Position numbers and translations under genes: made by a program
The notes under the pieces: generated by a model
What the model was told of the DNA's origin: nothing
Database searches by the model: none
The model's input: only the letters and a program-made list of their open reading frames with translations
In this document: positions 1 through 64,000 of the stretch, one piece after another
Layout: the number at the start of each line of letters is the position of its first letter
Numbering within the stretch: the first letter of the stretch is position 1
Source: Clostridia bacterium
Lineage (GTDB): Bacteria; Bacillota; Clostridia; Christensenellales; CAG-138
Assembly (NCBI GenBank): GCA_030527115.1
Contig: JAUNBM010000002.1
Coordinates: 4,285-68,284 of the forward strand
DNA length: 64,000 nt
Direction of reading: 5' to 3'

Positions 1-57
1 GCTTTGAGCAAACTCCTCTATCATCTTGTCGAATAAACGATATTTATACTCTGCCAT
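1..57 (-). CDS. 5' end of an unidentified gene that runs off the left edge (MAEYKYRLFDKMIEEFAQS...)
   Basis: Minus-strand ATG at 55-57 with GGAGG (64-68) 6 nt upstream, immediately after the MaoC gene stop. Only 19 codons are visible, so no product call is possible. Confidence 0.3.
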   Translation of the reverse strand, partial: MAEYKYRLFDKMIEEFAQS

Positions 58-67
58 ATTCCGCCTC

Positions 68-472
68 CTAATCGAACTTCACGGTGGCCATGCCGCTTAC
101 CACGGTCTTGCCGTGCTGATTTTTGCAGGTGGTTTGCAGCTTTGCAATGTGTTTATCCTCCCTAAGCTCGACGATCTCACACTCCGCGGTAATCGTATCG
201 CCCAGGTACACCGGCGCGGTAAACTTTGCCTCCTGCCCCAGATAGATGGTTCCCGGCCCCGGCAGCTTGTTTGCCAGAACCGCGCTGATAAGCCCGCAGG
301 TGGCGATACCGTGGACGATGCGCCTGCCGAATACGGACTTTGCCGCCGCCTCGTCATCGAGGTGGATGGGGTTGACGTCCAAGCTCACCTGTGCAAACTT
401 TTGCAAATCGTCGTCGCAAAAGGTCTTGGTGATGCTGTCCTTTTGTCCGATGGACAAATCTTTGAAACTCAT
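68..472 (-). CDS. MaoC-like (R)-specific enoyl-CoA hydratase/dehydratase (hot-dog fold)
   Basis: The translation MSFKDLSIGQ...DVNPIHLDDEAAAKSVFGRRIVHG matches the MaoC/PhaJ motif. I chose the internal ATG at 470-472 because GGAGG lies 8 nt upstream; the upstream part of track ORF 68..616 is AT-rich leader. Confidence 0.85.
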   Translation of the reverse strand: MSFKDLSIGQKDSITKTFCDDDLQKFAQVSLDVNPIHLDDEAAAKSVFGRRIVHGIATCGLISAVLANKLPGPGTIYLGQEAKFTAPVYLGDTITAECEIVELREDKHIAKLQTTCKNQHGKTVVSGMATVKFD

Positions 473-585
473 TTTTTTAACCTCCGTCGTTTTAGAAATC
501 CGAGCAGACGCATAAATATTCCTGCCCCGCTTCGGGATAAATATGATTATACGCTCATTTTTTTGCGTGTCAATGGATTTTAATG

Positions 586-613
586 AAAAAAGTGAAGATT
601 TCTTCACTTTTTT
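586..613. promoter_or_regulatory. Perfect 13-bp-arm palindrome AAAAAAGTGAAGA-TT-TCTTCACTTTTTT, a putative TetR operator (site 1)
   Basis: Read directly from the sequence. It lies between the tetR stop (718) and the MaoC start (472). Its core GTGAA-N6-TTCAC recurs at 1473-1488 and, as GTGAA-N6-TTCAT, at 1542-1557. Confidence 0.5.
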
Positions 614-717
614 CATAATAAAAAAATCCCGGCGTTTGCCGAGAGTATTTTTTAATTTGATTCAATGGCGTTTGCCGAGCCGAAACAGCGGCTCTTGTAA
701 AAAGAGGAGGGCCTTTT

Positions 718-1353
718 CTATTCCTCCACAGCTTCCCTGGGCGCTTTTTTGCGGCGCTTTCTAAAAACGCCGTTGCCGAGCATGATGCGAATCGTGGAGC
801 ACATGGAATCGAGCTTTTCAGCGGTAAGCTCGCCGCCTGTGATGGCTTGCAAGCCCACAAAGTTGGATATGCCCATGAGGGCGTAGACCAGGGTTTCGAT
901 ATCGATGCCGTCCACGAGCTCGTCCGAAGCCTTTTTTATAACATGGATGTAGCTACTTGCAAACCTTTGATAGTAGCCGTAGAACAAATCTTTATTGATG
1001 TATAGTGACTCCCAAATGAGATTGTAGCAGGTGGGATTGTCGTGCGCGTGCAGGATGAAGGCGCGAATACCCGCGGTTTCAATGTCCAAACGCCGTTTAT
1101 GCCCCTCGATGCTCTCGGCAAGCTTTTCTTTAAGCTCGTGCTCGTACTTGGCCATGATGTACTCGTACATGGAATACTTGCTCTCAAAATAGATGTAAAA
1201 GGTGCCTGTACCCACGTCGGCCTGGTTGACAATGTCGTTTATGGTTGTATTAAAATACCCCTTGGTGTAGAACATGGTTTCCGCCGCCGCGACCAATTTG
1301 TTGAAGCTTCTCAGCGCCGTGCGACTGGTTGGGACGTTTACTCCGTTCGTCAT
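718..1353 (-). CDS. TetR/AcrR family transcriptional regulator
   Basis: The N-terminal HTH region LVAAAETMFYTKGYFNTTINDIVNQADVGTGTFYIYFESK is typical of TetR. AAGGAGGG precedes the ATG. Confidence 0.85.
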   Translation of the reverse strand: MTNGVNVPTSRTALRSFNKLVAAAETMFYTKGYFNTTINDIVNQADVGTGTFYIYFESKYSMYEYIMAKYEHELKEKLAESIEGHKRRLDIETAGIRAFILHAHDNPTCYNLIWESLYINKDLFYGYYQRFASSYIHVIKKASDELVDGIDIETLVYALMGISNFVGLQAITGGELTAEKLDSMCSTIRIMLGNGVFRKRRKKAPREAVEE

Positions 1354-1467
1354 GAAACCCTCCTTCTTGTTTGCTGAATCTATTTATTATAAGCGCCGCA
1401 TCAGCAGAATGTCAACATTTAATGTATGGCCTTCTAAAAAAGTCCCTATTGTCTACACAATAATCTT

Positions 1468-1495
1468 AAAAAGTGAAAATATATTCACATTTTTT
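1468..1495. promoter_or_regulatory. Operator-like inverted repeat AAAAAGTGAA-AATATA-TTCACATTTTT (site 2)
   Basis: Same GTGAA-N6-TTCAC core and A/T flanks as site 1. Located in the tetR/thiolase divergent intergenic region, just upstream of the -35 of the thiolase promoter. Confidence 0.45.
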
Positions 1496-1506
1496 CAAAA
1501 AATCTA

Positions 1507-1535
1507 TTGACAGGCCCGAATCCGTTTGATATTAT
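1507..1535 (+). promoter_or_regulatory. Sigma-A-type promoter of the thiolase/ABC operon (TTGACA-17-TATTAT)
   Basis: Consensus -35 TTGACA at 1507-1512, a 17-nt spacer, and -10 TATTAT at 1530-1535, about 80 nt upstream of the thiolase start. Confidence 0.5.
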
Positions 1536-1537
1536 GA

Positions 1538-1561
1538 TTTTGTGAATGGGAGTTCATAAAA
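1538..1561. promoter_or_regulatory. Operator-like imperfect palindrome TTTTGTGAA-TGGGAG-TTCATAAAA (site 3)
   Basis: GTGAA-N6-TTCAT core with T4/A4 flanks, immediately downstream of the -10 and covering the expected transcription start. Confidence 0.4.
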
Positions 1562-1614
1562 TTTTAGCCGATAGATTATTAAGGTTTTTACGGCGTCAAA
1601 GCAAGAGGGGTTTC

Positions 1615-2817
1615 ATGAAAGTTTATGCAGTAGCGGCAAAGAGGACGGCAATAGGAAGCATGCTGGGCAGTTTGAAGGACGTTTCGCCCGCCGATTATGC
1701 GGCGGAGGTTGTCAAGCAGTTGTTGAAGGACACGGGACTTAACGGCCGGGATGTCGACGAGGTCATAGTCGGCAACGTGTTGCCCGCGGCGCTGGGGCAG
1801 GGCATAGGAAGGCAGGTTGCGATAAAGGCGGGGATTCCGGAGACGGTTCCGGCATACAGTCTGAACATGGTTTGCGGAAGCGGAATGAAAAGCGTTATGA
1901 ACGCCTACACCTCCATCCTTGCCGGCACGGCGGACATCATCATTGCGGGCGGAACCGAATCTATGACGCGCGCCCCCGTTTTGATCCCCTCCACCGTGAG
2001 AAGCGGACACAAGATGGGCAACATGACCGTAATCGACCATATGATTCACGACTCGCTGACCGACGCATACAGCGGGGCGCACATGGGCATCACCGCCGAG
2101 AACATAGCCGAAAAGTACAACATCACGCGCCAAATGCAGGACGATTTTGCGATAGCCTCGCAGGAGAAGGCGATAAGGGCTGTGGACGGCGGCGTGTTCG
2201 ACGAGGAGATTGTTCCTATTATAATCAAGAATAAAAAGGGCGACATCGTTTTCAACCGCGACGAGTATCCCAACAGAACCACAAGCCGCGAAAAGCTCGG
2301 AAAGTTGCGTCCGGCCTTTAAGAATGACGGCACGGTCACGGCGGGCAACGCATCGGGCATCAACGACGGTGCCAGCTTTGTCATGCTGGCGAGCGAAAAG
2401 GCGGTAAAACAGCACAACCTAAAGCCCTTGGTAGAGATAGTAGGCATAGGCCAGGGCGGCGTTGACCCGCAGTACATGGGCTTAGGCCCCGTCCCCGCGA
2501 TAGAAAAGGCGCTGAAAAATGCCGGAATCGAGCTTTGCGATGTGGATATATTGGAGCTTAACGAGGCCTTTGCCGCGCAGTCCCTGGGCGTTGTGGAACT
2601 GCTTTGCCGCGAACACGGCGTGGACAAAAACGAGCTTTTGGAAAAGACCAACATAAACGGCGGAGCCATAGCCCTGGGACACCCCGTGGGCGCTTCCGGA
2701 AACCGAATCTTAGTGACGCTGATATATGAAATGCTTCACCTTGACCGTCAAATCGGACTTGCCAGCCTTTGCATAGGCGGCGGAATGGGCACGGCGGTAG
2801 TGGTAAAAAAAGTATAA
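1615..2817 (+). CDS. Acetyl-CoA C-acetyltransferase (thiolase II)
   Basis: Thiolase hallmarks are present: MKVYAVAAKRTAIGS..., NMVCGSGMKS (active-site Cys) and the C-terminal GLASLCIGGGMG. Start set at the ATG at 1615, preceded by AGAGGGG, rather than the track start at 1546. Confidence 0.9.
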   Translation: MKVYAVAAKRTAIGSMLGSLKDVSPADYAAEVVKQLLKDTGLNGRDVDEVIVGNVLPAALGQGIGRQVAIKAGIPETVPAYSLNMVCGSGMKSVMNAYTSILAGTADIIIAGGTESMTRAPVLIPSTVRSGHKMGNMTVIDHMIHDSLTDAYSGAHMGITAENIAEKYNITRQMQDDFAIASQEKAIRAVDGGVFDEEIVPIIIKNKKGDIVFNRDEYPNRTTSREKLGKLRPAFKNDGTVTAGNASGINDGASFVMLASEKAVKQHNLKPLVEIVGIGQGGVDPQYMGLGPVPAIEKALKNAGIELCDVDILELNEAFAAQSLGVVELLCREHGVDKNELLEKTNINGGAIALGHPVGASGNRILVTLIYEMLHLDRQIGLASLCIGGGMGTAVVVKKV

Positions 2818-2835
2818 ATAAAAAGGAGAATCCAA

Positions 2836-3555
2836 ATGAGACTGAACGAAAAAGTAGCCGTAGTAACCGGCGCCGCCAAAGGCTTGGGCGGAGAGATGGC
2901 GCAACTGTTTGCAGCAAACGGAGCGAAAGTAGTAGCGGCGGACATGATGCCCCTGACATATGAAAACCCCAACGTCGAGTATATGCAACTCAACGTGGCG
3001 GACAGCGAACAATGCAAGGTGTTCTTCGACGCTGTTATTGCAAAGTACGGAAAAATTGACATCCTGGTCAACAACGCGGGCATCACCCGCGATGCGATGA
3101 CGAGGAAGATGACCGACGATCAGTGGAACGCGGTAATCTCCGTAAACCTTACGGGCATATTCAATCTGACAAGGTATATCGGCCCTCAGATGGAGGAGAT
3201 AGGCGGCGGTTCTATAATCAACATATCCTCTGTGGTGGGCGTGTTCGGCAACATCGGACAGGCCAACTATTCGGCAACCAAGGCGGGCGTCATCGGTCTT
3301 ACTAAGACGTGGGCAAAGGAATTTGCGCGCAAGGGCGTACCGGTGAGGGTCAATGCGATTGCGCCGGGCTACATAATGACCGACATGATGAAGACCGTTC
3401 CTCAAGACTTGTTGGATAAGTTTGCAAAGCAGACGATGCTTGGAAGGCTCGGACAACCCGAGGAGATTGCAAAGGCGGCGCTGTTCTTGGCGAGCGACGA
3501 TGCAAGCTATGTTACGGGGCAGTGCATCTCAGTCAACGGAGGCATGAGGTTATAA
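2836..3555 (+). CDS. SDR-family 3-oxoacyl reductase (FabG / PhaB-like)
   Basis: VAVVTGAAKGLGG (TGxxxGxG), NNAG, and YSATKAG (YxxxK) motifs. AAGGAGA RBS. Confidence 0.85.
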   Translation: MRLNEKVAVVTGAAKGLGGEMAQLFAANGAKVVAADMMPLTYENPNVEYMQLNVADSEQCKVFFDAVIAKYGKIDILVNNAGITRDAMTRKMTDDQWNAVISVNLTGIFNLTRYIGPQMEEIGGGSIINISSVVGVFGNIGQANYSATKAGVIGLTKTWAKEFARKGVPVRVNAIAPGYIMTDMMKTVPQDLLDKFAKQTMLGRLGQPEEIAKAALFLASDDASYVTGQCISVNGGMRL

Positions 3556-3556
3556 T

Positions 3557-4585
3557 ATGGCGTGCAAGAGCGATATAAACGTAGGCATAGTGGGAACGGG
3601 CGTCTATCTCCCGAAAAACGTGATGACCGCAAAGCAGATAAGCGAGGCGACCCGGGGCGTTTGGACGGAGGAAGCCGTTATAAATAAGCTCGGAATCAAG
3701 ACCAAGTTTTTGCCCGGCGAGGGCGACGGCACGCAGGAGATGGGCGCAAAGGCCGCCAAGATTTGTTTGGAAAATACGGGCTTTGATCCCAAAGATATAG
3801 ATGTTATACTCTGTATAGGCGAGGAGTGGAAGGAGTATCCGCTGACGACCTCGGCCTGCTATATTCAAGACGCGATAGGCGCTGTAAACGCGTGGGGCAT
3901 CGACGTGCAAAACCGCTGTTGCACCTGCGTCTCCACAATGAAGATAGCCAGGGATATGCTGATTGCCGACGATGAGATAGACACGGTTTTAATCTGCGGC
4001 GGATATCGCAACGGGGACTTTGTGGATTACACCGACAGGAATATGTCGATGATGTTCAACCTTTCCGCAGGCGGCGGCGCGATGCTTTTGAAAAAGAATT
4101 ACGGCAAAAACCTGTTGCTGGGCAGCAAGATTATGAGCGACGGCTCCCTGGCGCGCACGGCGGGGGTTGAGATTGGCGGCATAAACAAGCCGTTTACAAA
4201 GGACAACATAGAGGAAGGGTATAAATCCTTGCGCCTTATGGAAGCGCAAAAGATGAAGGACAGGCTAAACGCGGTCAGCATGCCTAATTGGCATCACTGT
4301 ATCGACGAGAGCCTGCGTCAGGCAAACTTGACCCGCGCCGATATAGATTATCTCGATATTCTGCATATCAAGCGCAGCGGTCACAACGGTATGCTGGCGG
4401 ATTTGGGCCTGAGCGAGGAGCAGAGCATCTATCTTGAGGACTATGGCCATATCGGGCAGATCGACCAGATTTTATCGTTGGAACTGGGGATTAAACAGGG
4501 CAAGGTTAAGGACGGTAGCGTCGTATGTATGATTGCCGCAGGAATCGGCTATGTTTGGTCCGCAAACATCATCAAATGGGGATAG
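3557..4585 (+). CDS. Divergent 3-oxoacyl synthase III (KAS III/FabH-like) family protein
   Basis: FabH-like layout: GIVGTGVYLP at the N-terminus, a Cys-containing NRCCTCVSTM, and the C-terminal AAGIGYVWSANIIKW. The canonical HQAN and GNTSAAS motifs appear replaced by HIKRSGHN and YGHIGQ. Confidence 0.7.
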   Translation: MACKSDINVGIVGTGVYLPKNVMTAKQISEATRGVWTEEAVINKLGIKTKFLPGEGDGTQEMGAKAAKICLENTGFDPKDIDVILCIGEEWKEYPLTTSACYIQDAIGAVNAWGIDVQNRCCTCVSTMKIARDMLIADDEIDTVLICGGYRNGDFVDYTDRNMSMMFNLSAGGGAMLLKKNYGKNLLLGSKIMSDGSLARTAGVEIGGINKPFTKDNIEEGYKSLRLMEAQKMKDRLNAVSMPNWHHCIDESLRQANLTRADIDYLDILHIKRSGHNGMLADLGLSEEQSIYLEDYGHIGQIDQILSLELGIKQGKVKDGSVVCMIAAGIGYVWSANIIKWG

Positions 4586-4594
4586 AGGAGCCAA

Positions 4595-5512
4595 ATGACA
4601 CTATTTGACAATCTTGCAAGCACGATGTTAGGTTCGCTGTCGTCCATAAGCGTTACGGTACTTGCCACGCTGGCGGTTACGCTGATTTTCAAGACCTCGT
4701 ACACCACCAACTTTGCGCAGGGCATCATCTCCGCGATGGGTTCGTACACGGTTATGGAGCTATTAGTCTATTCGGGAATACCGATTTATTACGGCGTCTT
4801 CATCGGCGTTGTGGTAGGCGTGCTGATAGGACTGTTCATCGACTTGGCCATCTTTCGCAGGGGGCGCTATGTCAACGCCATAGGCAAGCAGATTATAACG
4901 ATGGGCATGGTGTCCATCTTAGTCGGGGCGATTCCGCTGATATTCCGCACCGCGGGACTGGAATCGGTCAATCTCATGCCGGTGGTCGAACTCAACAGGT
5001 ATATCACGTTCAGCGAGAACATCACGATTCAGTTGAACACGGTGATATACTTTGCCGTTGCCGCGGTGATAGTCGCAATAGTGTTTTTGTTGCTCAACTT
5101 CTCCAAGTGGGGGCTGGGCGTAAGATCCACCGCAAGCAACGAGCAGGTGGCAGGGATGCTCGGCATCAACACCACCTTTATCACGGCGGTTTCATGGGGC
5201 ATTGCGGGCGCGTTGGGCGCAATTTCCGCCACGATGTATGCGGGCTTTTCTCAAATGAGCAACAGCCTGTTTATGACGACGATACAGGTCAACGCCTTCC
5301 TTGCCTGCATCTTGGGCGGCTTTGCAACCTTCTACGGCCCCGTTTTGGGAGCCGTGATGATACCGCTGATATCGGCGTTTATCGGCTTTGTGGCGATATA
5401 CGTTCCGGGGCTTTCGGCATGGCGCGAGGTCTTGGTCTACGCCGTGCTGTTACTTTTGATTCTGTGGAAACCCCAGGGGCTATTCGGGCCCCGCGCCGTA
5501 AAGAAGGTGTAG
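4595..5512 (+). CDS. Branched-chain-amino-acid-type ABC transporter permease (LivH family)
   Basis: Polytopic hydrophobic protein of LivH-like length and composition, first of the HMGF gene order. GAGGAG RBS. Confidence 0.85.
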   Translation: MTLFDNLASTMLGSLSSISVTVLATLAVTLIFKTSYTTNFAQGIISAMGSYTVMELLVYSGIPIYYGVFIGVVVGVLIGLFIDLAIFRRGRYVNAIGKQIITMGMVSILVGAIPLIFRTAGLESVNLMPVVELNRYITFSENITIQLNTVIYFAVAAVIVAIVFLLLNFSKWGLGVRSTASNEQVAGMLGINTTFITAVSWGIAGALGAISATMYAGFSQMSNSLFMTTIQVNAFLACILGGFATFYGPVLGAVMIPLISAFIGFVAIYVPGLSAWREVLVYAVLLLLILWKPQGLFGPRAVKKV

Positions 5513-5513
5513 C

Positions 5514-6626
5514 ATGATTACTTTACAACAACTGTCAAAAGGGCTTCTTTGCAACAAGACTCAGCTGTACGGGGAGGAGAAACGCAGCCGTTCCTTGAGG
5601 GGCGCGCTGAAAAATCCGCTGGGACAGTACCTTCTGTTCGGGCTAATCCTGGTCGTCTTACAGCTTGTTTCCTCGCTCGGTTCGGAGTTTGGGATAAGGA
5701 TAATCCCGGTCAGCTTTATGACCGCGCTCGGAAGCACGCTGATTTACAGCATGGTTTCAATCGGCTTTTGCCTGCTTCTGGGCTATTCGGGGCTTGCCTC
5801 GCTCGGCACCGCCGGCTTTATCGGCATAGGCTCGTACTGCGCGTTCTTCTGCTTCCAAGAATGGGGACTGCCCTATATCGTCGCAATTATGATGACGCTT
5901 GCCATCTCAATCATCATCGGTGTGTTCGTGGGCTTCATCTCGCTTAGAATAGAGGGCATATATCTTGCGATAATCACGCTCGGGCTTTCGGAAATCCTCC
6001 GCTACGCCCTGCAAACCATACGCGCAACCGTCAACATAGATCTTAGCAACATCAAGCTGTTCGGCGCAACGATAGACAAGGAAGTGGTGTTCTACCTCAT
6101 CGTGGCGGTGCTGTTGATTCTGATTTGGATAACCAACAATCTCATTAAAAGCCCCACGGGCAGGGCCATGCTCGCCATGAAAAACAGCACCTCCGCGGCG
6201 CAGGCCTACGGTATCTCGCTGATGAAGTACCGCCTGCTGGCCTTCGTGCTGTCCACGGTCTACGCCGCGCTTGCGGGAATCATGTACATGATGTACCTTC
6301 GCTCGGTGTCCACCTCGATGTCCACGCTGTTTAGGCTTACGACCTCGCTCAACATCTTGGGTGCGGTTATCATAGGCGGCGCAAAGTCGATATGGGGCGT
6401 GCTTGCGGGCACCTTCATAGTGTACGGGCTGGACTCGATGTTCTTGCAGAGCATACCGCTGTTCAACGATAATCCGACGCTTATCACCCTGTTCACGGGA
6501 ATATTGATAATCCTCGTCGTAATGTTCTACCCCGGGGGCTTGCAACAGCTGTTCACGCTCATAAGGCGCAAGGTAATTGCCCTGGCGGCGAAAAGAAGGG
6601 AGGCAAGGTATGGCAGAGATGTTTAA
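5514..6626 (+). CDS. Branched-chain-amino-acid-type ABC transporter permease (LivM family)
   Basis: Polytopic membrane protein with the LivM-type segment LLLGYSGLASLGTAGFIGIGSY. Sits between the LivH-like and ATPase genes. Confidence 0.85.
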   Translation: MITLQQLSKGLLCNKTQLYGEEKRSRSLRGALKNPLGQYLLFGLILVVLQLVSSLGSEFGIRIIPVSFMTALGSTLIYSMVSIGFCLLLGYSGLASLGTAGFIGIGSYCAFFCFQEWGLPYIVAIMMTLAISIIIGVFVGFISLRIEGIYLAIITLGLSEILRYALQTIRATVNIDLSNIKLFGATIDKEVVFYLIVAVLLILIWITNNLIKSPTGRAMLAMKNSTSAAQAYGISLMKYRLLAFVLSTVYAALAGIMYMMYLRSVSTSMSTLFRLTTSLNILGAVIIGGAKSIWGVLAGTFIVYGLDSMFLQSIPLFNDNPTLITLFTGILIILVVMFYPGGLQQLFTLIRRKVIALAAKRREARYGRDV

Positions 6627-8046
6627 AACGTTCCGTCTCACAAGGCTGGATAAGAAAGTCAGGCGGGTCAAAAACCATGCCAAAAAGCGCGGCATTATGG
6701 AGCGGCACAAGGTCGTTACAGCCGCAAACAGGCAGATAAAACTTGCCAACAAAGAGCTTAAAAAGTCGCTCTTGCAGGCCCTTACCGCCGAGGAAGTCTT
6801 TGATATAAGGATGCAAAAGGCCTTAAAAAAGTATGATTTAAAGGCCAAGTGGGAGTACCGCAGGGTAAACCATGGATTTGCAAAGAAGATATTTGAAGCG
6901 GCGAAGGCAGGCGATACGGAGACGGAACGGAAGCTTTTGGAAAAGAACCGCGCCGAAGTCCTGGCCCTCGATAGCAAGAGGGCAAGGTTTGTCCTTCGAT
7001 GGGAGGAGAAGAAGAGCGCCTTTGTTAAGGCCGGCCGGGCGGACGAAAGCGTTGCCGAAAAGAGACGGTTGCAATTTGACAGGCAGTTAGAGGAGCAGAA
7101 AGCCAAGCTCTCCGAGCTTTATGAGATTAAGAGCGGGCTTGCGGCAAAAAATATCGAGCAGTTCGACGCAAGGACGGCGGACAAGCTGAAAGCGCTCTCC
7201 GATAAGCGTGCCGCGATTTTGGGCAGGGGTCGCACGGAATTGGCGGACGACGTCATTCTCTCCGTAAATAATCTCTGTATGTATTTCGGCGGCCTTCATG
7301 CCGTGGACGAGCTTAGCTTTGACGTCAAAAAGGGCGAGATATTCGGTCTGATAGGCCCCAACGGCGCGGGCAAGACCACGGTGTTCAACTGTATCACGCA
7401 GTTTTACAAGCCGACACGGGGCGAACTGCACTTTAAAAACAAGGAGAACGTCACCGTGAGGCTTACCGACTACTCGGTGCACGACGTCGTGCTGGAGGGC
7501 ATATCGCGTACCTTCCAAAATGTCGAGGTCATAAAAGAGGTTTCGGTTTTGGAGAACCTTTTGATAGCGGCGACGAGGTTTTATACGGCAAGCGTGTTCG
7601 AGCAGGCGCTCCACCTTCCCATCTTAAAGATAGAGGAGGAGCTTATAAAGCAAAAGGCGGAAACCGTTTTAAAGCTTTTGGGGCTTTCGACCTACAAGGA
7701 CTGGTATGCGTTCGGCCTGCCCTACGGCGTGCTTAAAAAGATAGAGATAGCCCGCGCACTGATGACGGAGCCAAAGCTCATCATCTTGGACGAGCCGGCG
7801 GCGGGGCTTAACGACACCGAGACTGCCGAGCTTGCCGAGCTGATTTGCAGGATTCGAAAGGATTTCGAGTGCACCATCCTCTTGGTTGAGCATGATATGT
7901 CGCTGGTAATGTCTGTGTGCGACAGGGTCTGCGCCATATCGTTCGGCAAGAAGCTCGCGCTCGGCACGCCCGACGAGATTCAAGCGGACAAGCAGGTGCA
8001 GGAGGCCTATCTCGGAGTTTCCGAGGAGGAGGGAGAGAGCCGATGA
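6610..8046 (+). CDS. LivG-type ABC ATPase with a ~214-aa Lys/Glu/Arg-rich N-terminal extension
   Basis: The C-terminal 265 aa carry Walker A GPNGAGKTT, the LivG-type insert, Walker B LIILDEPAAG and the H-loop VEHDM. The ORF is open from an ATG at 6610 with a GGGAGG RBS that overlaps the livM end. An in-frame TTG at 7240 would give a canonical-length LivG. Confidence 0.75.
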   Translation: MAEMFKTFRLTRLDKKVRRVKNHAKKRGIMERHKVVTAANRQIKLANKELKKSLLQALTAEEVFDIRMQKALKKYDLKAKWEYRRVNHGFAKKIFEAAKAGDTETERKLLEKNRAEVLALDSKRARFVLRWEEKKSAFVKAGRADESVAEKRRLQFDRQLEEQKAKLSELYEIKSGLAAKNIEQFDARTADKLKALSDKRAAILGRGRTELADDVILSVNNLCMYFGGLHAVDELSFDVKKGEIFGLIGPNGAGKTTVFNCITQFYKPTRGELHFKNKENVTVRLTDYSVHDVVLEGISRTFQNVEVIKEVSVLENLLIAATRFYTASVFEQALHLPILKIEEELIKQKAETVLKLLGLSTYKDWYAFGLPYGVLKKIEIARALMTEPKLIILDEPAAGLNDTETAELAELICRIRKDFECTILLVEHDMSLVMSVCDRVCAISFGKKLALGTPDEIQADKQVQEAYLGVSEEEGESR

Positions 8047-8798
8047 ACGAGATACTTCAAATAAAAAACCTTAAAGTTTCTTACGGCCCGATAAGCGCGG
8101 TAAAGGGCATAGACCTTAGCGTCGAAAGGGGCAAGCTGGTCGCACTTTTGGGCGCCAACGGCGCGGGCAAGACCTCAACTCTCAGGGCAATATCGGGCCT
8201 TACCAAGGCGTCGGGCGGCGAGATTCTGCTGGACGGGGTCAACATAGCCAATGAAAAGCCCTACAAGATTGCCAAGGCCGGAGTTATGCAGTCGCCCGAG
8301 GGGAGGATGATTCTTTCGGGACTTACCGTGGAGGAGAATTTAAAGGCAGGGGCGTATTCGCTTAAACCTAAAAGCGTAAACGGTAACCGCCTTTCGGTAA
8401 GGGTGCAGATGGCGGCAAACTTCGAGCGGGTTTACGCACTGTTTCCGAGATTGAAAGAGCGCGCCCGCCAGCAGTCCAACACCCTGTCGGGCGGTGAACA
8501 GCAGATGCTGGCGATAGGCAGGGCTTTGATGGCAAGCCCCAAGGTGTTGCTCTTAGATGAGCCTTCGCTGGGACTTGCGCCGCTTGTCATAAAGGACATA
8601 TTTGCGGTGCTGACGCAGATAAAGAAGGAGGGCACGACAATACTTATAGTCGAGCAAAACGCCCTCGCTTCGCTGAAAATTGCCGACTACGCCTATGTTT
8701 TGGAGCTCGGCAGGATCACCATGCACGGCCCTGCGGACGAGCTTAGACGGGACGAACGCCTGATAGAAGCGTACCTCGGCGGAAAGACTTCCGACTGA
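8043..8798 (+). CDS. LivF-type ABC ATPase
   Basis: MNEILQIKNLKVSYG..., Walker A GANGAGKTS, signature LSGGEQQ, and Walker B LLLDEPSLG. ATGA overlap with the preceding stop. Confidence 0.9.
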   Translation: MNEILQIKNLKVSYGPISAVKGIDLSVERGKLVALLGANGAGKTSTLRAISGLTKASGGEILLDGVNIANEKPYKIAKAGVMQSPEGRMILSGLTVEENLKAGAYSLKPKSVNGNRLSVRVQMAANFERVYALFPRLKERARQQSNTLSGGEQQMLAIGRALMASPKVLLLDEPSLGLAPLVIKDIFAVLTQIKKEGTTILIVEQNALASLKIADYAYVLELGRITMHGPADELRRDERLIEAYLGGKTSD

Positions 8799-8849
8799 TT
8801 AAAAATAAAAAAAACAGAGGCAAACCCTCAAAAAGAAAAGGAGAAAAAA

Positions 8850-10238
8850 ATGAAAAGAAGACTCATCTCAATGTTGCTGGCTGCGATTATGCTGATATCC
8901 GTATTGGCCATGGTCGGCTGCAACGCCAAGACGGCACAGGGTGTTGACAGCGAAAACCACGTAATAAACGTTGGAAACACCGCCGCCACCTCCGGCGATT
9001 TCGCCGCGGTAGGCGTACCCTTCAACTATGCTTTGGAAGCATACTTCTGGTATTTTTCCGAGCATACCGACGGCTATTCTGACGCCGACGGAAACAAGTA
9101 TACCATTGCCCTCACCCACTATGACGACGGTTTCGATGCGACAAGGGGCGTATCCTATACCGAGAGACTGGTCGAGGACGACATGGTCTTTGCGCTTGTC
9201 GGCCACTTCGGTTCCAACACCGTTGCCGCCACCGTGGACTATATCGAACAGCAGGGCATCCCGATGGTTTACGGCGTTTGCGGCGTAAACCAGCTCTACG
9301 ACTCCGAGCGTAATGTCATGAGCATCCAGCCCACCTACATGACCGAGGGCCGTTCCATGCTCGCAACCGCCTTTGCCACGACCGAGAACAATCTGGGTCT
9401 CGGCGGAACGAAGGTCGGCGTCATTGCCACGACCGACGAGGCGGGCGCAAGCATCAAGGAAGGCATCCTTGCTGAGCAGGAAGTGTTGGGCAAGGTCAGC
9501 AACACCGACATCTTCTATCAGGATGTTGACGCGGCAGCCACCGATTACAACGCCGCCGTAAACGCGCTCAAAACAGCGGGTTGCGACGTGGTCATCATTG
9601 CGGCAAACCAGGCGCCCTTTACCAACATTGCCAACGCCTTTATCACCAACAACTATGACAATGTAAAAATCCTCACCTCCTATGTTTCTGCAAACTATGC
9701 GGCAATGGGCGGGCTGTTGGCCTCCGGCGCGATTACCGAAACGAGGGAAATCTATGCGGGCGCATGGCTGGTCACCGGCTCCATGCCCTCCGACACTAAG
9801 GGCTGGACGGACTTTGTCGAGTATGCTAAGATTATGACGCTGTACGCAAAGCACAACGGAGAAACGCTCATCACCGCGGACGATCCGACCTATGGCGCAT
9901 ACCTGGGCCTGTGGTTCGCAACCGAGGATTGGGCGGCCGAGGGCGTGTCCGCATACTTCCTCAACTCCTATGCCATGGCGGGCTATGTTGCCGCCAGCGC
10001 TTTCTGCCAGGGACTTGAGAGGGTCAACGGAACCGACCTTAGCTGGGAAGGCTATATCGACGCCATGGAAGAAGCCCCCGTCAACGTTCCGATGGGAACG
10101 AGCGTAGACTTCTCCAACGGAAAGAGAATCGCCATCGACTCCCTGTCGGTCAGCAAATATACGGTTGCAAACTTCGCGGTGGGCGAGGTTTACCGGCCGA
10201 TAACCGACTTGACTACCATCGAGAACGGTGTAAACTGA
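8850..10238 (+). CDS. ABC transporter substrate-binding lipoprotein (LivJ/K-like type I periplasmic binding fold)
   Basis: Signal peptide with lipobox (LAMVGC). Position directly after livHMGF, and an SBP-like alternating composition. The ligand is not inferable. Confidence 0.75.
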   Translation: MKRRLISMLLAAIMLISVLAMVGCNAKTAQGVDSENHVINVGNTAATSGDFAAVGVPFNYALEAYFWYFSEHTDGYSDADGNKYTIALTHYDDGFDATRGVSYTERLVEDDMVFALVGHFGSNTVAATVDYIEQQGIPMVYGVCGVNQLYDSERNVMSIQPTYMTEGRSMLATAFATTENNLGLGGTKVGVIATTDEAGASIKEGILAEQEVLGKVSNTDIFYQDVDAAATDYNAAVNALKTAGCDVVIIAANQAPFTNIANAFITNNYDNVKILTSYVSANYAAMGGLLASGAITETREIYAGAWLVTGSMPSDTKGWTDFVEYAKIMTLYAKHNGETLITADDPTYGAYLGLWFATEDWAAEGVSAYFLNSYAMAGYVAASAFCQGLERVNGTDLSWEGYIDAMEEAPVNVPMGTSVDFSNGKRIAIDSLSVSKYTVANFAVGEVYRPITDLTTIENGVN

Positions 10239-10254
10239 TTTCAATTCAAACAAT

Positions 10255-10281
10255 GGGGAGAGGGCAGTGCGCCCTCTCTCC
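10255..10281 (+). terminator. GC-rich stem-loop after the binding-protein gene (possible intra-operon attenuator or mRNA stabiliser)
   Basis: GGGGAGAGGGC-AGTGC-GCCCTCTCTCC pairs over 8-10 bp. No downstream T-run, so it is not a canonical terminator. Confidence 0.3.
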
Positions 10282-10305
10282 GAATAACGGATACGGAGAA
10301 CGAAA

Positions 10306-11193
10306 ATGATTGCTTTCAACAAAAAAACCATCCAACTTTCCAACGAAGAATACGCCTATCTGGACATAGGCCAAGGTGAGCCAATCATTTTGGTTCACGG
10401 CAACATGAGCAGTTCTGTGCATTATATGCCGCTTATCGAACGGCTCCAGGGAGAATACAGATGCGTCGCCCCGGACTTGCGCGGCTTTGGCGACAGCTCG
10501 TACAACCACGAGTTCTCCTCGATGAAGGAGCTTGCGGAGGACTTATACGAGTTTATGCAGGCGATAAAGATTGAAAGAGCGCGCTTTGTGTGCTGGTCGG
10601 CGGGCTGTCCCGTAACGTTGCAACTTGCATCAGAGCATCCCGAGGCCGTGGAAGCAATCTTCGCCATAGAAGGCGGTTCCTGCCACGGATACCCCATCTA
10701 CAAGAAGAATAAAGAATTTATCAGCGTGTACGGCTCCGCCTATAACAGCAAGGCCGAGATGGCGGCGGATCCCGTGCAGGTTGCTCCCATGTTAAACATA
10801 CTTGCTTCAAAGTCTGCGGCGGCCATGACAGCCGTCTGGGACTCCGTGATATACACGGTAAACAAGCCCGAAAAGGCCGACAACGAAGTCTATATAAACG
10901 AAACTCTTAAACAGCGTTGCCTTTTAGATTTGGACTGGGCGCTTGCAAATGTCAATATGTTCGACAAGCAAAACGCCTACAGTGCGGGAGATAACAGCAT
11001 TGCCAAGGTTAAATGCCCCTGTGCCTTCACGATGGCGGACAAGGATTTATCCGTTCCCGACTGGATGGTTATGGAGAACGTCAACGCCATCAAGGGTTCC
11101 AAGCTCATCGCCTATGTCGATTGCGGGCATTCGCCGCTTGTGGACTGTCCGGACGCTTTGGCGAGGGACGTAAAAGAGTTCTTCAGCGAATAA
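10306..11193 (+). CDS. Alpha/beta-fold hydrolase
   Basis: The ILVHGN oxyanion region, a nucleophile elbow CWSAG (variant of GxSxG) and the C-terminal GHSP His motif are typical of the fold. Confidence 0.75.
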   Translation: MIAFNKKTIQLSNEEYAYLDIGQGEPIILVHGNMSSSVHYMPLIERLQGEYRCVAPDLRGFGDSSYNHEFSSMKELAEDLYEFMQAIKIERARFVCWSAGCPVTLQLASEHPEAVEAIFAIEGGSCHGYPIYKKNKEFISVYGSAYNSKAEMAADPVQVAPMLNILASKSAAAMTAVWDSVIYTVNKPEKADNEVYINETLKQRCLLDLDWALANVNMFDKQNAYSAGDNSIAKVKCPCAFTMADKDLSVPDWMVMENVNAIKGSKLIAYVDCGHSPLVDCPDALARDVKEFFSE

Positions 11194-11209
11194 CAACGAG
11201 GAGATTAAA

Positions 11210-12520
11210 ATGGCAAAGAATATAACCCTTCAGCAAGCGCTCGACCTTATACAGGACGGCGATTACATAGTAACGGGCATGGCGGCGGCGGAACCCCTTG
11301 CGTTCTGCTCTGCCCTGCATACGATAGCGCCCCGCCTTCAAAAGGGCGTTTTAGTTACCAACTGCTTGCCCATGAAGCCCTATGAGTACATCAACAACCC
11401 CGAATACAGGGACAAGTTCGAGGTAGAGGGATGGTTTTTTGACGGTGGAATGAGAAGGAGCTTTCCAAACGGTGGCATCTCCTTCATCCCCAACAACCTC
11501 CACTTTGCGGGTAGCAAGCGTTTGGAGCGCAGAGCCGCCGACGTGACCGTGGTCAGCGCCTCCATGCCGGACAAGCACGGCTATGTTTCCGTCGCCCTGT
11601 CCAACGTTTATGAGATGGAGCATCTGCGCAAATCCCGCATATCCATTTTGGAGATCAACCCCAACATTCCCCGCGTTTTCGGTGACGTCGAAATACACTT
11701 GGACGATATAGACTATGTTGTGGAGTGCGATTACGAGGCGCCCGAGATTCCCGAAGGCACCTGCACCGAAAAGGACATGGTTATTGGCAGGTACGTTGCA
11801 GAGCTGATAAACGACGGCGACTGCATTCAGGTAGGAATAGGCGGCATCCCCGACGCGGTGGTGGCAAGCCTTTACGGCAAGAAGAACCTCGGCGTTCATA
11901 CCGAGATGATGACAACGGGCATTATGAAGCTCGCCAAGGCGGGCGTTGTAAACGGCAGGTGCAAACAGCTCCACCCCAACAAGATAGTCTGCTGTTTTGC
12001 GGCCGGCACGAAGGAGCTTTACCGCTATATCGACGACAACCCCTCGATAATGGTGCTAAGCGGCGCCTACGTCAACAACCCCTATGTAATCATGCAAAAC
12101 GACAACCAAGTTTCGATAAACACGACCTTAGAGATAGACCTTACGGGGCAGTGCTGTTCGGAGTCTTTGGGTAGCCGTCAGTTTTCCGGAACCGGTGGGC
12201 AGAGCGACACCGCCATAGGCGCAAAGCTCAGTAAAAACGGCAGGAGCTTTATCGCCCTGTATTCCACCGCGATGATTAAAAACCCCCGAACAGGCGAGCG
12301 TGAGGAAAAGAGCAAGATAGTGGCCCAGCTTACGGCGGGCGCCGCGGTATCGCTTTCGCGCAACGACCTTGATTATTTGGTTACCGAGTACGGTTGCGTA
12401 AACCTCACCGGAACGAGCATAAGGGAGAGGGTCGAAAAGATTATCTCCGTTGCGCACCCGAAGTTCCGCGAACAGCTTTGGGAGGACGCCTATAAGGCGG
12501 GAATCGTGATAAGGAGATAG
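11210..12520 (+). CDS. Acetyl-CoA hydrolase/transferase family protein (4-hydroxybutyrate / short-chain acyl-CoA:acetate CoA-transferase-like)
   Basis: Size of 436 aa plus conserved stretches (VQVGIGGIPDAV, GVHTEM, SINTTLEIDLTGQ, GTGGQ) characteristic of the Cat/AbfT family. Confidence 0.85.
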   Translation: MAKNITLQQALDLIQDGDYIVTGMAAAEPLAFCSALHTIAPRLQKGVLVTNCLPMKPYEYINNPEYRDKFEVEGWFFDGGMRRSFPNGGISFIPNNLHFAGSKRLERRAADVTVVSASMPDKHGYVSVALSNVYEMEHLRKSRISILEINPNIPRVFGDVEIHLDDIDYVVECDYEAPEIPEGTCTEKDMVIGRYVAELINDGDCIQVGIGGIPDAVVASLYGKKNLGVHTEMMTTGIMKLAKAGVVNGRCKQLHPNKIVCCFAAGTKELYRYIDDNPSIMVLSGAYVNNPYVIMQNDNQVSINTTLEIDLTGQCCSESLGSRQFSGTGGQSDTAIGAKLSKNGRSFIALYSTAMIKNPRTGEREEKSKIVAQLTAGAAVSLSRNDLDYLVTEYGCVNLTGTSIRERVEKIISVAHPKFREQLWEDAYKAGIVIRR

Positions 12521-12522
12521 CG

Positions 12523-13338
12523 ATGGAATTTCTGTTCCAAGGCAAAAAAATTCACTACAAGACCTTTGGAGAGGGCAAGCCCATAGTCCTTCTAAACGGC
12601 ATTATGATGAGTATCAACAGCTGGGCGCCCTTTGTCGAGGCGCTTTCGGCGGACAATCAGCTTATTTTACTGGACTTTTTGGATCAGGGCCACAGTCAAA
12701 GGATGACGGAGCCCTACACGCAGGATTTGCAGGCCGAGGTTTTAAACGCGCTTTTGGAGCAACTTAATTTGGAAAGGGCAAGCGTCGCGGGCATATCCTA
12801 CGGCGGCGAGGTGGCGATAAAGTTTGCCATAGCCCATCCCGAAAAGCTGGACAGGCTCTTGCTTTTTAACACCACGGCAAAGACCTCCGACTGGTTGCGG
12901 GACATAGGGCGGGGCTGGAACCTCGTGGGACAGAGCGGGAACGGGGAGGCGTATTACGACATTACAATCCCCGTAATCTATTCCTCCGGCTTCTACCAAA
13001 GGGAGATAGAATGGATGAAGCGCAGGGAGCGTCAGCTAATTCCGGTGTTCTCCGATGCAAACTGGCAGGCCGCGATGAAACGCCTTGTGGACAGCGCCGA
13101 AAGCCACGACTGCGTCAAGGATTTGGGCAAGATTGCCGCGCCCACGCTCGTGGTTACCTGCACCGAGGACACGTTGGTGCCGCGGGTGGAACAGGATGTG
13201 CTTGCAAAAGGGATTAAAAACAGTTACTATGTATCCGTGATAGGTTCGGGTCATGCAAGTATGTACGAACAGCCCCTGCTCTTTGCGGCGCTGGTTCTGG
13301 GCTTTGTGAACGCCTGCACGACAGAGTTCAAAATATAA
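12523..13338 (+). CDS. Alpha/beta-fold hydrolase
   Basis: VLLNG, nucleophile elbow GISYGG, and the C-terminal GSGHASM His motif. Confidence 0.8.
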   Translation: MEFLFQGKKIHYKTFGEGKPIVLLNGIMMSINSWAPFVEALSADNQLILLDFLDQGHSQRMTEPYTQDLQAEVLNALLEQLNLERASVAGISYGGEVAIKFAIAHPEKLDRLLLFNTTAKTSDWLRDIGRGWNLVGQSGNGEAYYDITIPVIYSSGFYQREIEWMKRRERQLIPVFSDANWQAAMKRLVDSAESHDCVKDLGKIAAPTLVVTCTEDTLVPRVEQDVLAKGIKNSYYVSVIGSGHASMYEQPLLFAALVLGFVNACTTEFKI

Positions 13339-13348
13339 GGGGACAGCT

Positions 13349-13897
13349 ATGAATATTTGGCATGACATATCCAGGGAGCGAATCAACTCGGACGACTTTA
13401 TCGCCGTTATCGAGATTGTCAAGGGTAGCAAAAAGAAGTACGAGCTGGACAAGGAAACGGGGCTTTTGGTGCTGGATCGCGTGTTGTATACGTCCACGCA
13501 CTATCCTGCAAACTACGGGCTGATTCCGAGAACCTATGCCGACGATAACGACCCGCTGGACGTTTTGGTCATTTGCAGTGAGGCGCTCGACCCCCTTGTC
13601 ATGGTGCGATGCTACCCGATAGGCGTTATCAGCATGATGGACAGCGGCAAGATGGATGAAAAGATTATCGCCGTGCCGTTTTCCGACCCGATGTATAACG
13701 GCTACAAGGATATTTGCGAACTGCCCGTCCACATCTTCGACGAGATAAAGCACTTTTTCCTGACCTATAAGCAGCTTGAGGGCAAGGAGACCGCCGTGGA
13801 TGAGGTGCAAAATGCCGAGGTCGCCCGAACGATCATCCAGCGCGCAATCGACAGCTACGACGCCAAGTTCCAAAAGCATTACAAATACATAGGCTGA
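13349..13897 (+). CDS. ppa: Inorganic pyrophosphatase (family I)
   Basis: IEIVKGSKKKYELDKETG, YPANYGLIP and DDNDPLDVLV are family I PPase signatures. Confidence 0.9.
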   Translation: MNIWHDISRERINSDDFIAVIEIVKGSKKKYELDKETGLLVLDRVLYTSTHYPANYGLIPRTYADDNDPLDVLVICSEALDPLVMVRCYPIGVISMMDSGKMDEKIIAVPFSDPMYNGYKDICELPVHIFDEIKHFFLTYKQLEGKETAVDEVQNAEVARTIIQRAIDSYDAKFQKHYKYIG

Positions 13898-14155
13898 GTT
13901 AAAGCCCCTTACCGAGCGATATATTAAGACCAATCCGTAGAGCAATAAGACCGTTCACCTTCGTGGGCGGTCTAAAAAATTACAAACTCCTTCAAATCAC
14001 GTCGAAATATAATAGTATTTATTATTTTGGCACAAGAATGTTACAAGTCATTGTTAAACTTAATTTAAGACAGCAGGATCTAATTTTGAAGGAAAACGGA
14101 ATATTAAGTCGGGTTGATTCGTCAAAAAAGCGAAGTATCGCGGAAAGGGCATCAT

Positions 14156-15616
14156 ATGAAACGTTTATCGACCGTATTGTTGGCATTTTTAATACTTTTC
14201 ACCTTAGCGTGCCAGCCCACGCCGGAGGAGGATATTGTTGTAAACAAGGGCGAGGGTGATATGCGTGACGTCGTGCAGGATGCGCCCGCTGAAAACTCGT
14301 TGGATGGCATGGCCGGCGATACAGCGGCGTCCATGCAGGTCAGCTCTCTCTATGCCCGCCTGAACGCCCCCGAATATTGGACGATGGAGAACACCGATGC
14401 AGGCTTTTTGATAGTCGCAGAGGAGGCGCCTGTAATTCTGCCGCTTGCGGACAAGTTGCCCGTGGCGGAAGCGGAGCTTCGTTCCTTTACGCAGGAGGAC
14501 ATCGACAGGGTCGCAAGCGTTCTGTTCGAGGGCAAGGATGTAAAGTGGCACGAGAACATACGCGTTACAAAGGAGCAACTGATGGAGGACATTCTTTACT
14601 CCCAGGAGCGGTTGACCCTGGCAGAGGAGGGCGGCAGGGAGGAGAGCTACATTCAGCATTGGCGGGACAGGGTTAATGAGTATCAGGAACAATATCTCGC
14701 CGCGCCCTACGAGGCGGATTTGAAGCAGATTGACCTCAGTATCACCACCATACCCAATGAATACCGTGAGGACTGCCAAGGCGTATCCGCAGACGCAACG
14801 ATCGACGGGGACGCGTGGACGTTTTACGCAAGGACGGGTAAGGGGAACTATATTCGAGCGGAAATAAGCACTTACAGCAGTATGTGCCTGGATGAGCCTT
14901 ACAAGGTTCAGTTGTCCAAGGAGGACGCAATAAGACAGGCGAGCGAGCTGGTGGCACAGATAACCGATGAATTAACCGTCTGCCATGCTTCTCCCGTTGC
15001 AACGCCGAAGGAGCAGACCGAAAGGAACTGGGGCTGGCAGGTGATATTCATGCGGGGCATCAACGGTGTGCCCACAGCCTATGCTTCAGAGCAGATAGGC
15101 GGGGACATGGATACAACGGTGAGCGAACCTGTCGGCTATGAGCAACTGACCGTAGTGTTGGACGACAAGGGGCTTTGCTCGTTTTCATGGCACAGACCTA
15201 TGCAAATTACGGGTTTTGTCAGCGCCAATGCCGAACTTCTGTCCTTTGACGAGGTTGCGCGGCGAGCCATAGAGCATATCGCGGCTCGATGGAAATACAA
15301 CGCCGATACGGACAAGGACATACGCATAATGATTACTCGTGTTGAACTGGGACTGTGGCGAATTGCCAACCGCAATGGCGGCTACTATTTCGTTCCCGTG
15401 TGGCACTTCTTCTCCGATGCCGAGCATTCCAAGGAGTATTATGAAAGCAACTACGGCGAAGGGAAATGGGAGGACAGAAAGACCGTTATTATGCGTGAGG
15501 TTGAAGATTCCGACGGCGACATCAGCGGAGGCATGACCGGAGACCCATATGCGTGGGGTTCGATAACCGTCAACGCCATCGACGGGAGCATAATAGATAA
15601 GGACAAAGGCTATTAA
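14156..15616 (+). CDS. Lipoprotein of unknown function (paralogue A)
   Basis: MKRLSTVLLAFLILFTLAC lipobox followed by QPTPEE. Start set at the ATG at 14156 (GGAAAGGG RBS) rather than the track start at 14114. Paralogous to 15638-17107. Confidence 0.65.
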   Translation: MKRLSTVLLAFLILFTLACQPTPEEDIVVNKGEGDMRDVVQDAPAENSLDGMAGDTAASMQVSSLYARLNAPEYWTMENTDAGFLIVAEEAPVILPLADKLPVAEAELRSFTQEDIDRVASVLFEGKDVKWHENIRVTKEQLMEDILYSQERLTLAEEGGREESYIQHWRDRVNEYQEQYLAAPYEADLKQIDLSITTIPNEYREDCQGVSADATIDGDAWTFYARTGKGNYIRAEISTYSSMCLDEPYKVQLSKEDAIRQASELVAQITDELTVCHASPVATPKEQTERNWGWQVIFMRGINGVPTAYASEQIGGDMDTTVSEPVGYEQLTVVLDDKGLCSFSWHRPMQITGFVSANAELLSFDEVARRAIEHIAARWKYNADTDKDIRIMITRVELGLWRIANRNGGYYFVPVWHFFSDAEHSKEYYESNYGEGKWEDRKTVIMREVEDSDGDISGGMTGDPYAWGSITVNAIDGSIIDKDKGY

Positions 15617-15637
15617 TCCAACGGAAAGGAGTATCCA

Positions 15638-17107
15638 ATGAAGAAACTTACCCTAATCCTAATTGCCCTGATACTTCTCACCGCGTGCCAGCCCACGCCG
15701 GAGGATGAGATAGTCATCCAGCGTAGCGACGCGGATGGCGAAACGGGCGGCGAAATTGTGCCGCCGCCGGAGTTTCCGGCTACCATTCAGGGGACGGCGA
15801 GCTTTGAAGCGGACGGCGTGCCTACGGAGCTTGTGGTCGATGCCGAGGTAAAAACTTACGATTCTGCGGGCTATTTCCGCTGTCCCATTGAGATAGTTCC
15901 CTATTCGAACGAGGTTAAAAAGAGCTTTGTAAGCGCCTGTGTTTCGGACGCCGAGGTGTTTTCGGACAGTCCCAGCAGGGGTGTGACGAGGGATATGCTA
16001 AACCGTCAGCTGGAGTTTTATGTGTCGCTTCTCGACGAAAGCAATCCGCGGTGGGAGTATTTATTTGAAGTTCGAGAAGAAAAAGACCCGGAAGCACTCA
16101 TGGATTACGGCAAGGGGGAAATCGAGCTTTCCATTCAAAGGGTTCAGGAGAGGCTTCTCACCGCTACGGAGCAAATAGAGGGAACGAGGGCGGACTTGGA
16201 TAACCTTTCAAGCCCCGCAGAGCTGTGTGCGGACACGGGGAATATGTACCCCGCCCTAATTTGGCTAACCCCACAGGACAACAACACGGAAACCTATGCC
16301 TTAATGTCGGGCGCTACGGGCGGCAATCCGTCATTCGCTATCAATTCCCAAATAATGGAGCTGTATAACAGCTATGACATTTCAATCGATATTTCCATGG
16401 ACGACGCAAGGGCTGTGGCGGACGAGTTCGTAAGCAAGATCAATGGGGTAAACCTGATTTTTGCAGGCGAGGGAAAGGATTACATCTACGATTTTTCCTA
16501 TCCGTTCAACGAATGGGGAGCTTCGGCAACCTATGTGTTTGTCTATGTTCCGCAGGTGAACGGCGTGCCGCTGAACTATGTCGATATCGAGTATTTAATG
16601 GAACAAACGAGATGGGAGCTGCGGTTTCCCGAAGGCATGGTGAATTCGCCCGTTTATCAAAACTACCTGTATGTCTTTGTAAACGATTACGGGATCAACT
16701 GTGTTTCGTGGCGCCACGCAGCCGAATACAGGATAATTGAGGAATCCAAAACCGCCGTGTCCTTGCTTTCCTTCGACGAGGTTATGGAAATTTTCTATCG
16801 TCATATCGAGTACGGCACAAACTTTTGCAGTACGAATAGCTCCAAGCTTTCAAAATCTTCCCGCCAGACTCTTGAAATCGACCAAATCACCTTAGGTTAT
16901 GCGCTTGTCCGTTCGGGAACGGGGGCAAACGACTTTGAACTCATACCCGTGTGGGACTTCTACGGAAGGATGCACGAGGTCTACGACAATCCGGGTCAGA
17001 TAATGACCGAGGAGGACGGCACCCGTTACGAAACCACGCTCGGCAGAAGCTATCTTACGATAAACGCAATAGACGGCACGATAATCGACCGGGTGCGGGG
17101 CTATTAA
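15638..17107 (+). CDS. Lipoprotein of unknown function (paralogue B)
   Basis: MKKLTLILIALILLTAC lipobox plus QPTPED. It shares with paralogue A the C-terminal blocks IPVWDFYG / VPVWHFF and TINAIDGTIIDRVRGY / TVNAIDGSIIDKDKGY. Confidence 0.65.
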   Translation: MKKLTLILIALILLTACQPTPEDEIVIQRSDADGETGGEIVPPPEFPATIQGTASFEADGVPTELVVDAEVKTYDSAGYFRCPIEIVPYSNEVKKSFVSACVSDAEVFSDSPSRGVTRDMLNRQLEFYVSLLDESNPRWEYLFEVREEKDPEALMDYGKGEIELSIQRVQERLLTATEQIEGTRADLDNLSSPAELCADTGNMYPALIWLTPQDNNTETYALMSGATGGNPSFAINSQIMELYNSYDISIDISMDDARAVADEFVSKINGVNLIFAGEGKDYIYDFSYPFNEWGASATYVFVYVPQVNGVPLNYVDIEYLMEQTRWELRFPEGMVNSPVYQNYLYVFVNDYGINCVSWRHAAEYRIIEESKTAVSLLSFDEVMEIFYRHIEYGTNFCSTNSSKLSKSSRQTLEIDQITLGYALVRSGTGANDFELIPVWDFYGRMHEVYDNPGQIMTEEDGTRYETTLGRSYLTINAIDGTIIDRVRGY

Positions 17108-17167
17108 AGAAGAAACGAAGCTGAAAGAGGAGCGGTAAGCCCCAATCCGCATGAGCTCGCTCCTATT

Positions 17168-17356
17168 TCATTTGCCCGCCATTTTTTGCAGTTCCTCTAT
17201 GGAAACGGTAAGGTTTTCCTTTGCGAACACATAATTATCCGTGTCCGAAGGGCTTGCCTTTCGATAGACGCCATCCTCCTGCTTATACAGCTTGCCATCG
17301 GTAGCGCCGATCACATCATACAGCGTTCCGCCGGCCTCGGGCGGATTCCTTGGCAA
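17168..17356 (-). CDS. Questionable small ORF (62 aa, TTG start)
   Basis: The composition looks protein-like, but I could find no Shine-Dalgarno sequence and no ATG start. It abuts the stop of the upstream gene. Confidence 0.2.
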   Translation of the reverse strand: MPRNPPEAGGTLYDVIGATDGKLYKQEDGVYRKASPSDTDNYVFAKENLTVSIEELQKMAGK

Positions 17357-17358
17357 AC

Positions 17359-18024
17359 TTATTTTACCGCCAGCAGGTAGCTTTCATCGAGCCGGCGGTA
17401 TAGTTCGTTTTGCGGGACGGAGCCGTCTAGCAGGAGGGTATACCAGCTTCGTTTGTTCATGTGATAACCGGGGAAATACTTTTCTCCGAGAGGAAGCAGG
17501 GACAGCTCCTCCGGGCGAATTCTAAGGTCGATGATTTCCGCCGTCTCGTCGGAATCAATGCCGAGCTTGCGCTTGGAGACGGTAAGCAACGCGGCATACC
17601 ACTTGCCGGTATCCTTCCTGCGAAAGACGGCGTTGGTGGGGAGCTTTTGCCACAAAAACTCCGGCTCGTCCCCATAGGTTCGCCTAACATGGGCTATCAG
17701 CTCCTTGGCGCAGTCCGACTTAAAAACGTCCGGCTCGAAGCAGTCCCCGGCAATCCTTTCAAGGGTCGCTTCAATCTCGGCGCGGATCAGCCCCACCAGC
17801 GCGCCGCTCGCCGTCGGCGCACGGTAGAGGAGATATTCGTCTCCGCCATCCCGGTCGATAACCTTCGTTTCAACCCTGCCGCCGTCCGCAATGCTCACGG
17901 TCAGCAAAAACTGCCCGTTTGCAATCTCGGTATGATAGTGGTAGAAGCCGTCCGCCTTTGAGAAGCCGAAGGACTGAAGCCGCTCATAGTCCGGCTTTTT
18001 TAGCCTGAACAGGTTTTCGTGCAA
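17359..18024 (-). CDS. MmcQ/YjbR-family domain protein
   Basis: The C-terminal KWYAALLTVSKRKLG...IDLRIRPEE...PGYHMNKRSWYTLLLDG resembles the YjbR fold family. Start set at TTG 18022-18024, 8 nt after GGAGG and downstream of a promoter at 18073-18101. The upstream part of the track ORF overlaps that promoter. Confidence 0.6.
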   Translation of the reverse strand: MHENLFRLKKPDYERLQSFGFSKADGFYHYHTEIANGQFLLTVSIADGGRVETKVIDRDGGDEYLLYRAPTASGALVGLIRAEIEATLERIAGDCFEPDVFKSDCAKELIAHVRRTYGDEPEFLWQKLPTNAVFRRKDTGKWYAALLTVSKRKLGIDSDETAEIIDLRIRPEELSLLPLGEKYFPGYHMNKRSWYTLLLDGSVPQNELYRRLDESYLLAVK

Positions 18025-18072
18025 GTCGATTGCCTCCGTTTCCGATAAGTCCCTTAATCCTTTCAGCTCCTT

Positions 18073-18101
18073 AGTATAGCAGAGCGTAGCACGGTTGACA
18101 A
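18073..18101 (-). promoter_or_regulatory. Sigma-A-type promoter (TTGTCA-17-TATACT) for the YjbR-like gene
   Basis: Hexamers read on the minus strand with a 17-nt spacer, located just downstream of two terminators. Confidence 0.5.
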
Positions 18102-18127
18102 CTGAGAACGGGGAAAACCCGCCGGAC

Positions 18128-18162
18128 AAAAAAAGAAGCCGCAAAGTCGAAACGATTGCGGC
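18128..18162 (-). terminator. Intrinsic terminator (second of a tandem pair) ending the radical-SAM/peptide/kinase operon
   Basis: On the minus strand, GCCGCAA-11 nt-TTGCGGC is followed by TTCTTTTTTT. Confidence 0.55.
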
Positions 18163-18221
18163 AGGCGCGTTTAAATGGATGGGCAAAAGAGCGGAAGAGC
18201 TTATAACCGCCATGCCGCGAA

Positions 18222-18246
18222 TTGAAAAGGGCGGCAAAACGCCGCC
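18222..18246 (-). terminator. Intrinsic terminator (first of a tandem pair) after the kinase-PqqD gene
   Basis: On the minus strand, GGCGGC-GTTTT-GCCGCC is followed by CTTTTC, 12 nt after the stop codon. Confidence 0.5.
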
Positions 18247-18257
18247 GATAAGCTTTC

Positions 18258-19406
18258 CTATTCGTCGAGCGCGCCGACGCTTCGCAGGGAATCCAAAAAC
18301 TCCCGAATATCGCTGGCGGCGGTGGCTTCGTCAACGGCGAATTCGTCCAGGACGCATTCTATCAGGGCTCTCTCGGTGGTGGGATGCAGGAGCCGCTCCC
18401 ATAAAAAAGCCCCCACGGTGTTGAGCATGATTGCAACCGGCGCGCCGTCGGCTTTGATTCCTGCCATAACGGCGACATGGTTGTCCAGCAGACGCCTCAT
18501 CACATAGCCTTCTTTAATTCTCATATCCTTTTCTCCTTTATCAAGCAGTTCAATCTCATTTGGACGGGCCAGCATAGCCGCAAGGTATTCGCCCGCGCCC
18601 GGCTCGTTGGAACAATAATAGCGATAGACGGGAACGGTGAGCGCAACCCTTTCAACCGAGTTCAGAACATTGGCGGCGGCGACCCCGTCCCACAGCGGCT
18701 TGGATACCCTCTGCAGGAGCAAAATGAAGGCGCTGTGGAAATCCAGCCGTTGAAGACGGCAGAAGGGATGTTTTCGAATGTCCACGATGGCGCAAAGGGG
18801 CGCGGACTCGTTGACATAAACGTTCTCCTTGCCGCTCCAGGGCGCTCCGTAGGCGGTAAACCCGCCGTTTTCCGGGCGAAGAAGCGGGCGGTCGGCATTC
18901 AGCATCTTAGAATCGGGAACGGACTTTAAAAAGTTCTGCGCCGCCGTACTCTTGCCCGCGCCGGACGGGCCGGTGAAGCAGACAGTCCGTCCGTCATGTA
19001 TAACGGCGGAGGCGTGAATGGATAAAGCCCCATTTTGGGCGCTGATCTCCTCAAAGGCGAGCCGAAAAAGCGTTCGCGCCTGCTCCGTCAACGTACCGTC
19101 GTCGTCCCTTGCCCCGTCCCGAATATAAAGGGTTAACCTGTCCCTTTGCGTGGACAGCCAAAGGGCACATAGAGCATTTTTGGCAAAGCGAAAAATCCGC
19201 CCGTCTATGGCTTTTAAAACCTCGATTTGAGCGGATGCAAAAGCAAGCGTGCCGTCCGGTTCCTGTCCGGAGACGACGCTCATAATCACCGGCGTTTCGC
19301 CGTTCGTTTCGCCGCACTCGAATGGTTCAAGCGCGGCTATCAACGTTGCGGGCAAAAGGTCGGACGCAAAAACGGAGACGGCTGTTGCCGCTATCCTAAG
19401 GAGCAT
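18258..19406 (-). CDS. HprK-like P-loop kinase domain fused in frame to a C-terminal PqqD-family (RiPP recognition element) domain
   Basis: LSIHASAVIHDGRTVCFTGPSGAGKSTAA has the pattern of HPr-kinase-related peptide kinases. The last 88 aa (MRIKEGYVMRRLLDNHVAV...AFLWERL...EFAVDEATAASDIREFLDSLRSVGALDE) look like PqqD. An internal AAGGAG (18533-18538) sits 8 nt before the ATG at 18524. Confidence 0.7.
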   Translation of the reverse strand: MLLRIAATAVSVFASDLLPATLIAALEPFECGETNGETPVIMSVVSGQEPDGTLAFASAQIEVLKAIDGRIFRFAKNALCALWLSTQRDRLTLYIRDGARDDDGTLTEQARTLFRLAFEEISAQNGALSIHASAVIHDGRTVCFTGPSGAGKSTAAQNFLKSVPDSKMLNADRPLLRPENGGFTAYGAPWSGKENVYVNESAPLCAIVDIRKHPFCRLQRLDFHSAFILLLQRVSKPLWDGVAAANVLNSVERVALTVPVYRYYCSNEPGAGEYLAAMLARPNEIELLDKGEKDMRIKEGYVMRRLLDNHVAVMAGIKADGAPVAIMLNTVGAFLWERLLHPTTERALIECVLDEFAVDEATAASDIREFLDSLRSVGALDE

Positions 19407-19422
19407 TGCGCGTTATTCGGCT

Positions 19423-19587
19423 TTAAGTGTTGTCTCCGTACCAGCCTTGTACGCAAGAGGAAACCGGCGTCGCCTCATTATTATAATAGTCAAAGCTACA
19501 TGTTCCGCCGAAACCAGAGGAGGCCACATGCTCCTCAAAGTTCATTCCCATTACGACAGCGTTTGGCTTTTCGTAAGTCTTTTTCAT
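19423..19587 (-). CDS. Candidate RiPP precursor peptide, 54 aa: MKKTYEKPNAVVMGMNFEEHVASSGFGGTCSFDYYNNEATPVSSCVQGWYGDNT
   Basis: I translated this by hand; it is below the 60-aa cutoff of the ORF track. GGAGG lies 8 nt upstream. Its ATG overlaps the radical SAM gene stop (ATGA). It sits between a rSAM/SPASM gene and a PqqD-containing gene. Confidence 0.6.
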   Translation of the reverse strand: MKKTYEKPNAVVMGMNFEEHVASSGFGGTCSFDYYNNEATPVSSCVQGWYGDNT

Positions 19588-20819
19588 TCGTTTATCCTCC
19601 TTGTTTTTTCTCGCATAACCGTATGGAGTATGCGAAGATTTTTATTACACGGCTGTTCGCCGGGCAATCCATTGGTTCCGCCGGATGCGAGCGCATAACG
19701 CGCCGGGCAAAAGCGGCATTTTCCGAAGTAGGCGCAGGCCCGGCATTCCTCGCTGCGCCGGTAGCTCAGAGCGGCGTCGTTGACCTGCCGCCAAGCCGGC
19801 ATAAAACCCTCCTTCAATACGTTGACCGAAGCGAGCGGGAACTGGCCGCAGGGTTGCATATTGCCGAAATATCCTATCGTGAAGGAGCAAAGTCCCGCCA
19901 CGCAGGGCATCCTTGAGCCTGACGCCTCCGGCTCTCCTTGCAAAAGGGGCTCGATGAAATCCTCATCGCAAAGCGAGAAGGTTTCCATGCCGTTCTTCTG
20001 GATCGACCTCTGCCAGAGCCGCGACTGCTCCTCGAAGGAGAGAGCGTAATCGGAGAAGCGCTTTCCCGAGCTGACGACGGGCTCGAACATATCGGAGTCC
20101 AAATTTATCCTGCCAAAGCTCATGCTCTTAGCATAGTCGAGCAGGGCGTCGAAGTCCTCGTAGTTGTAGCGCGACATCGTAAGCTGAATATCGGTAGGCA
20201 CTTTGGCCTCCTTTAAAAGCCTCAAAGCGCGGTCAACCTTGAAAAAGGCGTTTTTTGAGCCGGTAACCCGTTCATAAACCTCCGGACAGCTCCCATAAAC
20301 CGAAAGCCGGACAACATACGGGGGCATTTCGTGAAGTCGCTTGGCGGCTTCCTCGTCGATCAGCGTTCCGTTGGTGAGCAGAAGGATGAACACTCCGCGG
20401 CTCTTTAGATGCTCATATATCCGCCAAAAGTCCGGATGGTAGAAGCACTCGCCGCCGGTCAATCCGGCGTACAGCAGGCCCGCGTCGATTGCTTCGTCCA
20501 TTATGCCTATCCACTCGTCTCCGTTCAAAACCCGCTCGGGGTACTTGCCTTCGGAGGAATGCACATAGCACATCTTGCAATCGAGGGTACAGTGAGGGGT
20601 AAGCTCAAAGGTGCCTTTCAACGGGAGCTTCCGCTTCGTATACTCACGGCGAAGCAGGTTGAAAAGGACGGAACTGCGTTCCTCGGCCTTTGAGGCGGCA
20701 AGCTCCGAAAACAGCGTGGAAGCTCCGCCGTTCTCCGGGGAGATGGACGTGGGCTTCGGTTCGCCGGCGAAATTTGCCGGCTCTGCCTGTGGGGAGTCTT
20801 GAACCACATTTTCTGCCAT
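19584..20819 (-). CDS. Radical SAM/SPASM-domain peptide-modifying enzyme
   Basis: CTLDCKMC (CX3CX2C) is present, together with the C-terminal GNMQPC (Gx4C) and CRACAYFGKCRFC cysteine cluster typical of SPASM auxiliary Fe-S sites. Start set at the ATG at 20817-20819 behind AAGGAGG. Confidence 0.85.
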   Translation of the reverse strand: MAENVVQDSPQAEPANFAGEPKPTSISPENGGASTLFSELAASKAEERSSVLFNLLRREYTKRKLPLKGTFELTPHCTLDCKMCYVHSSEGKYPERVLNGDEWIGIMDEAIDAGLLYAGLTGGECFYHPDFWRIYEHLKSRGVFILLLTNGTLIDEEAAKRLHEMPPYVVRLSVYGSCPEVYERVTGSKNAFFKVDRALRLLKEAKVPTDIQLTMSRYNYEDFDALLDYAKSMSFGRINLDSDMFEPVVSSGKRFSDYALSFEEQSRLWQRSIQKNGMETFSLCDEDFIEPLLQGEPEASGSRMPCVAGLCSFTIGYFGNMQPCGQFPLASVNVLKEGFMPAWRQVNDAALSYRRSEECRACAYFGKCRFCPARYALASGGTNGLPGEQPCNKNLRILHTVMREKTRRINE

Positions 20820-20894
20820 CGTCAATCCTCCTTTCCCGGAGCATAGCCTCGGAGCCATATAACAAAATCGAGTATGGCGAAGCGACAACTCCGC

Positions 20895-20908
20895 ATGAGC
20901 ATACTCAT
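20895..20908. promoter_or_regulatory. Short inverted repeat ATGAG-N4-CTCAT over the predicted transcription start of the rSAM operon
   Basis: Read directly from the sequence, 6 nt downstream of the -10. It is short, so it could be chance. Confidence 0.25.
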
Positions 20909-20913
20909 ATCTT

Positions 20914-20942
20914 ATTTTATTTTATGACGCGAAAAAAAGCAA
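20914..20942 (-). promoter_or_regulatory. Candidate promoter of the rSAM/peptide/kinase operon (TTGCTT-17-TAAAAT)
   Basis: Hexamers on the minus strand with a 17-nt spacer, about 95 nt upstream of the rSAM ATG, in the gap after the spoVT stop. Confidence 0.45.
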
Positions 20943-21003
20943 GCATTTTTGGAAAAAATCTCGAAAAAACCTGCAAAAGTTGCGCTAAAAACGCGTTTTT
21001 TTG

Positions 21004-21549
21004 CTAATCTTGAAATTGCTTTGAAATGCAGAGCGACAAAGTCTTTAAAACCAGCCTTTCCGCCTCGTCGATTCGGGCGGCGGGGTCGCCCGAAACCAGC
21101 CCGACCGCGCCGATAGCCTCGCCGTTAACGATTATCGGGAACATATCCTGGCAGGGGAAGGAATGCTCCTGATCCCGCACCAGCTCGATATTGATCGGCT
21201 GGTTTTGCGTTTTCAACGACTGCTTTGCCAGGATAGCGGCCTGAAACGGCCTTGTCAGCGGCTTATCCGCCAGCGTCCTTTTTAGCTGGCCGGCGCAGGC
21301 GACCATCCTTTCGCGGTCGCAAACGAACGCCGTCATTCCGGTTGCCCCGTTGATCGCCTGAACGATCTCTTGAGCCTGGGTTGACAGCTCGGCGACGGGG
21401 GAGTAGGGCTTCAAAATGATACTGCCCTCGCGGTCGGTAAATATCTCCAGCGGATCGGATTCCCGAATCCGCATGGTTCGTCTAATCTCCTTGGGTATAA
21501 CGATTCGCCCCAGCTCATCAATGCGTCTAACGATTCCGGTTGCTCTCAT
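21004..21549 (-). CDS. spoVT: Stage V sporulation protein T (AbrB-type DNA-binding domain plus GAF-like domain)
   Basis: MRATGIVRRIDELGRIVIPKEIRRTMRIRESDPLEIFTDREGSIILKPYSP is near-identical in pattern to the Bacillus SpoVT N-terminus. The length (181 aa) also fits. Confidence 0.9.
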   Translation of the reverse strand: MRATGIVRRIDELGRIVIPKEIRRTMRIRESDPLEIFTDREGSIILKPYSPVAELSTQAQEIVQAINGATGMTAFVCDRERMVACAGQLKRTLADKPLTRPFQAAILAKQSLKTQNQPINIELVRDQEHSFPCQDMFPIIVNGEAIGAVGLVSGDPAARIDEAERLVLKTLSLCISKQFQD

Positions 21550-21866
21550 ATCCTGCTCCTTGGTTGAATTCCCGCTTATTTTTTGATATTTTACAAAAAT
21601 TATACGGGCTTTGAAAACTGACTGTTGAATGGAGTTCCATTATCGTGTATAATTAACTCAAGCATGAATTATCCGGACTTTTATCGTTGGCGCAAGCCGG
21701 AAAGAGGCAAAGAACCCTCCGTTTTTGGGAAAAATTTGGGTTTGTTGTTGCCAATATCGGGCGAGTAGCTTATAATAAAGGGCACGTTTCAAAGACGGAC
21801 GCGGGTTGCAGGATGGGACAATTTGAAGGAACAAGGGCGGGGAATACATTTTTTTGAGGTGAATGA

Positions 21867-22889
21867 ATGAGCAAAGGAACGGTTCTGGTGAGCGGTGGAG
21901 CGGGCTACATCGGTTCGCATACCTGCGTTGAGCTTTTGGACGCGGGCTTTGAAATTATCTGCGTGGACAACCTCTGCAACAGTAAGAGAGAGGTCATCTC
22001 CCGCATTGAAAGGATAACCGGAAAACCCGTGATGTTTTTCCCGATTGACGTTTGCGATGAGGACGCTTTGGACAGGGTTTTCGCGTCGCACAGGATAGAC
22101 TCGGTGATTCATTTTGCCGGCTTAAAGGCTGTGGGCGAAAGCGTTGAAAAGCCGTTGGACTACTATCAAAACAACCTGACGGCTACGATAAATCTTTTAA
22201 AGCGCATGGAGGCGCACGGGGTTTATAAGCTGGTATTCAGCTCCTCCGCAACGGTATATGGCATACCGAAGGAGAACCCGATTTTGGAGACCGCCGACCG
22301 CTGGTGTACCAATCCCTACGGGTGGACGAAGTATATGTCCGAACAGATAATCCGCGACTGGTGCGCCGCCGTGCCCGAGGCGTCCGCAATGTTGCTTCGC
22401 TATTTCAACCCGATAGGCGCGCATGAGAGCGGGCTAATAGGCGAGGATCCCAACGGGATACCGAATAATCTTTTGCCCTATATCTGCCAGGTGGCTACGG
22501 GCAAGCGCGAGTATCTTAGGGTATTCGGCAACGATTACGATACTGTGGACGGCACGGGCGTGCGCGACTATATTCATGTTGTGGATCTGGCAAAGGGGCA
22601 TCTGGATGCGTTGAGCTACCTTGACGAACATACCGGCGCTGAGGCGGTGAACCTCGGAACCGGAATCGGGTACAGCGTGCTGGAGGTGGTCGACGCTTAT
22701 TCCAAAGCCGCCGGAATGGACATTCCTTACAGGATTATGGACAGGCGGGCGGGGGATGTAGCGGTTTGCTATGCCGACCCGGGCAAGGCGTGGGAGCTTC
22801 TCCGCTGGAAAGCCCGTCATGATTTGAACGATATGTGCGCCTCGTCTTACAAGTGGCAGCGCATGAACCCGGAGGGATACGGAGACTGA
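21867..22889 (+). CDS. galE: UDP-glucose 4-epimerase
   Basis: VLVSGGAGYIGSH, the YGWTK (YxxxK) motif, and LRYFNPIGAH. Confidence 0.9.
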   Translation: MSKGTVLVSGGAGYIGSHTCVELLDAGFEIICVDNLCNSKREVISRIERITGKPVMFFPIDVCDEDALDRVFASHRIDSVIHFAGLKAVGESVEKPLDYYQNNLTATINLLKRMEAHGVYKLVFSSSATVYGIPKENPILETADRWCTNPYGWTKYMSEQIIRDWCAAVPEASAMLLRYFNPIGAHESGLIGEDPNGIPNNLLPYICQVATGKREYLRVFGNDYDTVDGTGVRDYIHVVDLAKGHLDALSYLDEHTGAEAVNLGTGIGYSVLEVVDAYSKAAGMDIPYRIMDRRAGDVAVCYADPGKAWELLRWKARHDLNDMCASSYKWQRMNPEGYGD

Positions 22890-22890
22890 T

Positions 22891-23886
22891 ATGAAAACCG
22901 CCGTTTTGGGAACCGGAAGCTGGGCAACCGGACTGTCGCAGGTGCTTTGCGACAACGGGCATACCGTGCTGATGTATGGGGTGGATAAGGACGAGATCGA
23001 GGACGTCAATCTGCGCCATCGCAACTCGCGCTATTTTCCGGGCGTTGAGATTCACAAGGGCATACGGGCAACGGCGGATATCGGGCTGGCTTTGCAGGGC
23101 GCGCAAATGGTTGTCATCGCGGTTCCTACGAAGGCGGTTAAGCAGGTTGCGCTGAAGGCGCTGCCCTATATGGAACAAAACGCCGTGGTGGTAAATGCGT
23201 CGAAGGGCTTCGACCCGGAGACTAACGACCGCATGAGCGAGACGCTGAGAAAGATTTTTGCGGAGCGGCCGGACATAAAAACCGCGTCGGTTATAGGCCC
23301 GAGCCATGCCGAGGAGGTAATCCAAAGGCAGCTGACCGCGGTCTGCGCGGTGTCCTCCGATGCGGAGGTTGCCGAGCGGGTTCAGGCGCTTCTGTCCAAC
23401 TCCTATATCCGGCTCTATGTATGCACCGACGAGATAGGGGCTGAATACGGCGTTGCAATCAAGAACATCATAGCGATAGCTTCAGGCATCCTTGTGGGCA
23501 GGGGCTACGGTGACAATGCGAAGGCGGCGCTGATCACCCGGGGCTTGGCGGAGATGGTTCGCTTCGGCTGTAAAAAGGGCGCGAAAAGGGAGACGTTTTT
23601 CGGCTTGACTGGGGTCGGAGATCTGGTCGTAACCTGCTTTTCGAGGCATTCGAGAAACTATCAGGCGGGGCTTGAGATAGGGCGGGCAAACGGCGCGGGC
23701 GAGTTTTTGCGCGAAAATAAAAAAACTGTAGAGGGGATAAACAGTTGCAAAGTCATTCATGACGAGCTACAATATTGCGACTTTGAAATGCCCTTGGTGC
23801 AGAGTATATATGAGATCCTGTTTGAAGGCAGGTTGCCGTCGGAGGCGATTAAGGAATTGATGGAGCGTGCTTTGAAACCGGAATAA
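22891..23886 (+). CDS. gpsA: NAD(P)H-dependent glycerol-3-phosphate dehydrogenase
   Basis: VLGTGSWATGL, the NASKGFD-type motif, and GVAIKNIIAIASG. Confidence 0.9.
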   Translation: MKTAVLGTGSWATGLSQVLCDNGHTVLMYGVDKDEIEDVNLRHRNSRYFPGVEIHKGIRATADIGLALQGAQMVVIAVPTKAVKQVALKALPYMEQNAVVVNASKGFDPETNDRMSETLRKIFAERPDIKTASVIGPSHAEEVIQRQLTAVCAVSSDAEVAERVQALLSNSYIRLYVCTDEIGAEYGVAIKNIIAIASGILVGRGYGDNAKAALITRGLAEMVRFGCKKGAKRETFFGLTGVGDLVVTCFSRHSRNYQAGLEIGRANGAGEFLRENKKTVEGINSCKVIHDELQYCDFEMPLVQSIYEILFEGRLPSEAIKELMERALKPE

Positions 23887-23907
23887 AAATGGTGGAATTG
23901 GTGGTAT

Positions 23908-25806
23908 ATGAGGAGCATTAAGGAGCTTAAGGGGTTTTTCTTTAACAGGGGGACGAAGATTGTGTCGTTGCTGGTCTTGGACACGGCATGCATTTTCCTT
24001 GCGTTTTTGCTGGGAGCATGGTCAAGTTCAGCGGCAGATCCGACAAATCCGTTCTCTTTCCCGTTTGACGGGGTGTTTCAACCTTGGACGGTGGCAATAT
24101 TTGCAGCCATCTATCTGGTTGTGTTCTGTGTCTTTAAAATGTATAGCAGCCTGTGGAGCGTTTCGGGGCTGAACGAGGGTATCAACATCATTGCGGGGGT
24201 AGGAATCGGAACCGCGATATGTATCGGCGTTAATCTTGCATTTTTCTCGAAAATGCAATCGGAGTTTCTGATCGGGCTTTCGGGCATGTTTCTCGGCGCG
24301 ATGGCGTTTTCAACCCGCTTCGGCTACCGCATATTGCGGAGGATTTGGACTAATATCAACAATCGTGCGTCCAAGGGCAAGAAGGCGATAATGATAGTGG
24401 GCGCCGGAAATTTCGGCAGTTACGTTCTCGGCCAGATCGAGGCCGGGGCGCGGGCAGTCAACGAGCGCGCGGTTCTGTTTGTGGACGATGATCCCCAAAA
24501 GCAGAGGATGAGCGTTGGCGGAATCAGGGTGCTTGGAACCTGCGAGGATATTCCGGAGCTGGCTCAAAAATACGATATCGACGAGATCATCATAGCGATT
24601 CCGTCGTTGAACACGGAGCGGAGAAGGGAAATCGTTTCCATCTGCGCTAAAACGAAGCGCCGCGTTTTGCTCGTGCCGGGCATTTGGGAGGTCGGGGATA
24701 ACCCCTCGATGGCGGTGCTGAGGGAGATGAGCATTGCCGACATCCTGTTCCGTCAGGAGGTCAGCCTCGATCAGGAGGGAATCAGCGATTATATAACGGA
24801 CAAGGTGGTGCTGATAACGGGCGGAGGCGGCTCGATTGGCTCGGAGATAGCGAGGCAGGTCGCCATGTTTACCCCGTCGCGGCTGATCCTTTTCGATATC
24901 TATGAAAATACGACCTATGAGCTTTATTGCGAGCTGAAGCAACGCTTTCCGGAGCTGGACGTTATGGTTCGCATCGGCTCGGTGCGGGATAAGGCGCGGC
25001 TCGACGAGCTGATGCTCGAGTTCAAGCCCAATCTGGTGGTGCATACCGCCGCGCATAAGCACGTTCCGCTGATGGAGGACAGCCCTGCGGAGGCGGTCAA
25101 GAATAACGTTTTGGGAACGCTGAACGTTTTAAAGGCGGCGGAGGAGCATGGGGTTGAGCGCTTCGTTCAGCTCTCCACCGACAAGGCGGTTAACCCAACC
25201 AACGTCATGGGAGCGACCAAGAGAATAACCGAGCTGATAGTTCAGGTTTTTGCGGCGACGAGCAGGATGCGCTGTATGACGGTGCGCTTCGGCAATGTTT
25301 TGGGCTCGCACGGAAGCGTAATTCCCCTGTTTGAGCGGCAGATAAAGGCGGGCGGGCCGGTAACGGTCACGCATCCCGAGGTAACCCGTTATTTCATGAC
25401 GATACCGGAGGCGGCGCAGCTCGTGCTTCAAGCCGGCTCCATCGGCGAGTCGGGGGCTATCTATGTGCTGGATATGGGCGAACCCATCCGGATTATTGCC
25501 CTTGCCGAGAAGATGATCCGGTTCTACGGCTATGAGCCGGGGGTCAACATGGAGATAGAGATAGTGGGCCTGCGCCCCGGCGAGAAGATGTATGAGGAGC
25601 TGTTGCTGGACGATGAGAGCGAGTGCAGGGAGACGACCTCCCACGGCAGGATATTTAAAACGCATCCTGCAACGATCAACCATCAGCTGTTCATGGCCAA
25701 TACGACCGCGCTCATCCGTGCCGCAATAGAAAACGAGCCCAACCTGATCGACCGTATCCGGCTGTTGGTTCCAAATTTCAATCATCCGGACGATGCGATA
25801 GCTTAA
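23908..25806 (+). CDS. Membrane-anchored polysaccharide biosynthesis protein (CapD/PglF-like NDP-sugar 4,6-dehydratase)
   Basis: Four to five N-terminal TM segments, then VLITGGGGSIGSE, FVQLSTDKAVNPTNVMGATKR, and RFGNVLGS. Confidence 0.85.
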   Translation: MRSIKELKGFFFNRGTKIVSLLVLDTACIFLAFLLGAWSSSAADPTNPFSFPFDGVFQPWTVAIFAAIYLVVFCVFKMYSSLWSVSGLNEGINIIAGVGIGTAICIGVNLAFFSKMQSEFLIGLSGMFLGAMAFSTRFGYRILRRIWTNINNRASKGKKAIMIVGAGNFGSYVLGQIEAGARAVNERAVLFVDDDPQKQRMSVGGIRVLGTCEDIPELAQKYDIDEIIIAIPSLNTERRREIVSICAKTKRRVLLVPGIWEVGDNPSMAVLREMSIADILFRQEVSLDQEGISDYITDKVVLITGGGGSIGSEIARQVAMFTPSRLILFDIYENTTYELYCELKQRFPELDVMVRIGSVRDKARLDELMLEFKPNLVVHTAAHKHVPLMEDSPAEAVKNNVLGTLNVLKAAEEHGVERFVQLSTDKAVNPTNVMGATKRITELIVQVFAATSRMRCMTVRFGNVLGSHGSVIPLFERQIKAGGPVTVTHPEVTRYFMTIPEAAQLVLQAGSIGESGAIYVLDMGEPIRIIALAEKMIRFYGYEPGVNMEIEIVGLRPGEKMYEELLLDDESECRETTSHGRIFKTHPATINHQLFMANTTALIRAAIENEPNLIDRIRLLVPNFNHPDDAIA

Positions 25807-25823
25807 CTTTCAAACACAAACTC

Positions 25824-25861
25824 AAAACGGCGCTGAAGGATTCGAGTCAGCGCCGTTTTTG
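25824..25861. terminator. Bidirectional intrinsic terminator between convergent genes
   Basis: Perfect 13-bp stem AAAACGGCGCTGA/TCAGCGCCGTTTT with a 10-nt loop, followed by a T-run on the plus strand. Confidence 0.7.
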
Positions 25862-25924
25862 ATATTATTAAGGCTGTGATACCGCTTTTAAGTGCGTTAC
25901 AAAGCAAAGGCCGCGTTTTTACGC

Positions 25925-27088
25925 TCAGCCTCCGTTTCGCAGGGCGTCCTCATATACCGCTTGAGCTACGGCGGCGGAAACGCGGGGGTCGAAGGGCGGG
26001 GGGATTATATAGTCGGGGGACAGCTCGGCGTCGGAGACGAGGGCGGCGATGGCTTCGGCGGCGGCGCGCTTCATGCTCTCGGTGATGCTCCTTGCCCTTG
26101 CGTCCAGAGCCCCCCTGAAAACGCCGGGGAAGGCAAGCACGTTGTTGATTTGATTCGGATAGTCGCTTCTACCCGTGCCGATGATGAAAGCGCCCTCACT
26201 TTTCGCCTCGTCGGGCATGATTTCGGGAACCGGATTCGCCATCGCAAAGATGATCGGCTCGGGGTTCATCGAACGCACCATATCGGCGGTGACGATGTTG
26301 GGCGCGCTGACGCCGATAAACACATCGGCGCCTTCCATGGCGAGGGCAAGCTCCCCGCTGAGCAGGCGCGGATTGGTTTTGAACGCCAGCTCCGCCTGAT
26401 AGGGATCGAGCGTCGGGTCGTTTCGAACGATCAAGCCCTCCTTGCGAACGAGGGTCAGATCCGTAGCGCCCGCATCGAGCAGGATTTTTGCGACCGCCAT
26501 TCCAGCCGCGCCCGCGCCGCAGACGACTATGCGCACCCTGTCCAGGGCGGCTTTTTTCAGCCGCAGAGCGTTTTTCAGCGCCGCGAGCAAAACTATCGCA
26601 GTTCCGTGCTGGTCGTCGTGGAATACCGGAATGTCGCAAAGCTCCTTCAGGCGGCGCTCTATTTCAAAGCAACGCGGGGCGGAGAAATCCTCAAGATTGA
26701 TTCCGCCGAAGGAGGGAGAAATCCGGTAGATAGCGTTAACTATCTCGTCGACCTCGGTGCTGTTGATGCAGAGCGGCACGGCGTTGACGTTTGCAAAGGA
26801 TTTAAAGAGGACGCATTTGCCCTCCATAACGGGCATGGACGCCTCCGGGCCGATATTCCCCAGCCCCAAAACGGCGGTGCCGTCGGAAATGACGGCTATC
26901 GTATTGCCCTTTCCGGTCAGCTTGTAGCTTAATTTTAGATCCTTTTGGATCTCCAAACAGGGCGCGGCTACGCCGGGCGTATAGGCGAGCGATAGCTCGT
27001 CCCTGCCGGTAACCTTCATCTTGGGCACTATGTCAAGCTTGCCCTGCCATTCCTCGTGCTTTTTTAAGGATTCACGCATATAGTCCAT
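25925..27088 (-). CDS. NAD(P)-dependent malic enzyme (short form)
   Basis: LSLAYTPGVA, PVMEGKCVLFK, FHDDQHGTA and VVCGAGAAG motifs. GAGGTG RBS. Confidence 0.9.
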   Translation of the reverse strand: MDYMRESLKKHEEWQGKLDIVPKMKVTGRDELSLAYTPGVAAPCLEIQKDLKLSYKLTGKGNTIAVISDGTAVLGLGNIGPEASMPVMEGKCVLFKSFANVNAVPLCINSTEVDEIVNAIYRISPSFGGINLEDFSAPRCFEIERRLKELCDIPVFHDDQHGTAIVLLAALKNALRLKKAALDRVRIVVCGAGAAGMAVAKILLDAGATDLTLVRKEGLIVRNDPTLDPYQAELAFKTNPRLLSGELALAMEGADVFIGVSAPNIVTADMVRSMNPEPIIFAMANPVPEIMPDEAKSEGAFIIGTGRSDYPNQINNVLAFPGVFRGALDARARSITESMKRAAAEAIAALVSDAELSPDYIIPPPFDPRVSAAVAQAVYEDALRNGG

Positions 27089-27136
27089 ATTATCACCTCA
27101 GAGGGATTATACCACCGAAACGGGCAGGATGCAATG

Positions 27137-27165
27137 TTGCCAAAACGCAACAAATGCGGTATACT
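27137..27165 (+). promoter_or_regulatory. Sigma-A-type promoter for murI (TTGCCA-17-TATACT)
   Basis: Hexamers with a 17-nt spacer. The track's ATG at 27154 lies inside this promoter, which argues for a downstream start. Confidence 0.55.
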
Positions 27166-27195
27166 GCACTATATATTTTGAAAGGCGGGCTGGCT

Positions 27196-27993
27196 TTGAA
27201 GCGGATACGGCGCTTGGGAGTTTTTGACAGCGGACTCGGCGGGCTTACGGTCTTAAACGAGATCTGCAAATATAATGAAGGGCTTGAGATAGTGTACTTT
27301 GGCGACACGGCGCGGGTGCCCTATGGATCGCGTTCGGACGAGACTATCCTGAGCTACGCAAGGCAGGACGTGCGCTTTTTGATGGCGCAGGAGGTGGACG
27401 CCGTAGTCGTCGCCTGCGGAACGGTGAGCGCAATCGCTATCGACAGGTTGCAGGCTGAGATGGATATTCCGATATTCGGGGTTATTCCCTCGGCGGCGAA
27501 GGCGGCGGTTGAAAGCTCCAGGACGAAGCGGATCGGTCTGATTGGCACGGCGGCAACGGTTCGGAGCGGGGCATACAAGCGGACGATAACGCAGATTGAG
27601 CCTCGTGCGGAGGTTGTGGCGGAGGCCTGCCCGTTGCTGGTGCCGCTGATTGAAAACGGTTGCAAGCCCGACGACGAGCTTGCGGAGCTGGCGTGCAAGC
27701 GGTATCTTGAGGCTTTTGGGGGCGGCAGGGTGGACACCATCGTTATGGGCTGTACCCACTATCCCTTCTATCGCAGAACGTTTGAGCGGCTTGCGCCCGG
27801 CGTGAGCTTCATTGATATAGGCGAGGCGCTGGCGAGGGAGCTGGCGAGCCTGCTTCCGCTCGCGAAGGGCGAAAGCACCCGCGTGAGCTATTATGTGAGC
27901 GATTCGGATACGGGCTTTGGGGAAATCGCCTCCAGATTTTTAACCGTTGTCGAGGCGAAAGAGGTTCGTCCGGTCAATATCGAGAAGTATTAG
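27196..27993 (+). CDS. murI: Glutamate racemase
   Basis: LGVFDSGLGGLTV, VVACGT(V)SA and MGCTHYP are the catalytic Cys motifs. TTG at 27196 gives an N-terminus MKRIRRLGVFDSG, which is collinear with known MurI proteins. Confidence 0.85.
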   Translation: MKRIRRLGVFDSGLGGLTVLNEICKYNEGLEIVYFGDTARVPYGSRSDETILSYARQDVRFLMAQEVDAVVVACGTVSAIAIDRLQAEMDIPIFGVIPSAAKAAVESSRTKRIGLIGTAATVRSGAYKRTITQIEPRAEVVAEACPLLVPLIENGCKPDDELAELACKRYLEAFGGGRVDTIVMGCTHYPFYRRTFERLAPGVSFIDIGEALARELASLLPLAKGESTRVSYYVSDSDTGFGEIASRFLTVVEAKEVRPVNIEKY

Positions 27994-28055
27994 TTTGTCA
28001 TGAAATAAGCAAGTCCCCTCATACACTTGAACAAATGCGTATGGGGGGTCTTAAT

Positions 28056-28310
28056 TTGGATTACACCGAAGAAAGAATTTATCTTGCGGCACATTATATG
28101 CTGGAACACAGCGCTACGGTCAGGGATACGGCGAGGGCTGTGCGGTCGAGCAAGTCAACGGTGCATAAGGACTTGACGACGAGGCTTATGCAGCTCAATC
28201 CGACGCTGGCGGGCGAGGTGAGAAAGGTGCTGGACGCCAACAAGGCGGAACGGCATATCCGCGGCGGACAGGCGACGCTGAACAAGTATAAGCGCATGAA
28301 ACGGGAATAA
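28056..28310 (+). CDS. spoIIID: Stage III sporulation protein D (HTH transcription factor)
   Basis: DYTEERIY...VRSSKSTVHKDLTTRL...NKAERHIRGG matches the SpoIIID pattern. TTG at 28056 follows GGGGGG by 7 nt (TCTTAAT) and gives the M-DY... N-terminus seen in homologues. ATGs at 28035 and 28041 are alternative starts. Confidence 0.8.
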   Translation: MDYTEERIYLAAHYMLEHSATVRDTARAVRSSKSTVHKDLTTRLMQLNPTLAGEVRKVLDANKAERHIRGGQATLNKYKRMKRE

Positions 28311-28311
28311 A

Positions 28312-28950
28312 TTAGCTTTCGGCGCGGCAGGCGCAGAGCGAGTATACCCTTAAAGCACCCGCGCTTTTCAGCGCTTTCGCGCAGGCGGAAAGGGTGGCTC
28401 CGGTCGTGAACACATCGTCGATAAGGAGGACGGACAGGCCCTTGACCTCCGGAGCGGCCTTGAAAGCTCCGCGAACGTTCTTTGCCCTCTCCTTGGGCGA
28501 ACGATGGGTTTGGCTTCCGGTATAGCGCACCCGTTCGATAAGGTCGCGGCAGTAGGGGAGCTTATAGGCGGCGCTGATCCGCTTTGCCAGCGTTTCGCTT
28601 TGATTATAGGTTCTGAACAGCTCCTTTAGATAGTGCAGGGGAACGGGGGCGATTATATCGACCTCCCATTCTACTGGGACAGCCATATACTGAGCGAAGA
28701 AATCGGCGTATTCGCGCCGGTCATGATACTTGAAGCGGTGCATCGCCCTCCTTACCGGGTCGGTATAGACGAGTCCGGCGGCACAGCCGTCCAGATATGG
28801 AGCGGGCGGCGGGGCAATGCAGAGCATAAGTTCGTTCCGACAGCGGTCGCAGAGATTGTCCGCGCCCGGGACGCTTTCTTCGGCGCAGAGATAGCAGGCG
28901 ACGTAGGACGGGGAGATGAATTCAAAAACTTTGCTAAGGAAGCTACTCAT
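28312..28950 (-). CDS. comFC: ComF family protein (phosphoribosyltransferase-like, ComFC)
   Basis: N-terminal Cys pairs (CYLC...CDRC) and the C-terminal PRT motif VLLIDDVFTTGATL. Start at ATG 28948-28950, overlapping the recD2 end by 8 nt. Confidence 0.8.
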   Translation of the reverse strand: MSSFLSKVFEFISPSYVACYLCAEESVPGADNLCDRCRNELMLCIAPPPAPYLDGCAAGLVYTDPVRRAMHRFKYHDRREYADFFAQYMAVPVEWEVDIIAPVPLHYLKELFRTYNQSETLAKRISAAYKLPYCRDLIERVRYTGSQTHRSPKERAKNVRGAFKAAPEVKGLSVLLIDDVFTTGATLSACAKALKSAGALRVYSLCACRAES

Positions 28951-31138
28951 TGCCGTAAGCGTCCAAAAGCAGGGTGGTAAGCGCGGTGTAGCGCCGCCTC
29001 CGGCTGTTGTTGCCAACCATGGAGGCTATGGTGTGTTCGCTTCCGAGGCAGAGAACCTGCCGCCTGGCGCGGGTGACGGCGGTGTAGAGGAGATTCCTGG
29101 TGAGGAAAAGCGGGGAACCGCCGAGGAGGGGCAACACAACTATGTCGTATTCGCTTCCCTGGCTCTTGTGTATGGAAACGCAGTAGGCCAAACTGAGATC
29201 GTCAAGCTGAGAAAATTCGTAGACGGCGAGCCGGTTGTCATCGAAAACCACCGACAGACTTCGCGTCTCGGAGTTGATTCGATATATCGTTCCGAGATCC
29301 CCGTTAAAGACTCCCTGCCCGTCCGTGTACGACAGCTCGGTTGGGGAATACCGCTTCCATTCGAGTTTATAGTTGTTCTTCACCTGCATAACCTTGTCGC
29401 CCTCGCGAAAGACGGTCTCGCCCGTGGAGTATTCCGCCTTGCTCGGATGGGGCGGGTTCAGCGCCGCCTGCAGGATGCGGTTCAAGCGGATAACGCCCAA
29501 ATTGCCCTTCTTTACCGGCGATAAAACCTGCAGGCTCAAAACCCCGTGTTGCGCAGGGCCGCTTTGCATCTTGCAAAATGATACTATTCGCTCGGTTATC
29601 TCGCTCTCCATATAGAGCGGCTCAAACACGAAATCGGAATGCGGTTCGTCGAGTATGGGCATTCGCCCGTTGTTTATCAGGTGCGCGTTGGTGATTATCC
29701 GGCTTCGAGACGCCTGCCTGAATATCTCGGTCAGGCGCATCACAGGAAGAACCCCGCTGTCGATGATGTTGCGGAAAACGTCGCCACAGCCGACGGGAGG
29801 GAGCTGATCGCAATCGCCTATCAGCACCAGCTGAGCCGAGCGGGGCAGGGCGGAAAGCGCGGCGTGCATCAACGGGAGGTCGACCATGGACATCTCGTCG
29901 ATGATTAAAACCTGGGTTTCCAAGGGGTTTTCGGAGTTCCTTCCAAAGCCCTCGACCGGGTGATATTCGAGCAACCGGTGAATCGTGCCCGCCTCCGCGC
30001 CCGTGGCTTCAGCGAGCCGCTTTGCCGCGCGGCCCGTTGGCGCGCAGAGCTTAAAATCAATATCCGCGTCGGCAAGGGCGTGAACCACGAAGCGGACGAT
30101 GGTGGTTTTTCCGGTTCCGGGGCCGCCGGTTATAATAAGGTTGCCGCCCGAAAGCGCGAGCATAATTGCCTCCCGTTGCTCGTCGGAAAGGCTCAGGCTC
30201 AAGTCCTTCTCATACTTTTCAAAATCCCAAAGACGGTTTGAAAAAGCGGCTGGCTGTCGGCGCGTAAGCTTTTTGGCGACGGATTGCTCCATGCGCAACA
30301 AATAGGGCAGAAAAACGCCGTCGTCCTCACCGACCATATGATAGAGCAGGCCGCCGGAGTCCACCATATAGTCCAAGGAATCGGAAACCGCCTCCATGCT
30401 AACGCCGAGCAGGGAGGCGGCCTTTAGAATGAGCTTGTCCCGAGGCAAAAAGGTATGCCCATACTCCTGCTTTGCGCTCTCAAGGGCATATTTGATGCCG
30501 GCGCAGAGACGGGAAACGGAATCCGTCTCAAAGCCCGCGATATTCTGGGCTATCCTGTCGGCGGTAACAAAGCCGATGCCGTCGACGTCCTCTATCATCT
30601 GATAGGGATTCTCCTGGAGCTTTGCGAGGCAGACGTCGCCGTATATCCGGTAAAGCTTGTAAGTTTGATGAACGGTAACGCCGTAGGGTTCGAGCGCGAG
30701 AAATATATCGCGCATATTCTTGTTTTCGCGGTAGGAGTCGATGATAAGGCGGTACTTCTTCTTGCCGATGCCCGAAACCTCCATCAGGCGTTCGGCTTCG
30801 CTGTCCAAAACGCGGAGCGTATCCATGCCAAAATGCCCGACTATCGCGGACGCCATCGCAGGGCCGACCCCCTTGATTGCGCCGCTTCCGAGATAGATTT
30901 CCAAAGAGCGCAGGGAGGAGGGGGCGGTGAGCGTATAGGAAGTAGCTGTAAACTGACGGCCGTACTTCGGATGAACGCGAATCTCACCGTGAAATACGGC
31001 CTGTTCGCCAACGTTGCAAAGCGGGAGAATCCCATTGACCGTGAGGGTCTCGCCGCCTGCAAGCTCAAGGCTCAAAACGGAATAGCCGTTCTCGGCGTTG
31101 CGGTATATGATCGAAGTAATCAGCCCTTCAATTTCCAT
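28943..31138 (-). CDS. recD2: ATP-dependent RecD-like DNA helicase (RecD2)
   Basis: [22 protein letters not shown] (OB-like N-terminus), HhH region, Walker A GGPGTGKTT, LIIDEMSMVD, and SIHKSQGSE. The start shares one nucleotide with the glyQS stop (TGATG). Confidence 0.9.
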   Translation of the reverse strand: MEIEGLITSIIYRNAENGYSVLSLELAGGETLTVNGILPLCNVGEQAVFHGEIRVHPKYGRQFTATSYTLTAPSSLRSLEIYLGSGAIKGVGPAMASAIVGHFGMDTLRVLDSEAERLMEVSGIGKKKYRLIIDSYRENKNMRDIFLALEPYGVTVHQTYKLYRIYGDVCLAKLQENPYQMIEDVDGIGFVTADRIAQNIAGFETDSVSRLCAGIKYALESAKQEYGHTFLPRDKLILKAASLLGVSMEAVSDSLDYMVDSGGLLYHMVGEDDGVFLPYLLRMEQSVAKKLTRRQPAAFSNRLWDFEKYEKDLSLSLSDEQREAIMLALSGGNLIITGGPGTGKTTIVRFVVHALADADIDFKLCAPTGRAAKRLAEATGAEAGTIHRLLEYHPVEGFGRNSENPLETQVLIIDEMSMVDLPLMHAALSALPRSAQLVLIGDCDQLPPVGCGDVFRNIIDSGVLPVMRLTEIFRQASRSRIITNAHLINNGRMPILDEPHSDFVFEPLYMESEITERIVSFCKMQSGPAQHGVLSLQVLSPVKKGNLGVIRLNRILQAALNPPHPSKAEYSTGETVFREGDKVMQVKNNYKLEWKRYSPTELSYTDGQGVFNGDLGTIYRINSETRSLSVVFDDNRLAVYEFSQLDDLSLAYCVSIHKSQGSEYDIVVLPLLGGSPLFLTRNLLYTAVTRARRQVLCLGSEHTIASMVGNNSRRRRYTALTTLLLDAYGNE

Positions 31139-32514
31139 CAGAATGCAAGCTTCGCTCCTATATGCGCGGCGACCTCGCCAATAGGAACGCGCTGTTGTTC
31201 CATGGTATCGCGGTCGCGGATGGTTACACAGCCGTCCTCCAGGGTGTCGAAGTCCACCGTGATGCAAAGCGGAGTTCCAATCTCGTCCTCGCGGCGGTAG
31301 CGCTTGCCTATGGAGCCGGTTTCATCGTAGTCGACCATAAACTCCTTGGACAGCTCGCCGTAGAGCGCCAAAGCGGGCTCGCTGAGCTTTTTGGACAGCG
31401 GCAGCACCGCGGCTTTAAAGGGAGCGAGGGCGGGGTGGAATCGAAGCACCGTGCGAACGTCGCCCTCCGAAAGCTCCTCCTCGTCATAGGCGTCGCAAAG
31501 GAAGGCGAGGGCGACCCTGTCCGCGCCGAGGGAAGGCTCGATGCAGAAGGGGACGTATTTCTCGTTCGTATAGGGATCCTGGTATTCAAAGTTCTCCCCA
31601 CTGCAGGCGGCGTGCGCTTTGAGGTCGAAGTCGGTGCGGTCGGCTATGCCCCACAGCTCGCCCCAGCCAAAGGGGAAAAGGTATTCGATATCGGTGGTTC
31701 CGTTGCTGTAAAAGGAAAGCTCCTCCTTGGAATGCTCCCGGAGCGTAATGTTTTCCCGCTTCATGCCGAGGGCGAGCAGGAAGTTCAAACAGGTTTCCTT
31801 CCAGTATTCATACCACTTTAAATCCGTTCCGGGCTGGCAGAAGAATTCCAGCTCCATCTGCTCGAATTCGCGGGTTCTGAACGTGAAGTTGCCCGGGGTT
31901 ATCTCGTTGCGAAAGCTCTTTCCAATCTGGCAGATGCCGAAGGGAATCTTCTTCCGCGAGGTGCGCTGAACGTTTTTAAAGTTGACAAAGATGCCCTGCG
32001 CGGTTTCGGGCCGGAGATAAAGCTCGGAGCTGGTATCCTCGGTAACGCCCTGAAAGGTTTTGAACATCAGGTTGAACTTTCTTATCGGGGTAAAGTCGTG
32101 CGAACCGCATTCCGGGCAGGGGATGCCGTGTTCGCTGATGAAGGCCTCCATGCGGGAGTTGTCCCAGCCGTCGGAGTGGACGGAGGGATCGAAGTCCTCG
32201 ATGAGCTTGTCGGCGCGAAACCTCGCCTTGCAGGACTTGCAGTCCATCAAAGGATCGGAAAAGCCGCCGACGTGGCCGGACGCGACCCAGGTTTGCGGGT
32301 TCATCAAGATTGCGGCGTCCATACCCACGTTGTAGGGGCTCTCCTGAACGAATTTTTTCCACCACGCCTTTTTTACGTTGTTTTTGAACTCAACGCCGAG
32401 CGGGCCGTAGTCCCAGGTGTTGCTGAGCCCGCCGTAGATTTCGCTGCCCGCGAAGATAAAGCCTCTCGCCTTGCAAAGGGCGGTGATCTTATCCATAGTT
32501 GCTTTTGTCGCCAT
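31138..32514 (-). CDS. glyQS: Glycine--tRNA ligase (homodimeric class II)
   Basis: [34 protein letters not shown] and [25 protein letters not shown]. Start at ATG 32512-32514 behind GGAGGAG. Confidence 0.9.
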
Positions 32515-32541
32515 AGAAATCTCCTCCAATATTATCACTCC

Positions 32542-32570
32542 ATTATTCAGCAGAACCGGCTTTTTGTCAA
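32542..32570 (-). promoter_or_regulatory. Candidate promoter for glyQS (TTGACA-17-AATAAT)
   Basis: Consensus -35 on the minus strand at 32565-32570, a 17-nt spacer, and an A/T-rich -10. The leader is too short for a T-box. Confidence 0.45.
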
Positions 32571-32652
32571 GACCCGCACACATAAAACGGATTCAGCGTA
32601 TTATGCAGTACGATGCCTGACATCGAAAATAAGTTAGGAGGAACCTTTTACA

Positions 32653-32850
32653 ATGTTTTGTAATTCCGGAAGTTCTAATCTGATGTGGATTCTCGTTCTT
32701 CTGCTCGTTTTGGGCGACAACGAGAACGGCTGCGGTTGCGGCTGTGATACGCTGATCTGGCTCTTGTTGCTCAGCAAGTATTGCGGCGGCGACAACAACG
32801 GAACCTGCGGCTGTGGTTGCACCACCTCAACCCGTTCCTGCGGCTGCTAA
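32653..32850 (+). CDS. Small Cys/Gly-rich hydrophobic protein (65 aa) with an internal duplication
   Basis: MFCNSGSSNLMWILVLLLVLGDNENGCGCGCDTLIWLLLLSKYCGGDNNGTCGCGCTTSTRSCGC. GGAGG lies 11 nt upstream, and a strong terminator follows. No homologue that I can name with certainty. Confidence 0.5.
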   Translation: MFCNSGSSNLMWILVLLLVLGDNENGCGCGCDTLIWLLLLSKYCGGDNNGTCGCGCTTSTRSCGC

Positions 32851-32877
32851 AGTCATGATTTGCAAATGATGAGTTAA

Positions 32878-34752
<1,875 letters not shown>

Positions 34753-34766
<14 letters not shown>

Positions 34767-35526
34767 GTTTTTGAGCATGATGGAGCGCATCGTTCCCAAG
34801 GCGTATGCGATGGACGGAGACAACGTGGGACTTTTGGTCGGCACGGACAGGACGGAGATAAGGAAGGTGCTCGTGGCTTTGGATTGCACCGTGAAGGTGG
34901 CAAAGGAGGCGCAGAGCCGGGACGCGGATTTGGTGCTGTGTCATCACCCGCTGTTCTATGACGGGGTAAAGCGGTTTCTCCCGAACGAGCCGCAAACGGC
35001 GGCGGCCTATATATTGGCAAGAAACGGAATAGCGATGTTTGCGGCGCATACGAATCTGGACGCGGTGGAGGGAGGAGTAAACGACGCTCTTTGCGAGGCT
35101 TTGGGGCTGACCCACGTCGTGCCGCTCGAGCCGGATCGGCTGGGGAGACTGGGATATGCGCGGGAGGGAACGACGCTCCTTGATTTGATGCAGGATTGCA
35201 CGAGGGCGATGAACTGCTCCTGCCGCTATTCGGGCAGGCCGGACGCGCCGGTTTCAAAGGTCGCGGTTATCGGCGGAAGCGGAGGCGGGGATCTGTTAGC
35301 GGCGGTTGAAAATGGAGCGGACGCCTTTGTAACCGGAGAGGTAAAATATCATCATTTCCTTAATGCGGCGGTGATGGGACTGAATTTGGTGGTTTGCGGG
35401 CACTATGAAACCGAGGCTCTTGTGCTGAAATCTCTAATTTCACGTTTACAGATGGAGAAAAATGATGTACAATATATGTTAACGCAGACTGGGAACGTGG
35501 CTCCCTGCAGTCGCTTTGGAGGATAA
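34753..35526 (+). CDS. Nif3-like dinuclear metal centre protein
   Basis: DGDNVGLLVG, LVLCHHPL, AAHTNLD and TGEVKYH motifs. Confidence 0.85.
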
Positions 35527-35528
35527 AA

Positions 35529-36251
35529 ATGAGTAGAATTGATGCGCTCCTGGCCTACCAAAAGGCCGATGAGGAAAAACAACAGCTTGAGCTGGCGGTT
35601 AAGACGACCGAGAACCGTCAGCGGCTGAACAAATTGCACAAGCTTTTAAAGGAACAGCAGGCGACGGTTGCAAAGGCAAATGAGAACCTGGAGCTGACTA
35701 CCGCCGCGCTTGCGAGAATACAAGCCCAGTGTTCCGCCTTCTTCGACCGCTATGAGCTTGAAAGCGCCGAGTTGGATAATCTGAAGCAGGACGAGGAATG
35801 CACCGGCGAGGAGATGACCGAGTTTCGCCTCGATATCGAAAAGCTCAGCCGTGAGATAGGAGCCATGGAGAAGGAAGCGGAGCGGTTGCTTGAGAGCCTC
35901 AATAAGCTCGTCGACGATTATCAAAAGACCCGTCAGGTGGCGGGCAAGGCGAAGAAGGAGTATGACAAGCTCCGCCTCGTTTGCGAGGAGGAGAAGGAGC
36001 GGAGCGCGGCGGCGATAGACGACTGCGCCAAGGAGATGAAGCGGCTCGCGGAAAGGGTCGACGACAGGCTGATGCAGAGGTATAGGCGGGCAAGACAGCA
36101 TTATCCCACCCCGGTTGTCCCGGTGCTTCACCAGAAGTGCAGCGGTTGCAATATGTCGCTGCCCACGCTCATGCTGAAAAAGCTGTTAAACGCCGATTCG
36201 GTGGCGGAGTGTGAGAATTGCGGCAGATTGCTGTATATTACAAAAGAATAA
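35529..36251 (+). CDS. Coiled-coil protein with C-terminal C4 zinc ribbon (COG1579-like)
   Basis: Long heptad-rich body and C-terminal CSGCNMSLP...CENCGRLLY. Conserved partner of Nif3-like genes. Confidence 0.75.
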   Translation: MSRIDALLAYQKADEEKQQLELAVKTTENRQRLNKLHKLLKEQQATVAKANENLELTTAALARIQAQCSAFFDRYELESAELDNLKQDEECTGEEMTEFRLDIEKLSREIGAMEKEAERLLESLNKLVDDYQKTRQVAGKAKKEYDKLRLVCEEEKERSAAAIDDCAKEMKRLAERVDDRLMQRYRRARQHYPTPVVPVLHQKCSGCNMSLPTLMLKKLLNADSVAECENCGRLLYITKE

Positions 36252-36254
36252 GGT

Positions 36255-36586
36255 TTTGAGCAAGCTGGACGATTGCGCCCTAAAAGGGGTGAGGAAAGTC
36301 CGAGCACCACAGGGAAGAGTGCCGGGTAACACCCGGTGGAGGCGACTCCAAGGACAGTGCAACAGAAATAAACCGCCGCATTTGCGGTAAGGATGGAAAG
36401 GCGAGGTAAGAGCTCACCGACGACATGGCGACTTGTCGGGCCTGTAAACCCCACTCGGTGCAAGATTGAATTGAGAGCATTTAATGGCGTCCCGTCAAGC
36501 TCTTTGTAATCGCTCGAGCCGTCGGGCGACCGGCGGCCAAGATAGATAATCGTCCTCGACAGAACTCGGCTTACGGCTTGCTCAAA
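36255..36586 (+). ncRNA. rnpB: RNase P RNA (M1-type ribozyme)
   Basis: Contains the universally conserved P4 strands GAGGAAAGTCCG (36290-36301) and ACAGAACTCGGCTTA (36559-36573). The terminal helix pairs TTGAGCAAGC with GCTTGCTCAA. End coordinates are approximate (+/- 5 nt). Confidence 0.85.
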
Positions 36587-36606
36587 AATTTTTAGATGAG
36601 GATAGT

Positions 36607-37605
36607 ATGGAAGGAAGAAAACGGATTTTTTCGGGCATTCAGCCCTCCGGCAACATCACGATAGGCAACTATATAGGCGCCTTAAAGAACTGGATCGAGC
36701 TTCAGGACGATTACGATTGCATCTACTGCGTCGTGGATATGCACGCTATTACGGTAAAGCAGGACGCTTCGGTTTTGAGGAAGAGAAGCCTCGACGCGCT
36801 GGCGCTGTTGCTCGCCTGCGGAGTGGAGCCCGAGAAGTCCATTCTTTTCATCCAGTCCCACGTTCCCGAACACGCGATGCTGAACTGGGCGCTTTGCTGT
36901 AAGACCTATATTGGGGAGCTTCAGCGCATGACCCAGTTCAAGGACAAGAGCGTGCGCCACGCCGACAATATAAACGCCGGACTCTTTACCTATCCCGTAT
37001 TGATGGCGGCGGACATACTGCTGTATCAGGCGGAGCTGGTTCCGGTCGGCGAAGACCAGAAACAGCACGTCGAGCTGACGCGGGATCTCTGTTTGCGCTT
37101 CAACAAAACCTATGGCGAGACCTTCGCCATGCCCGAGCCGCTTATACCCAAAACCGGCGCGAGGATAATGAGTTTGCAGGAGCCGCAGAGAAAGATGAGC
37201 AAGTCGGATCCCAACCCGAACGCCTATATCAATGTTCTCGACGAGCCGCAGGACATCGAGAGAAAGCTGAAACGGGCGGTAACCGATTGCGAGGGGCTGA
37301 TAGCCTACGATCCCCAAAACCGCGCCGGAGTGTCAAACCTGCTTGAGATATACTCCGCCATGCGAAATATTCCGGTCGAAAGGAGCGTTGAGCTGTTTTC
37401 GGGTTTGGGCTACGGCGAGCTTAAAGCCGAGACCGCCAAGGCGGTCATAGAGCGGTTTGCGCCCATACGGGAGCGATATAGGGAACTGACCTCCGATCGA
37501 AAGCGACTTCTGATTATTGCGGAGGACGGGGCGGACAAGGCAAAGAGGATAGCCCAAAAAACGATTGCGAAGGTATACCATAAGTTAGGGTTTGACAGCA
37601 AGTGA
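36607..37605 (+). CDS. trpS: Tryptophan--tRNA ligase
   Basis: FSGIQPSGNITIGNYIG (HIGH-type region) and KMSKS are present. Confidence 0.9.
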   Translation: MEGRKRIFSGIQPSGNITIGNYIGALKNWIELQDDYDCIYCVVDMHAITVKQDASVLRKRSLDALALLLACGVEPEKSILFIQSHVPEHAMLNWALCCKTYIGELQRMTQFKDKSVRHADNINAGLFTYPVLMAADILLYQAELVPVGEDQKQHVELTRDLCLRFNKTYGETFAMPEPLIPKTGARIMSLQEPQRKMSKSDPNPNAYINVLDEPQDIERKLKRAVTDCEGLIAYDPQNRAGVSNLLEIYSAMRNIPVERSVELFSGLGYGELKAETAKAVIERFAPIRERYRELTSDRKRLLIIAEDGADKAKRIAQKTIAKVYHKLGFDSK

Positions 37606-37670
37606 AGCGATGAAAAACCCCTGAGGAGGACGGGCTTATTTCAAAAAAATTAGGAAAACACAAGGCGATT

Positions 37671-38231
37671 ATGCGGGCGTCGACAATAATCACGATAGCC
37701 CTGCTGGTCGCTTTTATCGTCGTGGGCATAGTTTTCCGCCCATCGGCAATGGATGCGGACGCGGAGACGGAAACCTGGTTCGACATTGACGAGCTTATGC
37801 AACAAATCGACGGGAGCGCATATGACTACATGGACGGCGGGCTGTATTCGGACGGGGAAGGCTTTGGCCAGCTTAACGTTGAGACGACGCCGGAGGGAGG
37901 CGTGGAGAGCCTCACGCTGTCGTTGCGAATCGGTCGCAAGCCCGATGGCGGCAACAGCCAGATAGCCCTCGAGCTTCAGGCGGAGTACGAGAGGGAGCTG
38001 GCGCAGTTATACGGTTCACTCCAGCTCGTATATGATACGATCGCCGCGGACAGCGCCACGGGGATGAAGAGCGTAAGCTCGGTGGCAAACTCCATAATCG
38101 ACAATCTCGATACGGGCTATTATACGGACTGGCAATGGAAGTATTATGTTCTTCGGGCGAGTAGCCGGAAGCTAACGTCGGGCAAGTATTCGGTAACGCT
38201 GACGATGGAGCTGATGGATCTGAACACATAG
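37671..38231 (+). CDS. N-terminally membrane-anchored hypothetical protein
   Basis: One TM segment (IITIALLVAFIVVGIVF), then an acidic soluble domain. No recognisable motifs and a weak RBS. Confidence 0.45.
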   Translation: MRASTIITIALLVAFIVVGIVFRPSAMDADAETETWFDIDELMQQIDGSAYDYMDGGLYSDGEGFGQLNVETTPEGGVESLTLSLRIGRKPDGGNSQIALELQAEYERELAQLYGSLQLVYDTIAADSATGMKSVSSVANSIIDNLDTGYYTDWQWKYYVLRASSRKLTSGKYSVTLTMELMDLNT

Positions 38232-38233
38232 GT

Positions 38234-39271
38234 TCAGCCGTCCTCTTTGGGCTTGCGTTCCAAGGCCTTCCCCTTCACTATCAAAGCGAACAGCAGAGCA
38301 AAGCTCAAGCTTACGACCGAGCAGAACAGAATTCCGGCCGTGGTGATGGCGTTTGTCAGCTCGCGCTTTCCGATGGACAGGGCGAGGGCGATCTCTCGGG
38401 GAACGAGCAGGGGCGCGATCAAATAGCAAACCAGCCCAGCGCATAAGCCCATCGCAAATTTCACGCCGAGATAGCGCAGAGGATTGGCAAGCTTCAAAAA
38501 GCATAGCGATTGGAGCGCGATCGAAAACCCGCCGAAGGCGGTAAAGAAGGCGGAGAAGGCAAGCTGAAAGCGCAGATTCAAGCCGGTTTCAAGGAGCATC
38601 CTGCAACCGTAGGTCAGCTCGATACAGCCCCCTATGAGCGCGCGGGCAAGGGGCGAGGACAGGCTCGTTACGGTGAAAAGGCATTCGGATACGACCGCGC
38701 AGATCGCGATACAGCCGCCGACCTTTAAAAGTGAGAGCATCGCTTCGGCGATCGAGGCGGCAAAGGCTTCGGGAACGGGCAACAGTCCGGTTCGGCTTAG
38801 CGGGCGGCTCACGGGCAGTTTGAGCAGGGCGGAAAAGATGGCGATGGTCAAAACGTGGGAGACAAAGAGCGGCAAAAACACGCTCTTGTTTTTATAAAGG
38901 CCAAGTGATAGAATTGTCATGATAAAAACAGGACTGCATAGATTAGTGATATACGACATGGTTTGAGCTTCTTTGCGGTTCAGCGCGCTGCGTTCGACAC
39001 AGCTCCCCAGGAGCCTGGCTCCGCCGGGATAGCCCGCAAGCGCGCCGAACAGAAAGACGGGAAGCAGGCGCAGGCGCTCCCGCCTGTAAAACAGGCTCAA
39101 AAAGCCGAGCCTTTCCAGCATGCCACAGCAGATGAAGAAAGGCAGCAGGGCGGGAAAAACCTGCTCCCACCAAAGCCCGATTCCAACCTTAGCCCCGTTG
39201 AGCGCGGCGGAAGGGAAAAGGAGCAGGCAAAGGCAGAGCAGGGATGTTAAAACGAGCGCTAAGCGTTTCAT
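38234..39271 (-). CDS. Sporulation integral membrane protein YlbJ-like (nucleoside-recognition/gate-domain family)
   Basis: Polytopic protein beginning MKRLALVLTSLL...NGAKVGIGLWWEQVFPALLPFFI, like YlbJ. GGAGG RBS before the ATG at 39271. Confidence 0.65.
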   Translation of the reverse strand: MKRLALVLTSLLCLCLLLFPSAALNGAKVGIGLWWEQVFPALLPFFICCGMLERLGFLSLFYRRERLRLLPVFLFGALAGYPGGARLLGSCVERSALNRKEAQTMSYITNLCSPVFIMTILSLGLYKNKSVFLPLFVSHVLTIAIFSALLKLPVSRPLSRTGLLPVPEAFAASIAEAMLSLLKVGGCIAICAVVSECLFTVTSLSSPLARALIGGCIELTYGCRMLLETGLNLRFQLAFSAFFTAFGGFSIALQSLCFLKLANPLRYLGVKFAMGLCAGLVCYLIAPLLVPREIALALSIGKRELTNAITTAGILFCSVVSLSFALLFALIVKGKALERKPKEDG

Positions 39272-39325
39272 AGAGCCTCCGGGTCGTACTATCAAACATT
39301 ATACAAAAAGGGGTAGTTTTATTCG

Positions 39326-40144
39326 ATGAAGGAAAGAAAGAAGGTAGGTCTGGCTTTGGGTTCGGGCGGCGCGCGAGGGTTTTCGCACCTCGGCGTTTTG
39401 CAAGTGCTTGAGGAGAACAACATACCGATAGATATGATAGCGGGTTGCAGTATCGGCGCGATAGCGGGGGCGATATACAGCGTCGGCACGGATCTGAGGC
39501 TTCTAAGCAAGTTTATAGCGGCGATGGACGCCAAGAGCTTTATGGATATAACCTTGCCTACTCAGGGCGGAATCTTGCAGGGAAACCGGTTTGAGGAGGT
39601 GGTGCGGATACTCACGCACGACAAGAGCTTTTCGGAGACGCGGATTCCCTTCTTTTGCACGGCTACCGATCTGGAATCGGGAACGCTGACGGTCTTTTTC
39701 GAGGGCAAGTTGCACAGGGCGGTTCGCGCCAGTATGTGCGTTCCCGGCGTGTTCGTGCCGGTGGAGATAAACGGCAAGCTCTATGCCGACGGCGGGATAT
39801 TGGAAACCGTTCCCGCAACGGTGTTGAGACAGCAGGGCATGGATATAGTCATCGGGGTCGATCTGTCGGATAAGCGCAACCGGCTTCACGAGGGAGGAAA
39901 GGTCAACGCCTACCATACGCTGATGCGCACCTTTGATATCATGCAGGCGGAGATAAGCCGGCTCAAAAAACCTAACGTGGACGTTCTGATAAAGCCCTCG
40001 GCGGCGTTTATGTCGATGCTTTCCAATGTTGGAACGGACGCTTGCGTTGAGGAGGGCCGACGGGCGGCGCAGGAGGCGCTTCCGATGATTATGGACTTAG
40101 TGCAGGGTCAAATCGAGGGAGCGACCGTCCCTGAACTCGCTTAG
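39326..40144 (+). CDS. Patatin-like phospholipase
   Basis: LALGSGGARG (oxyanion GGxR/K), the GCSIG nucleophile (GxSxG), and DGG near the catalytic Asp. Confidence 0.85.
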   Translation: MKERKKVGLALGSGGARGFSHLGVLQVLEENNIPIDMIAGCSIGAIAGAIYSVGTDLRLLSKFIAAMDAKSFMDITLPTQGGILQGNRFEEVVRILTHDKSFSETRIPFFCTATDLESGTLTVFFEGKLHRAVRASMCVPGVFVPVEINGKLYADGGILETVPATVLRQQGMDIVIGVDLSDKRNRLHEGGKVNAYHTLMRTFDIMQAEISRLKKPNVDVLIKPSAAFMSMLSNVGTDACVEEGRRAAQEALPMIMDLVQGQIEGATVPELA

Positions 40145-40872
40145 CGAATAAAGGAAGAATAGGCGTCGCACAGGACAATCTCATCCCCCCGCTCATAATA
40201 GGAGTGGTGGGATTTTTCCAATATGCGGCAGTCGAAATGCGGATTGGAGCGGACGATATCTGCGGCTTCGGGCGCGACAAGCTCATCCAAGGCGGACTGA
40301 AAGGCGAGGGCGGGAACGGCCGCTTTTTTTAACAGCTTCCTTGTCCTCGAAATCTGAAAAAACAGCTCCATATAGCGGGGGATGAAGCCTATTAACTTCC
40401 ACTTGTTTTTTTCGGGGGCAAGGCTGTAAGAGGCGTTAGCCGGAGCGGGATTATCGGGGCTCATCTTGCCCATAAACAGCTTCAGCCCCTTAAAGATGGT
40501 GGACGGATTACAGCGTATCTTCAGCGGGACGGCAAGGAGAAAGAGCTTTTTAACCCTGTCCGGGCGCTTTACTGCCTCCTCGATGGCAAACAAGGTTCCC
40601 ATCGAGTGCCCGACGATGATGATGTTCGGATAGCGTTGGCAGAGCGAGGCTATCAGCTCGGAGACCTGAGCCTTCCATTGCTTCATGGAGGAACGGCAAA
40701 AGTCGGCTACGGAGCCGCCGTGCCCTCCGAGCAGGAGGTTATAGATGGAATAGCTATCGGGAGTTCGCGGAATAAAGCGCAAAAAATGGTCGGGCGAGCC
40801 CATAATGCCGTGGATGAAAACCACGGCGGTATCGCTTTTTTCTATTTCTCTGATGAATTCTTCGTGCGGCAT
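40141..40872 (-). CDS. Alpha/beta hydrolase (carboxylesterase/lysophospholipase-like)
   Basis: VVFIHGIMGSP and the nucleophile elbow GHSMG. Confidence 0.75.
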   Translation of the reverse strand: MPHEEFIREIEKSDTAVVFIHGIMGSPDHFLRFIPRTPDSYSIYNLLLGGHGGSVADFCRSSMKQWKAQVSELIASLCQRYPNIIIVGHSMGTLFAIEEAVKRPDRVKKLFLLAVPLKIRCNPSTIFKGLKLFMGKMSPDNPAPANASYSLAPEKNKWKLIGFIPRYMELFFQISRTRKLLKKAAVPALAFQSALDELVAPEAADIVRSNPHFDCRILEKSHHSYYERGDEIVLCDAYSSFIR

Positions 40873-40920
40873 CGCGCCTCCTTGAAACGCTATCTATTAT
40901 GCGTCGTGGGCAAAAAACTA

Positions 40921-42120
40921 TTACAGCGTAATTGCCGACTGGTTATCCCGGTGCAGTTCCTTTTTCAGCGCGTAGGCGATAACGTCGGTGGAGAAAGCGT
41001 CGATGCGCAGGGACTCCTGCGCCGCCGCCGAGCAGGAGAGTACGTCGGCGTTGCGCATGATAATCGGCGTCCTTGAGAGGCTGACGATGGCGGACAGCAG
41101 GGAGCGGGCGGAGCGGCGCAGGCCCAAGATGCGCAGATAATGGTTCTCGGGAAGGCGCATCCGTTCGCCAAGCTCGCGGTTTATGCCCAAGAGGGCGCTC
41201 ATGCCGATGCGCTTGCACCGCGCCAGCGTATAGCGCTTGCTCTTGACCGCCGCAAAGAAGCTCTCGGCGTCGCAACAACTGCGGGCGCAACGCAAAAACA
41301 CCTGCTCCAAGCCCTCGCCCATATCCGGAAGCTCTAAAAGCTCCTCGACGCTCATCGAACGAAGCTTGTAGAGCATCATGGCTCCGATATCGTTTAGGGA
41401 GATTGGGAACTGCGGGTCGAACTGCAAAGCGCCGCTGACAAAGAGGGGCAGGGCGGAGATCACGCGGGGGTCGCCGTTGGAGAAGGCGGAGCGAATGGCG
41501 GTCGCGCTGGAGATTTCGCCGGTCAGCGCGGTTTCGTTATAGGCGTTCTGAATCCTCTCGATAGGGCAGGGCGCGATATCCTGGGCAAAGAGATTGAGAC
41601 AGCGCAGATATTCTATCGCCAAAATGTTGTTCGGTTTGGCAAGCTCCTTTAAAAGGACGGGATTCAGCCCCATCTCCGCAAGCGCGTCATAGCGGGCGCG
41701 GGGGTAGGACTTGCCCTGCTTTTGATGGATGGCAAGGGTTTGACGGAACGCGGGAGTTTCATCCGCCAAGATGTCGGAAAGCCGGTAGAGAGCGTCGAGG
41801 TCGGACTGCTCACAGCCGAAAGCGAGATCGGTTACTATTCCGGTTTCGGCAAGCAGGCTGATAGCGCCCTCGGCAAAGCGTTCCGCGCTCGCGTTGGCAA
41901 AGACCGCGGGCAACTCGATAACGAGATCCGCGCCCGCCTGCAGAGCCCATTCCGCACGGGTGAACTTATCGGTGCAGGCGGGTTCTCCGCGCTGGACAAA
42001 GTTGCCCGACATGACGACTATGCAGTAGGCCGCTCCGGTGCGGCGCTTAGCCTCCTCCAAATGATAGATATGCCCGTTGTGAAGCGGATTGTACTCCGCA
42101 ACTATTCCGACTACTCGCAT
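40921..42120 (-). CDS. tmcAL: tRNA(Met) cytidine acetate ligase (YlbM/UPF0348 nucleotidyltransferase)
   Basis: VGIVAEYNPLHNGHIYHL and MSGNFVQRGEPA are signatures of the family. ATG at 42118-42120 follows GGGGT by 8 nt. Confidence 0.8.
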   Translation of the reverse strand: MRVVGIVAEYNPLHNGHIYHLEEAKRRTGAAYCIVVMSGNFVQRGEPACTDKFTRAEWALQAGADLVIELPAVFANASAERFAEGAISLLAETGIVTDLAFGCEQSDLDALYRLSDILADETPAFRQTLAIHQKQGKSYPRARYDALAEMGLNPVLLKELAKPNNILAIEYLRCLNLFAQDIAPCPIERIQNAYNETALTGEISSATAIRSAFSNGDPRVISALPLFVSGALQFDPQFPISLNDIGAMMLYKLRSMSVEELLELPDMGEGLEQVFLRCARSCCDAESFFAAVKSKRYTLARCKRIGMSALLGINRELGERMRLPENHYLRILGLRRSARSLLSAIVSLSRTPIIMRNADVLSCSAAAQESLRIDAFSTDVIAYALKKELHRDNQSAITL

Positions 42121-42213
42121 TTTCAATTACCCCAACTTTTTCTTGCTTACAGTATACCATTTTTCGACGCGTTGTGGTAGAATATAGAGTAATTTTTTGT
42201 GGAGGGTTAGAAA

Positions 42214-43212
42214 ATGGCATTGATGGATCTGTTTTTTGACAAGGCGAGGGCGGATAAGAAGCATATTCTGCTTCCCGAGGGCGCGGAGCCGCGCACGGTT
42301 ACTGCCGCGGAGCGAATAGTGCGCGAGGGGATAGCCGAGGTCACGCTGTTCGGCAATATTGAAGAAATCCGGCAGGTCGCCGCCGAAAGGGGTGTCTGTC
42401 TCGACGGAATCGCCCTTATCGACCCCGAAGCCCATCCCGACTATGAGCGCTATACCGATATGTTCTATGAGTTGCGCAAGGAGAAGGGCGTTACGCCGGA
42501 GAAGGCGGCGGAAACCATGAAGAATCCGCTGTTCTTCGCCGCGATGATGATAAAGGACGGCAAGGCGGACGGCTTTGTGTCCGGCGCTATCAACACCACG
42601 GGCAATACGTTGCGGCCGGGACTGCAGATAATTAAGATGCAGAAGGGCATAAGCACGGTTTCGAGCTTCTTCATCATGGACATTCCAAACAAGGCGTATG
42701 GGGACGAGGGCGTGATGATATTTGCAGACTGCGCGGTGAATATCGACCCGACCGCCGAGCAGCTTGCCGAGATAGCCGTTTCGTCCGCGAAGTCAGCCAA
42801 AGCGCTCTGCGGCATGGAGCCGCGGGTTGCGATGCTCTCCTTCTCAACCAAGGGAAGCGCCAAGCACGAGAATGTGGATAAGGTTCAAAAGGCGACCGAG
42901 CTGGTTAAAAAGCTTGCTCCCGAGCTGGACGTCGACGGAGAGTTGCAGGCGGATGCGGCGCTGGTGGAGAGCGTTGGACGGCTCAAATCGCCCAACAGCT
43001 CCGTGGCGGGCAAGGCCAACGTTTTGATCTTCCCCGATTTGCAGTCGGGCAACATAGGCTACAAGCTCGTTCAAAGGCTGGGCGGCGCTGAGGCGATAGG
43101 CCCCATCTGCCAGGGCTTTGCCGCGCCGATCAACGATCTAAGCCGCGGTTGCAGCGTTGAGGATATAGTCGCGGTGGTCGCTATCACCGCAGTACAGGCG
43201 CAGAACAGATAA
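42214..43212 (+). CDS. pta: Phosphate acetyltransferase
   Basis: [28 protein letters not shown] and [10 protein letters not shown] motifs. Confidence 0.9.
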
Positions 43213-43223
43213 GGAGAAAAAAG

Positions 43224-44420
43224 ATGAAAAGTGTATTGGTTATCAATGCGGGAAGTTCCTCGCTCAAGTATCAGCTCATAGACATAGAGGACAAAAAGGT
43301 TATCGCCAAGGGACTTTGCGAGCGCATAGGCATCGCGGATTCGCTGATGAGCTATAAGCCCCACGACGGCGACAAGGTTGAGATTAAGCGCGACATGAAG
43401 AACCACGAGGAGGCGATAGCGCTGGTTCTGGATACGCTCGTGGATGCAAAGATAGGCGTTATTCCCGACATGAGCGGCATAGCCGCCGTAGGCCATCGGG
43501 TGGTTCACGGGGGCGAGAAGTTTGCCGATTCCGTTTTGATAGACGACGGCGTTATCGAGGCGATTCGGGAGTGCATCCCGCTGGGGCCCCTGCACAATCC
43601 CGCCAACCTGATGGGAATAGAGGGTTGCCGCGCTGTTATGCCCGACGTGCCGATGGTTGCGGTTTTCGACACGGCTTTCGGTCAGTCGATGGAGCCGAAA
43701 ACCTATATGTACGGGCTTCCCTATGAGGCGTATGAGAAATACGGCATACGCCGCTATGGTTTCCACGGAACCTCGCACCGCTATGTTACGGGCCGCGCGC
43801 TTGCGCTCTTGAACAAGCCGGACGCAAAGGTGATAAGCTGTCATCTCGGCAACGGTTCGAGCGTCAGTTGCTCCATAGGAGGCCGCTGTGTGGATACTTC
43901 GATGGGACTCACCCCGCTGGAGGGGCTTCCGATGGGAACCCGTTGCGGAAGCATCGACCCCGCCATAGTACCCTATCTGATGGATAGGGCGGGCATGAGC
44001 GCCAAGGAGGTTGACGCCTATATGAACAAAAAGAGCGGAATGCTCGGCATATCGGGCGTATCGAGCGATTTCCGCGATCTTTGGGCGGCGGCAAACGAGG
44101 GGGTCGAGCGCGCTAAGCTGGCGCTTTCGATGTTCGCGCTTGCGGTAAAGAAGTATATCGGGGCCTATGCCGCCGAGATGAACGGAGTGGACGCGATAGT
44201 GTTCACCGCCGGGGTCGGGGAGAACGACAGGGGAGTGCGCGAGCTGGTGCTGAAAGGTTTGGACTATCTCGGTGCTGAAGCGGATTTTGAATACAATCTC
44301 AGCTGTCCGCGCGGCGTGGAGACGGATATATCCCAAAACCACAGCAAGGTCAAGATCTTTGTGATACCGACCGACGAGGAAATGGCAATCGCGAATGATA
44401 CGGCGGCTCTGGCTCTCTAA
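43224..44420 (+). CDS. ackA: Acetate kinase
   Basis: VLVINAGSSSLKYQL, GHRVVHGG, FDTAFGQ and HLGNGSS motifs. Confidence 0.95.
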   Translation: MKSVLVINAGSSSLKYQLIDIEDKKVIAKGLCERIGIADSLMSYKPHDGDKVEIKRDMKNHEEAIALVLDTLVDAKIGVIPDMSGIAAVGHRVVHGGEKFADSVLIDDGVIEAIRECIPLGPLHNPANLMGIEGCRAVMPDVPMVAVFDTAFGQSMEPKTYMYGLPYEAYEKYGIRRYGFHGTSHRYVTGRALALLNKPDAKVISCHLGNGSSVSCSIGGRCVDTSMGLTPLEGLPMGTRCGSIDPAIVPYLMDRAGMSAKEVDAYMNKKSGMLGISGVSSDFRDLWAAANEGVERAKLALSMFALAVKKYIGAYAAEMNGVDAIVFTAGVGENDRGVRELVLKGLDYLGAEADFEYNLSCPRGVETDISQNHSKVKIFVIPTDEEMAIANDTAALAL

Positions 44421-46044
44421 ATCCGAATACGGTGAAAGACTTATAGGGGGCTTTTCGCCCCTTATTTCGCGCCTTTTGAATCAGCGCGGGATAAGGGATG
44501 AAATCGACTGCTACGCCTTCTTCCATCCAAAGGAGCAGGCGCTGGTCTCCCCCTTCATCCTGCCGGACATGGAAAAGGCGGCGCTTAGGATCGAGCGGGC
44601 GATAAGGGAGCGGGAGACAATCTGCGTTTACGGCGACTACGATGCGGACGGGACGCTGGCGACCGCGATACTGGTCGATTGTTTAAAGGCGCTCGGAGGC
44701 GATGTTGTCTACTATATCCCCTCGCGGCATTTCGAGGGCTACGGAATGAACCTCCGGTCGGTCGCGGCGATGAAGGAGCGGGGAATAGGGCTCGTTGTAA
44801 CCGTTGACAACGGAATTTCGGCGTTCGAGGAGATTCGCGCCTGCTACGAGGCGGGCATGGAGGTCGTGATTACCGATCATCACAAGTGCCACGAGACCCT
44901 GCCCGAATGCGAGGCGGTGGTTTGCGTTTCACGCGAGGGTTATCATCGGGAACGAACCAATCTCTGCGGCGCGGGAGTGGCTTATAAGCTCGCCTGGGCG
45001 CTGATGGGGGAGGCGGAGGCGACGCGGCGGTATCTTGGGCTTGCCGCGCTCGCAACGGTTGCCGATGTGATGCCACTAACGGGTGAAAACCGAACGATAG
45101 TGGTCAGGGGAATGGAGTTAATCCGCGAGAATACCGGCCTGAACGCGCTGTTGAGGGCGGCGGGCGGCGAGGCGGAGAGCATTGACGAGAATACGCTCGC
45201 CTTTGTGCTTGCTCCGAGGCTCAACGCGGCAGGCAGGATGGGCGACGCGGCTCGGGCGGTGGAACTGCTTTTGTGCCGCGATGATCAAAGAGCGGAGGAG
45301 CTGGCGGGCGAGCTGGACGAGGCGAACCGCGCCCGCCGCGAGGAGGAACAGCGCGTCCTGCTCGATTGCGAGCGGCTTTTGGAGGGCGAGAAAGAGCCCT
45401 CTGCGCTGGTGCTTTTGGGCGACGATTGGAACAGCGGGGTTGTCGGGATAGTCGCTTCGAGGCTCGTGGAGCGTTTCGGCTGTCCTGCAATCCTGTTGAC
45501 GAGGGCGCATGACGGCTCCCTGTGCGGCTCCGGAAGAAGCGTCGAGGGGGTGGATCTGTTTGGGATGTTGCAGGCCTGCTCCGAATATCTTACCCGCTTC
45601 GGCGGGCATGCGCAGGCGGCGGGGCTCAACCTTGAGAGAAGGAGCTATGAGGGGTTCAAGAAGGCTTTTGTTGAGCGCATCGAACAGGCAAAGCCCGCTT
45701 CGGTCGTATACTACGACGCCGAGATAAGCCTTTCGGACTGCGAGCCGCAGATATGCGAACGAATCGAGAGCTTCGCCCCGTTTGGGGAGGGGAATGAGCG
45801 TCCGGTATTCAGGCTCGACGGCTGTACTTTGGAACAGATAGCCGTGATGGGGAAGGACGGGAAGCATCTTTCCGCCGTGGTTCGGCAGGGGAGCGAAGCC
45901 AAGCGGTTGGTGGCGTTTAATCTGGGGCAGTTGGCGGAGGAGTGGCGGCGCGAGCCGCATTGCGATCTGCTGTTTGAATTGAGGGAAAACCGGTACAGGG
46001 GCAGGATTTCCTGCGATTTGCATTATATTGCGAGAAAAACCTAA
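44395..46044 (+). CDS. recJ: Single-stranded-DNA-specific exonuclease RecJ (short form)
   Basis: DHH-family motifs GDYDADGT, TVDNG and ITDHH, plus the DHHA1 motif GGHAQAAG. The start overlaps the ackA end by 26 nt and is uncertain. Confidence 0.85.
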   Translation: MIRRLWLSKSEYGERLIGGFSPLISRLLNQRGIRDEIDCYAFFHPKEQALVSPFILPDMEKAALRIERAIRERETICVYGDYDADGTLATAILVDCLKALGGDVVYYIPSRHFEGYGMNLRSVAAMKERGIGLVVTVDNGISAFEEIRACYEAGMEVVITDHHKCHETLPECEAVVCVSREGYHRERTNLCGAGVAYKLAWALMGEAEATRRYLGLAALATVADVMPLTGENRTIVVRGMELIRENTGLNALLRAAGGEAESIDENTLAFVLAPRLNAAGRMGDAARAVELLLCRDDQRAEELAGELDEANRARREEEQRVLLDCERLLEGEKEPSALVLLGDDWNSGVVGIVASRLVERFGCPAILLTRAHDGSLCGSGRSVEGVDLFGMLQACSEYLTRFGGHAQAAGLNLERRSYEGFKKAFVERIEQAKPASVVYYDAEISLSDCEPQICERIESFAPFGEGNERPVFRLDGCTLEQIAVMGKDGKHLSAVVRQGSEAKRLVAFNLGQLAEEWRREPHCDLLFELRENRYRGRISCDLHYIARKT

Positions 46045-46124
46045 AAAAAGGGATGCAATTTTTCGCGCAATCATGTATAATAAATTGTACGCCTATGAGG
46101 CGAATGTTTAAGGAGGAAACAGGC

Positions 46125-46646
46125 ATGGATTTTGAGAGCAAAATTCGCAATATACCCAACTTTCCAAAGGAGGGCATACTGTTTCGGGATATCACGACGC
46201 TGATTAAGGACAAGGAAGCTTACGTCGCATTGATAGATACGATTAGCGAGTCCTTGAGGGATAAGAATATAGATATAGTAATAGGGCCCGAGGCGCGAGG
46301 CTTCGTTATGGGCTCCGCGGTGGCGTATGCCATAGGCGCGGGCTTTGTTATGGCGAGAAAGCCGGGCAAGCTCCCGTGGAAAACGAAGCGCATCGAATAC
46401 GGGCTGGAATACGGCAACGATGTATTGGAGGTTCATGAGGACGCCATCGTGCCGGGACAGCGCGTTGCGCTCGTCGACGATCTGCTTGCCACCGGCGGCA
46501 CGGCTATGGCCGTGATAAAGCTCTGTGAGCAGATGGGCGGCGAGGTCGTTGCGGCGCGATTTGCGATAGAGCTGAGCGATCTTAGGGGCAGGGATTTGCT
46601 GACAGACTACGACGTGGAATCCGTGATGGCCTTTTTGGGCGAATAA
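46125..46646 (+). CDS. apt: Adenine phosphoribosyltransferase
   Basis: IRNIPNFPKEGILFRDIT and the PRPP motif VALVDDLLATGGT. ATG at 46125 behind AAGGAGG. Confidence 0.9.
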   Translation: MDFESKIRNIPNFPKEGILFRDITTLIKDKEAYVALIDTISESLRDKNIDIVIGPEARGFVMGSAVAYAIGAGFVMARKPGKLPWKTKRIEYGLEYGNDVLEVHEDAIVPGQRVALVDDLLATGGTAMAVIKLCEQMGGEVVAARFAIELSDLRGRDLLTDYDVESVMAFLGE

Positions 46647-46662
46647 GCGTCTCTGTTTTTCA

Positions 46663-46690
46663 ATCAACGGGCTTGCCCGTTGATTTTATC
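46663..46690 (+). terminator. Intrinsic terminator after apt
   Basis: 9-bp stem ATCAACGGG/CCCGTTGAT with loop CTTG, followed by TTTATCGTT. Confidence 0.55.
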
Positions 46691-46719
46691 GTTATCGGAT
46701 TTGATTTCGGAGAGGACGA

Positions 46720-48894
46720 ATGGACGAACTGACTCGAAAATTTATCGAGTGCTACGGGCAGGAGCAGGCGCAGTTGGCTGAGCGGGCGATTGCGTTTGCT
46801 TCCGATGCACACAAGGATCAAAAGCGCGAGTCGGGCGAGCCCTATATAATCCATCCGAAGGCGGTGGCGGCAACCCTTATGAACATGGGGATGGACTCGG
46901 CGACGGTCTTAGCGGGACTGCTTCACGATGTGGTGGAGGACGGCAAGAACGTCACGGTGGAGGATATCGAGGCGGAGTTCGGAGCGGACATAGCTTTTTT
47001 GGTCGACGGGGTGACTAAGCTGACAAAATCGGGCAAGCAGACCTATATCACCAAGAAGCAGGAGCAGACCGAGAATCTGAGAAAGCTCTTTTTAGCGATA
47101 GCCGAGGACGTTCGGGTGGTTATAATCAAGCTTGCGGACAGACTTCACAACATGAGAACGCTCGAATACTGCAATACCGTCAAGCAACAGCGCAAGGCTA
47201 AGGAGACGCTCGACGTATACGCTCCGCTTGCGCACCGCTTTGGAATGGGCGCCATAAAGAGCGAGCTGGAGGATCTTGCGTTTCAATATCTGATGCCTGA
47301 GGAATATGAAAACACGCGAATGCTCGTGTCGCGCCAGCAGACCGAGAGGATGGCTCTGCTTGAAACGGCGATGGATACGATGAAAAGCATTCTTGCGAAC
47401 GAGGGCATCGAGGCGAGCGTTTCGGGCAGGCCCAAGCATCTGCTGAGCGTTTATCGCAAGATGGCGCGGCAGAACACCGGAATCAACGAGATATACGATT
47501 TGATAGCGATTCGCGTCATAGTGAATTCGGTCAACGATTGCTATGCGGCGCTGGGAATAATCCACGCGACCTGGAAGCCGTTGCCCGGCAGGTTTAAGGA
47601 TTATATCGCGATGCCCAAGCCCAATATGTACCGCTCGTTGCACACCACGCTTTTGAACTCTTCGGGGATTCCTTTCGAGGTTCAGATTCGGACGATGGAG
47701 ATGCACCGCACCGCCGAATATGGAATTGCCGCGCATTGGATGTACAAGGAGGGCAGGTTACAGCAAAACTTCCTCGACAAAAAGACCAACTGGCTCAGGC
47801 AGGTTCTTGAGGCGAAGGAGACGACCGAGGACAGCAAGGAATTCGTAGATAACATTTTAAAGGACTTTTTGGGCGAGTATGTATTCGTACTTACGCCCAA
47901 GGGCGAGATTATAGATTTGCCGAGAGGCTCCACGCCCCTGGATTTTGCCTATCGCATACACACGAATATCGGCCATCATTGCCAGCACGCAAGGGTGAAC
48001 GGCTCTATGGCGCGGCTCGACTATAAGCTCCAGACTAACGACGTTGTGGAGATAATCACCTCCAACGCTCAGGTTGGGCCGAGCCGCGACTGGATGAACA
48101 TCGTTAAAACGCAGTCCGCGAAGAACAAGATACGCCAATGGTTCAAGCGCGCCAACCGCGACGAGAACATTCAAAAGGGCAAGGAGATGCTTGAGGAGGC
48201 GGCAAAGCGTCACGGCCAGTCGTTGCAGGAGCTTTCCAAGCCGGAATATTGGAACGAGGTTTTAAAGCGGCATAACTTTCTTTCGATGGAGGATATGTAT
48301 TCCGCCATCGGCTACGGCGGGGTATCGTCGGGGCAGGTCTTGCATAAGCTCATGGATATGCACCGCAAGGAGCAGAAGCTCGAACAGATGCAGGCGCGGC
48401 TTGCCGAAGGCGATTTAAGGGAGGGCAAGCCCACCCGGCACAGTCCCAGCCCCAATACGATAATCGTTCACGGCGATTCGGGAATGGCCGTCCGTTTCGG
48501 CAACTGTTGCAACCCTCTCCCCGGCGACCCGATAGTGGGCTATATTACCCGCGGCAGGGGTGTTTCGGTACACAGGGCGGACTGCGCCAATATCCGGAAC
48601 CTAAGCTCGGACGAGGACAGGATGATAGCCGTGGAGTGGTCGAACCAGAAGTCCAGCTTCTCGGTTTCGCTGAGGCTGAAGCTCATAGATCAGACCGGAG
48701 CGCTTTTCGAGGTCTCCAAGGTTCTGACCGCGCTGAACATCAATATCACCGACATGAGTTCCAAGGCCACGGGCGAGGGCTATGCGGTGATCGACATGAC
48801 CTTCATGATTGAGGACGCAGACAGGCTCAAGGCGGTAGTTGCGAATTTAAAGAAGCTCAAGGCGGTCGAGTCGGTATTCAGGATAAGCAGGTGA
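46720..48894 (+). CDS. relA: Bifunctional (p)ppGpp synthetase/hydrolase (long RSH)
   Basis: HD domain (HPKAVA...LHDVVED), synthetase domain (YRSLHTT, EVQIRT), TGS and ACT regions. 724 aa. Confidence 0.95.
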   Translation: MDELTRKFIECYGQEQAQLAERAIAFASDAHKDQKRESGEPYIIHPKAVAATLMNMGMDSATVLAGLLHDVVEDGKNVTVEDIEAEFGADIAFLVDGVTKLTKSGKQTYITKKQEQTENLRKLFLAIAEDVRVVIIKLADRLHNMRTLEYCNTVKQQRKAKETLDVYAPLAHRFGMGAIKSELEDLAFQYLMPEEYENTRMLVSRQQTERMALLETAMDTMKSILANEGIEASVSGRPKHLLSVYRKMARQNTGINEIYDLIAIRVIVNSVNDCYAALGIIHATWKPLPGRFKDYIAMPKPNMYRSLHTTLLNSSGIPFEVQIRTMEMHRTAEYGIAAHWMYKEGRLQQNFLDKKTNWLRQVLEAKETTEDSKEFVDNILKDFLGEYVFVLTPKGEIIDLPRGSTPLDFAYRIHTNIGHHCQHARVNGSMARLDYKLQTNDVVEIITSNAQVGPSRDWMNIVKTQSAKNKIRQWFKRANRDENIQKGKEMLEEAAKRHGQSLQELSKPEYWNEVLKRHNFLSMEDMYSAIGYGGVSSGQVLHKLMDMHRKEQKLEQMQARLAEGDLREGKPTRHSPSPNTIIVHGDSGMAVRFGNCCNPLPGDPIVGYITRGRGVSVHRADCANIRNLSSDEDRMIAVEWSNQKSSFSVSLRLKLIDQTGALFEVSKVLTALNINITDMSSKATGEGYAVIDMTFMIEDADRLKAVVANLKKLKAVESVFRISR

Positions 48895-48901
48895 CGGAAG
48901 G

Positions 48902-49348
48902 TTGAGAGCGGTAGTTCAGAGGGTGACAAAGGCAAAGGTTTTAATAAACGGCAGCGCCGAGGCGGGCATAGATAAGGGGCTGATGGTGTTGCTCGGCATT
49001 GCAACCGGGGATTCCGAGGAGGACGTCAAGTATATAGCGGACAAGCTTTTGGGGCTTAGAATCTTTGATGATGCGAACGGCGTTCCGAATCTGGACGTGC
49101 GGGACGTTAAGGGGGCAATCCTGCTGGTTTCGCAGTTTACGCTGTTGGGCGACGCGAGAAAGGGGAGACGGCCCAGCTATATTGGAGCCGCCCGCCCGGA
49201 AACGGCTGTTCCGCTCTATGAGTCGATGATTTTGCGATTGAAGGACGAAGTTCCCCTCGAATGCGGCGTATTTGGAGCGGATATGCAGGTAACGCTAACC
49301 AACGACGGCCCGTTTACTATCCTGCTGGACAGCGGAAAGGAGTTTTGA
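48902..49348 (+). CDS. dtd: D-aminoacyl-tRNA deacylase
   Basis: MRAVVQRV..., SQFTLLGD and NDGPFT motifs. TTG start after GGAAGG. Confidence 0.9.
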   Translation: MRAVVQRVTKAKVLINGSAEAGIDKGLMVLLGIATGDSEEDVKYIADKLLGLRIFDDANGVPNLDVRDVKGAILLVSQFTLLGDARKGRRPSYIGAARPETAVPLYESMILRLKDEVPLECGVFGADMQVTLTNDGPFTILLDSGKEF

Positions 49349-49980
49349 TGGAAATAAATACGGTCACCTGCGGCGCGCTTGCGACGAACACCTATATCGT
49401 ATACCGGGAGGGTTCCAAAACCTGCGCGGTTATAGACCCTGCCGACGGGGAGCGGGTCTTGCAGGCGCTCAAGGAGTGCGGCAAGGACTGCACCCACATA
49501 CTTTTGACGCACGGGCATTTCGACCATATCTACGGAGTTCAAGCCGTTAAGGAGGCTACGGGCGCCGAGATATGTATTCATGAGCTGGATTCCAATGCGC
49601 TGACTAGCAGTCGCTCCAGCCTTGCGATTCTCGTGATGGAGATTCTACCCCCGCAAAAGGCCGATCGGCTGTTGAAGGACGGGGATATAATCCACACCGC
49701 CGGGCTGACCTTCCGGGTGGTGCATACGCCGGGGCATTCGGAGGGCAGCGTAATGTTCGTGTCGGACGAGGACAGGCTGGCATTCTGCGGGGACACGGTG
49801 TTCTTTGAGAGCGTCGGGCGCACGGATTTGCCGGGGAGCAGTACGCAGGCGCTGATTGATTCCTTTTTCAACAAGGTGCTTCCGCTGACTGGCTATCACC
49901 TCTATCCCGGACACGACGAGGAGACGAGCGTGGCGCACGAGGCGCAGTTCAACCCGCTGATCCGGTATTTGCGGAGGTAG
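49348..49980 (+). CDS. MBL-fold metallo-hydrolase
   Basis: The HxHxDH motif LLTHGHFDHI and a later HTPGHS. The ATG shares one nucleotide with the dtd stop (TGATG). Confidence 0.8.
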   Translation: MEINTVTCGALATNTYIVYREGSKTCAVIDPADGERVLQALKECGKDCTHILLTHGHFDHIYGVQAVKEATGAEICIHELDSNALTSSRSSLAILVMEILPPQKADRLLKDGDIIHTAGLTFRVVHTPGHSEGSVMFVSDEDRLAFCGDTVFFESVGRTDLPGSSTQALIDSFFNKVLPLTGYHLYPGHDEETSVAHEAQFNPLIRYLRR

Positions 49981-49982
49981 CT

Positions 49983-51425
49983 TTGATAAGGCTTATCACA
50001 AACACGCCGCAATATTTTAACGACATAGCCGAGGAAATCCGGCTTTTTTTAGGTATGGCTGAGATCGGCGGAGCGGAGGTCGAGGGCGCGGATACCGAGC
50101 TGAGGATAGAGCTTTTAGCCGACCGTGCGGAGGGGAGCTTGCTTCCGGGCGGGCTGAAATGCTCCGTACCGTTCACCTATGACGACGGGGACGCGATGGA
50201 CAAAAAGCGACAGCAGAAGCGGGCGGTCAAGCTTATAGCATACCGGCTGATGAAGGAACGGTTTGTTGCGAATACGCCCTGGGGCGCGTTGACGGGCATC
50301 CGCCCGACAAAACTGCTCCGCGAGCTGAGCCAAAAATACGGGGAGACGGAGGCTTTGCGGCAGTTTTCGGAGGTGTTTTCCGTAAGCGGGGAAAAGAGCG
50401 GGCTTGCGAGGACGATATGCGCGGTGCAAAAGCCCTTTATCGAGTCCGCGGGGGAGAGGGCGTTGGATGTGTATATAGGGATCCCCTATTGCCGTTCGCG
50501 ATGCCTGTATTGCTCCTTCGGAAGCGCGGTGGCAAGGACTGCCCATGAGCTTTCGGACTATCTCGCCTATCTGAAACGGGATATTCACGAGGGCGCAAAG
50601 CTTATGAAGCAGGGCGGCTATGAGCTAAGGTCGATATATGTTGGAGGCGGCACGCCCACGGTTTTTTCGGCGGATCAGCTTAGTGAACTGCTAACCTGCG
50701 CCTTGAACAGCTATGGAGGCTTTGGCGAGGAGCTAACGGTGGAAGCGGGCAGGCCGGATACGATAACGGCGGAGAAGCTCAGGGCGATGCGGGAGCTGGG
50801 GGTTTCAAGGGTTTCGGTCAACCCTCAGACCATGCAGGACAGGACGCTCGGCGTCGTCGGAAGAACGCATACGTCGCAGGAGACGGCCGATTGCTTCCAA
50901 CTGGTGCGCTCGTTTGGATTTTACAGCATCAATATGGACGTAATCGCGGGCTTGCCCGGCGAGGGCACGGCGGAGTTTGAGGATACGATGAACAGGATAG
51001 CGGAGCTTCGGCCGGACAATCTCACGGTTCATACCCTTGCGATAAAGCGCTCCAGCCGGCTGAAGGAGACCCTGCCCGATTATGCCTTGCCGGAGGCGGA
51101 AGTCGTCGAGAGCATGACGAAGCTGGGAGCAGAGACGGCGAAGGCGCTCTCGATGCGACCGTACTATATGTACAGGCAAAAGTATATGCAGGGCAATCTC
51201 GAAAACGTAGGCTATGCGGTTGCGGGCAAGGAATGCCTGTACAATATAGATATGATGGAGGAGACGGCGAGTATCATGGCGCACGGGGCGGGGGCGATGA
51301 GCAAGCGGGTATTCGGGGCTCAGAATCGCGTTGAGCGGCTGAGAAACCCCAAGGATATCCAAACTTATTTTGAAAAACAGGAGCGGCTGTTCGAGCAGAA
51401 AAAAGAATTGTTCCTTTCGGATTGA
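49983..51425 (+). CDS. HemN/HemZ-like radical SAM protein (coproporphyrinogen dehydrogenase family)
   Basis: GIPYCRSRCLYCSF (CX3CX2C), GGGTPT, and the HemN-type C-terminal domain. TTG start after GGAGG. Confidence 0.8.
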   Translation: MIRLITNTPQYFNDIAEEIRLFLGMAEIGGAEVEGADTELRIELLADRAEGSLLPGGLKCSVPFTYDDGDAMDKKRQQKRAVKLIAYRLMKERFVANTPWGALTGIRPTKLLRELSQKYGETEALRQFSEVFSVSGEKSGLARTICAVQKPFIESAGERALDVYIGIPYCRSRCLYCSFGSAVARTAHELSDYLAYLKRDIHEGAKLMKQGGYELRSIYVGGGTPTVFSADQLSELLTCALNSYGGFGEELTVEAGRPDTITAEKLRAMRELGVSRVSVNPQTMQDRTLGVVGRTHTSQETADCFQLVRSFGFYSINMDVIAGLPGEGTAEFEDTMNRIAELRPDNLTVHTLAIKRSSRLKETLPDYALPEAEVVESMTKLGAETAKALSMRPYYMYRQKYMQGNLENVGYAVAGKECLYNIDMMEETASIMAHGAGAMSKRVFGAQNRVERLRNPKDIQTYFEKQERLFEQKKELFLSD

Positions 51426-51449
51426 CAGGCGGAATAAATGTGATATAAT
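51422..51449 (+). promoter_or_regulatory. Promoter of the hisS-aspS leader (TTGACA-16-TGaTATAAT, extended -10)
   Basis: Consensus hexamers read directly from the sequence. The -35 overlaps the stop of the upstream gene. Confidence 0.6.
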
Positions 51450-51455
51450 GCAGCA

Positions 51456-51673
51456 AAGGCGATGAACGGAGGAGTAGGTTTTCAATCCCCGCAAAGAGAG
51501 CGTGGCCGAGGCTGTAAGCCGCGACGGGGACAAGACCGAAGGACGACCGCGAGCCGTATGTCAAAAAAAGGCATACCGTATCAGGCGTTAACGATAATGA
51601 GTGAGGCTTAGGCCTAATCAGGGTGGCACCGCGGATTTTCCGTCCTTGAATGGATTGAAAGTCCGTATTTTTT
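51456..51673 (+). promoter_or_regulatory. T-box riboswitch leader controlling hisS-aspS
   Basis: Present are the AG box (AAAGAGAG, 51493-51500), an F-box-like CGTTA, the T-box sequence AATCAGGGTGGCACCGCGG (51616-51634), and a terminator CGGATTTTC/GAAAGTCCG (51632-51665) followed by a T-run. The T-box 3' end overlaps the terminator 5' arm, as expected for an antiterminator switch. Confidence 0.8.
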
Positions 51674-51688
51674 AAAACAGGAGGAGCT

Positions 51689-52942
51689 ATGGCTATCTAT
51701 CACGCCCCAAAGGGGACAAAGGACGTATTGCCGCAGGAGAGCTACCGCTGGCAGTATATTGAGAATATCATACGGGGGATAGTTCAAAAGTACGGACTTT
51801 TGGAGGCGAGAACGCCCGTAATCGAGCATACCGAGCTGTTCCTTCGCGGGGTTGGCCAGACCACCGACGTGGTGCAAAAGGAGATGTACACCTTTTTGGA
51901 CAAGGGCGGCCGCAGTATAACGCTGAAGCCCGAGGGAACGGCGGGCGCGGTCAGAATGTTCATCGAAAACGGTCTGTTTTCCGAGCCTCAGCCGACCAAG
52001 CTGTTCTATCTGTATTGTCCGGTGTTTCGCTATGAGCGGCCTCAGGCGGGGAGGCTCAGGGAGCATCACCAGTTCGGAGTTGAGATCTTCGGAGCCAAGG
52101 ATGCGAGCGCGGATGCGGAGACGATAGCGATAGCCGCGGAGCTGTTCGACACGATCGGCATAGAGGATCTTAGGGTGAGGCTGAACAGCATCGGCTGTCC
52201 CAAGTGCAGAGGGGAGTATCAGAAGGCGCTAAAGGACTATTATTCCGAGCATCTGAAGGAGCTTTGCCCGACCTGTCTGGAGCGCTTTGAAAAGAATCCG
52301 CTCAGGCTTTTGGACTGCAAGGAGGCGCGTTGCCAAGAGATTGCGAAGAACGCCCCGCACACGATGGACTTCATATGCGAGGAATGCCGGGAGCATATGG
52401 AAAAGCTCGAAGGCTATCTGGAGCTTATGCATATAGATTATGAGCTTGACCCGATGCTGGTGCGCGGACTGGACTACTATACCAAGACCGTGTTCGAGAT
52501 AGTTACCGATATGCCCGGGGTGCAGGGAACGCTGTGCGGAGGCGGCAGATACGACGGGCTTATCAAGGAGCTGGGCGGGCCGGATATGCCCGCAGTTGGG
52601 TTCGGGCTCGGCATGGAGCGCCTCCTGCTGATGATGGAGGAGAGCGAACAGCCGCCGCGCTATGAAATCTTTTTGATCTCGATGGACGAGGAGAGCAAAA
52701 AAGCGGCGTTTGAGCTGTGCTTCCGGCTTCGCAACAGGGGAGTGAAAGCCGAATGCGACCATATGGGCAGGAGCCTCAAAGCGCAGATGAAATATGCGTC
52801 CAAGATGGAAACGGAGTATTGCATCGTCATAGGCAAAAATGAGATTGAGAGCGGCAGGGCGATGCTGAAATATATGCTGGCGATGAACGAGGACGAGCCG
52901 ATTGAGCTTAATCCCGACGCCATAATTGAAAGGATAAGATGA
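51689..52942 (+). CDS. hisS: Histidine--tRNA ligase
   Basis: APKGTKDVLP, the class II motifs, and CGGGRYD. Confidence 0.95.
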   Translation: MAIYHAPKGTKDVLPQESYRWQYIENIIRGIVQKYGLLEARTPVIEHTELFLRGVGQTTDVVQKEMYTFLDKGGRSITLKPEGTAGAVRMFIENGLFSEPQPTKLFYLYCPVFRYERPQAGRLREHHQFGVEIFGAKDASADAETIAIAAELFDTIGIEDLRVRLNSIGCPKCRGEYQKALKDYYSEHLKELCPTCLERFEKNPLRLLDCKEARCQEIAKNAPHTMDFICEECREHMEKLEGYLELMHIDYELDPMLVRGLDYYTKTVFEIVTDMPGVQGTLCGGGRYDGLIKELGGPDMPAVGFGLGMERLLLMMEESEQPPRYEIFLISMDEESKKAAFELCFRLRNRGVKAECDHMGRSLKAQMKYASKMETEYCIVIGKNEIESGRAMLKYMLAMNEDEPIELNPDAIIERIR

Positions 52943-54735
52943 TGAGCGAATTATTGAGCGGTTGGAAGCGAAGCTGTTATTGCACCGAGCTTAGCAAACA
53001 GGACGTCGGCAGGGAGGTTACGCTGATGGGCTGGACGAATGTGCGCAGGGATTTGGGCGCGCTGATATTCGTACAGCTTCGGGACAGGAGCGGACTCATG
53101 CAGATAGTGTTCGATTCCTCGGTTTTGAGCGCGGAGGACTATGCGCGGGCGGGTACGATACGCTCCGAATTCGTGCTTGCGGTGAAGGGCAGGCTGATGG
53201 AGAGAACCGGAAACATGATCAACCCGAATATGCAGACGGGCGAGGTCGAAGTGCTGGTTTCGGAGTTTAAAATCCTGTCCAAGAGCGAAACCCCGCCGAT
53301 CGAGGTGGACGACGATTGCAAGGCAAACGAGCTACTCAGGCTGAAATACCGGTATCTCGACCTCCGCCGCCCGTGTATGCAGAGAAACATGATGATGCGC
53401 CACAGAATAGCGCATATCGCGCGCACCTTCTTCGACGAGCAGGGCTTTTATGAGATAGAGACCCCGATATTGACCGGAAGCACGCCTGAGGGGGCAAGGG
53501 ACTACCTTGTGCCGAGCCGGGTGCATCCGGGCGGCTTCTATGCGCTTCCGCAGAGCCCCCAGCTCTTTAAGCAGATGCTGATGGTTTCGGGCTATGACAA
53601 GTATATGCAGATCGCCAGATGCTTCCGAGACGAGGATTTGAGGGCGGATCGCCAGCCGGATTTCACGCAGATCGACATGGAGCTTTCGTTCGTGGAGGCG
53701 GAAGATGTGATGGAGGTCAACGAGGGCTTTTTGAAGCGGGTGTTCAAGGAGACCTTGAACGTCGATATCGAGCTTCCGCTCCCCCGCATCACCTGGATTG
53801 ACGCAATGAACCGTTTCGGCTCCGACAAGCCCGACACAAGATTCGGCATGGAGCTTTGCGACTTGAGCGCGGCGGTAGCAAACAGCGAGTTTTCGGTGTT
53901 CAGAACCGCCATAGAACGGGGCGGGAGCGTGCGCTGTATAAATGCCAAGGGGGCAAGCTCGCTGTTCTCGCGCAAGGAGATAGACGCGCTTGCCGAGTGG
54001 ATTAAAACCTATCGCGCCAAGGGGCTGGCATGGATGAACTTCAAGCCCGAGGGGCTGAATTCCCCGATTGCGAAATTCCTCAAGGAAGGCGAGATCGAGC
54101 GCATACGGGAGCTTGCGCAGGTGGAAACGGGCGACCTTTTGTTCATTGTTGCCGACGTCAACGACGTCGTTTGGGCTTCGCTCGGCAATCTGCGGCTGAA
54201 GCTGGCGGACAAGCTGGGCTTGATTCCCAAGGGCAAGTACAACCTGCTCTGGGTAACCGAGTTCCCGTTGCTGGAGTGGAGCGAGGAGGATCAGCGGTTC
54301 GCCGCAAAGCACCATCCGTTTACGATGCCCATGGACGAGGATTTGGACAAGCTCGACCTCGATCCCGGCGCGGTTCGGGCGAAGGCATACGATATCGTGT
54401 TGAACGGCGTTGAAATCGGAGGCGGCTCCATCCGTATCCATTCGTCGGAGCTTCAGGAGAGGATGTTCTCCGTGCTTGGGTTTACAAAGGAGCAGGCATG
54501 GAAGCGCTTCGGCTTCCTGCTTGAGGCGTTCAAATACGGAACACCCCCGCACGGCGGCCTCGCCTATGGTTTGGACAGGCTCGCCATGCTGATATGCGGA
54601 GCGAGCAGTATCCGCGACGTGATAGCCTTCCCGAAGGTGCAAAACGCCTCCTGCCCGCTGACGAACGCGCCCTATGCGGTTGAGAAGAAACAGCTCGACG
54701 AACTGCATATACGCTGCATAGAGGAGACAGACTAA
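52939..54735 (+). CDS. aspS: Aspartate--tRNA ligase
   Basis: N-terminal OB domain, FRDEDLRADRQPDFTQIDME, the GAD insertion domain, and GGGSIRIH. ATGA overlap with hisS. Confidence 0.95.
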   Translation: MMSELLSGWKRSCYCTELSKQDVGREVTLMGWTNVRRDLGALIFVQLRDRSGLMQIVFDSSVLSAEDYARAGTIRSEFVLAVKGRLMERTGNMINPNMQTGEVEVLVSEFKILSKSETPPIEVDDDCKANELLRLKYRYLDLRRPCMQRNMMMRHRIAHIARTFFDEQGFYEIETPILTGSTPEGARDYLVPSRVHPGGFYALPQSPQLFKQMLMVSGYDKYMQIARCFRDEDLRADRQPDFTQIDMELSFVEAEDVMEVNEGFLKRVFKETLNVDIELPLPRITWIDAMNRFGSDKPDTRFGMELCDLSAAVANSEFSVFRTAIERGGSVRCINAKGASSLFSRKEIDALAEWIKTYRAKGLAWMNFKPEGLNSPIAKFLKEGEIERIRELAQVETGDLLFIVADVNDVVWASLGNLRLKLADKLGLIPKGKYNLLWVTEFPLLEWSEEDQRFAAKHHPFTMPMDEDLDKLDLDPGAVRAKAYDIVLNGVEIGGGSIRIHSSELQERMFSVLGFTKEQAWKRFGFLLEAFKYGTPPHGGLAYGLDRLAMLICGASSIRDVIAFPKVQNASCPLTNAPYAVEKKQLDELHIRCIEETD

Positions 54736-55160
54736 TGCCGCAGGAGCTGAGGCATACAGGCACGGTTATAGGCGTGGCTGACGGAAAGGCCACCGTTCGA
54801 TTTCAAAGGACGAGCGCCTGCAAGCGTTGCGGAGCCTGCCTGACGGCGGGAGACAAGCATATGGAAACTGAAGCGGAGGACAGGCTCAACGTTAAGGTTG
54901 GCGACAGGGTTGAGGTGAGCTTGCGATCATCGTCGATGCTGATTGCGTCCACCCTCTGCTATGCCGTTCCGCTGGCGCTTCTGTTGATGGGAACCTATGT
55001 CGGCTCACTTTTTAGCGACGTGCTGGCGGTCTGCCTGGGCCTTGGAAGTTGCGCCCTTTCGTATCTGATATTGAGGCTGGTCGAAATAGGGCTCAAAAAC
55101 AGCCGCCGGTTCACCCCAATAATAAATAGTATTGTAACGGAGGAAAATGAAGATGAATGA
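54735..55160 (+). CDS. RseC/SoxR-reducing-system family small membrane protein
   Basis: GTVIGVADGKATVRFQRTSACKRCGACL followed by two TM segments, the typical RseC/MucC architecture. Confidence 0.7.
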   Translation: MPQELRHTGTVIGVADGKATVRFQRTSACKRCGACLTAGDKHMETEAEDRLNVKVGDRVEVSLRSSSMLIASTLCYAVPLALLLMGTYVGSLFSDVLAVCLGLGSCALSYLILRLVEIGLKNSRRFTPIINSIVTEENEDE

Positions 55161-55476
55161 CAACATGATTATCGGAACTCAGGAAAACTTTGATGCGATT
55201 ATCAACGGCGATATGCCCGCGCTGGTCGATTTCTGGGCGAGCTGGTGCGGCCCGTGCAGGATGCTGATGCCCATAGTCGAGCAGGTTGCCGACGAGTATG
55301 CGGGCAAGGCAAAGGTCGTCAAGGTCAACGTGGACGAGCAGGGCGAGCTTGCGGCGCGGTATCAGATCAATACGATACCCTGCCTCATCCTGTTTAAGGA
55401 TGGGGACATTATCGAGCGTTCGGTTGGCGCAAAGCCGAAGCATCTCGTAACGGCGATGCTTGACGGCGCGCTGTAA
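55147..55476 (+). CDS. trxA: Thioredoxin
   Basis: WASWCGPCRM active site. The ATG at 55153 has better SD spacing than the one at 55147. Confidence 0.9.
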   Translation: MKMNDNMIIGTQENFDAIINGDMPALVDFWASWCGPCRMLMPIVEQVADEYAGKAKVVKVNVDEQGELAARYQINTIPCLILFKDGDIIERSVGAKPKHLVTAMLDGAL

Positions 55477-55505
55477 GCCGGACTATCAAGGGAATAACAG
55501 CTTTA

Positions 55506-55548
55506 GGGTTGCCGCCGCGTTCAGCCGAACCGGTGGTTACCCTTTTTT
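55506..55548 (+). terminator. Intrinsic terminator after trxA
   Basis: An imperfect GC-rich hairpin GGGTTGCCGCCG...CGGTGGTTACCC followed by TTTTTT. Confidence 0.5.
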
Positions 55549-55570
55549 GGCTCTGATTCGTGCGCGCCGA

Positions 55571-55599
55571 TTGACTTAATAAGGGATCTGGGCTATACT
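55571..55599 (+). promoter_or_regulatory. Sigma-A-type promoter (TTGACT-17-TATACT)
   Basis: Near-consensus hexamers 28 nt upstream of the cyclodeaminase-family gene. Confidence 0.55.
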
Positions 55600-55626
55600 C
55601 AAAAAAACGGCCGATGGAGGTATTTG

Positions 55627-56262
55627 ATGGATAAGAAGCTTACCGATTTGACAGTAGCAGAATTTTTAAATCTGCTTCAAAGCAACGCTCCCGCTCCCGG
55701 CGGCGGCTCTGCGTCCGCGCTTGTGGGCGCTGTTGGCATGGGGCTTGGGATGATGACCGCAAACCTTACCTTGGGCAAGAAGAAATATGCCGACAGGGAG
55801 GAGCTGATGCTGAGCGCGATAGAGGCGGGCGCGCCATTCCTTGCGGGAATGACTGCAAGCATCGACAGGGATACCGAGGCGTTTAACGAGGTTATGGCGG
55901 CGTTTGCCCTGCCGAAGGCGACGGAGGAGGAGAAAGCGGCGCGCAAAGAGGCGATAGAGCTTGCGACGATGGCGGCGACCGGAGTTCCCTATGAGCTTAT
56001 GCAAAGTTGCGCTGAGGCGATGGAGCTTCTTGGCGGGCTTGAGGGGCAGATAAATCCCAACTGCGCCTCCGACCTTGGAGTAGCCGCCCTCTGCATAAAG
56101 ACCGCAGTTCAGGGCGCATGGCTGAACGTTCTCATCAACCTTGGCGGAATCTCGAACGAAAGCTTTCGCGACGAGCATATAGAGCGGGGAGAGACGCTGG
56201 TTCAGGCGGTTTGCCACAAGGCGGACGAGGTTTATCGGAAGGTGCTTGCAACCATTGCCTGA
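55627..56262 (+). CDS. Cyclodeaminase/cyclohydrolase family protein (FtcD C-terminal domain-like, methenyl-THF cyclohydrolase type)
   Basis: FLNLLQSNAPAPGGGSASALVGAVGMGLGMM is the family hallmark. All-helical, 211 aa. Confidence 0.8.
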   Translation: MDKKLTDLTVAEFLNLLQSNAPAPGGGSASALVGAVGMGLGMMTANLTLGKKKYADREELMLSAIEAGAPFLAGMTASIDRDTEAFNEVMAAFALPKATEEEKAARKEAIELATMAATGVPYELMQSCAEAMELLGGLEGQINPNCASDLGVAALCIKTAVQGAWLNVLINLGGISNESFRDEHIERGETLVQAVCHKADEVYRKVLATIA

Positions 56263-56301
56263 GATAAAAGGTGTTACAGGTGAAGGAAGGAGGGCTTGAA
56301 T

Positions 56302-57582
56302 ATGAAACGAATCCTTTGCATAGCCTTTGCTTTGCTGATTGCGGCGACTTTTGGTTGCCGGAGCGGAGAAAGCTTTGAGGGAGCGCAGGCGAGTTTGGAG
56401 CCCACGCCGATCAAGGAGATTGAGAAGATGATAGACCCCGCGCCGCCGATTGTTCAATCCGAGATTGGCAAGAACGAGCCAATAGCCGTGGAGGACTATC
56501 AGGGCTTTGCCGCGCTCACAGCGATACAGGCGCTCGGCGGCAGAACGGATAACGCCAACTATTCCCCGATAAGCCTCTATCTCGCCCTGTCGCTGGCGGC
56601 GGAGGGCGCTTCGGGCGAAACGCTCGCAGAGTTGCTTTCGGCGCTCGGAGCGGAGGACTTGGAGAGCCTTAGAGCCTCAAACGCGGATATGTGGGCAAAG
56701 CTTAAAAGCGATAATGAGTTAGGCGTGCTGGAGCTGAACAATTCGCTCTGGTGCAACGATACTCTGCCCGTTTACGACAGCTATAAGGAGCTGGCGGCGT
56801 CCTACTACAATGCCGAGGTCGAGAGTCTGCCCCTGGGCGAGCCGGCTTCCTGGGCGCGCATCGGAAGCTGGATAGCCGAAAAGACCAGGGGAACCATAGA
56901 GCCGGAGGTGGAATTATCCGCCGAGGATCTGCTGGTTTTAATCAACACCATCTACCTGAAGGCTCAGTGGGCGAGCATATTCGATTCCAACGCCAACACG
57001 GTTGAGGATTTCACGCTGGCGGACGGAACGAAGGTGAGCGCCGATTTCATGAACCAAACTTTGCAGGATGGACAAATCTTCTTTGGCGAAGATTATGCGC
57101 GTTGCCATCTCCATCTTCAGGGCGTGGGCGAGATGCGCTTTATTTTGCCCGGCGAGAACAGTTCGCTGAATGCTTTGCTGGCGGACGGTGAAGCGCTCGA
57201 AAACGCCCTGTATGGAGGAAGCGCCGAGGACAGAACGGTGGTTTTCAGCCTCCCCAAGTTCACCTTCACCGACAAATACGAGCTGATTCCTATGCTTCAA
57301 AGCTTAGGGGTATATTCGGCTTTTGACGGGGAAGCGGCGGACTTTTCCAATATGAGCGAGCTATCCTCATTTATCACGAGGATTTTGCAGGAAACCTATA
57401 TCAACGTAAACGAGCTGGGCGTTGAAGCTGCGGCTTACACGATGATAACGATGCGAAATACGGCCGCCTTTGAGGAGCCGCCGACCTATGTCTTTGCGCT
57501 CGACCGCCCCTTCCTGTTTGCGATAACGGCAAACGACGGAACGCTTCTGTTTGTGGGCGCGGTTCAAAACCCGAATCAATAG
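56302..57582 (+). CDS. Serpin-family protease inhibitor, predicted lipoprotein
   Basis: Lipobox AATFGC. Serpin length, the hinge/RCL-like NELGVEAAAYTMITMR, and the C-terminal FALDRPFLFAI (serpin signature region). Confidence 0.8.
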   Translation: MKRILCIAFALLIAATFGCRSGESFEGAQASLEPTPIKEIEKMIDPAPPIVQSEIGKNEPIAVEDYQGFAALTAIQALGGRTDNANYSPISLYLALSLAAEGASGETLAELLSALGAEDLESLRASNADMWAKLKSDNELGVLELNNSLWCNDTLPVYDSYKELAASYYNAEVESLPLGEPASWARIGSWIAEKTRGTIEPEVELSAEDLLVLINTIYLKAQWASIFDSNANTVEDFTLADGTKVSADFMNQTLQDGQIFFGEDYARCHLHLQGVGEMRFILPGENSSLNALLADGEALENALYGGSAEDRTVVFSLPKFTFTDKYELIPMLQSLGVYSAFDGEAADFSNMSELSSFITRILQETYINVNELGVEAAAYTMITMRNTAAFEEPPTYVFALDRPFLFAITANDGTLLFVGAVQNPNQ

Positions 57583-57621
57583 CGGCGGAGCGGATTCCAT
57601 ATAAAGCGCATAGACTGTTAT

Positions 57622-57849
57622 ATGGAGACGCTCAGAGAGCTTTCAATCGGCGGGGACGCGATTATAGTGAAGGTATGCGCAAAAGGCGGGCTGTTTAGCC
57701 GCCTGAGCGAGCTTGGAATGACAAAGGGCAGTCCTGTGTGCTGCCTTTTTTGCGCGCCCGGCGGCAATCCGCGGGCATATCTCGTCTGCGGGGCGGTAAT
57801 CGCAATCCGAAACGCCGACGCGGAAAAGGTTTGGATAGAAACGAAGTAA
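57622..57849 (+). CDS. FeoA-domain protein (orphan)
   Basis: 75-aa SH3-like FeoA pattern (LSELGMTKGSPV...VCGAVIAIRNADAEKVWIE). No feoB in the window and a weak RBS. Confidence 0.6.
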   Translation: METLRELSIGGDAIIVKVCAKGGLFSRLSELGMTKGSPVCCLFCAPGGNPRAYLVCGAVIAIRNADAEKVWIETK

Positions 57850-57855
57850 AATAAG

Positions 57856-57886
57856 TCCGCCCACAGCTTTAAAAACCGTGGGCGGA
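57856..57886. terminator. Bidirectional terminator between feoA-like and molybdenum hydroxylase genes
   Basis: 9-bp stem TCCGCCCAC/GTGGGCGGA with a 13-nt loop and T-rich flanks on both strands. Confidence 0.6.
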
Positions 57887-57908
57887 TGCTGTTTGTCTTT
57901 TTGTACGC

Positions 57909-60467
57909 TCAGCGCTTATAGGGGGTGTTCTCAAGCGGGAGGCGGGTGCGGAAAACGCCGTCAAGGTTATAATAGGCGTTCTGCACCGCCGGCGCGGTTG
58001 GAATCGAACAGATCTCCCCGATACCCTTGGCTCCGCAGGCCAGATGCTCAAGGCTGGATTTCTCGACTATCATGCTGTCGACTTCGGGAGTATTGTTCGC
58101 CTTAAACAGCCCCAGCGTTCCAAATCGCGCCAGGGGCTTGCCCTCCTTCAGCGGGAAGTCCTCGGTAAGCGCATAGCCCAGGCTCATAACGACGCCGCCC
58201 TCTATCTGGCCTTCGATGGCGCGGGGGTTGACGGCCTTGCCCACATCGTGAATGGCGGTTACGCGCTCCACCTTCCCGTCGCCGTCAAGCTCGACTATAT
58301 GCGTCGCATAGCCGTAGGCGATATGGGATACGGGGTTGGGTTTATCCGAACCCATCCTATCGGTTACACCGGTGTACTCGCCGAGGAAGTTCATGCCCTC
58401 CAGCTCCGCGAGCGTCCTGCCCTCGTCAAGCAGGCTCTTGATTTGACGCGCGGCGCGAACAGCCGCCTCGCCGGTAAACAGCGTCTGGCGCGAGGCGGTG
58501 GTGTTTCCGGCGTTGGGAGAGTCCACGGTATCGGGGGCGTGATAGACTATAAGCTCCGGCTCCAGCCCCAGGGTTTGGCAAACCATCTGAGTTTGGATGG
58601 TACCCATGCCCTGACCTATGCAGGCGGCGCTGGAATGGAGGTGAAGCCTTCCGTCCCTGACCTCGATAAGACAGCGTCCGGTGTCGGGGATTCCAACGCC
58701 GAGCCCGCTGTTCTTCATGGCGCAGGCAATGCCGGCTTTGGGATTTCTCTCCATAATAGGACGTGCGGCTTCCAAGGTTTCCAAAAGCGCGGTTGTATCG
58801 TCGGCGATCTGACCGTTTGGCAGGGTTTGCCCGGGACGAATCGCGTTTATCAGGCGCATCTGATAGGCGGAGACGCCCACCAGCTCTGCAAGCTGATTGA
58901 GGTTGCATTCGGTTGCGAAGCAGCTCTGGGTTACGCCGAAGCCGCGAAACGCTCCTGCGGGCGGGTTGTTCGTATATATTGCCTTGCCGTCGATATCAAT
59001 ATCCTGATAGTTATAGGGGCCGGCCGCATGGGTGCAGGCGCGTTGCAAAACCGGACCGCCGAGCGAGGCGTAAGCTCCGGTATCCGCGATTATCACCGCC
59101 TTCATGGCGGTGAGACGGCCCTGCTCGTCGCAGGCGGTCGTGAAAGTCATGTCCATAGCGTGCCGCTTGGGATGGATCAGCAGGCTCTCGGCGCGGGTGA
59201 AGGCAACCTTGACGGGACGGCGGGTGAGATATGCCAAAAGCGCGGCATGGTGCTGAACGCTCATATCCTCCTTGCCGCCGAAGCCGCCGCCGACCATCAT
59301 GGCGGTAACGCGAACCATGGAGGGCTCGAACCCCAGCATGGCGGCGCATTCCTTCTGGGTTTGATAGATGCCCTGATCGCCGCTGTAAATTCGGATACCG
59401 TCCTCCTCCGGATGCGCCACGGAGCATTCCGGCTCCAAAAAGGCGTGATCGGTAAAGGGGACATAGTAGCGGTTGGTGACCACATACTTGCTGTTTTGTA
59501 TCTTCTCCTCCGCATTGCCGCGGATCAGATGCTCATGAGAGAGGACGTTCGTCCCATTGCTTTGATGGACGAGGACTTCGTCTTTCGCCCCCTCCAGCAT
59601 ATCGACCACCGGTTCAAGGGGCTCGTACTCGACCTTCACCAGCTTCTTGGCGGCCTCGAGCGCCTCCCGCGTTTCTGCGGCGACAAGAGCTATCGCATCG
59701 CCGAGGAAATGGGTGATTCCGCCCACGGGAATCATCACGTCGTAGTCCTGTTTGAGATGCCCGATCTTTTGCTTGCCGGGGATATCCTCCGCGGTATAAA
59801 CGCCATAAACGCCGGGAACGGCCTTGGCGGCGCTCGTGTCTATCGAAAGCACGCGCGCCCGCGGGTATTCGCTTCTGACCGCAGAGCCCAGGAGCATTCC
59901 GTCAAAATACAGATCGTCGCAGTACAGAGCCGTTCCGAGCGTCTTTGAGGGCGCGTCCACGCGGTGAAGATTGTCGCCTATCAGCCCCTTCAGCTCGCAC
60001 TTGGGCACGCTTAAACCCTCGCGGAAGATTTCGGCGGCGAGCAAAACCGCGTCGATTATCTTCTTGTAGCCGGTGCAACGGCAGATATTGTTCCGCAGGG
60101 CGAATTTCACCTCGTCGCGGGACGGGGTGGAGTTGGCATCGAGCAGAGCCTTTGCCGACATAACCATGCCGGGGGTGCAAAAGCCGCATTGAACCGCGCC
60201 CGCCTCGGTAAAGGCGTAGGAATACACCTCCCTTTCGCGAGGGGTAAGACCTTCGCAGGTGATGATATGCTTACCTTCAAGCCGGTCGGTATTCTGCACG
60301 CAGGCCTTGAGCGCCTTGCCGTCGATAATCACGGTGCAGGTTCCGCAGGCGCCCTCGTTACAGCCGTTTTTAACGCTTATCAGACGCAACTCGTCGCGGA
60401 GAAAGGGCAGAAGCTTTTGCCCCTTCTCAACCGTAACGCTTTTTCCGTTTACAAAAAATGTTGCCAT
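57909..60467 (-). CDS. Molybdopterin-dependent hydroxylase with fused N-terminal [2Fe-2S] domains (XdhD-like, xanthine dehydrogenase family)
   Basis: The N-terminus has GCNEGACGTCTV and CRCTGY 2Fe-2S motifs, followed by aldehyde oxidase/xanthine dehydrogenase Mo-binding domains (GGGFGGK). The neighbours are ygfK- and ssnA-like genes. Confidence 0.85.
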   Translation of the reverse strand: MATFFVNGKSVTVEKGQKLLPFLRDELRLISVKNGCNEGACGTCTVIIDGKALKACVQNTDRLEGKHIITCEGLTPREREVYSYAFTEAGAVQCGFCTPGMVMSAKALLDANSTPSRDEVKFALRNNICRCTGYKKIIDAVLLAAEIFREGLSVPKCELKGLIGDNLHRVDAPSKTLGTALYCDDLYFDGMLLGSAVRSEYPRARVLSIDTSAAKAVPGVYGVYTAEDIPGKQKIGHLKQDYDVMIPVGGITHFLGDAIALVAAETREALEAAKKLVKVEYEPLEPVVDMLEGAKDEVLVHQSNGTNVLSHEHLIRGNAEEKIQNSKYVVTNRYYVPFTDHAFLEPECSVAHPEEDGIRIYSGDQGIYQTQKECAAMLGFEPSMVRVTAMMVGGGFGGKEDMSVQHHAALLAYLTRRPVKVAFTRAESLLIHPKRHAMDMTFTTACDEQGRLTAMKAVIIADTGAYASLGGPVLQRACTHAAGPYNYQDIDIDGKAIYTNNPPAGAFRGFGVTQSCFATECNLNQLAELVGVSAYQMRLINAIRPGQTLPNGQIADDTTALLETLEAARPIMERNPKAGIACAMKNSGLGVGIPDTGRCLIEVRDGRLHLHSSAACIGQGMGTIQTQMVCQTLGLEPELIVYHAPDTVDSPNAGNTTASRQTLFTGEAAVRAARQIKSLLDEGRTLAELEGMNFLGEYTGVTDRMGSDKPNPVSHIAYGYATHIVELDGDGKVERVTAIHDVGKAVNPRAIEGQIEGGVVMSLGYALTEDFPLKEGKPLARFGTLGLFKANNTPEVDSMIVEKSSLEHLACGAKGIGEICSIPTAPAVQNAYYNLDGVFRTRLPLENTPYKR

Positions 60468-60476
60468 AGTCGCTCC

Positions 60477-63449
60477 TTACAGAAGATAGCTGTAGTCGTT
60501 TAGTATGGTTTCCATGACCCGCTTCAATGCAGGATAGAACTCGTCCTTATCCAAATCAATCGTGGAGACCGTTCCGAGCCGGACTTTAAACCGCTTGCCG
60601 CCCAGATGGAAGAATCCCTGGTTTTCGGAGGTATCGAACTCCTCCTCGGTGGAGAACAGCGTCCACTTGTCCTTATAGGGCGCGCTGTCATACGGGCAGA
60701 ACACGAGGCAGTTTCCGCACTCGTTGCACATACGGTCGATATGCACAATCTGCGGCGCCATGCCCGAGACCTCAATCGCAACGTTGGCGCGGTTGGGGCA
60801 GACCTGAACGCAGGCCTCGCAGATGACTCCGCAGTGCAGACAGCGCTCCTTCTCCTTGTCCGCGCTCTCATAGTCCTTCAGGATTCCCTGCTTTTTATAG
60901 CAGTCGGCGGGACAGCCCTTGGCGCAATCGGGGATGGAATACTTGTATTCTCCCGCAATCGCGTCCGCAACCTTTCTTGCATCGGCTATCGCCTCAACAA
61001 CGGTGGCGGGCCCGCGGTTGCAGTCGCCTATAACGAAAACGTTTTCGATATTCGTCATGAGGTTTTCATCGGTCTTAACCGCGCCGCGCTCGGTAAGCTC
61101 GATTCCGTTGCCGATGAACAGTTGCTTTTCGATCTTTTCACCGACGGCGGTAATCAAAGTATCGCAGGGGACGAGGACGGTTTCGCCGGTCTTTTCGGGC
61201 GAACGACGGCCGCTTGCATCGGGCGCGCCGAGCTTCATCCGCTCGCAGAGCAACGAGCCGTTTTCGAGCGCAACGGGAGACAGAAGCTCGCAGAATTCAA
61301 CGCCCTCGTCGAGAGCTAATTGCAGCTCCTCCTCGTCGGCGGGCATATAGCGGGCGGTTCTGCGGTAGACGAGGCGAACGTTTTGAACGCCTTTCGTCCG
61401 CTTTGCAACCCGCGCCGCATCCATCGCGGTATTGCCGCCGCCGATGATTACGACGTTGGAGCCGATATTGCCAAGGGTTCCGTTTTTACTGCTTTCAAGG
61501 AAGCGGATCACGTTGATGCCCTCGCCCTTTTCAAGCTTCATGTTGCCCTCCGCCCATGCGCCGACAGCGTAAATTATGTGGGTATAGCCCTGTTCCTTGA
61601 GCGCGGCAAGCGAGGGAGCCGGAGCGCCGAGCTTCAAGTCCACGCCGAGGCGTTCCATCATAGCCGCGTCCTTCTCAATCGCTTCGTTTTTAATGCGGAA
61701 ATCCGGGATGACATAGCGGACGATTCCGCCCAAGGCCTCGCGCTTTTCAAACAGGGTAACGTTTACGCCGCCCCTGGCGAGGAAAAATGCCATGGCTATG
61801 CCGGCGGGGCCGCCGCCGACTATTGCGGCCTTCTTGCCTTCCGCTTTCGGAACGGGGAGAAGCTCCGCCATCAACTTGTCGTAGCCTTCCTGGGCGGCGG
61901 CGAGCTTAGCGTTTCTTATCCTTACCGCTTCGTCATAGAAGGTGCGCGTACATTTGTCCGTGCAATGATGCGGGCAGATAGTCCCCGTGGTGAAGGGGAG
62001 CGGGTTCTTCTCAGTTATCAGCTTCAATGCCTCAAGATATTTTCCCTGCCCGACCAGCTCGATATACTCGGGAATATCCTGGTTGATAGGACAGCCGAAG
62101 GTGCAGGGGGAGAGGAAGCAGTCTACGAGCGGGACTTCCTTTTGAAGCTTGCGGGCGGGCTGGGGCTTGATGGGCTTTTGGTTGCGGGAGGAGGTTCTCG
62201 CCGCAATCGCCAGCTTCTCCACCGCGCCAACCTTTACGCCGTCGAAGGGGGCGTAGGGGAGCGCATAGAGCTTTGAAGCTATCTGGCTCAAGCGCTGATA
62301 GCCGCCGGTCTTGAGTATAGTCGTCGCCAAAGTGATGGGCCAGATGCCGGCAAGATACAGCTGGTCGATGTTGAAAGCGTCAGCGCCGCCGGAGAAGGAA
62401 AGGCGGAGCTTACCGTCGAAATCGCGGCTGATGCGCCTTGCCATCTCGATCGTGAGCGGATAGAGCGAGCGGCCGGACATATACATCTCGTTGCTCGGAA
62501 GCTCGTTTCTTTTAACGTCCACCGGAAAGGTGTTCGACAGCTTCAAGCCGAAGCTCACGCCGTTTTTGCCGGCCAAATCGAGCAGTCGCCTGAACATCGG
62601 AACCGCGTCGGAATATTGCAGATCCTCCAGAAAATGATGATCGTCAAAGGCTATATAGTCGAAGCCCAGAGCGTCGAGGGTTCTCCTTGCGAAGTCATAG
62701 CCCAGGATCGTCGGATTGCATTTTACAAAGGTGTTGAGCTTTTTAACGTCTATCAAATATGAAGCTATGCGCTCAATCTCCTGCGGCGGACAGCCGTGCA
62801 GGGTTGAGAGCGTGATGGAGGTGCAGACATGGGGCGTTATGGAGTCGATATAGGCTTCGTCCAGCGCGCTGAAGCGGTGGAGGTTCGCCTTTGCCCAAGC
62901 CTTGCACTCGCTCCAGATATCCGTCTGCTCGGCGTTTTTCAGGCCCTCGATGAAGTCGTCGATCTTTTTAGAAGTGATACCTGCAAAGTCATAGCCGACG
63001 CTCATGTTGAACATGAAGCCGTTGGGACAGCCCCAGCCAAATTCTTTTGAGAGCAGTTTCAGCGCGAACCACGCCTTAACGTACTCGCAAAATGCCTGTT
63101 GCACCGTCAGCTCGGTCGACCACTCGCAGTTATAGCCCTCGTCGTCCGCCAGGATGCAGGGACGGTTGATGCAGGCGGAAAGCTCCGCGCCGTCCATAAT
63201 CTGCACGGTTTTCAGCTCAAAAAAGCGCGCGCCGGCAAAGTAGGCGGCTATAATGTTTTGCGCGAGCTGGGTGTGCGGCCCTGCGGCTGGCCCGAATGGG
63301 GTTTCGAGCTTCTCATCGAAAAGCTCCAGCTTCTTTCCGCCGCCCGGAACGAAACCGCGCCGAACGCCAAAGACGCTTCCCTGCCGGTTCTCCGCCAGTA
63401 TCCAGTTCATCAGATTCCCAAAGGGGATGGGGGTCATTACTTCAGACAT
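60477..63449 (-). CDS. ygfK: YgfK-like multi-domain Fe-S/FAD-NAD(P) oxidoreductase (annotated in databases as putative selenate reductase subunit)
   Basis: 990 aa. It has a dihydropyrimidine-dehydrogenase-like barrel at the N-terminus, a GltD-like region with two dinucleotide folds (VGGGPAG, IIGGGNTAMD), and C-terminal ferredoxin-type CxxCxxCxxxC clusters. Confidence 0.8.
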   Translation of the reverse strand: MSEVMTPIPFGNLMNWILAENRQGSVFGVRRGFVPGGGKKLELFDEKLETPFGPAAGPHTQLAQNIIAAYFAGARFFELKTVQIMDGAELSACINRPCILADDEGYNCEWSTELTVQQAFCEYVKAWFALKLLSKEFGWGCPNGFMFNMSVGYDFAGITSKKIDDFIEGLKNAEQTDIWSECKAWAKANLHRFSALDEAYIDSITPHVCTSITLSTLHGCPPQEIERIASYLIDVKKLNTFVKCNPTILGYDFARRTLDALGFDYIAFDDHHFLEDLQYSDAVPMFRRLLDLAGKNGVSFGLKLSNTFPVDVKRNELPSNEMYMSGRSLYPLTIEMARRISRDFDGKLRLSFSGGADAFNIDQLYLAGIWPITLATTILKTGGYQRLSQIASKLYALPYAPFDGVKVGAVEKLAIAARTSSRNQKPIKPQPARKLQKEVPLVDCFLSPCTFGCPINQDIPEYIELVGQGKYLEALKLITEKNPLPFTTGTICPHHCTDKCTRTFYDEAVRIRNAKLAAAQEGYDKLMAELLPVPKAEGKKAAIVGGGPAGIAMAFFLARGGVNVTLFEKREALGGIVRYVIPDFRIKNEAIEKDAAMMERLGVDLKLGAPAPSLAALKEQGYTHIIYAVGAWAEGNMKLEKGEGINVIRFLESSKNGTLGNIGSNVVIIGGGNTAMDAARVAKRTKGVQNVRLVYRRTARYMPADEEELQLALDEGVEFCELLSPVALENGSLLCERMKLGAPDASGRRSPEKTGETVLVPCDTLITAVGEKIEKQLFIGNGIELTERGAVKTDENLMTNIENVFVIGDCNRGPATVVEAIADARKVADAIAGEYKYSIPDCAKGCPADCYKKQGILKDYESADKEKERCLHCGVICEACVQVCPNRANVAIEVSGMAPQIVHIDRMCNECGNCLVFCPYDSAPYKDKWTLFSTEEEFDTSENQGFFHLGGKRFKVRLGTVSTIDLDKDEFYPALKRVMETILNDYSYLL

Positions 63450-63467
63450 ATTCTACCTCCTGCATAT

Positions 63468-64000
63468 TTATGCGTTAACTGTATTCCACAGCTTTGTTGC
63501 GCTCTCGCGGCACTTTGCCATAATCTCCGCCTCATCCGCCACAAGCAGCTCCCTGTCCTTCATCAGCACCTTGCCGTTGCACACGGTGGTTATGACGCTG
63601 CGTCCGTTCATTCCGAAAAGGATGTGACTGCTGCAATTCTGCCCGTTCATCGGGGTAAGCGGGTCGTAGTCCGTTATGATGATATCTGCATATGCGCCCT
63701 CTTTGAGTATGCCGAGCGGGGCTTGGAAGTAACGGGCGGCAATATCGCGGTTTCCGTAAAAGAGCATGGCGGGGAACTCCGCCCATGCAACGGTGGGGTC
63801 GCAGAGCTGGTGCTTTTGGATGATGTTTCCGACCTTGTAGCTCTCAAGCATATCGTTGGTGTAGCCGTCGGTTCCGAGACCGAGCAACAGCCCCTCCTTG
63901 AACATCTGAATCACGGGACTGCAACCGACGGCGTTGCCCATGTTGGATTCGGGGTTGTTGATAACTGCGGTGCCGGTGGCTTTCAAAAGCTCCATCTCGG
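63468..64000 (-). CDS. ssnA: SsnA-like amidohydrolase (C-terminal part; the gene continues past the right edge)
   Basis: Amidohydrolase-superfamily C-terminus (LGTDGYTNDM..., ADIIITDYDPLTPM). Positioned upstream of ygfK, as in the E. coli ssnA-ygfK-xdhD neighbourhood. Confidence 0.7.
   Translation of the reverse strand, partial: EMELLKATGTAVINNPESNMGNAVGCSPVIQMFKEGLLLGLGTDGYTNDMLESYKVGNIIQKHQLCDPTVAWAEFPAMLFYGNRDIAARYFQAPLGILKEGAYADIIITDYDPLTPMNGQNCSSHILFGMNGRSVITTVCNGKVLMKDRELLVADEAEIMAKCRESATKLWNTVNA

Follow-up and report, generated by a model that had tools for sequence, protein, structure and literature searches.

Linear polyphosphorylated peptides (LPP), which have been reported mainly from Bacilli, carry leaders of the form MKKLTYKAPEVLNHKPITFET followed by SQS, or ending in LYARPMVLSQQPVRFET followed by AQS, and are polyphosphorylated at core Ser3 by the HprK-like protein LppK (Popov et al., Nat Commun 2026, PMC13381572). 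In lasso peptide systems, HPr-kinase homologues phosphorylate Ser, and NTP_transf_5 enzymes act on the phosphate (PMC8498205). Sacti- and ranthipeptide maturases (SkfB, CteB and AlbA), like SuiB and PqqE, combine a radical SAM (rSAM) core with a C-terminal Cys-rich auxiliary-cluster domain, as does the enzyme described here. SynChlorMet (SCM) cassettes have been defined by bioinformatics only, and we know of no product for them.

The DNA stretch analysed here (64,000 nucleotides in all, hereafter the window) encodes a rSAM/SPASM enzyme, a small peptide and a ScmC-like::PqqD fusion protein in three adjacent genes (Table 1). They are a genuine pared-down copy of a large RiPP cluster family of gut and rumen bacteria. 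A literature search found no paper on this family of rSAM plus ScmC-like::PqqD cassettes, which is so far an uncharacterised RiPP family. The initial annotation had read the locus as an uncharacterised radical-SAM RiPP cassette of three packed minus-strand genes with no lasso cyclase; all three ORFs are indeed present, and this core reading is supported. The best explanation, to which we assign a probability of about 0.6, is that these three genes form a minimal representative of a RiPP family that is evolutionarily sister to LPP and phosphorylated lasso peptides and has a rSAM/SPASM maturase added.

Table 1. Coordinates of the cassette genes and flanking signals in the window.
Feature	Coordinates	Strand	Basis
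Promoter candidate TTGCTT-17-TAAAAT	20914..20942	-	Weakly sigma-70-like, upstream of the operon, read from sequence
Radical SAM/SPASM peptide maturase, 411 aa	19584..20819	-	PF04055, Cys motifs, fold; without an N-terminal RRE of its own
Precursor peptide, 54 aa	19423..19587	-	ATGA overlap with rSAM stop; conserved homologous small ORFs
ScmC-like (PEPCK/HPr-kinase-fold P-loop)::PqqD-type RRE, 382 aa	18258..19406	-	PF05402, fold, motifs
Terminator-like hairpin 1	18220..18246	-	Scan; GGCGGCG-UUU-UGCCGCC then CUUUUC; stem 18246-18230
Terminator-like hairpin 2	18128..18162	-	GC stem GCCGCAA...UUGCGGC, then UUCUUUUUUU
Promoter-like site of the next gene, TTGTCA-17-TATACT with TG	18101-18073		Consensus scan; good match

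The ATG of the small ORF shares an ATGA with the TGA of the rSAM gene and is preceded by GGAGG. The promoter candidate lies where it had been placed, within the 185-nt gap between the rSAM gene and spoVT, the immediate upstream neighbour. It agrees with the consensus at no more than 8 of 12 positions, fell below the threshold of the consensus scan, which therefore did not report it, and is only weakly promoter-like. Both tandem terminator-like hairpins are present, the first starting 12 nt past the stop codon of the third gene, but neither is energetically exceptional in comparison with shuffled sequences (-12.9 kcal/mol, z -0.8, and -14.5 kcal/mol, z -1.3, respectively); the second was missed by the terminator scan because its loop is 11 nt. 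For the separate promoter claimed for the next gene, the scan gave a good promoter-like site.

The mechanical ORF of the rSAM enzyme begins with TTG (19584-20888). The likely start is the ATG at 20819-20817, with a GGAGG at 20831-20827, and a 100% identical database protein (P0018) has the same length of 411 aa. PF04055 matched at 1e-22 (81.4 bits; cut-off, 29.5), and the CX3CX2C motif, HCTLDCKMCY, contains C77, C81 and C84, all invariant among 25 homologues. Seven further invariant Cys residues in the C-terminal part (C306, C324, C359, C362, C368, C371 and C391), together with a (nearly) invariant G319, follow the spacing C..GxxxxC .. CxxCx5Cx2-3C .. C, the seven-Cys SPASM motif for two auxiliary clusters. 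In the Pfam search PF13186 (SPASM) had no match to the enzyme at E <= 0.1, and among precomputed annotations it appeared only in a distant relative, P0109. The SPASM profile is short, and divergent SPASM domains frequently escape it. NCBIfam searches gave full-length, sub-threshold alignments to the GeoRSP, NirJ2 and mycofactocin rSAM/SPASM families, PqqE and MftC also being among the matches, and the enzyme fell short of all NCBIfam maturase models by large margins. A profile search against PDB sequences placed SkfB first (2.6e-31), with SuiB, PqqE and anSME also matched. In the AF2 model (pLDDT 86; residues 1-27 disordered), the barrel is preceded by two helices only; the best Foldseek matches were SkfB, SuiB, anSME, PqqE and CteB, and the fold aligned with anSME and SuiB across ~380 columns. 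Of the profiles named earlier for this enzyme, PF04055 was matched and PF13186 was not; Cys spacing, NCBIfam alignments and fold matches support a SPASM enzyme despite the missing profile match.

The peptide can be divided into a leader of approximately residues 1-25, MKKTYEKPNAVVMGMNFEEHVASSG, and a core of approximately residues 26-54, FGGTCSFDYYNNEATPVSSCVQGWYGDNT, with Cys30 and Cys45. All close homologues have an adjoining homologous small ORF, in which M1, K2, Y5, P8, F17, E19 and H20 are invariant. An iterated leader HMM yielded 126 distinct peptides, and ORFs matching the leader (MKKxYxKPxAxV..FEEHIxASG) occurred in 71 of 83 non-duplicate loci. Such conservation goes far beyond chance and marks the ORF as a genuine precursor. 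The consensus leader of the 126 is MKKTYEKPTAEKVEFDYEEQVVASG, and its YxxP motif is conserved across the set. Ser or Thr occupies one of the last three leader positions in all but three (123/126), and exactly two core Cys are found in two thirds (84/126), mostly spaced 10-16 residues apart. The cores themselves are hypervariable, and loci often encode more than one, nine at most. Set against the LPP motif YxxPxVLxHQxIxFET/xxS, which the leaders of this family resemble, the window leader reads Y5xxP8xA10V..F17E18E19H20xxS23; the Y, the P, the hydrophobic position, FE and the Ser are common to both, and HQ and T are absent. The Ser of the A-S-G junction comes one residue later than in the LPP motif, within one residue of the polyphosphorylated Ser3 position and out of register by one.

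The third protein consists of a ScmC-like domain (~aa 1-295) and an RRE (~aa 300-382). PF05402 (PqqD) matched aa 325-379 at 2e-13 (50.8 bits; cut-off, 23.4), and weak NCBIfam matches were obtained to HprK_rel_B (2.8e-5), ScmC (2.3e-4) and lasso PqqD (3.4e-6). The HprK-related scores stayed far below their cut-offs (HprK_rel_B, 23.4 vs 200 bits; HprK_rel_A, 17.3 vs 200), and the Pfam search gave no match to PF07475 (Hpr_kinase_C) at E <= 0.1. Homologues are annotated with PF27840 (ScmC) and PF05402; the PF27840 entries are precomputed for homologues at 43-51% identity, flagged as weak for P0004, and P0005, at 39% identity, has none on record. Foldseek with the AF2 model (pLDDT 87) matched the P-loop domain to PEPCK (5e-7) and HPrK/P (1ko7 and 1kkl, 1e-4 to 2e-4), and the C-terminal domain to the lasso RRE TbiB1 (5v1v; target TM 0.80, rmsd 2.6), which the RRE profile also matched at 1.5e-6; lasso PqqD models and TbiB1 were the best RRE matches. 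H131, G146xSGAGKST154, N170xD172 and GxPWxGK are invariant in the homologues, and the first three represent the upstream His, Walker A GxSGxGKS and NxD typical of HPrK/P-type phosphotransferases. Of the domains assigned earlier to this protein, PqqD was recovered by its profile and the HprK-like domain was not; the HPr-kinase/PEPCK-like fold is nonetheless supported by fold matches and conserved motifs.

On the strength of this fold and these motifs, the P-loop domain would be a kinase. Alternatively, the domain may bind ATP as a scaffold or chaperone, nucleotide binding being coupled to the transfer of the RRE-bound peptide to the rSAM enzyme, or may activate another group, such as through adenylylation or phosphorylation of a non-Ser residue; the rSAM enzyme would then make the sole covalent change and A-S-G would simply be a leader cleavage site. 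Such a division of labour would fit the missing PF07475 match, the sub-threshold HprK-related models and the rank of PEPCK, rather than HPrK/P, as best fold match, and a physical complex between the rSAM enzyme and the ScmC::PqqD protein is required anyway since the former lacks its own RRE. The junction Ser could indeed belong to an A-x-G/A-S-G signal-peptidase cleavage site: A-S-G suits the preference of signal peptidase I for small residues, and 41 of the family's loci have a gene for this enzyme. Lasso kinase substrates, moreover, end in Ser, whereas the last core residue in the window is Thr and differs among relatives. The invariance of the phosphotransferase-type His, Walker A and NxD residues argues against this alternative, as do the homologous LPP system, which shares peptidase, RRE, leader type, exporter and NTP transferase with the family and employs an HprK-like protein as a Ser polyphosphokinase (PMC13381572), and the co-occurrence in 20 loci of NTP_transf_5, which acts on the phosphate in lasso systems. 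We regard a non-kinase role as unlikely, while holding it the strongest of the competing explanations.

The cassette is not a one-off: very many related clusters exist, and it is the smallest type among them. A collection of species-representative genomes contained at least 591 confirmed rSAM relatives, from Clostridia, Bacteroidota, Coriobacteriia and Synergistaceae, and a ScmC-like gene with a PqqD gene or domain adjoins the rSAM gene in nearly all of the 79 best rSAM-related loci there. Wherever the fusion protein has a close homologue, the gene order is rSAM, small ORF, ScmC::PqqD. Among the 83 loci, 75 contained a rSAM/SPASM gene, 41 a signal peptidase I (SpI; TIGR02228, 6e-13), 36 an ABC exporter and 20 an NTP_transf_5 gene, with capsule genes in many. 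Approximately three quarters of the fully flanked relatives had the SpI-type leader peptidase and/or the exporter, including both in the closest genomic relative, L009, and seven of 29 had neither. In the 64-kb window, no peptidase, exporter, lasso cyclase or NTP transferase of the cassette family was found, consistent with the earlier statement that exporter and peptidase are missing; the window copy is one of the minimal variants in the family, without either.

Given this sparseness, the cassette might be what is left of a fuller cluster, decaying or orphaned after losing its peptidase, exporter and capsule-locus surroundings, and no longer yield a mature product. SpI, the ABC exporter, NTP_transf_5 and Wzz are all missing from the window, the promoter match is weak, the third gene has no obvious RBS, and decay occurs elsewhere in the family (a frameshifted rSAM gene with a degenerate peptide in L001 and a split rSAM gene in L009). 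Yet the three ORFs are intact, every family-invariant residue, including all those of catalytic type in the two large proteins, is kept, the peptide retains its leader motif and both Cys, the overlapping or tight gene spacing and the terminators are preserved, and GC content is like that of the surroundings. The same minimal architecture also recurs in unrelated contexts (L003, L083, L017, L044 and L061), as in the seven fully flanked loci mentioned above. We consider decay an improbable explanation.

The proposal in the initial annotation that the product acts inside the cell or spore is unsupported, because the window has a reduced version of a cassette whose fully flanked relatives bear a leader peptidase and/or exporter in about three quarters of cases. 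A related reading, a PQQ- or mycofactocin-like peptide-derived cofactor or a sporulation-linked factor, draws on the combination of rSAM/SPASM enzyme, PqqD and small peptide, on which PQQ and mycofactocin pathways are likewise built, on the lack of an exporter and on the neighbouring spoVT. It is very hard to reconcile with the hypervariable, often multi-copy cores, which typify secreted RiPPs, whereas cofactor precursors keep an invariant reactive residue pair; partner redox enzymes are absent as well. Most relatives have a leader peptidase and/or exporter and lie in capsule loci, non-sporulating Bacteroidota among them. The spoVT link is one of adjacency only, seen in none of the relatives examined. 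We give this reading the least weight of all.

Under the preferred reading of a minimal RiPP cassette, the PqqD-type RRE at the C-terminus of the third protein would bind the YxxP of the precursor leader, as suggested by the conservation of this motif across the family and by the precedent of LppB and lasso B1 proteins. As the rSAM enzyme carries no RRE itself, this one domain would present the peptide to the two catalytic partners alike. The rSAM/SPASM enzyme would act on the hypervariable core near its two conserved Cys and cross-link the loop that they enclose. By analogy with SkfB, its closest structural match, and given the two core Cys, Cys-derived thioether cross-links of the sacti-/ranthipeptide type are most likely; the chemistry could differ, as the predicted fold's neighbours include the C-C cross-linkers SuiB and PqqE and the Cys oxidase anSME, and the two Cys could form a simple disulfide. 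The P-loop domain, in turn, may act as an ATP-dependent kinase on the near-invariant A-S-G Ser at the leader/core junction, a target suggested by its positional analogy to LPP Ser3. Peptidase and exporter genes are lacking in the window copy, and therefore unlinked genes would have to provide processing and export of the product, unless it stays cell-associated.

The SCM resemblance suggested in the initial annotation was right for the domain repertoire, which is the same (Haft: TIGR04249 ScmC, ScmD PqqD, ScmE/ScmF rSAM-SPASM; PF27840 in relatives), but not for the equivalogs, whose cut-offs were missed widely by ScmC (20.6 vs 125 bits), ScmE (77.2 vs 400) and ScmF (60.4 vs 400). SCM has two rSAM genes and a discrete PqqD, whereas the window has one rSAM gene and a PqqD fused to the ScmC-like domain. 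Phosphorylated lasso peptides such as paeninodin and pseudomycoidin share with the family a lasso B1-type RRE, a [Y/W]xxP leader motif and an HPr-kinase-like enzyme paired with NTP-transferase and ABC exporter genes. The cassette differs from them in having no PF07475 match and no conserved C-terminal Ser, and a rSAM enzyme instead. The neighbours in the window and the neighbour families conserved across the 83 loci include neither an Asn-synthetase-like macrolactam (lasso) cyclase nor a transglutaminase-like B2 protease. Sacti- and ranthipeptide systems have Cys-containing cores in common with the family, and the sactisynthase SkfB is the best solved-structure match to the rSAM enzyme by sequence and fold. 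Their maturases, however, carry the RRE at the rSAM N-terminus, whereas here it lies in trans on the kinase-like protein, and the family is set apart from them by a lasso/LPP-type leader and only two Cys framing a 10-16-residue loop.

LPP and the cassette have in common a P-loop protein of HPr-kinase fold and an RRE of PqqD type, the family's being homologous to LppB. In both, the leader is of YxxP type; the acidic motif FE[TE] comes next, and a Ser stands two or three positions further on. They differ in that the LPP RRE is discrete, whereas that of the family is often fused to the kinase-like domain, in that LPP cores lack Cys and abound in Gly, Asn and Pro, whereas the cassette cores carry two Cys, and in that LPP have been reported mainly from Bacilli, whereas the cassette family occurs in anaerobes of gut and rumen, Bacteroidota among them. 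The LPP class has no class-defining enzyme besides the kinase and a linear product, and no rSAM enzyme is mentioned in the paper's text or supplements (PMC13381572); the cassette, with its rSAM/SPASM enzyme, falls outside that class. Unlike LPP clusters, the window copy has no SpI-like leader peptidase, no NTP transferase and no MsbA-like exporter. Fuller relatives share all three with LPP, along with a capsule-locus location, their archaeal-type signal peptidase I being homologous to LppS (27-28% identity; E 1e-10 and 8e-8). The gene set of these fuller relatives is the LPP gene set plus a radical SAM enzyme.

The three tightly packed minus-strand genes of the operon, an arrangement already recognized in the initial annotation, probably represent a new class of RiPP assembled from known components, the RiPP logic of leader peptide, RiPP recognition element (RRE) and radical SAM (rSAM) enzyme being familiar. 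All three ORFs were confirmed. The mechanical ORF of the rSAM gene spans 19584-20888 with a TTG start, while sequence reading placed a GGAGG at 20831-20827 followed by an ATG at 20819-20817. The gene was set to the ATG because P0018, a public protein of 411 aa, is 100% identical to the window enzyme. The precursor ORF is preceded by its own GGAGG. The TTGCTT-17-TAAAAT element proposed as the operon promoter is present, but it matches 8 of 12 consensus positions and falls under the scan threshold, leaving it a promoter candidate only. Likewise, the two proposed terminators are both terminator-shaped, the first being a GC-rich hairpin that begins 12 nt past the last stop codon of the operon and is followed by a T-run, yet their folding energies do not stand apart from those of shuffles (z -0.8 and -1.3). 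The next gene, YjbR-like, does have a good promoter-like site of its own. Horizontal acquisition of the operon was rejected, as its GC content and skew are uniform with the flanks. No RNA element was found near the operon; the only ones in the window, RNase P RNA and a T-box leader, are both distant, and the 64-kb window holds no tRNA genes.

Coordinates of the operon, its neighbours and selected features of related loci
Feature	Sequence	Position	Strand	Remark
rSAM/SPASM gene (protein 1)	window	19584-20819	-	start from GGAGG, ATG and P0018 length
Precursor peptide ORF	window	19423-19587	-	54 aa; ATG overlaps rSAM TGA as ATGA
ScmC::PqqD fusion gene (protein 3)	window	18258-19406	-	382-aa ORF
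Promoter candidate TTGCTT-17-TAAAAT	window	20942-20914		upstream of operon
Second terminator-like hairpin	window	~18162-18128	-	UUCUUUUUUU after; fold computation
Promoter-like site of YjbR-like gene	window	18101-18073		extended -10
SpoVT homologue	window	21004-21549	-	AbrB-type N-terminal domain and SpoVT_C
DUF6034 tandem paralogues	window	14114-17107	+	500 and 489 aa
Importer genes	window	6577-10238	+	two ABC ATPase ORFs, then Peripla_BP_6 gene
RNase P RNA, bacterial class A	window	36257-36588	+	286 bits
T-box leader	window	51453-51650	+	99 bits
rSAM/precursor pairs (3)	L001	1315-2964, 6674-8013, 10091-11448		one contig
Split rSAM gene	L009	8007-8732, 8791-9165
Extra precursor-like ORF	L003	1031-1291

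Protein 1 matched PF04055 (1e-22) and carries SPASM-spaced cysteines, although the SPASM Pfam model gave no match. An alignment of 25 homologues revealed the CX3CX2C motif and seven invariant or near-invariant C-terminal Cys in SPASM spacing (C306, G319-x4-C324, C359-x2-C362-x5-C368-x2-C371 and C391). Among NCBIfam rSAM/SPASM families, GeoRSP, NirJ2, mycofactocin MftC and ACGX aligned over the full length, all far under their equivalog cut-offs. A profile search against PDB sequences returned SkfB (2.6e-31), SuiB (5.8e-20), PqqE (1.1e-18), anSME (2.8e-17) and CteB (1.2e-10), and a fold search with the AF2 model (pLDDT 86) gave the same set. Because only a disordered tail and two helices precede the barrel in this model, the enzyme is predicted to have no RRE of its own.

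Homologous small ORFs are conserved beside all close homologues of the fusion protein, always in the order rSAM, small ORF, ScmC::PqqD, which identifies the 54-aa ORF, on comparative sequence evidence, as a genuine precursor. M1, K2, Y5, P8, F17, E19 and H20 are invariant in the alignment. In the subfamily of the window, the leader reads MKKxYxKPxAxVxxMxFEEHIxASG, and the cores are variable, with two Cys spaced 12-15 residues from each other and an aromatic-Gly motif after them. An iterated leader HMM collected 126 distinct precursors from 71 loci, up to nine per locus, with the consensus leader MKKTYEKPTAEKVEFDYEEQVVASG and hydrophilic, hypervariable cores. The core has exactly two Cys in 84 of them and three in another 20, the Cys-Cys spacing is mostly 10-16, and a subset contains the motif C-x3-[WY]-x-N-x-G. 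No NCBIfam model covers these peptides, which judging from their sequences form a definable family with a lasso/LPP-type YxxP leader (LPP, linear polyphosphorylated peptides), an A-S-G junction and a hypervariable loop bearing two Cys.

Several loci carry more than one precursor gene. Nine and eight tandem copies with one common leader type and differing cores were observed in L049 and L069, and constitute combinatorial precursor arrays. In the metagenomic locus L001, a single ScmC::PqqD and a single ABC exporter are shared among three rSAM/peptide pairs. Its first rSAM gene is frameshifted, with a stop within the SPASM Cys cluster, and the accompanying peptide lacks the two-Cys pattern; the two look like an example from nature of an enzyme and its substrate degenerating in step. 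In L003, an extra ORF ~5 kb upstream of the minimal cassette combines a matching leader (..MEKKQYTAPKAEILDHTFEDIIVASG..) with a Cys-free core and may represent either a second precursor or a degenerate one.

In protein 3, the proposed PqqD domain was verified (PF05402, 2e-13, aa 325-379). Lasso-peptide B1 chaperones are the specific relatives that match it best, and the C-terminal domain model matched the lasso RRE TbiB1 with a target TM of 0.80. For the N-terminal ~295 residues, Pfam gave generic P-loop matches only and NCBIfam weak matches to HprK_rel_B (2.8e-5) and ScmC (2.3e-4). Such matches would suit the main rival reading, in which the ScmC-type domain would serve as a scaffold or as an ATPase without kinase activity, and the A-S-G junction would be merely a signal-peptidase cleavage site. 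We consider that reading rather unlikely. The HprK-like assignment was upheld by the AF2 model (pLDDT 87), which matched HPr kinase/phosphorylases (1e-4) and ATP-dependent PEP carboxykinases (5e-7), two groups that share a common fold. Homologues invariably retain H131, G146-x-S-G-A-G-K-S-T154, N170-x-D172 and G-x-P-W-x-G-K, and this combination of His, Walker A and Asp is the one expected for an HPrK-type phosphotransferase. On the substrate side, 123 of the 126 precursors have a Ser or Thr within the final three residues of the leader. Two database homologues, P0138 and P0288, are named 'energy-coupling factor transporter ATP-binding protein EcfA2' in IMG and 'PqqD family peptide modification chaperone' in NCBI; neither name reflects the HPr-kinase/PEPCK-fold domain, and 'EcfA2' is wrong.

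A word-indexed search had found five full-length relatives of the fusion, as if it were nearly unique. This count was a sensitivity artefact, since locus-based HMM searches and exhaustive phmmer revealed thousands of relatives. Scanning one genome per species with the rSAM alignment confirmed at least 591 rSAM relatives. Purpose-built HMMs, applied to the best 79 of these at least 591 loci, located a ScmC-like gene beside the rSAM gene nearly everywhere, fused to PqqD in 38 loci and separate in 31, with a discrete PqqD gene in 34. The kinase-like protein had 3,098 matches at E <= 1e-10 among 1.84 billion cluster representatives (50% identity clusters). Among the matches listed, the hosts include gut and rumen Clostridia (Oscillospiraceae, Lachnospiraceae, Ruminococcus and Blautia), Bacteroidota (Prevotella, Bacteroides, Phocaeicola and Alistipes), Coriobacteriia and Synergistaceae. 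Two cultured strains, Blautia sp. MSJ-9 (L081) and Xylanibacter ruminicola KHT3 (L065), carry full clusters.

Clustering and Pfam/NCBIfam annotation of neighbouring genes in 83 loci identified a signal peptidase I of archaeal type (SpI; S24/S26) in 41, an MsbA-like ABC exporter in 36, Wzz in 22, NTP_transf_5 in 20, CpsB in 15, Bac_transf in 14 and LytR-CpsA-Psr in 8. A typical order is Wzz-CpsB-SpI-rSAM-peptide(n)-ScmC::PqqD-ABC-Bac_transf. A capsule-type gene lies within 6 kb in 16 of the 29 fully flanked loci, those with at least 6 kb on each side. At least seven loci (L022, L028, L032, L047, L054, L078 and L087) have the cassette embedded in a capsule operon, where it is flanked by cpsA-D-like genes (LytR-CpsA-Psr, CpsB, Wzz) on one side and a cpsE-like Bac_transf gene on the other, all in the same orientation.

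What the analysis shows are the domain folds and motifs, the synteny, the conservation of the precursor and the homology to LPP components. In the mechanism we propose, the PqqD-type RRE would bind the YxxP leader in the manner of lasso B1 and the LPP protein LppB. As the rSAM enzyme has no predicted RRE of its own, it would rely on that RRE in trans, in parallel with PqqE, which depends on PqqD. It would then act on the Cys-framed loop of the core, where, with SkfB as the closest characterized enzyme, thioethers are the preferred prediction; a C-C cross-link, or a simple disulfide together with other rSAM chemistry, may form instead. The P-loop domain would phosphorylate the junction Ser, as the LPP kinase LppK and lasso kinases suggest, and in fuller clusters NTP_transf_5 may subsequently act on the phosphate.

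None of the family accessory genes is present anywhere within the 64-kb window. Minimal cassettes also occur elsewhere: both peptidase and exporter are missing from 7 of the 29 fully flanked loci, and L003, a relative with 43-53% identity, is just as sparse. In L009, the closest genomic relative among the matches listed, SpI, ABC, Wzz and CapD genes follow directly downstream. This Oscillospiraceae MAG locus (60% identity) has a split rSAM gene, which could be a true frameshift or a long-read assembly error. Since the window proteins keep every invariant residue, the window cassette is probably functional, but reliant on unlinked processing and export genes. That it is a remnant, as its bareness might suggest, is very unlikely.

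The operon neighbours are two DUF6034 genes, the YjbR-like gene, spoVT, galE, gpsA and a CapD-like gene. The DUF6034 paralogues lie just beyond the downstream YjbR-like gene, and the second has a lipoprotein-like N-terminus, MKKLTLILIALILLTAC. The SpoVT homologue, encoded on the same strand, immediately precedes the operon. This neighbour is shared by no relative among the 83 loci; a sporulation link through spoVT was rejected on that ground, and the adjacency looks coincidental. A hidden RiPP exporter at 6577-8798 was also rejected. The two ABC ATPase ORFs there, overlapping by ~130 nt, are of the LivG/LivF type with a BCA_ABC_TP_C tail and are followed by a Peripla_BP_6 binding protein gene; they belong to a branched-chain amino-acid importer and are the sole ABC ORFs in the window.

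The logic of the system is familiar; its interest lies in a very large, coherent cluster family that spans prominent taxa of the gut and rumen, in a model specific enough to be tested, and in the three genes of the window copy, which with a single peptide and two enzymes form the most compact system on which such tests could be run. The LPP link offers a concrete hypothesis for the enigmatic ScmC-type domain, namely junction Ser phosphorylation. Solving the product would give chemistry to thousands of genes publicly named 'radical SAM protein', 'PqqD family peptide modification chaperone' or, wrongly, 'EcfA2'. The most far-reaching version is a long shot: a new class of rSAM cross-linked, Ser-phosphorylated, possibly phosphoglycosylated peptides made within capsule operons. 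Judging from the loci embedded in such operons, the peptide, instead of acting as a bacteriocin, could then take part in assembling the surface polysaccharides of gut Firmicutes and Bacteroidota, whether as component, primer, anchor or regulator; the window copy would be a free-standing derivative.

The family of rSAM, HprK-like, PqqD and SpI genes was undescribed in the openly accessible full-text literature searched, and was not found in RRE-Finder, the 2025 RRE paper or the Bacteroidales RiPP survey. The domain trio had been flagged bioinformatically years ago as the SynChlorMet (SCM) cassette. The mention of SCM in the initial annotation was apt insofar as PF27840 'ScmC', a newer Pfam family, is annotated in some homologues of protein 3, but the SCM equivalogs were missed by large margins, as were HprK-related models and all rSAM maturase models. 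The absence of a lasso cyclase was corroborated, and the B2 protease is likewise absent. Membership of the lasso, PQQ and mycofactocin systems was rejected because of missing defining genes and hypervariable cores.

The closest comparison is with LPP, a system first reported in 2026. The LPP leader is YxxPxVLxHQxIxFET|xxS, LppK polyphosphorylates core Ser3, and LPP clusters were likewise reported in capsule loci (PMC13381572). Fuller loci of the present family have essentially the LPP gene set. Their peptidase shares 27-28% identity with its homologue LppS, the LPP leader peptidase (pairwise E 1e-10 and 8e-8), the RRE of the window can be aligned with LppB at 32% over 47 aa, and the leaders are visibly related (MKKLTYKAPEVLNHKPITFET|SQS versus MKKTYEKPNAVVMGMNFEEHVASSG). 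Ser23 of the window peptide lies at offset +18 from Tyr, equal to that of LPP Ser3, and the family-wide conserved Ser lies at +19. By sequence comparison, the family is thus tied to LPP through homologous peptidases, RREs, leaders and accessory genes. Radical SAM is not mentioned in the LPP paper or its supplements (PMC13381572), so the rSAM/SPASM enzyme, with its Cys-framed core, is the family's addition to the LPP scheme. Given the missed SCM, HprK and rSAM models, the absent lasso genes and the definition of LPP without rSAM, the cassette appears to fall outside every curated family. By analogy, it would work like a hybrid that joins LPP/phosphorylated-lasso tailoring to rSAM maturation of the sacti/ranthipeptide type.

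Follow-up and report, generated by a model that had tools for sequence, protein, structure and literature searches.

A kinase-like protein fused to a RiPP recognition element in a three-gene Clostridia operon, and a conserved internal start that suggests the recognition element is also made alone

A three-gene operon for a ribosomally synthesized peptide natural product (RiPP) encodes a kinase-like protein fused in frame to a PqqD-type RiPP recognition element (RRE), the small domain that grips the precursor peptide. A Shine-Dalgarno sequence (SD) and start codon at the N-terminal boundary of the RRE, kept inside this gene in all 86 fused ORFs examined, suggest that the RRE is also made alone, probably to serve the partner radical SAM (rSAM) enzyme. 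The operon lies in a 64,000-nucleotide stretch (the window) of contig JAUNBM010000002.1, positions 4,285 to 68,284 of the forward strand, from Clostridia bacterium assembly GCA_030527115.1 (Christensenellales, CAG-138). Its features, in coordinates of the window, are as follows.

19584..20819, minus strand: rSAM/SPASM peptide maturase, 411 aa from ATG 20819, without an N-terminal RRE; SD AAGGAGGA at 20826..20833.
19423..19587, minus strand: precursor peptide gene, 54 aa, with leader MKKTYEKPNAVVMGMNFEEHVASSG containing YxxP and a core with two Cys 14 residues apart; SD AAGGAGGA; its ATG overlaps the rSAM stop codon (ATGA).
18258..19406, minus strand: full-length ScmC-like (predicted HprK/PEPCK-fold) kinase-like protein fused to a PqqD/RRE domain, 382 aa; ATG 19406 has no SD and lies 16 nt after the precursor stop.
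18567..19406, minus strand: kinase-like part, residues 1-280, an N-terminal beta-rich subdomain plus a P-loop domain.
18533..18538, minus strand: internal SD AAGGAG, formed by codons Lys290-Gly291(GGA)-Glu292, 8 nt before the internal ATG.
18258..18524, minus strand: nested reading frame for a free 88-aa RRE (M295 to E382, plus stop).
18230..18246, minus strand: intrinsic terminator closing the operon (GGCGGCGTTTTGCCGCC followed by CTTTTCAATT).

The first-pass annotation had observed that the PqqD-like domain is carried by a protein with a P-loop resembling HPr-kinase-related peptide kinases, not by the rSAM enzyme, and that AAGGAG precedes an in-frame ATG at the start of the PqqD-like part; on rereading the sequence, each of these observations proved correct. 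The P-loop string IHASAVIHDGRTVCFTGPSGAGKST is residues 130-154, and GPSGAGKST maps to 18945..18971; the internal ATG, 18524..18522, is codon 295 and leaves 88 aa. An in-frame TAA lies 9 nt upstream of ATG 19406, which lacks an SD, as had been stated. The rSAM ORF has 76 residues before the first Cys of CTLDCKMC, of which the first ~35 are low complexity and absent from homologues. The interpretation placed on these observations is also supported: both domain assignments are right, and the proposal of a free RRE made from the internal start, its speculative part, now has strong comparative support, although no protein evidence.

The C-terminal region is a complete RRE by sequence and by predicted structure. 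It scores 50.8 bits against the Pfam PqqD model (PF05402; gathering cut-off 23.4) over residues 325-379. A structural model of the ORF and a search for homologues with the two domains paired had both been named in advance as ways in which the domain assignments could fail, and neither went against them. The AF2 model of the ORF has pLDDT 95 and pTM 0.90, and residues 295-376 form three beta strands and three helices (E295-297/301-306, E309-314, E325-328, H330-338, H345-355, H360-376). Foldseek superposes this part on the lasso RRE TbiB1 with its leader (5v1v_A; TM 0.82, rmsd 2.1 A over 89 columns). A profile search of the PDB aligns it end to end with stand-alone TbiB1 (residues 3-85, E 1e-9), M295 falling on the MKIS N-terminus of TbiB1, and also matches TfuB1, PbaB1 (9x90), and LppB (9x8z). 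Leader binding was not assayed, but a cognate precursor with a recognisable leader motif is encoded next to the fusion gene; Y5-x-x-P8 matches the [Y/W]xxP motif of lasso and LPP (linear polyphosphorylated peptide) leaders (PMC13381572).

The N-terminal region has a predicted PEPCK/HprK-type fold. Foldseek matches it with probability 1.00 to ATP-dependent PEPCK (E 6e-7) and to HPr kinase/phosphorylase (HprK/P) entries 1kkl, 1jb1, and 1knx (E 5e-5 to 2e-4; TM on target 0.3-0.55). In an alignment of 48 sequences H131 (19014..19016), S148-G149, and G151-K152-S153-T154 of the P-loop G146-T154 (18945..18971), and D172 (18891..18893) of D172-R173-P174 are invariant or nearly so; R173, P174, G187, P189, W190, and G192 are further invariant positions. 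The His, GxSGxGKS/T, and Asp motifs, the Asp lying about 20 residues on, align with the IHG, GKSGVGKSE, and ADD motifs of HprK, both in PDB profile hits to HprK/P (2qmh, 1jb1, and 1ko7; E 1e-3) and in an hhalign comparison (94% probability) with a B. subtilis HprK sequence entered by hand rather than retrieved from a database. The region is nonetheless below the cut-off of every curated kinase family model: there is no Pfam Hpr_kinase_C hit at E <= 0.1, and the NCBIfam scores are 23.4 of 200 for HprK_rel_B (TIGR04355), 17.3 of 200 for HprK_rel_A (TIGR04352), and 20.6 of 125 for ScmC (TIGR04249), so the protein is not an ScmC equivalog. For the Pfam ScmC domain (PF27840) a Pfam scan of the window protein returned no hit, but whether the copy of Pfam scanned contains that model was not ascertained; precomputed annotation gives PF27840 for P0001 and P0002 among the homologues P0001 to P0005, marks it weak for P0003 and P0004, and omits it for P0005, which leaves assignment to this family undecided. 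Phosphorylation of a Ser in the substrate was not measured, and a different nucleotide-dependent chemistry is possible.

The rSAM enzyme has no room for an RRE of its own, as the first-pass annotation had supposed. It matches Pfam Radical_SAM at 81 bits, and its translation contains CTLDCKMC and a Cys-rich C-terminal region, CRACAYFGKCRFCP; NCBIfam hits to GeoRSP, MftC, ScmE, StsB, and PqqE are all below their cut-offs. In PDB alignments residue 64 of the rSAM enzyme aligns with SkfB residue 106, leaving 63 residues before the aligned stretch, and residue 70 of the rSAM enzyme aligns with PqqE residue 31. Homologues have about 45 aa before CxxxCxxC, and across the family the median is about 53 aa.

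The precursor belongs to a family of 128 distinct small genes in about 80 related loci, often in tandem arrays. M1, K2, Y5, P8, F15, and Q20 are near-invariant (Y5 in 127 and P8 in 126 of 128), V21-V22-A23 and S25-G26 are conserved, and 101 of 128 have exactly two Cys. NCBIfam and Pfam give no family for the precursor; the only hits are chance-level matches (E 0.2-0.4) of the leader N-terminus to the paeninodin-family and cyanobacterial lasso leader models.

The fusion is old and widespread, mostly in gut and rumen Clostridia MAGs. Among the best 150 hits about 70 cluster representatives are fused, and a few more carry the domains in reversed order. A search of species-representative genomes, based on an alignment of 12 sequences, found 128 genomic relatives; 80 loci were retrieved, and together with the window and earlier loci they give 86 non-redundant fused ORFs. 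A metagenome scan was not made. The usual gene order is rSAM, precursor(s), fusion, ABC exporter. Comparison of homologues for split against fused architecture, which had been suggested as a check, shows that the domain pairing recurs in both forms.

The codon aligned to M295 is a start codon in 86 of 86 ORFs (83 ATG, 3 TTG); TTG is only 12-25% of Leu codons in the three genes concerned. The internal SD plus ATG is more than chance. In the window the internal SD is the strongest in front of any of the 17 in-frame start codons of the ORF, and strong SDs are the norm there, both the rSAM and the precursor gene using AAGGAGGA. Across the family the median SD duplex energy is -9.55 kcal/mol at the junction, compared with -10.2 at 136 precursor starts, -3.0 at 627 other in-frame ATGs, and -3.1 (first ATG) or -4.8 (best candidate) at the N-terminal start of the long ORF; the internal SD is the stronger in 75 of 81 loci. 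Part of this signal follows from the Glu/Lys/Gly-rich linker itself, since the energy expected from the amino-acid sequence alone is -6.8 to -7.1 kcal/mol, but synonymous resampling in 29 clusters (<=60% identity) gives an observed energy of -9.9 against an expected -6.8, with 26 of 29 lower (Wilcoxon p = 5e-6). Single-linkage clustering at 50% identity collapsed the family to 6 clusters, too few for a test (p = 0.06). Codon identity at amino-acid-identical sites is 0.67 in the 7 columns before the Met against 0.49 overall, which exceeds all 237 other 7-column windows. The Glu of the SD core is GAG in 57 and GAA in 4 cases, against 52% GAG gene-wide, while neighbouring Glu columns prefer GAA. 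A control on the conserved Met of the (I/V)MLNEV motif matched only 6 sequences and was dropped. Stand-alone PqqD paralogues in the same loci begin at this boundary, and one of them (1404-1865 of related locus L069) keeps the same linker-like SD and ATG as a normal gene start.

What the analysis demonstrates is the composition of the locus: an HprK-type motif set in a P-loop domain of predicted PEPCK/HprK fold, fused in frame to a complete PqqD-type RRE; an rSAM enzyme without an RRE; a precursor with the Y-x-x-P leader motif that lasso-type RREs bind; and a strong SD and start codon exactly at the RRE boundary, conserved at the nucleotide level in the 86 fused ORFs, while the start of the long ORF usually has no SD and lies next to the stop of the upstream precursor gene. 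The mechanism is inferred, and is considered more likely than not to be right. In this view one cistron gives two proteins. A small amount of full-length protein would be made by coupling or re-initiation after the precursor gene, and its tethered RRE would hold the leader so that the kinase domain phosphorylates a Ser of the precursor; the best candidate is the conserved Ser24/Ser25 at the leader-core junction, 19-20 residues after the Tyr of YxxP, and the Ser3 that LppK phosphorylates lies 18 residues after its Tyr. A larger amount of free 88-aa RRE would be made from the internal SD and ATG and would present the same leader to the rSAM/SPASM enzyme in trans, as PqqD does for PqqE; that enzyme would then cross-link the two core Cys. 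There is no proteomic, ribosome-profiling, or biochemical evidence for either isoform, for kinase activity, or for RRE-rSAM contact, and delivery in trans, also proposed in the first-pass annotation, remains an inference. Some observations weigh against the model. In most relatives the SD-to-ATG spacing is 10-11 nt, whereas precursor genes in the same loci use 7-9 nt (the window's own spacing is 8 nt). In a naked-RNA fold of the internal start region, which was uninformative, the structure is weak and the window's SD is mostly or partly paired (unpaired probability 0.22). Among more distant fused representatives 19 of 67 have Y, L, I, V, or F instead of Met in the aligned column, so the position is also a hydrophobic fold position; five of the 19 have a Met 1-3 residues upstream, and DNA was not examined for these sequences. 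The pTM of 0.90 suggests that the RRE is docked on the kinase domain, so that the fusion alone might serve both enzymes; the coordinates of the AF2 model were not inspected for access to the beta3/alpha3 leader groove, and complexes of the rSAM enzyme and leader with the free RRE or the full-length protein were not modelled.

The alternative that survives best, though it is considered unlikely, is that only the full-length fusion is made. The conserved Met would be a structural hydrophobic residue of the first beta strand, and the purine-rich stretch before it an acidic linker, or at most a translational pause site that lets the kinase domain fold first; the tethered RRE would serve the kinase domain and, through a kinase-rSAM complex, the rSAM enzyme. 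The hydrophobic residues at this position in distant fused members and stand-alone paralogues, the linker contribution of about -7 kcal/mol, the spacing, and the docked model favor this reading. Against it stand the start codon in 86 of 86 ORFs with all three Leu replacements being TTG, the position-specific choice of GAG, synonymous conservation above every other window of the gene, SD strength equal to that of real gene starts in the same loci, and the arrangement in L069; a pause site, moreover, needs no start codon.

It is also possible, but again unlikely, that the N-terminal domain is not a peptide kinase, a question independent of the isoforms. It could be an ATPase or nucleotidyl/phosphoryl-transfer enzyme with another role, such as activating a residue for elimination or cyclisation or chaperoning the rSAM enzyme, or a non-catalytic scaffold. 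The best structural matches are to ATP-dependent PEPCK rather than HprK/P, curated kinase-family scores are far below cut-off, and ScmC itself has no tested function, no literature on it having been found. However, the Walker A motif, the preceding His, and the Asp-Arg motif align with HprK/P, the only characterised RiPP enzymes of this fold that sit next to an RRE are Ser kinases (PMC13381572; PMC8498205), and the precursors keep a conserved Ser at a fixed distance from YxxP. A recent accidental fusion by loss of a stop codon (the other option raised in the first-pass annotation), an assembly or sequencing error, or a decaying gene pair is not supported and is in practice refuted: although separate ScmC-only and PqqD-only genes exist in some related loci, the in-frame fusion is shared by relatives down to about 25-30% identity, the 86 ORFs, from many Clostridia lineages and down to about 29-30% identity to the window protein, are fused in the same frame with no stop, the linker is modelled with pLDDT about 90, and the catalytic motifs are conserved.

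The closest characterised analogues are the paeninodin-type lasso peptide and LPP systems, in which an HprK-like kinase (PadeK, LppK) sits next to a discrete RRE (PadeB1, PbaB1, LppB) in the A-K-B order, leaders carry [Y/W]xxP, and phosphorylation is on Ser (PMC13381572; PMC5067487; PMC8498205). The gene order K then B matches the domain order here, the RRE matches PbaB1 and LppB by sequence profile, a conserved Ser lies about 18-20 residues after the Tyr, and an ABC exporter is present in most related loci. What differs is that kinase and RRE form one reading frame with a conserved internal start, that the kinase domain is ScmC-like and has no Pfam Hpr_kinase_C hit, that the cores are two-Cys peptides, and that the hosts are gut Clostridia rather than Bacilli. 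The partner is an rSAM/SPASM maturase; the operon has only three genes between its upstream region and the terminator, with no lasso cyclase or B2 protease and no SpI peptidase or NTP-transferase, and related loci show rSAM and ABC exporter genes instead.

In the SynChlorMet cassette (ScmC with the rSAM/SPASM proteins ScmE and ScmF) and the HPr-rel-A system (HprK-related kinase A, TIGR04352, with PqqD family chaperone TIGR04353), as named in NCBIfam, an HprK-related or ScmC-like protein is likewise associated with PqqD-type chaperones and rSAM/SPASM enzymes, and some homologues of the window protein carry the precomputed pair PF27840 plus PF05402. Scores are far below the equivalog cut-offs (PqqD_rel_X 16.6 of 35, in addition to those above), and, going by the NCBIfam names alone, each component has its own model, which suggests separate genes. 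Literature searches on SynChlorMet, ScmC, and HprK-related kinases with PqqD or rSAM enzymes found no experimental work on either system; the single hit for HPr kinase with RiPPs and rSAM enzymes only mentions lasso clusters. As in the PqqD-PqqE and MftB-MftC pairs, in which the RRE acts in trans, the rSAM/SPASM enzyme has a short N-terminus and a small PqqD-fold protein would bring it the peptide; here the RRE gene is nested inside an enzyme gene instead of standing alone, and contact between the RRE and the rSAM enzyme is not shown. Two in-frame isoforms by internal initiation, giving a free C-terminal domain alongside the full-length protein, occur for SctQ/SpaO of type III secretion, CheA long/short, and Fha of the V. 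cholerae T6SS; no case was found in the literature for an RRE or a RiPP tailoring enzyme, and for this locus the isoforms are predicted, not observed.

RREs are the common handle by which RiPP enzymes find their substrates, and how one leader is shared between several enzymes is an open practical question for pathway reconstitution and engineering; the sequence data point to a simple genetic answer, in which the same reading frame would give an enzyme-tethered and a free RRE. In its fullest form, which is only tentative, a conserved gene-within-a-gene would split one leader-recognition module between a Ser kinase and an RRE-less rSAM enzyme, with the ratio set by translation (weak coupling for the long form, a strong SD for the short form). 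This would define an uncharacterised RiPP class, widespread in gut and rumen Clostridia, of phosphorylated, doubly Cys-cross-linked peptides with lasso-type YxxP leaders; the chemistry of the family, presumably rSAM cross-links plus phosphorylation, is unknown. Codon optimisation would destroy the internal SD, which should be kept in heterologous expression of these clusters.

A promoter-like sequence at 18544..18517 on the minus strand overlaps the internal start but was rejected as the source of a short product, because its -10 hexamer overlaps the ATG and runs downstream of it, so that such a transcript would lack the start. An out-of-frame TGATAA just 5' of the SD could be a relic stop codon, but it is not evidence; the frame to which it belongs is closed 37 codons upstream. 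Current annotation hides this large, unnamed family, the fusion being called 'PqqD family peptide modification chaperone', 'EcfA2', or hypothetical.

The ORF under study reads as 382 aa on the minus strand, and nothing resembling an SD precedes its ATG; an in-frame TAA lies 9 nt upstream of this start, and the stop codon of the precursor gene lies 16 nt before it. The string IHASAVIHDGRTVCFTGPSGAGKST corresponds to residues 130-154. Within the ORF, AAGGAG is followed after 8 nt by an in-frame ATG, which is codon 295 and leaves 88 residues. The observation made in the first-pass annotation, of this P-loop string and of an internal SD and ATG ahead of an 88-aa PqqD-like segment, therefore holds, since every one of its sequence statements is correct. 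The features of the locus, in the order in which the minus strand is read, are as follows.

21004-21549, minus strand: SpoVT homologue (173 bits, below the equivalog cut-off of 236), flanking the operon upstream
20819, minus strand: real start (ATG) of the radical SAM/SPASM gene, behind AAGGAGGA
18258..19406, minus strand: kinase-like/RRE fusion ORF, 382 aa, starting at ATG 19406
18538-18543, minus strand: out-of-frame TGATAA abutting the internal SD
18533..18538, minus strand: internal SD, AAGGAG
18524..18522, minus strand: internal in-frame ATG, codon 295
18246..18230, minus strand: good intrinsic terminator following the fusion gene
17359-18237, minus strand: YjbR/MmcQ-domain ORF, flanking the operon downstream, with a long, odd N-terminal extension

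The C-terminus passes the Pfam PqqD model (PF05402, 50.8 bits, cut-off 23.4) and gives sub-threshold hits to the lasso-type PqqD chaperone models of NCBIfam. The N-terminal part gives only weak hits, to HprK_rel_B, ScmC, HprK_rel_A and generic P-loop families; homologues carry the precomputed Pfam pair PF27840 (ScmC) plus PF05402. Structural modelling had been put forward at the outset as a check that could overturn either domain assignment, and it upheld both. An AlphaFold2 model built on a 48-sequence alignment is very confident (mean pLDDT 95, pTM 0.90), and a Foldseek search of the PDB matches residues 1-280 to ATP-dependent PEPCK (E 6e-7) and to HPr kinase/phosphorylase (E 5e-5 to 2e-4), and residues 295-382 to the lasso RRE TbiB1 in complex with its leader (5v1v_A, TM 0.82, rmsd 2.1 A). 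A profile search of PDB sequences aligns the C-terminal domain end to end with TbiB1 (E 1e-9) and also hits TfuB1 and the 2026 structures PbaB1 (9x90) and LppB (9x8z), while the region around the P-loop aligns with HprK/P (E 1e-3). H131, the P-loop residues S148-G149 and G151-K152-S153-T154, and D172 and P174 (R173 in the 12-sequence alignment) are invariant or nearly so in the family. They align with the His, P-loop and Asp-Asp motifs of HprK; the HprK sequence used in that alignment was not drawn from a database record, so this is a lead that agrees with the PDB profile search rather than an independent test. The protein is thus a PEPCK/HprK-fold, kinase-like domain of the ScmC branch fused to a complete RRE, and the interpretation in the first-pass annotation, that the PqqD domain is carried by a kinase-like protein, is supported.

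Two genes lie upstream of the fusion gene on the same strand. The first encodes a radical SAM/SPASM enzyme, and the second is a 54-aa gene behind another AAGGAGGA, whose ATG overlaps the rSAM stop codon. The rSAM enzyme has 76 residues before CTLDCKMC, of which about 35 are low complexity and missing from homologues, which have about 45 residues there. Its residue 64 aligns with residue 106 of SkfB, whose first ~100 residues are its own RRE domain, and its residue 70 aligns with residue 31 of PqqE, which uses PqqD in trans; the enzyme therefore has no RRE. The small gene is a precursor; its leader is MKKTYEKPNAVVMGMNFEEHVASSG, and its core has two Cys 14 residues apart. The operon has no adjacent ABC exporter, unlike most related loci. 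The downstream YjbR/MmcQ-domain ORF has a promoter-like site at 18101..18073 inside its listed reading frame, so that its real start is probably further downstream.

A word-indexed search found only five fused relatives, at 39-51% identity, but an exhaustive profile search showed that this was a sensitivity limit: among the best 150 representatives, about 70 are ScmC plus C-terminal PqqD fusions of 360-395 aa. A few have the reverse order, with PqqD at the N-terminus and the ScmC-like domain at the C-terminus (representatives P0107, P0113 and P0126); these, for which neither DNA nor genomic context was examined, suggest independent fusion events for the same domain pair. A scan of species-representative genomes found 128 relatives, and the 80 loci retrieved are almost all MAGs of gut and rumen Clostridia, including Acutalibacteraceae, Oscillospiraceae and Christensenellales. 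The recurring order is rSAM, one or several precursors, fusion, ABC exporter; the rSAM N-termini have a median of about 53 aa, which is an upper bound. The loci hold 128 distinct precursors, in which the near-invariant leader positions are M1, K2, Y5, P8, F15 and Q20, and V21-V22-A23 and S25-G26 are well conserved. The cores have exactly two Cys in 101 of 128, 10-15 residues apart, with a tail of 10-12 residues. Y-x-x-P is the motif that lasso-type RREs bind (PMC13381572). In the locus of the closest relative (L001 1315-2330 and 2812-2964), the rSAM gene upstream of the fusion is broken into two frames of 246 aa and 106 aa and the precursor has only one Cys, which could reflect a decaying copy or an assembly error; a second intact rSAM gene and a two-Cys precursor (7831-8013) lie downstream of the ABC exporter.

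Homologues were also compared for split versus fused architecture, as had been proposed beforehand, and both forms occur. In Acutalibacteraceae MAGs (loci L030, L034, L043, L046, L054, L059 and L062; for example L030 4885-5187, 5184-6240, 6236-6508, 6397-7272), a second, split module lies directly downstream of the fusion gene and has a stand-alone PqqD (92-101 aa), a second, shorter rSAM gene (~350 aa), a ~90-aa precursor (MKKKYIAPESKL...CFRYQF) and an ScmC-only gene, so that fused and split versions of the same pairing sit side by side. The out-of-frame TGATAA that abuts the internal SD could be a remnant of the stop codon of a once-separate kinase gene, but may equally be chance, since that frame is closed 37 codons upstream. 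The fusion is ancient, and the alternative raised in the first-pass annotation, a recent fusion by loss of a stop codon, is rejected.

Internal initiation was the speculative part of the finding, and it is where the comparative data are most informative. In 86 non-redundant fused ORFs, the codon aligned to M295 is ATG 83 times and TTG 3 times, and TTG makes up only 12-25% of Leu codons in those three genes; the search patterns that retrieved the loci lie elsewhere in the protein, so selection of the loci did not favour this result. Among 67 more distant fused representatives, 19, for which no DNA was available, lack Met in the aligned column, and five of these have a Met 1-3 residues upstream. 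The median duplex energy with the anti-SD is -9.55 kcal/mol at the junction, compared with -10.2 at 136 precursor gene starts in the same loci and -3.0 at 627 other in-frame ATGs of the same ORFs. The spacing, however, is 10-11 nt in most relatives, against 7-9 nt at precursor genes and 8 nt in the window itself. The start of the long ORF has a median of -3.1 (first ATG) or -4.8 (best candidate), and the internal SD is the stronger in 75 of 81 loci; the lack of an SD at ATG 19406, remarked on in the first-pass annotation, is thus a family trait. The first ATG lies within -34 to +40 nt of an upstream precursor stop in 37 of 62 loci, which fits translational coupling.

The amino acids of the linker (Glu, Lys, Gly) alone would give about -7 kcal/mol, and codon choice adds about 3 kcal/mol. 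In 29 clusters of at most 60% identity, the observed mean is -9.9 against -6.8 expected, with 26 of 29 lower (Wilcoxon p = 5e-6), although the sequences are related and p-values therefore overstate independence. Among 898 pairs at 55-90% identity, codon identity at amino-acid-identical sites is 0.49 overall but 0.67 in the seven columns before the Met, higher than in all 237 other seven-column windows. The Glu in the SD core is GAG 57 times and GAA 4 times, against 52% GAG in the rest of the genes, whereas the neighbouring Glu columns prefer GAA; in the subgroup to which the window belongs, the SD is built on a GGA Gly codon in 5 of 5 genes with Gly at that position, although GGA is only 5-32% of their Gly codons. 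Stand-alone PqqD paralogues begin exactly at this boundary. One of them, at 1404-1865 of locus L069, is very close to the fused RRE domains (E 2e-36), and its untranslated upstream stretch reads like the fusion linker (KQEERLD, with caggaggag) before ATG-AAG-GCT-AAG. It keeps this SD and ATG as an ordinary gene start, and an NTP_transf_5-like ORF precedes it instead of an ScmC domain; it looks like a copy of the nested RRE cistron that carried its internal ribosome-binding site along.

The analysis itself shows the domain identities, the absence of an RRE from the rSAM enzyme, the YxxP leader, and the nucleotide-level conservation of an SD plus start codon at the RRE boundary; the mechanism that follows is inferred, and nothing in these data shows that either protein is actually made. 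In this view, which is the most likely one, the long form would be made at a low level by coupling to the precursor gene and would use its tethered RRE to position the precursor for phosphorylation, whereas the short form would be made from the strong internal SD and would deliver the same leader in trans to the rSAM/SPASM enzyme, which would then cross-link the two Cys. The kinase inference rests on the conserved catalytic motifs and on the only characterised relatives in this kind of context: HprK-like kinases of paeninodin-type lasso and LPP clusters are encoded directly before a discrete RRE and phosphorylate a Ser (PMC8498205, PMC5067487, PMC13381572). In LPP the target is core Ser3, 18 residues after the Tyr of YxxP; here a conserved Ser24/Ser25 lies 19-20 residues after Tyr5, which makes it the best candidate site, but this is a guess. 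The rival explanations are a fusion-only model, in which the conserved Met is structural or the SD-like stretch is a pause site, and a non-kinase chemistry for the ScmC-like domain.

RREs fused to tailoring enzymes, discrete RREs serving rSAM enzymes, and HprK-like kinases next to RREs are all known, and the domain architecture alone is ordinary. The protein is a member of the PqqD family, but it is not an equivalog of ScmC, HprK-related kinase A or B, or HprK/P, since all scores are far below cut-off. The cluster is not an LPP or lasso cluster, because it has no SpI peptidase, cyclase or B2 protease. As far as could be found in the literature, three things are new: the kinase-RRE fusion as the hallmark of a large rSAM RiPP family in gut Clostridia; its precursor family; and, above all, the conserved internal initiation site that would release a free RRE from within the enzyme gene. 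The nested start is a clear and cheaply testable prediction. Databases currently call these proteins 'PqqD family peptide modification chaperone', 'EcfA2' or hypothetical.

Elsewhere in the window, two tandem paralogous ORFs of 500 and 489 aa (14114-15616 and 15638-17107, plus strand) both have lipoprotein-like N-termini (L..ACQPTPE) and both end in ...INAIDG(S/T)IID...GY; no family search was run on them. The window also holds a bacterial RNase P RNA class A (36257-36588, plus strand; 286 bits) and a T-box leader (51453-51650, plus strand; 99 bits) directly upstream of the ORF at 51689..52942.

Follow-up and report, generated by a model that had tools for sequence, protein, structure and literature searches.

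A conserved two-cysteine precursor peptide gene between radical SAM/SPASM and kinase-like ScmC-PqqD genes in gut Clostridia: a candidate pathway for cross-linking and phosphorylation

Described systems closest to the locus

The SynChlorMet (SCM) cassette, defined in silico by NCBIfam/TIGRFAMs models, associates ScmC, the PqqD-like ScmD and the radical SAM (rSAM)/SPASM proteins ScmE and ScmF. The locus presented here, which lies in a 64-kb window (the whole stretch of DNA that was analysed), displays a comparable assemblage of an HprK-like ScmC, a PqqD-type peptide chaperone and an rSAM/SPASM enzyme next to a short peptide, and its proteins weakly match TIGR04249, TIGR04250 and TIGR04251. By contrast, its ScmC and PqqD parts are fused, a single rSAM gene is present instead of two, the hosts are gut Clostridia, and the scores stay far below the TIGR04248-04251 cutoffs (20.6 vs 125 bits for ScmC, 77.2 vs 400 for ScmE and 60.4 vs 400 for ScmF). 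Judged by the NCBIfam models, the locus is thus a relative of the SCM cassette and not a member of it. A survey of the literature on SynChlorMet, ScmC, and HPr kinases associated with rSAM, RiPP or PqqD found no description of a system of this type.

Sacti- and ranthipeptides (e.g. SkfA/SkfB, subtilosin/AlbA, freyrasin/PapB and SCIFF) share with this locus an rSAM/SPASM maturase encoded beside a short Cys-containing precursor. Here, however, the RRE is fused to the kinase-like protein and not to the rSAM protein, and the peptides carry only two Cys, 9-20 residues apart, as putative thioether sites. As the initial annotation had stated, the window peptide is not SCIFF (two Cys vs six, no NCBIfam match at E<=0.01), nor does it correspond to any other precursor catalogued in NCBIfam or Pfam. 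Three-residue cyclophane (triceptide) RiPPs, in turn, combine rSAM/SPASM enzymes with cores built on aromatic-x-Asn/Asp triplets. Such triplets are abundant after the first Cys of our family (Y-Y-N, W-H-D, F-F-N), but, unlike the Cys pair, they are not invariant, and no XyeB-type family stands among the listed matches of the rSAM protein.

Phosphorylated lasso peptides (BsfK/BsfB1, and PadeK of paeninodin) provide a further point of comparison, with an HPr-kinase-like peptide kinase, a B1-type RRE and the YxxPxL leader motif described for lasso peptides (PMC10368454). BsfK phosphorylates Ser3 of its precursor BsfA, a reaction strongly accelerated by the RRE BsfB1 (PMC10368454). Likewise, the RRE of the window is structurally closest to TbiB1, the leader of its peptide reads Y-x-x-P-x-A, a Ser is found at Tyr+19 like the phospho-Ser3 of BsfA, and some related loci also carry a nucleotidyltransferase, a pairing with the kinase known from phosphorylated lasso clusters (PMC8498205). 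In contrast, kinase and RRE form one polypeptide here, an rSAM/SPASM protein and a two-Cys core are present, and the core lacks the Gly1...Asp/Glu8-9 macrolactam pattern. Neither the lasso cyclase (Asn-synthetase-like, C) nor the B2 protease is encoded in the window operon, and a C-terminal Ser or Thr occurs in only 10 of 55 family members, which sets the locus apart from lasso clusters.

A conserved precursor gene in a three-gene operon

The precursor peptide gene extends over positions 19423..19587 of the minus strand (54 aa and a TAA stop, MKKTYEKPNAVVMGMNFEEHVASSGFGGTCSFDYYNNEATPVSSCVQGWYGDNT), as identified from its translation, synteny, codon periodicity and membership in a family of ~50 peptides. 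A GGAGG Shine-Dalgarno sequence (19596..19600, minus strand) lies 8 nt upstream of its ATG (19587-19585), and this ATG and the TGA that ends the preceding rSAM ORF overlap as ATGA; translation, ribosome-binding site and overlap are exactly as the initial annotation had described them. The gene is the middle one of a three-gene operon of ~2.6 kb, also transcribed from the minus strand, that starts with the rSAM/SPASM maturase gene (19584..20819) and ends with the ScmC-PqqD gene (18258..19406). A terminator-like GC-rich hairpin with a T-run, predicted by consensus scan only at 18230..18246 (minus strand), 12 nt after the ScmC-PqqD stop, would close the operon. At its other end, before the rSAM gene, a sigma-factor-specific promoter was not assignable. 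On the plus strand, two ORFs overlap the precursor gene (19227-19916 and 19249-19698); neither matched a protein family, and a coding role for them was rejected on that ground.

The initial annotation had named the absence of homologous small ORFs from related loci as a finding that would count against it. On the contrary, all related loci whose flanks could be read (L001, with two copies, L002, L004, L007, L008, L088, L091/92 and L093/94) have such an ORF adjoining the rSAM and ScmC-PqqD genes, each preceded by a Shine-Dalgarno sequence of its own, with GGAG or AAGGA sites upstream of the orthologous ORFs. Over leader codons 1-21 of the orthologues, pairwise identity is 0.74 at both the first and the second codon position and 0.48 at the third, which indicates selection on the precursor reading frame. 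The gene is therefore conserved in synteny and under purifying selection, and we hold it with high confidence to be a genuine precursor gene. Its features are those of RiPP precursors, i.e. a short ORF beside modifying enzymes, with a conserved leader and a core that is variable except for two Cys. Its translation and modification, as predicted for such a precursor, find indirect support in the ribosome-binding site, the stop/start overlap and the codon periodicity.

Searched alone with a word-indexed method, the peptide matched only itself, and NCBIfam and Pfam scans returned zero matches for it and for the related peptide families. By contrast, an exhaustive profile search against 1.84 billion protein representatives yielded 55 matches at E<=1e-3, of which ~50 are peptides of 38-76 aa sharing a common leader (consensus MKKxYxKPxaxxxxMxFxEH[IV]AASG), revealing a previously uncatalogued family of ~50 relatives. 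Built from 46 peptides, the profile spanned too much diversity to be scanned for as a DNA pattern; a narrower scan of JGI metagenomes recovered one locus.

This family confirms the N-terminal leader and C-terminal core initially proposed, and refines their boundary. The predicted leader comprises residues 1-25 (19513..19587, minus strand), as delineated by invariant or near-invariant columns counted relative to the Tyr, with a probable cleavage site close to its end. In the window peptide it contains Y5-x-x-P8-x-A10, of the lasso YxxPxL type, followed by F17, E19, H20 and an A-S-S-G box (22-25) with the conserved Ser24. The Gly-Gly at 27-28, first taken as the leader end, is indeed present, but it is not conserved across the family and was rejected in that role; the conserved end is EH[IV]-A-A-S-G (residues 19-25), with AASG (22-25) at the junction. 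The predicted core (residues 26-54; 19426..19512, minus strand), defined from the number and spacing of Cys and from positional enrichments, bears Cys30 and Cys45 at the positions first reported, 14 residues apart, with Tyr at Cys30+4 and +5, Asn at +6, and Trp-Tyr-Gly-Asp after Cys45. Exactly two core Cys occur in 49 of the 55 members, 9-20 residues apart, and they are the only near-invariant residues of a core that is otherwise hypervariable in sequence and length, with a tail of 4-25 residues after the second Cys. The Cys-x2-Asp and Cys-x6-Asp spacings noticed in the window peptide are not family features. Instead, recurrent positions include an aromatic residue at Cys1+4 (31/49) or +2 (22/49), Asn/Asp at Cys1+6 (21/49), and an aromatic residue after the second Cys (46/49).

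The kinase-like ScmC-PqqD fusion and candidate phosphorylation

The 382-aa ScmC-PqqD protein is composed of an N-terminal beta domain, a P-loop domain of the HprK/PEPCK fold and a C-terminal RRE (Pfam PqqD, E 2.2e-13). The initial annotation had presented the rSAM protein and a kinase as partners of the peptide; both genes do adjoin it, with the refinement that the second protein joins its kinase-like domain to an RRE of the leader-binding type. This PqqD-type RRE (residues about 295-382; 18261..18524, minus strand) is recognised by Pfam PqqD over residues 325-379 and by NCBIfam lasso_PqqD models at 3.4e-6. In the AF2 model of the whole protein (pLDDT 90.5), Foldseek related the RRE to TbiB1 in complex with a leader peptide (5v1v; TMt 0.77, rmsd 2.6), and the protein to PEPCK (1e-7) and HprK/P (5e-5). 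Pfam and Foldseek thus both identify the RRE fold, leader binding is predicted, and the leader offers the Y-x-x-P-x-hydrophobic motif. This fold search told more than a ScmC sequence profile, which gave mostly generic P-loop matches against the PDB. Five full-length orthologues (P0002-P0006) share 39-51% identity with the window protein, and precomputed matches to PF27840 (ScmC) exist for P0002-P0005 and for L091/L093.

The kinase-like domain carries the P-loop GPSGAGKST (residues 146-154; 18945..18971, minus strand), with His131 upstream and Asp172 downstream, all of them invariant or almost so in an alignment of 18 homologues. It was aligned by BLASTP with BsfK (E 5e-8), with 38% identity over the His/P-loop segment, and seven of the eight residues of the BsfK motif H...GxxGxGKS...DD are kept: H131, G146, G149, G151, K152, S153 and D172 face H148, G163, G166, G168, K169, S170 and D187. 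The eighth, BsfK D186, the first Asp of a DD pair, is replaced by Ala in the window protein and by Gly in its clade, so that kinase activity may be altered.

By analogy with BsfK, we give even chances to the proposal that ScmC phosphorylates the precursor. The best candidate site would be Ser24, which stands 19 residues after the leader Tyr, at the same distance as Ser3 of BsfA (Tyr+19). A Ser is found at Tyr+19 in 42 of 54 family members and at Tyr+20 in 10 more (52/54 together), with the spacing argument calibrated on one characterised enzyme (BsfK, n=1). The assignment to Ser24 is itself tentative: the box around it also resembles a (-3,-1) signal-peptidase site, and Ser24 may be kept for cleavage, leaving with the leader.

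The strongest alternative holds that ScmC leaves no phosphate at all, handling the leader as an NTP-driven scaffold or chaperone, or persisting as an inactive relic, while the RRE alone serves the rSAM protein. The replacement of the first Asp of the DD pair in this clade, scores far below cutoff against the NCBIfam HprK-related families and the lack of any characterised ScmC protein in the literature are all compatible with it. On the other hand, His131, Asp172 and every residue of the P-loop are strictly or almost strictly conserved in the 18 homologues, ScmC is the sole candidate modifying enzyme beside RRE, peptidase and exporter in rSAM-less loci, and the nucleotidyltransferase that co-occurs with it parallels clusters in which the phosphate is an attachment point (PMC8498205). 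We consider this alternative possible, at clearly less than even chances.

The maturase, the proposed pathway and its gene context

The rSAM/SPASM peptide maturase gene encodes 411 aa from the ATG at 20819, itself preceded 7 nt upstream by GGAGG (Pfam Radical_SAM, PF04055, E 1.1e-22). Its CX3CX2C motif (C77/C81/C84) is invariant in six orthologues, as are the Cys of its SPASM region (C306, G319-x4-C324, C359-x2-C362-x5-C368-x2-C371 and C391), which conform to the 7-Cys SPASM pattern C...GX4C, CX2CX5CX2-3C, C, while the Pfam SPASM model itself gives no score at E<=0.01. The protein has no fused RRE, nor room for one before its rSAM core. All its NCBIfam matches lie far below curated cutoffs, the weak ones including StsB, AlbA, SkfB, PqqE, MftC and WgkB, and its chemistry is consequently not readable from homology.

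Homologues of the enzyme were found only beside Cys-containing cores, either of the two-Cys family or of an 80-90 aa family with 3-4 Cys, a pattern that fits Cys cross-links, and ScmC-PqqD loci devoid of this rSAM gene have Cys-free cores (L014, L026, L051, L080 and L083), L069 being the only exception. One rSAM copy of L001 is frameshifted, and the precursor that goes with it no longer has its two Cys. The solved structure closest to the enzyme by sequence is SkfB (E 3.4e-13), a thioether-forming protein to which it is weakly related. We therefore slightly favour the two Cys as the targets of the rSAM protein, and put their conversion to thioethers just short of an even chance.

Alternatively, the rSAM/SPASM protein could form C-C (or C-O, C-N) links on conserved aromatics, as in cyclophanes, streptide or PQQ, the two Cys being only disulfide partners or metal ligands. 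The enrichment of aromatic-x-Asn/Asp triplets near the first Cys and of aromatics after the second one, at the frequencies given above, is consistent with this chemistry, as is the presence of PqqE, MftC and WgkB among the weak matches of the enzyme. However, no aromatic position is invariant and only the two Cys come close to it in the core, an aromatic residue is missing near the first Cys of at least one member (P0053), rSAM presence tracks Cys presence across ScmC loci, and the closest solved relative is a thioether synthase. We thus judge such links rather unlikely.

Taken together, these features point to a three-gene operon for a precursor peptide that would be Cys-cross-linked and phosphorylated by the kinase-like protein, an overall model that we consider somewhat more probable than not, with a chemistry predicted from sequence. 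The RRE would bind the leader through Tyr5-x-x-Pro8-x-Ala10 and offer the peptide to the kinase-like domain of the same protein as well as to the RRE-less rSAM protein. The latter would act on Cys30 and Cys45, most likely through two sulfur-to-carbon cross-links of the sacti- or ranthipeptide type, and the ScmC domain would phosphorylate the peptide using an NTP, with Ser24 (Tyr+19) as the best candidate site. In complete clusters, an S24/SipW-like peptidase would then remove the leader by cleaving close to the AASG box, and the product would be exported by an ABC transporter. To our knowledge, no described RiPP combines kinase phosphorylation with rSAM-made Cys thioethers.

More speculatively, all these elements may hold at once: a product carrying both a Ser24 phosphate, installed by the RRE-fused kinase at a set spacing from the leader Tyr, and two Cys thioethers, installed by an rSAM protein borrowing the same RRE. 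The locus would then be one branch of a wide ScmC superfamily of gut Clostridia and Bacteroidales, in which ScmC, PqqD, S24 peptidase and ABC exporter are in some cases joined by a nucleotidyltransferase or an rSAM protein, and leader-directed phosphorylation would be the common denominator. We regard this joint reading as doubtful. The overall model, if correct, would provide a first functional handle on ScmC/SynChlorMet-type proteins, defined only by curated HMMs, and connect them with the lasso-precursor kinases, whose activity and assistance by an RRE are established biochemically. In addition, ~50 sequence clusters, recovered from samples rich in anaerobes and in part from animal guts, would form a new family of precursors recognisable by their two Cys and by a Ser at Tyr+19, and on whose members the literature offered no expression, mass-spectrometry or enzymatic report. 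The unassigned rSAM clade could carry known thioether chemistry or something new; should the product prove to be a plain two-thioether peptide and the P-loop domain silent, the locus would be one more rSAM RiPP.

The ScmC-based superfamily counts 189 matches among 185,579 species genomes, and its fuller loci give a measure of what the window locus lacks. Of the 94 loci compared, an S24-like peptidase is encoded in 48, among them L093 (2185-2646), an ABC exporter in 29 and an NTP_transf_5 nucleotidyltransferase in at least 13. Neither an S24-like peptidase, nor a matching ABC exporter, nor a nucleotidyltransferase was found within the 64-kb window, such that processing and export would rely on genes elsewhere, or not take place. 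The locus could accordingly be a remnant in which three intact genes, deprived of the family peptidase and exporter, make or release no mature product, and this reading draws on the fuller clusters of L001, L004, L088 and L091-L094 and on a case of decay in the first copy of L001. Yet each of the three ORFs has its full length and a good ribosome-binding site, the catalytic residues are invariant, the minimal arrangement of three genes is also seen in further lineages (L002/L003 and L008, with L002 and L008 likewise devoid of a dedicated peptidase or exporter), and the view is confined to 64 kb of the genome. A remnant is, in our opinion, unlikely.

The three remaining explanations fare worse. 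The association of an rSAM/SPASM protein with a PqqD-type partner is also the layout of PQQ and mycofactocin pathways, and MftC and PqqE appear among the weak rSAM matches, in a window without exporter, suggesting a peptide-derived redox cofactor rather than a secreted peptide. But apart from its two Cys the core varies extremely, both in sequence and in length, unlike cofactor precursors, and related loci encode ABC exporters and leader peptidases as well as, in the case of L004, a LytTR-type two-component system, which makes a cofactor very improbable.

Phosphorylation of the C-terminal Thr54, raised by the initial annotation after paeninodin-type kinases, has a precedent in the HPr-kinase homologues of lasso clusters, which phosphorylate a C-terminal Ser (PMC8498205), and the window peptide does end in Thr. 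This finds no comparative support in the family, where the last residue is Thr in 7/55 and Ser in 3/55, otherwise N, A, G, V, D and others, with a tail of variable length; as the terminal position is not conserved, we rejected Thr54, hardly a credible site, and Ser24 is the better candidate. Finally, a chance ORF in an untranslated spacer, as a short ORF without a database family might be, is effectively refuted by the comparative data, i.e. synteny, codon periodicity, conserved ribosome-binding sites and ~50 homologues.

The operon has SpoVT, YjbR, DUF6034 and GalE genes as neighbours. A general link to sporulation was rejected, spoVT adjoining the cluster only in the window and L093/94 among the 94 loci, and a structured RNA in the region was likewise discarded, Rfam giving no match there. 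With a GC content of 0.52-0.58, the operon falls within the range of its flanking genes, and its origin as a horizontal island was rejected on this basis.

A conserved small gene and its precursor family

The precursor ORF at 19423-19587(-) translates exactly as claimed in the initial annotation, as MKKTYEKPNAVVMGMNFEEHVASSGFGGTCSFDYYNNEATPVSSCVQGWYGDNT followed by a TAA stop, and the start signals proposed with it were recovered: the ATG start codon occupies 19587-19585, with GGAGG 8 nt upstream (19600-19596), and the TGA stop of the upstream ORF does overlap this ATG, as the suggested ATGA coupling implied. Plus-strand ORFs overlapping the precursor were without family support. The upstream gene encodes a radical SAM/SPASM enzyme (rSAM), for which a mechanical ORF spans 19584-20888(-) and translation most credibly begins at the ATG at 20819 (GGAGG 7 nt upstream; 411 aa). 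Downstream, the ScmC-PqqD gene (18258-19406(-), 382 aa) fuses an HprK/PEPCK-fold P-loop domain (ScmC) to a PqqD-type RRE, a predicted leader-binding domain, and its stop is followed by a terminator-like hairpin (18246-18230). The GC content of the operon resembles that of its flanks.

Five full-length orthologues of ScmC-PqqD (39-51% identity) were found, and all their contigs display the order rSAM gene, small ORF, ScmC-PqqD, an arrangement shared by L008 (a goat-caecum Clostridia MAG) and L088 (a JGI contig). Among the more distant members, the order is S24 peptidase, ScmC-PqqD, rSAM, peptide and ABC gene in L093/94, and rSAM, peptide, ScmC-PqqD, S24-like and ABC gene in L091/92. The small ORF expected beside homologous rSAM genes was thus present in the five orthologue contigs, L008, L088 and L091-L094. 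In related loci each small ORF is preceded by a Shine-Dalgarno sequence of its own, and identity over leader codons 1-21 is 0.74/0.74/0.48 at codon positions 1/2/3. Conserved synteny, the individual Shine-Dalgarno sequences, these codon-position identities and the profile relatives described below together identify the precursor ORF, at the sequence level, as a conserved, translated-frame gene. The gene is real and its family is new to the catalogues: the family is absent from NCBIfam and Pfam, no model of which matches the peptide.

Queried alone, the peptide retrieved nothing besides itself in a word-indexed search. A subsequent profile search yielded 7 relatives, and when 1.84 billion representatives were searched exhaustively by HMM, 55 matched at E<=1e-3, of which about 50 are peptides of 38-76 aa. 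Their leader consensus is M-K-K-x-Y-x-K-P-x-a-x-x-x-x-[MF]-x-F-x-E-H-[IV]-A-A-S-G, with Tyr5 and Pro8 invariant and Glu19 and His20 at least 90% conserved. The two core cysteines pointed out in the initial annotation hold across the family, exactly two being present in 49 of the 55 members, 9-20 (most commonly 14) residues apart. Recurrent but not invariant features include an aromatic residue at Cys1+4 (31/49) or Cys1+2 (22/49), Asn/Asp at Cys1+6 (21/49), Val/Tyr/Trp at Cys2+5 and Gly at Cys2+6 (17/49). The leader boundary at Gly-Gly 27-28 and the analogy with paeninodin had to be removed, since Gly-Gly is not conserved and the C-terminal residue is Thr in only 7 and Ser in 3 of the 55 members. 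Three very large proteins, P0049 (3682 aa), P0070 (2372 aa) and P0075 (1795 aa), also match the peptide profile through 5-6 stretches each (E 4e-6 to 9e-4) and are likely to be false positives caused by repeats or low complexity.

The radical SAM enzyme and its probable chemistry

Pfam places the upstream product among the radical SAM enzymes (E 1.1e-22), and its C77/C81/C84 are invariant in six orthologues, together with a complete SPASM Cys set (C306, G319-x4-C324, C359/C362/C368/C371, C391). Only about 40 conserved residues precede its core, leaving it without a recognition domain of its own. All curated NCBIfam matches fall far under cutoff, the best being AhbD (90 vs 500 bits), followed by GeoRSP, MftC, ScmE, StsB, PqqE, AlbA and SkfB; among solved structures, the thioether synthase SkfB is nearest by sequence (E 3.4e-13).

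Precursors with an MKKxYxKP leader form several families across ScmC loci. Homologues of the window rSAM (E 1e-39 to 1e-141) adjoin both the two-Cys family and a family of 80-90 aa peptides containing 3-4 Cys, and ScmC and PqqD loci devoid of such an rSAM carry Cys-free acidic cores (L014, L026, L051, L080, L083), L069 being the single exception. Within L001, a first copy (1315-2327 and 2812-2964) combines a frameshift-split rSAM with a precursor, MKNDYQKPDADVIELRFEEHISKGSDAPLPV..., whose Cys pair has been lost, and a second copy (6674-8013) keeps the rSAM and precursor pair intact, Cys pair included. Given this co-variation, the two near-invariant cysteines and the weak kinship with SkfB, StsB and AlbA, the rSAM would most likely install Cys-derived thioether cross-links. 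Cyclophane-type cross-links, for which the aromatic-x-Asn/Asp pattern of the cores speaks, are a less likely alternative.

In both of two independent assemblies of the P0034 locus (L091 4351-5004, L092 3846-4571), the rSAM gene looks cut short or frameshifted, with intact precursor, ScmC-PqqD, S24-like and ABC genes.

The kinase-like partner and the leader serine

The ScmC-PqqD protein contains the P-loop GPSGAGKST and a C-terminal PqqD domain (Pfam E 2.2e-13). Its structure was modelled with AF2 from 18 homologues at high confidence (pLDDT 90.5), and Foldseek against the PDB retrieved ATP-dependent PEPCK (E 1e-7) and HprK/P (E 5e-5), as well as the leader-bound lasso RRE TbiB1, which matches about 90 residues at the C-terminus (TMt 0.77, rmsd 2.6 Å). 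Across the 18 homologues, His131, G146, S148, G149, A150, G151, K152 and T154 are invariant, and S153 and D172 at least 90% conserved. One characterised relative is the HPr-kinase-like lasso-pathway enzyme BsfK, which phosphorylates its precursor at Ser3, works much faster with the RRE BsfB1 and carries the motif H148-G163-G166-G168-K169-S170-D186-D187 (PMC10368454). Aligned with BsfK, as translated from the sequence that this paper gives, the window protein is 38% identical across 61 residues (E 5e-8). It retains seven of the eight motif residues, D172 matching D187, and has, like its clade, Ala/Gly at the D186 position. The ScmC domain is thus plausibly an active phosphotransferase, but one residue of its metal site is altered.

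A YxxPxL motif occupies positions -17 to -12 of lasso leaders (PMC10368454), and its counterpart in the present family is Y-x-x-P-x-(A/I/L/M). The phosphorylated Ser3 of the precursor BsfA lies 19 residues after the leader Tyr; a Ser occupies Tyr+19 in 42 of 54 family members, where it corresponds to Ser24 of the window peptide, and Tyr+20 in 10 more. By analogy with this one precedent, Ser24 would be the best candidate phosphosite. The A-A-S-G box may also simply be a cleavage site, as it is compatible with the (-3,-1) rule for signal-peptidase-type enzymes and an S24/SipW-like peptidase is present in 48 of the 94 collected ScmC loci.

Known systems, wider ScmC clusters and flanking genes

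Radical SAM RiPP clusters without assignment are common. The window operon resembles the in-silico SynChlorMet cassette in its parts list (ScmC, PqqD-like ScmD, SPASM enzymes), but its proteins miss all curated cutoffs and its ScmC and PqqD domains are fused. Its predicted mode of action comes closest to that of an RRE-assisted lasso-precursor kinase combined with a maturase of the sacti- or ranthipeptide type, although the defining lasso genes are absent. We rate it as an rSAM/SPASM RiPP system with an RRE-guided kinase, all of whose chemical steps we infer; no publication on it was found in the literature searched.

ScmC relatives (189 matches among 185,579 species genomes) come mostly from Clostridia MAGs of gut or rumen, and some from Bacteroidales. 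Two further genes, for an S24-like peptidase and for an ABC exporter without C39 peptidase domain, complete the full clusters, at least 13 loci additionally carry an NTP_transf_5 nucleotidyltransferase, and L004 has a LytTR-type two-component system. Such a context favours a secreted peptide over a cofactor as the product. Peptidase, exporter and nucleotidyltransferase are absent from the window, L002 and L008. Lasso peptides that are phosphorylated and glycosylated show the same pairing of kinase and nucleotidyltransferase (PMC8498205), and the pairing in L035 (3590-8006; Porphyromonas somerae DSM 23386, a cultured Bacteroidales strain) mirrors their clusters; there ScmC, PqqD, S24 peptidase, NTP_transf_5 and ABC exporter stand in a row, with no precursor seen next to them. 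The nucleotidyltransferase arrangement recurs in L028, in L004 (1-777) and in 10 or more further loci.

The larger precursor family of 80-90 aa (MKKxYxKPEIxFESFxLSTNIAGxC...GICYHVPT...LFNS), matched by no NCBIfam model, lies upstream of ScmC, followed by the rSAM homologue and PqqD; its peptides start at L024 2417, L025 2542, L045 2929, L050 2470, L067 636, L068 2787, L074 1306, L077 2324 and L079 1786. The short, acidic, Cys-free peptides with MKKxYxKP leader (L014 1147, L026 2666, L051 2532, L080 2822, L083 326) adjoin ScmC, PqqD, S24 peptidase and ABC exporter genes with no rSAM gene, and ScmC would be their only modifying enzyme. In L016 only, an HPr-like small protein (5662-5892(-)) and a spoIVA-like gene (6231-7709(+)), both identified by eye only, lie just downstream of a ScmC, PqqD and S24 peptidase module with no rSAM gene or visible precursor.

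Upstream of the window cluster lies spoVT (21004-21549(-)), which among the 94 loci adjoins a cluster elsewhere only in the distant L093/L094 (7077-7616, downstream, after the ABC gene); this adjacency could reflect a shared chromosomal neighbourhood or a sporulation link. The other flanking genes are a YjbR-domain gene, two DUF6034 genes and galE. The mechanical 292-aa ORF at 17359-18237(-) has its YjbR domain at residues 188-289 only, and a promoter-like site (18101-18073) suggests that the gene is really shorter and transcribed separately from the peptide operon. The DUF6034 genes (14114-15616(+) and 15638-17107(+)) are tandem paralogues with lipoprotein-like N-termini (LxAC). Elsewhere, the window encodes a class A bacterial RNase P RNA (36257-36588(+), 286 bits) and a T-box leader (51453-51650(+), 99 bits).
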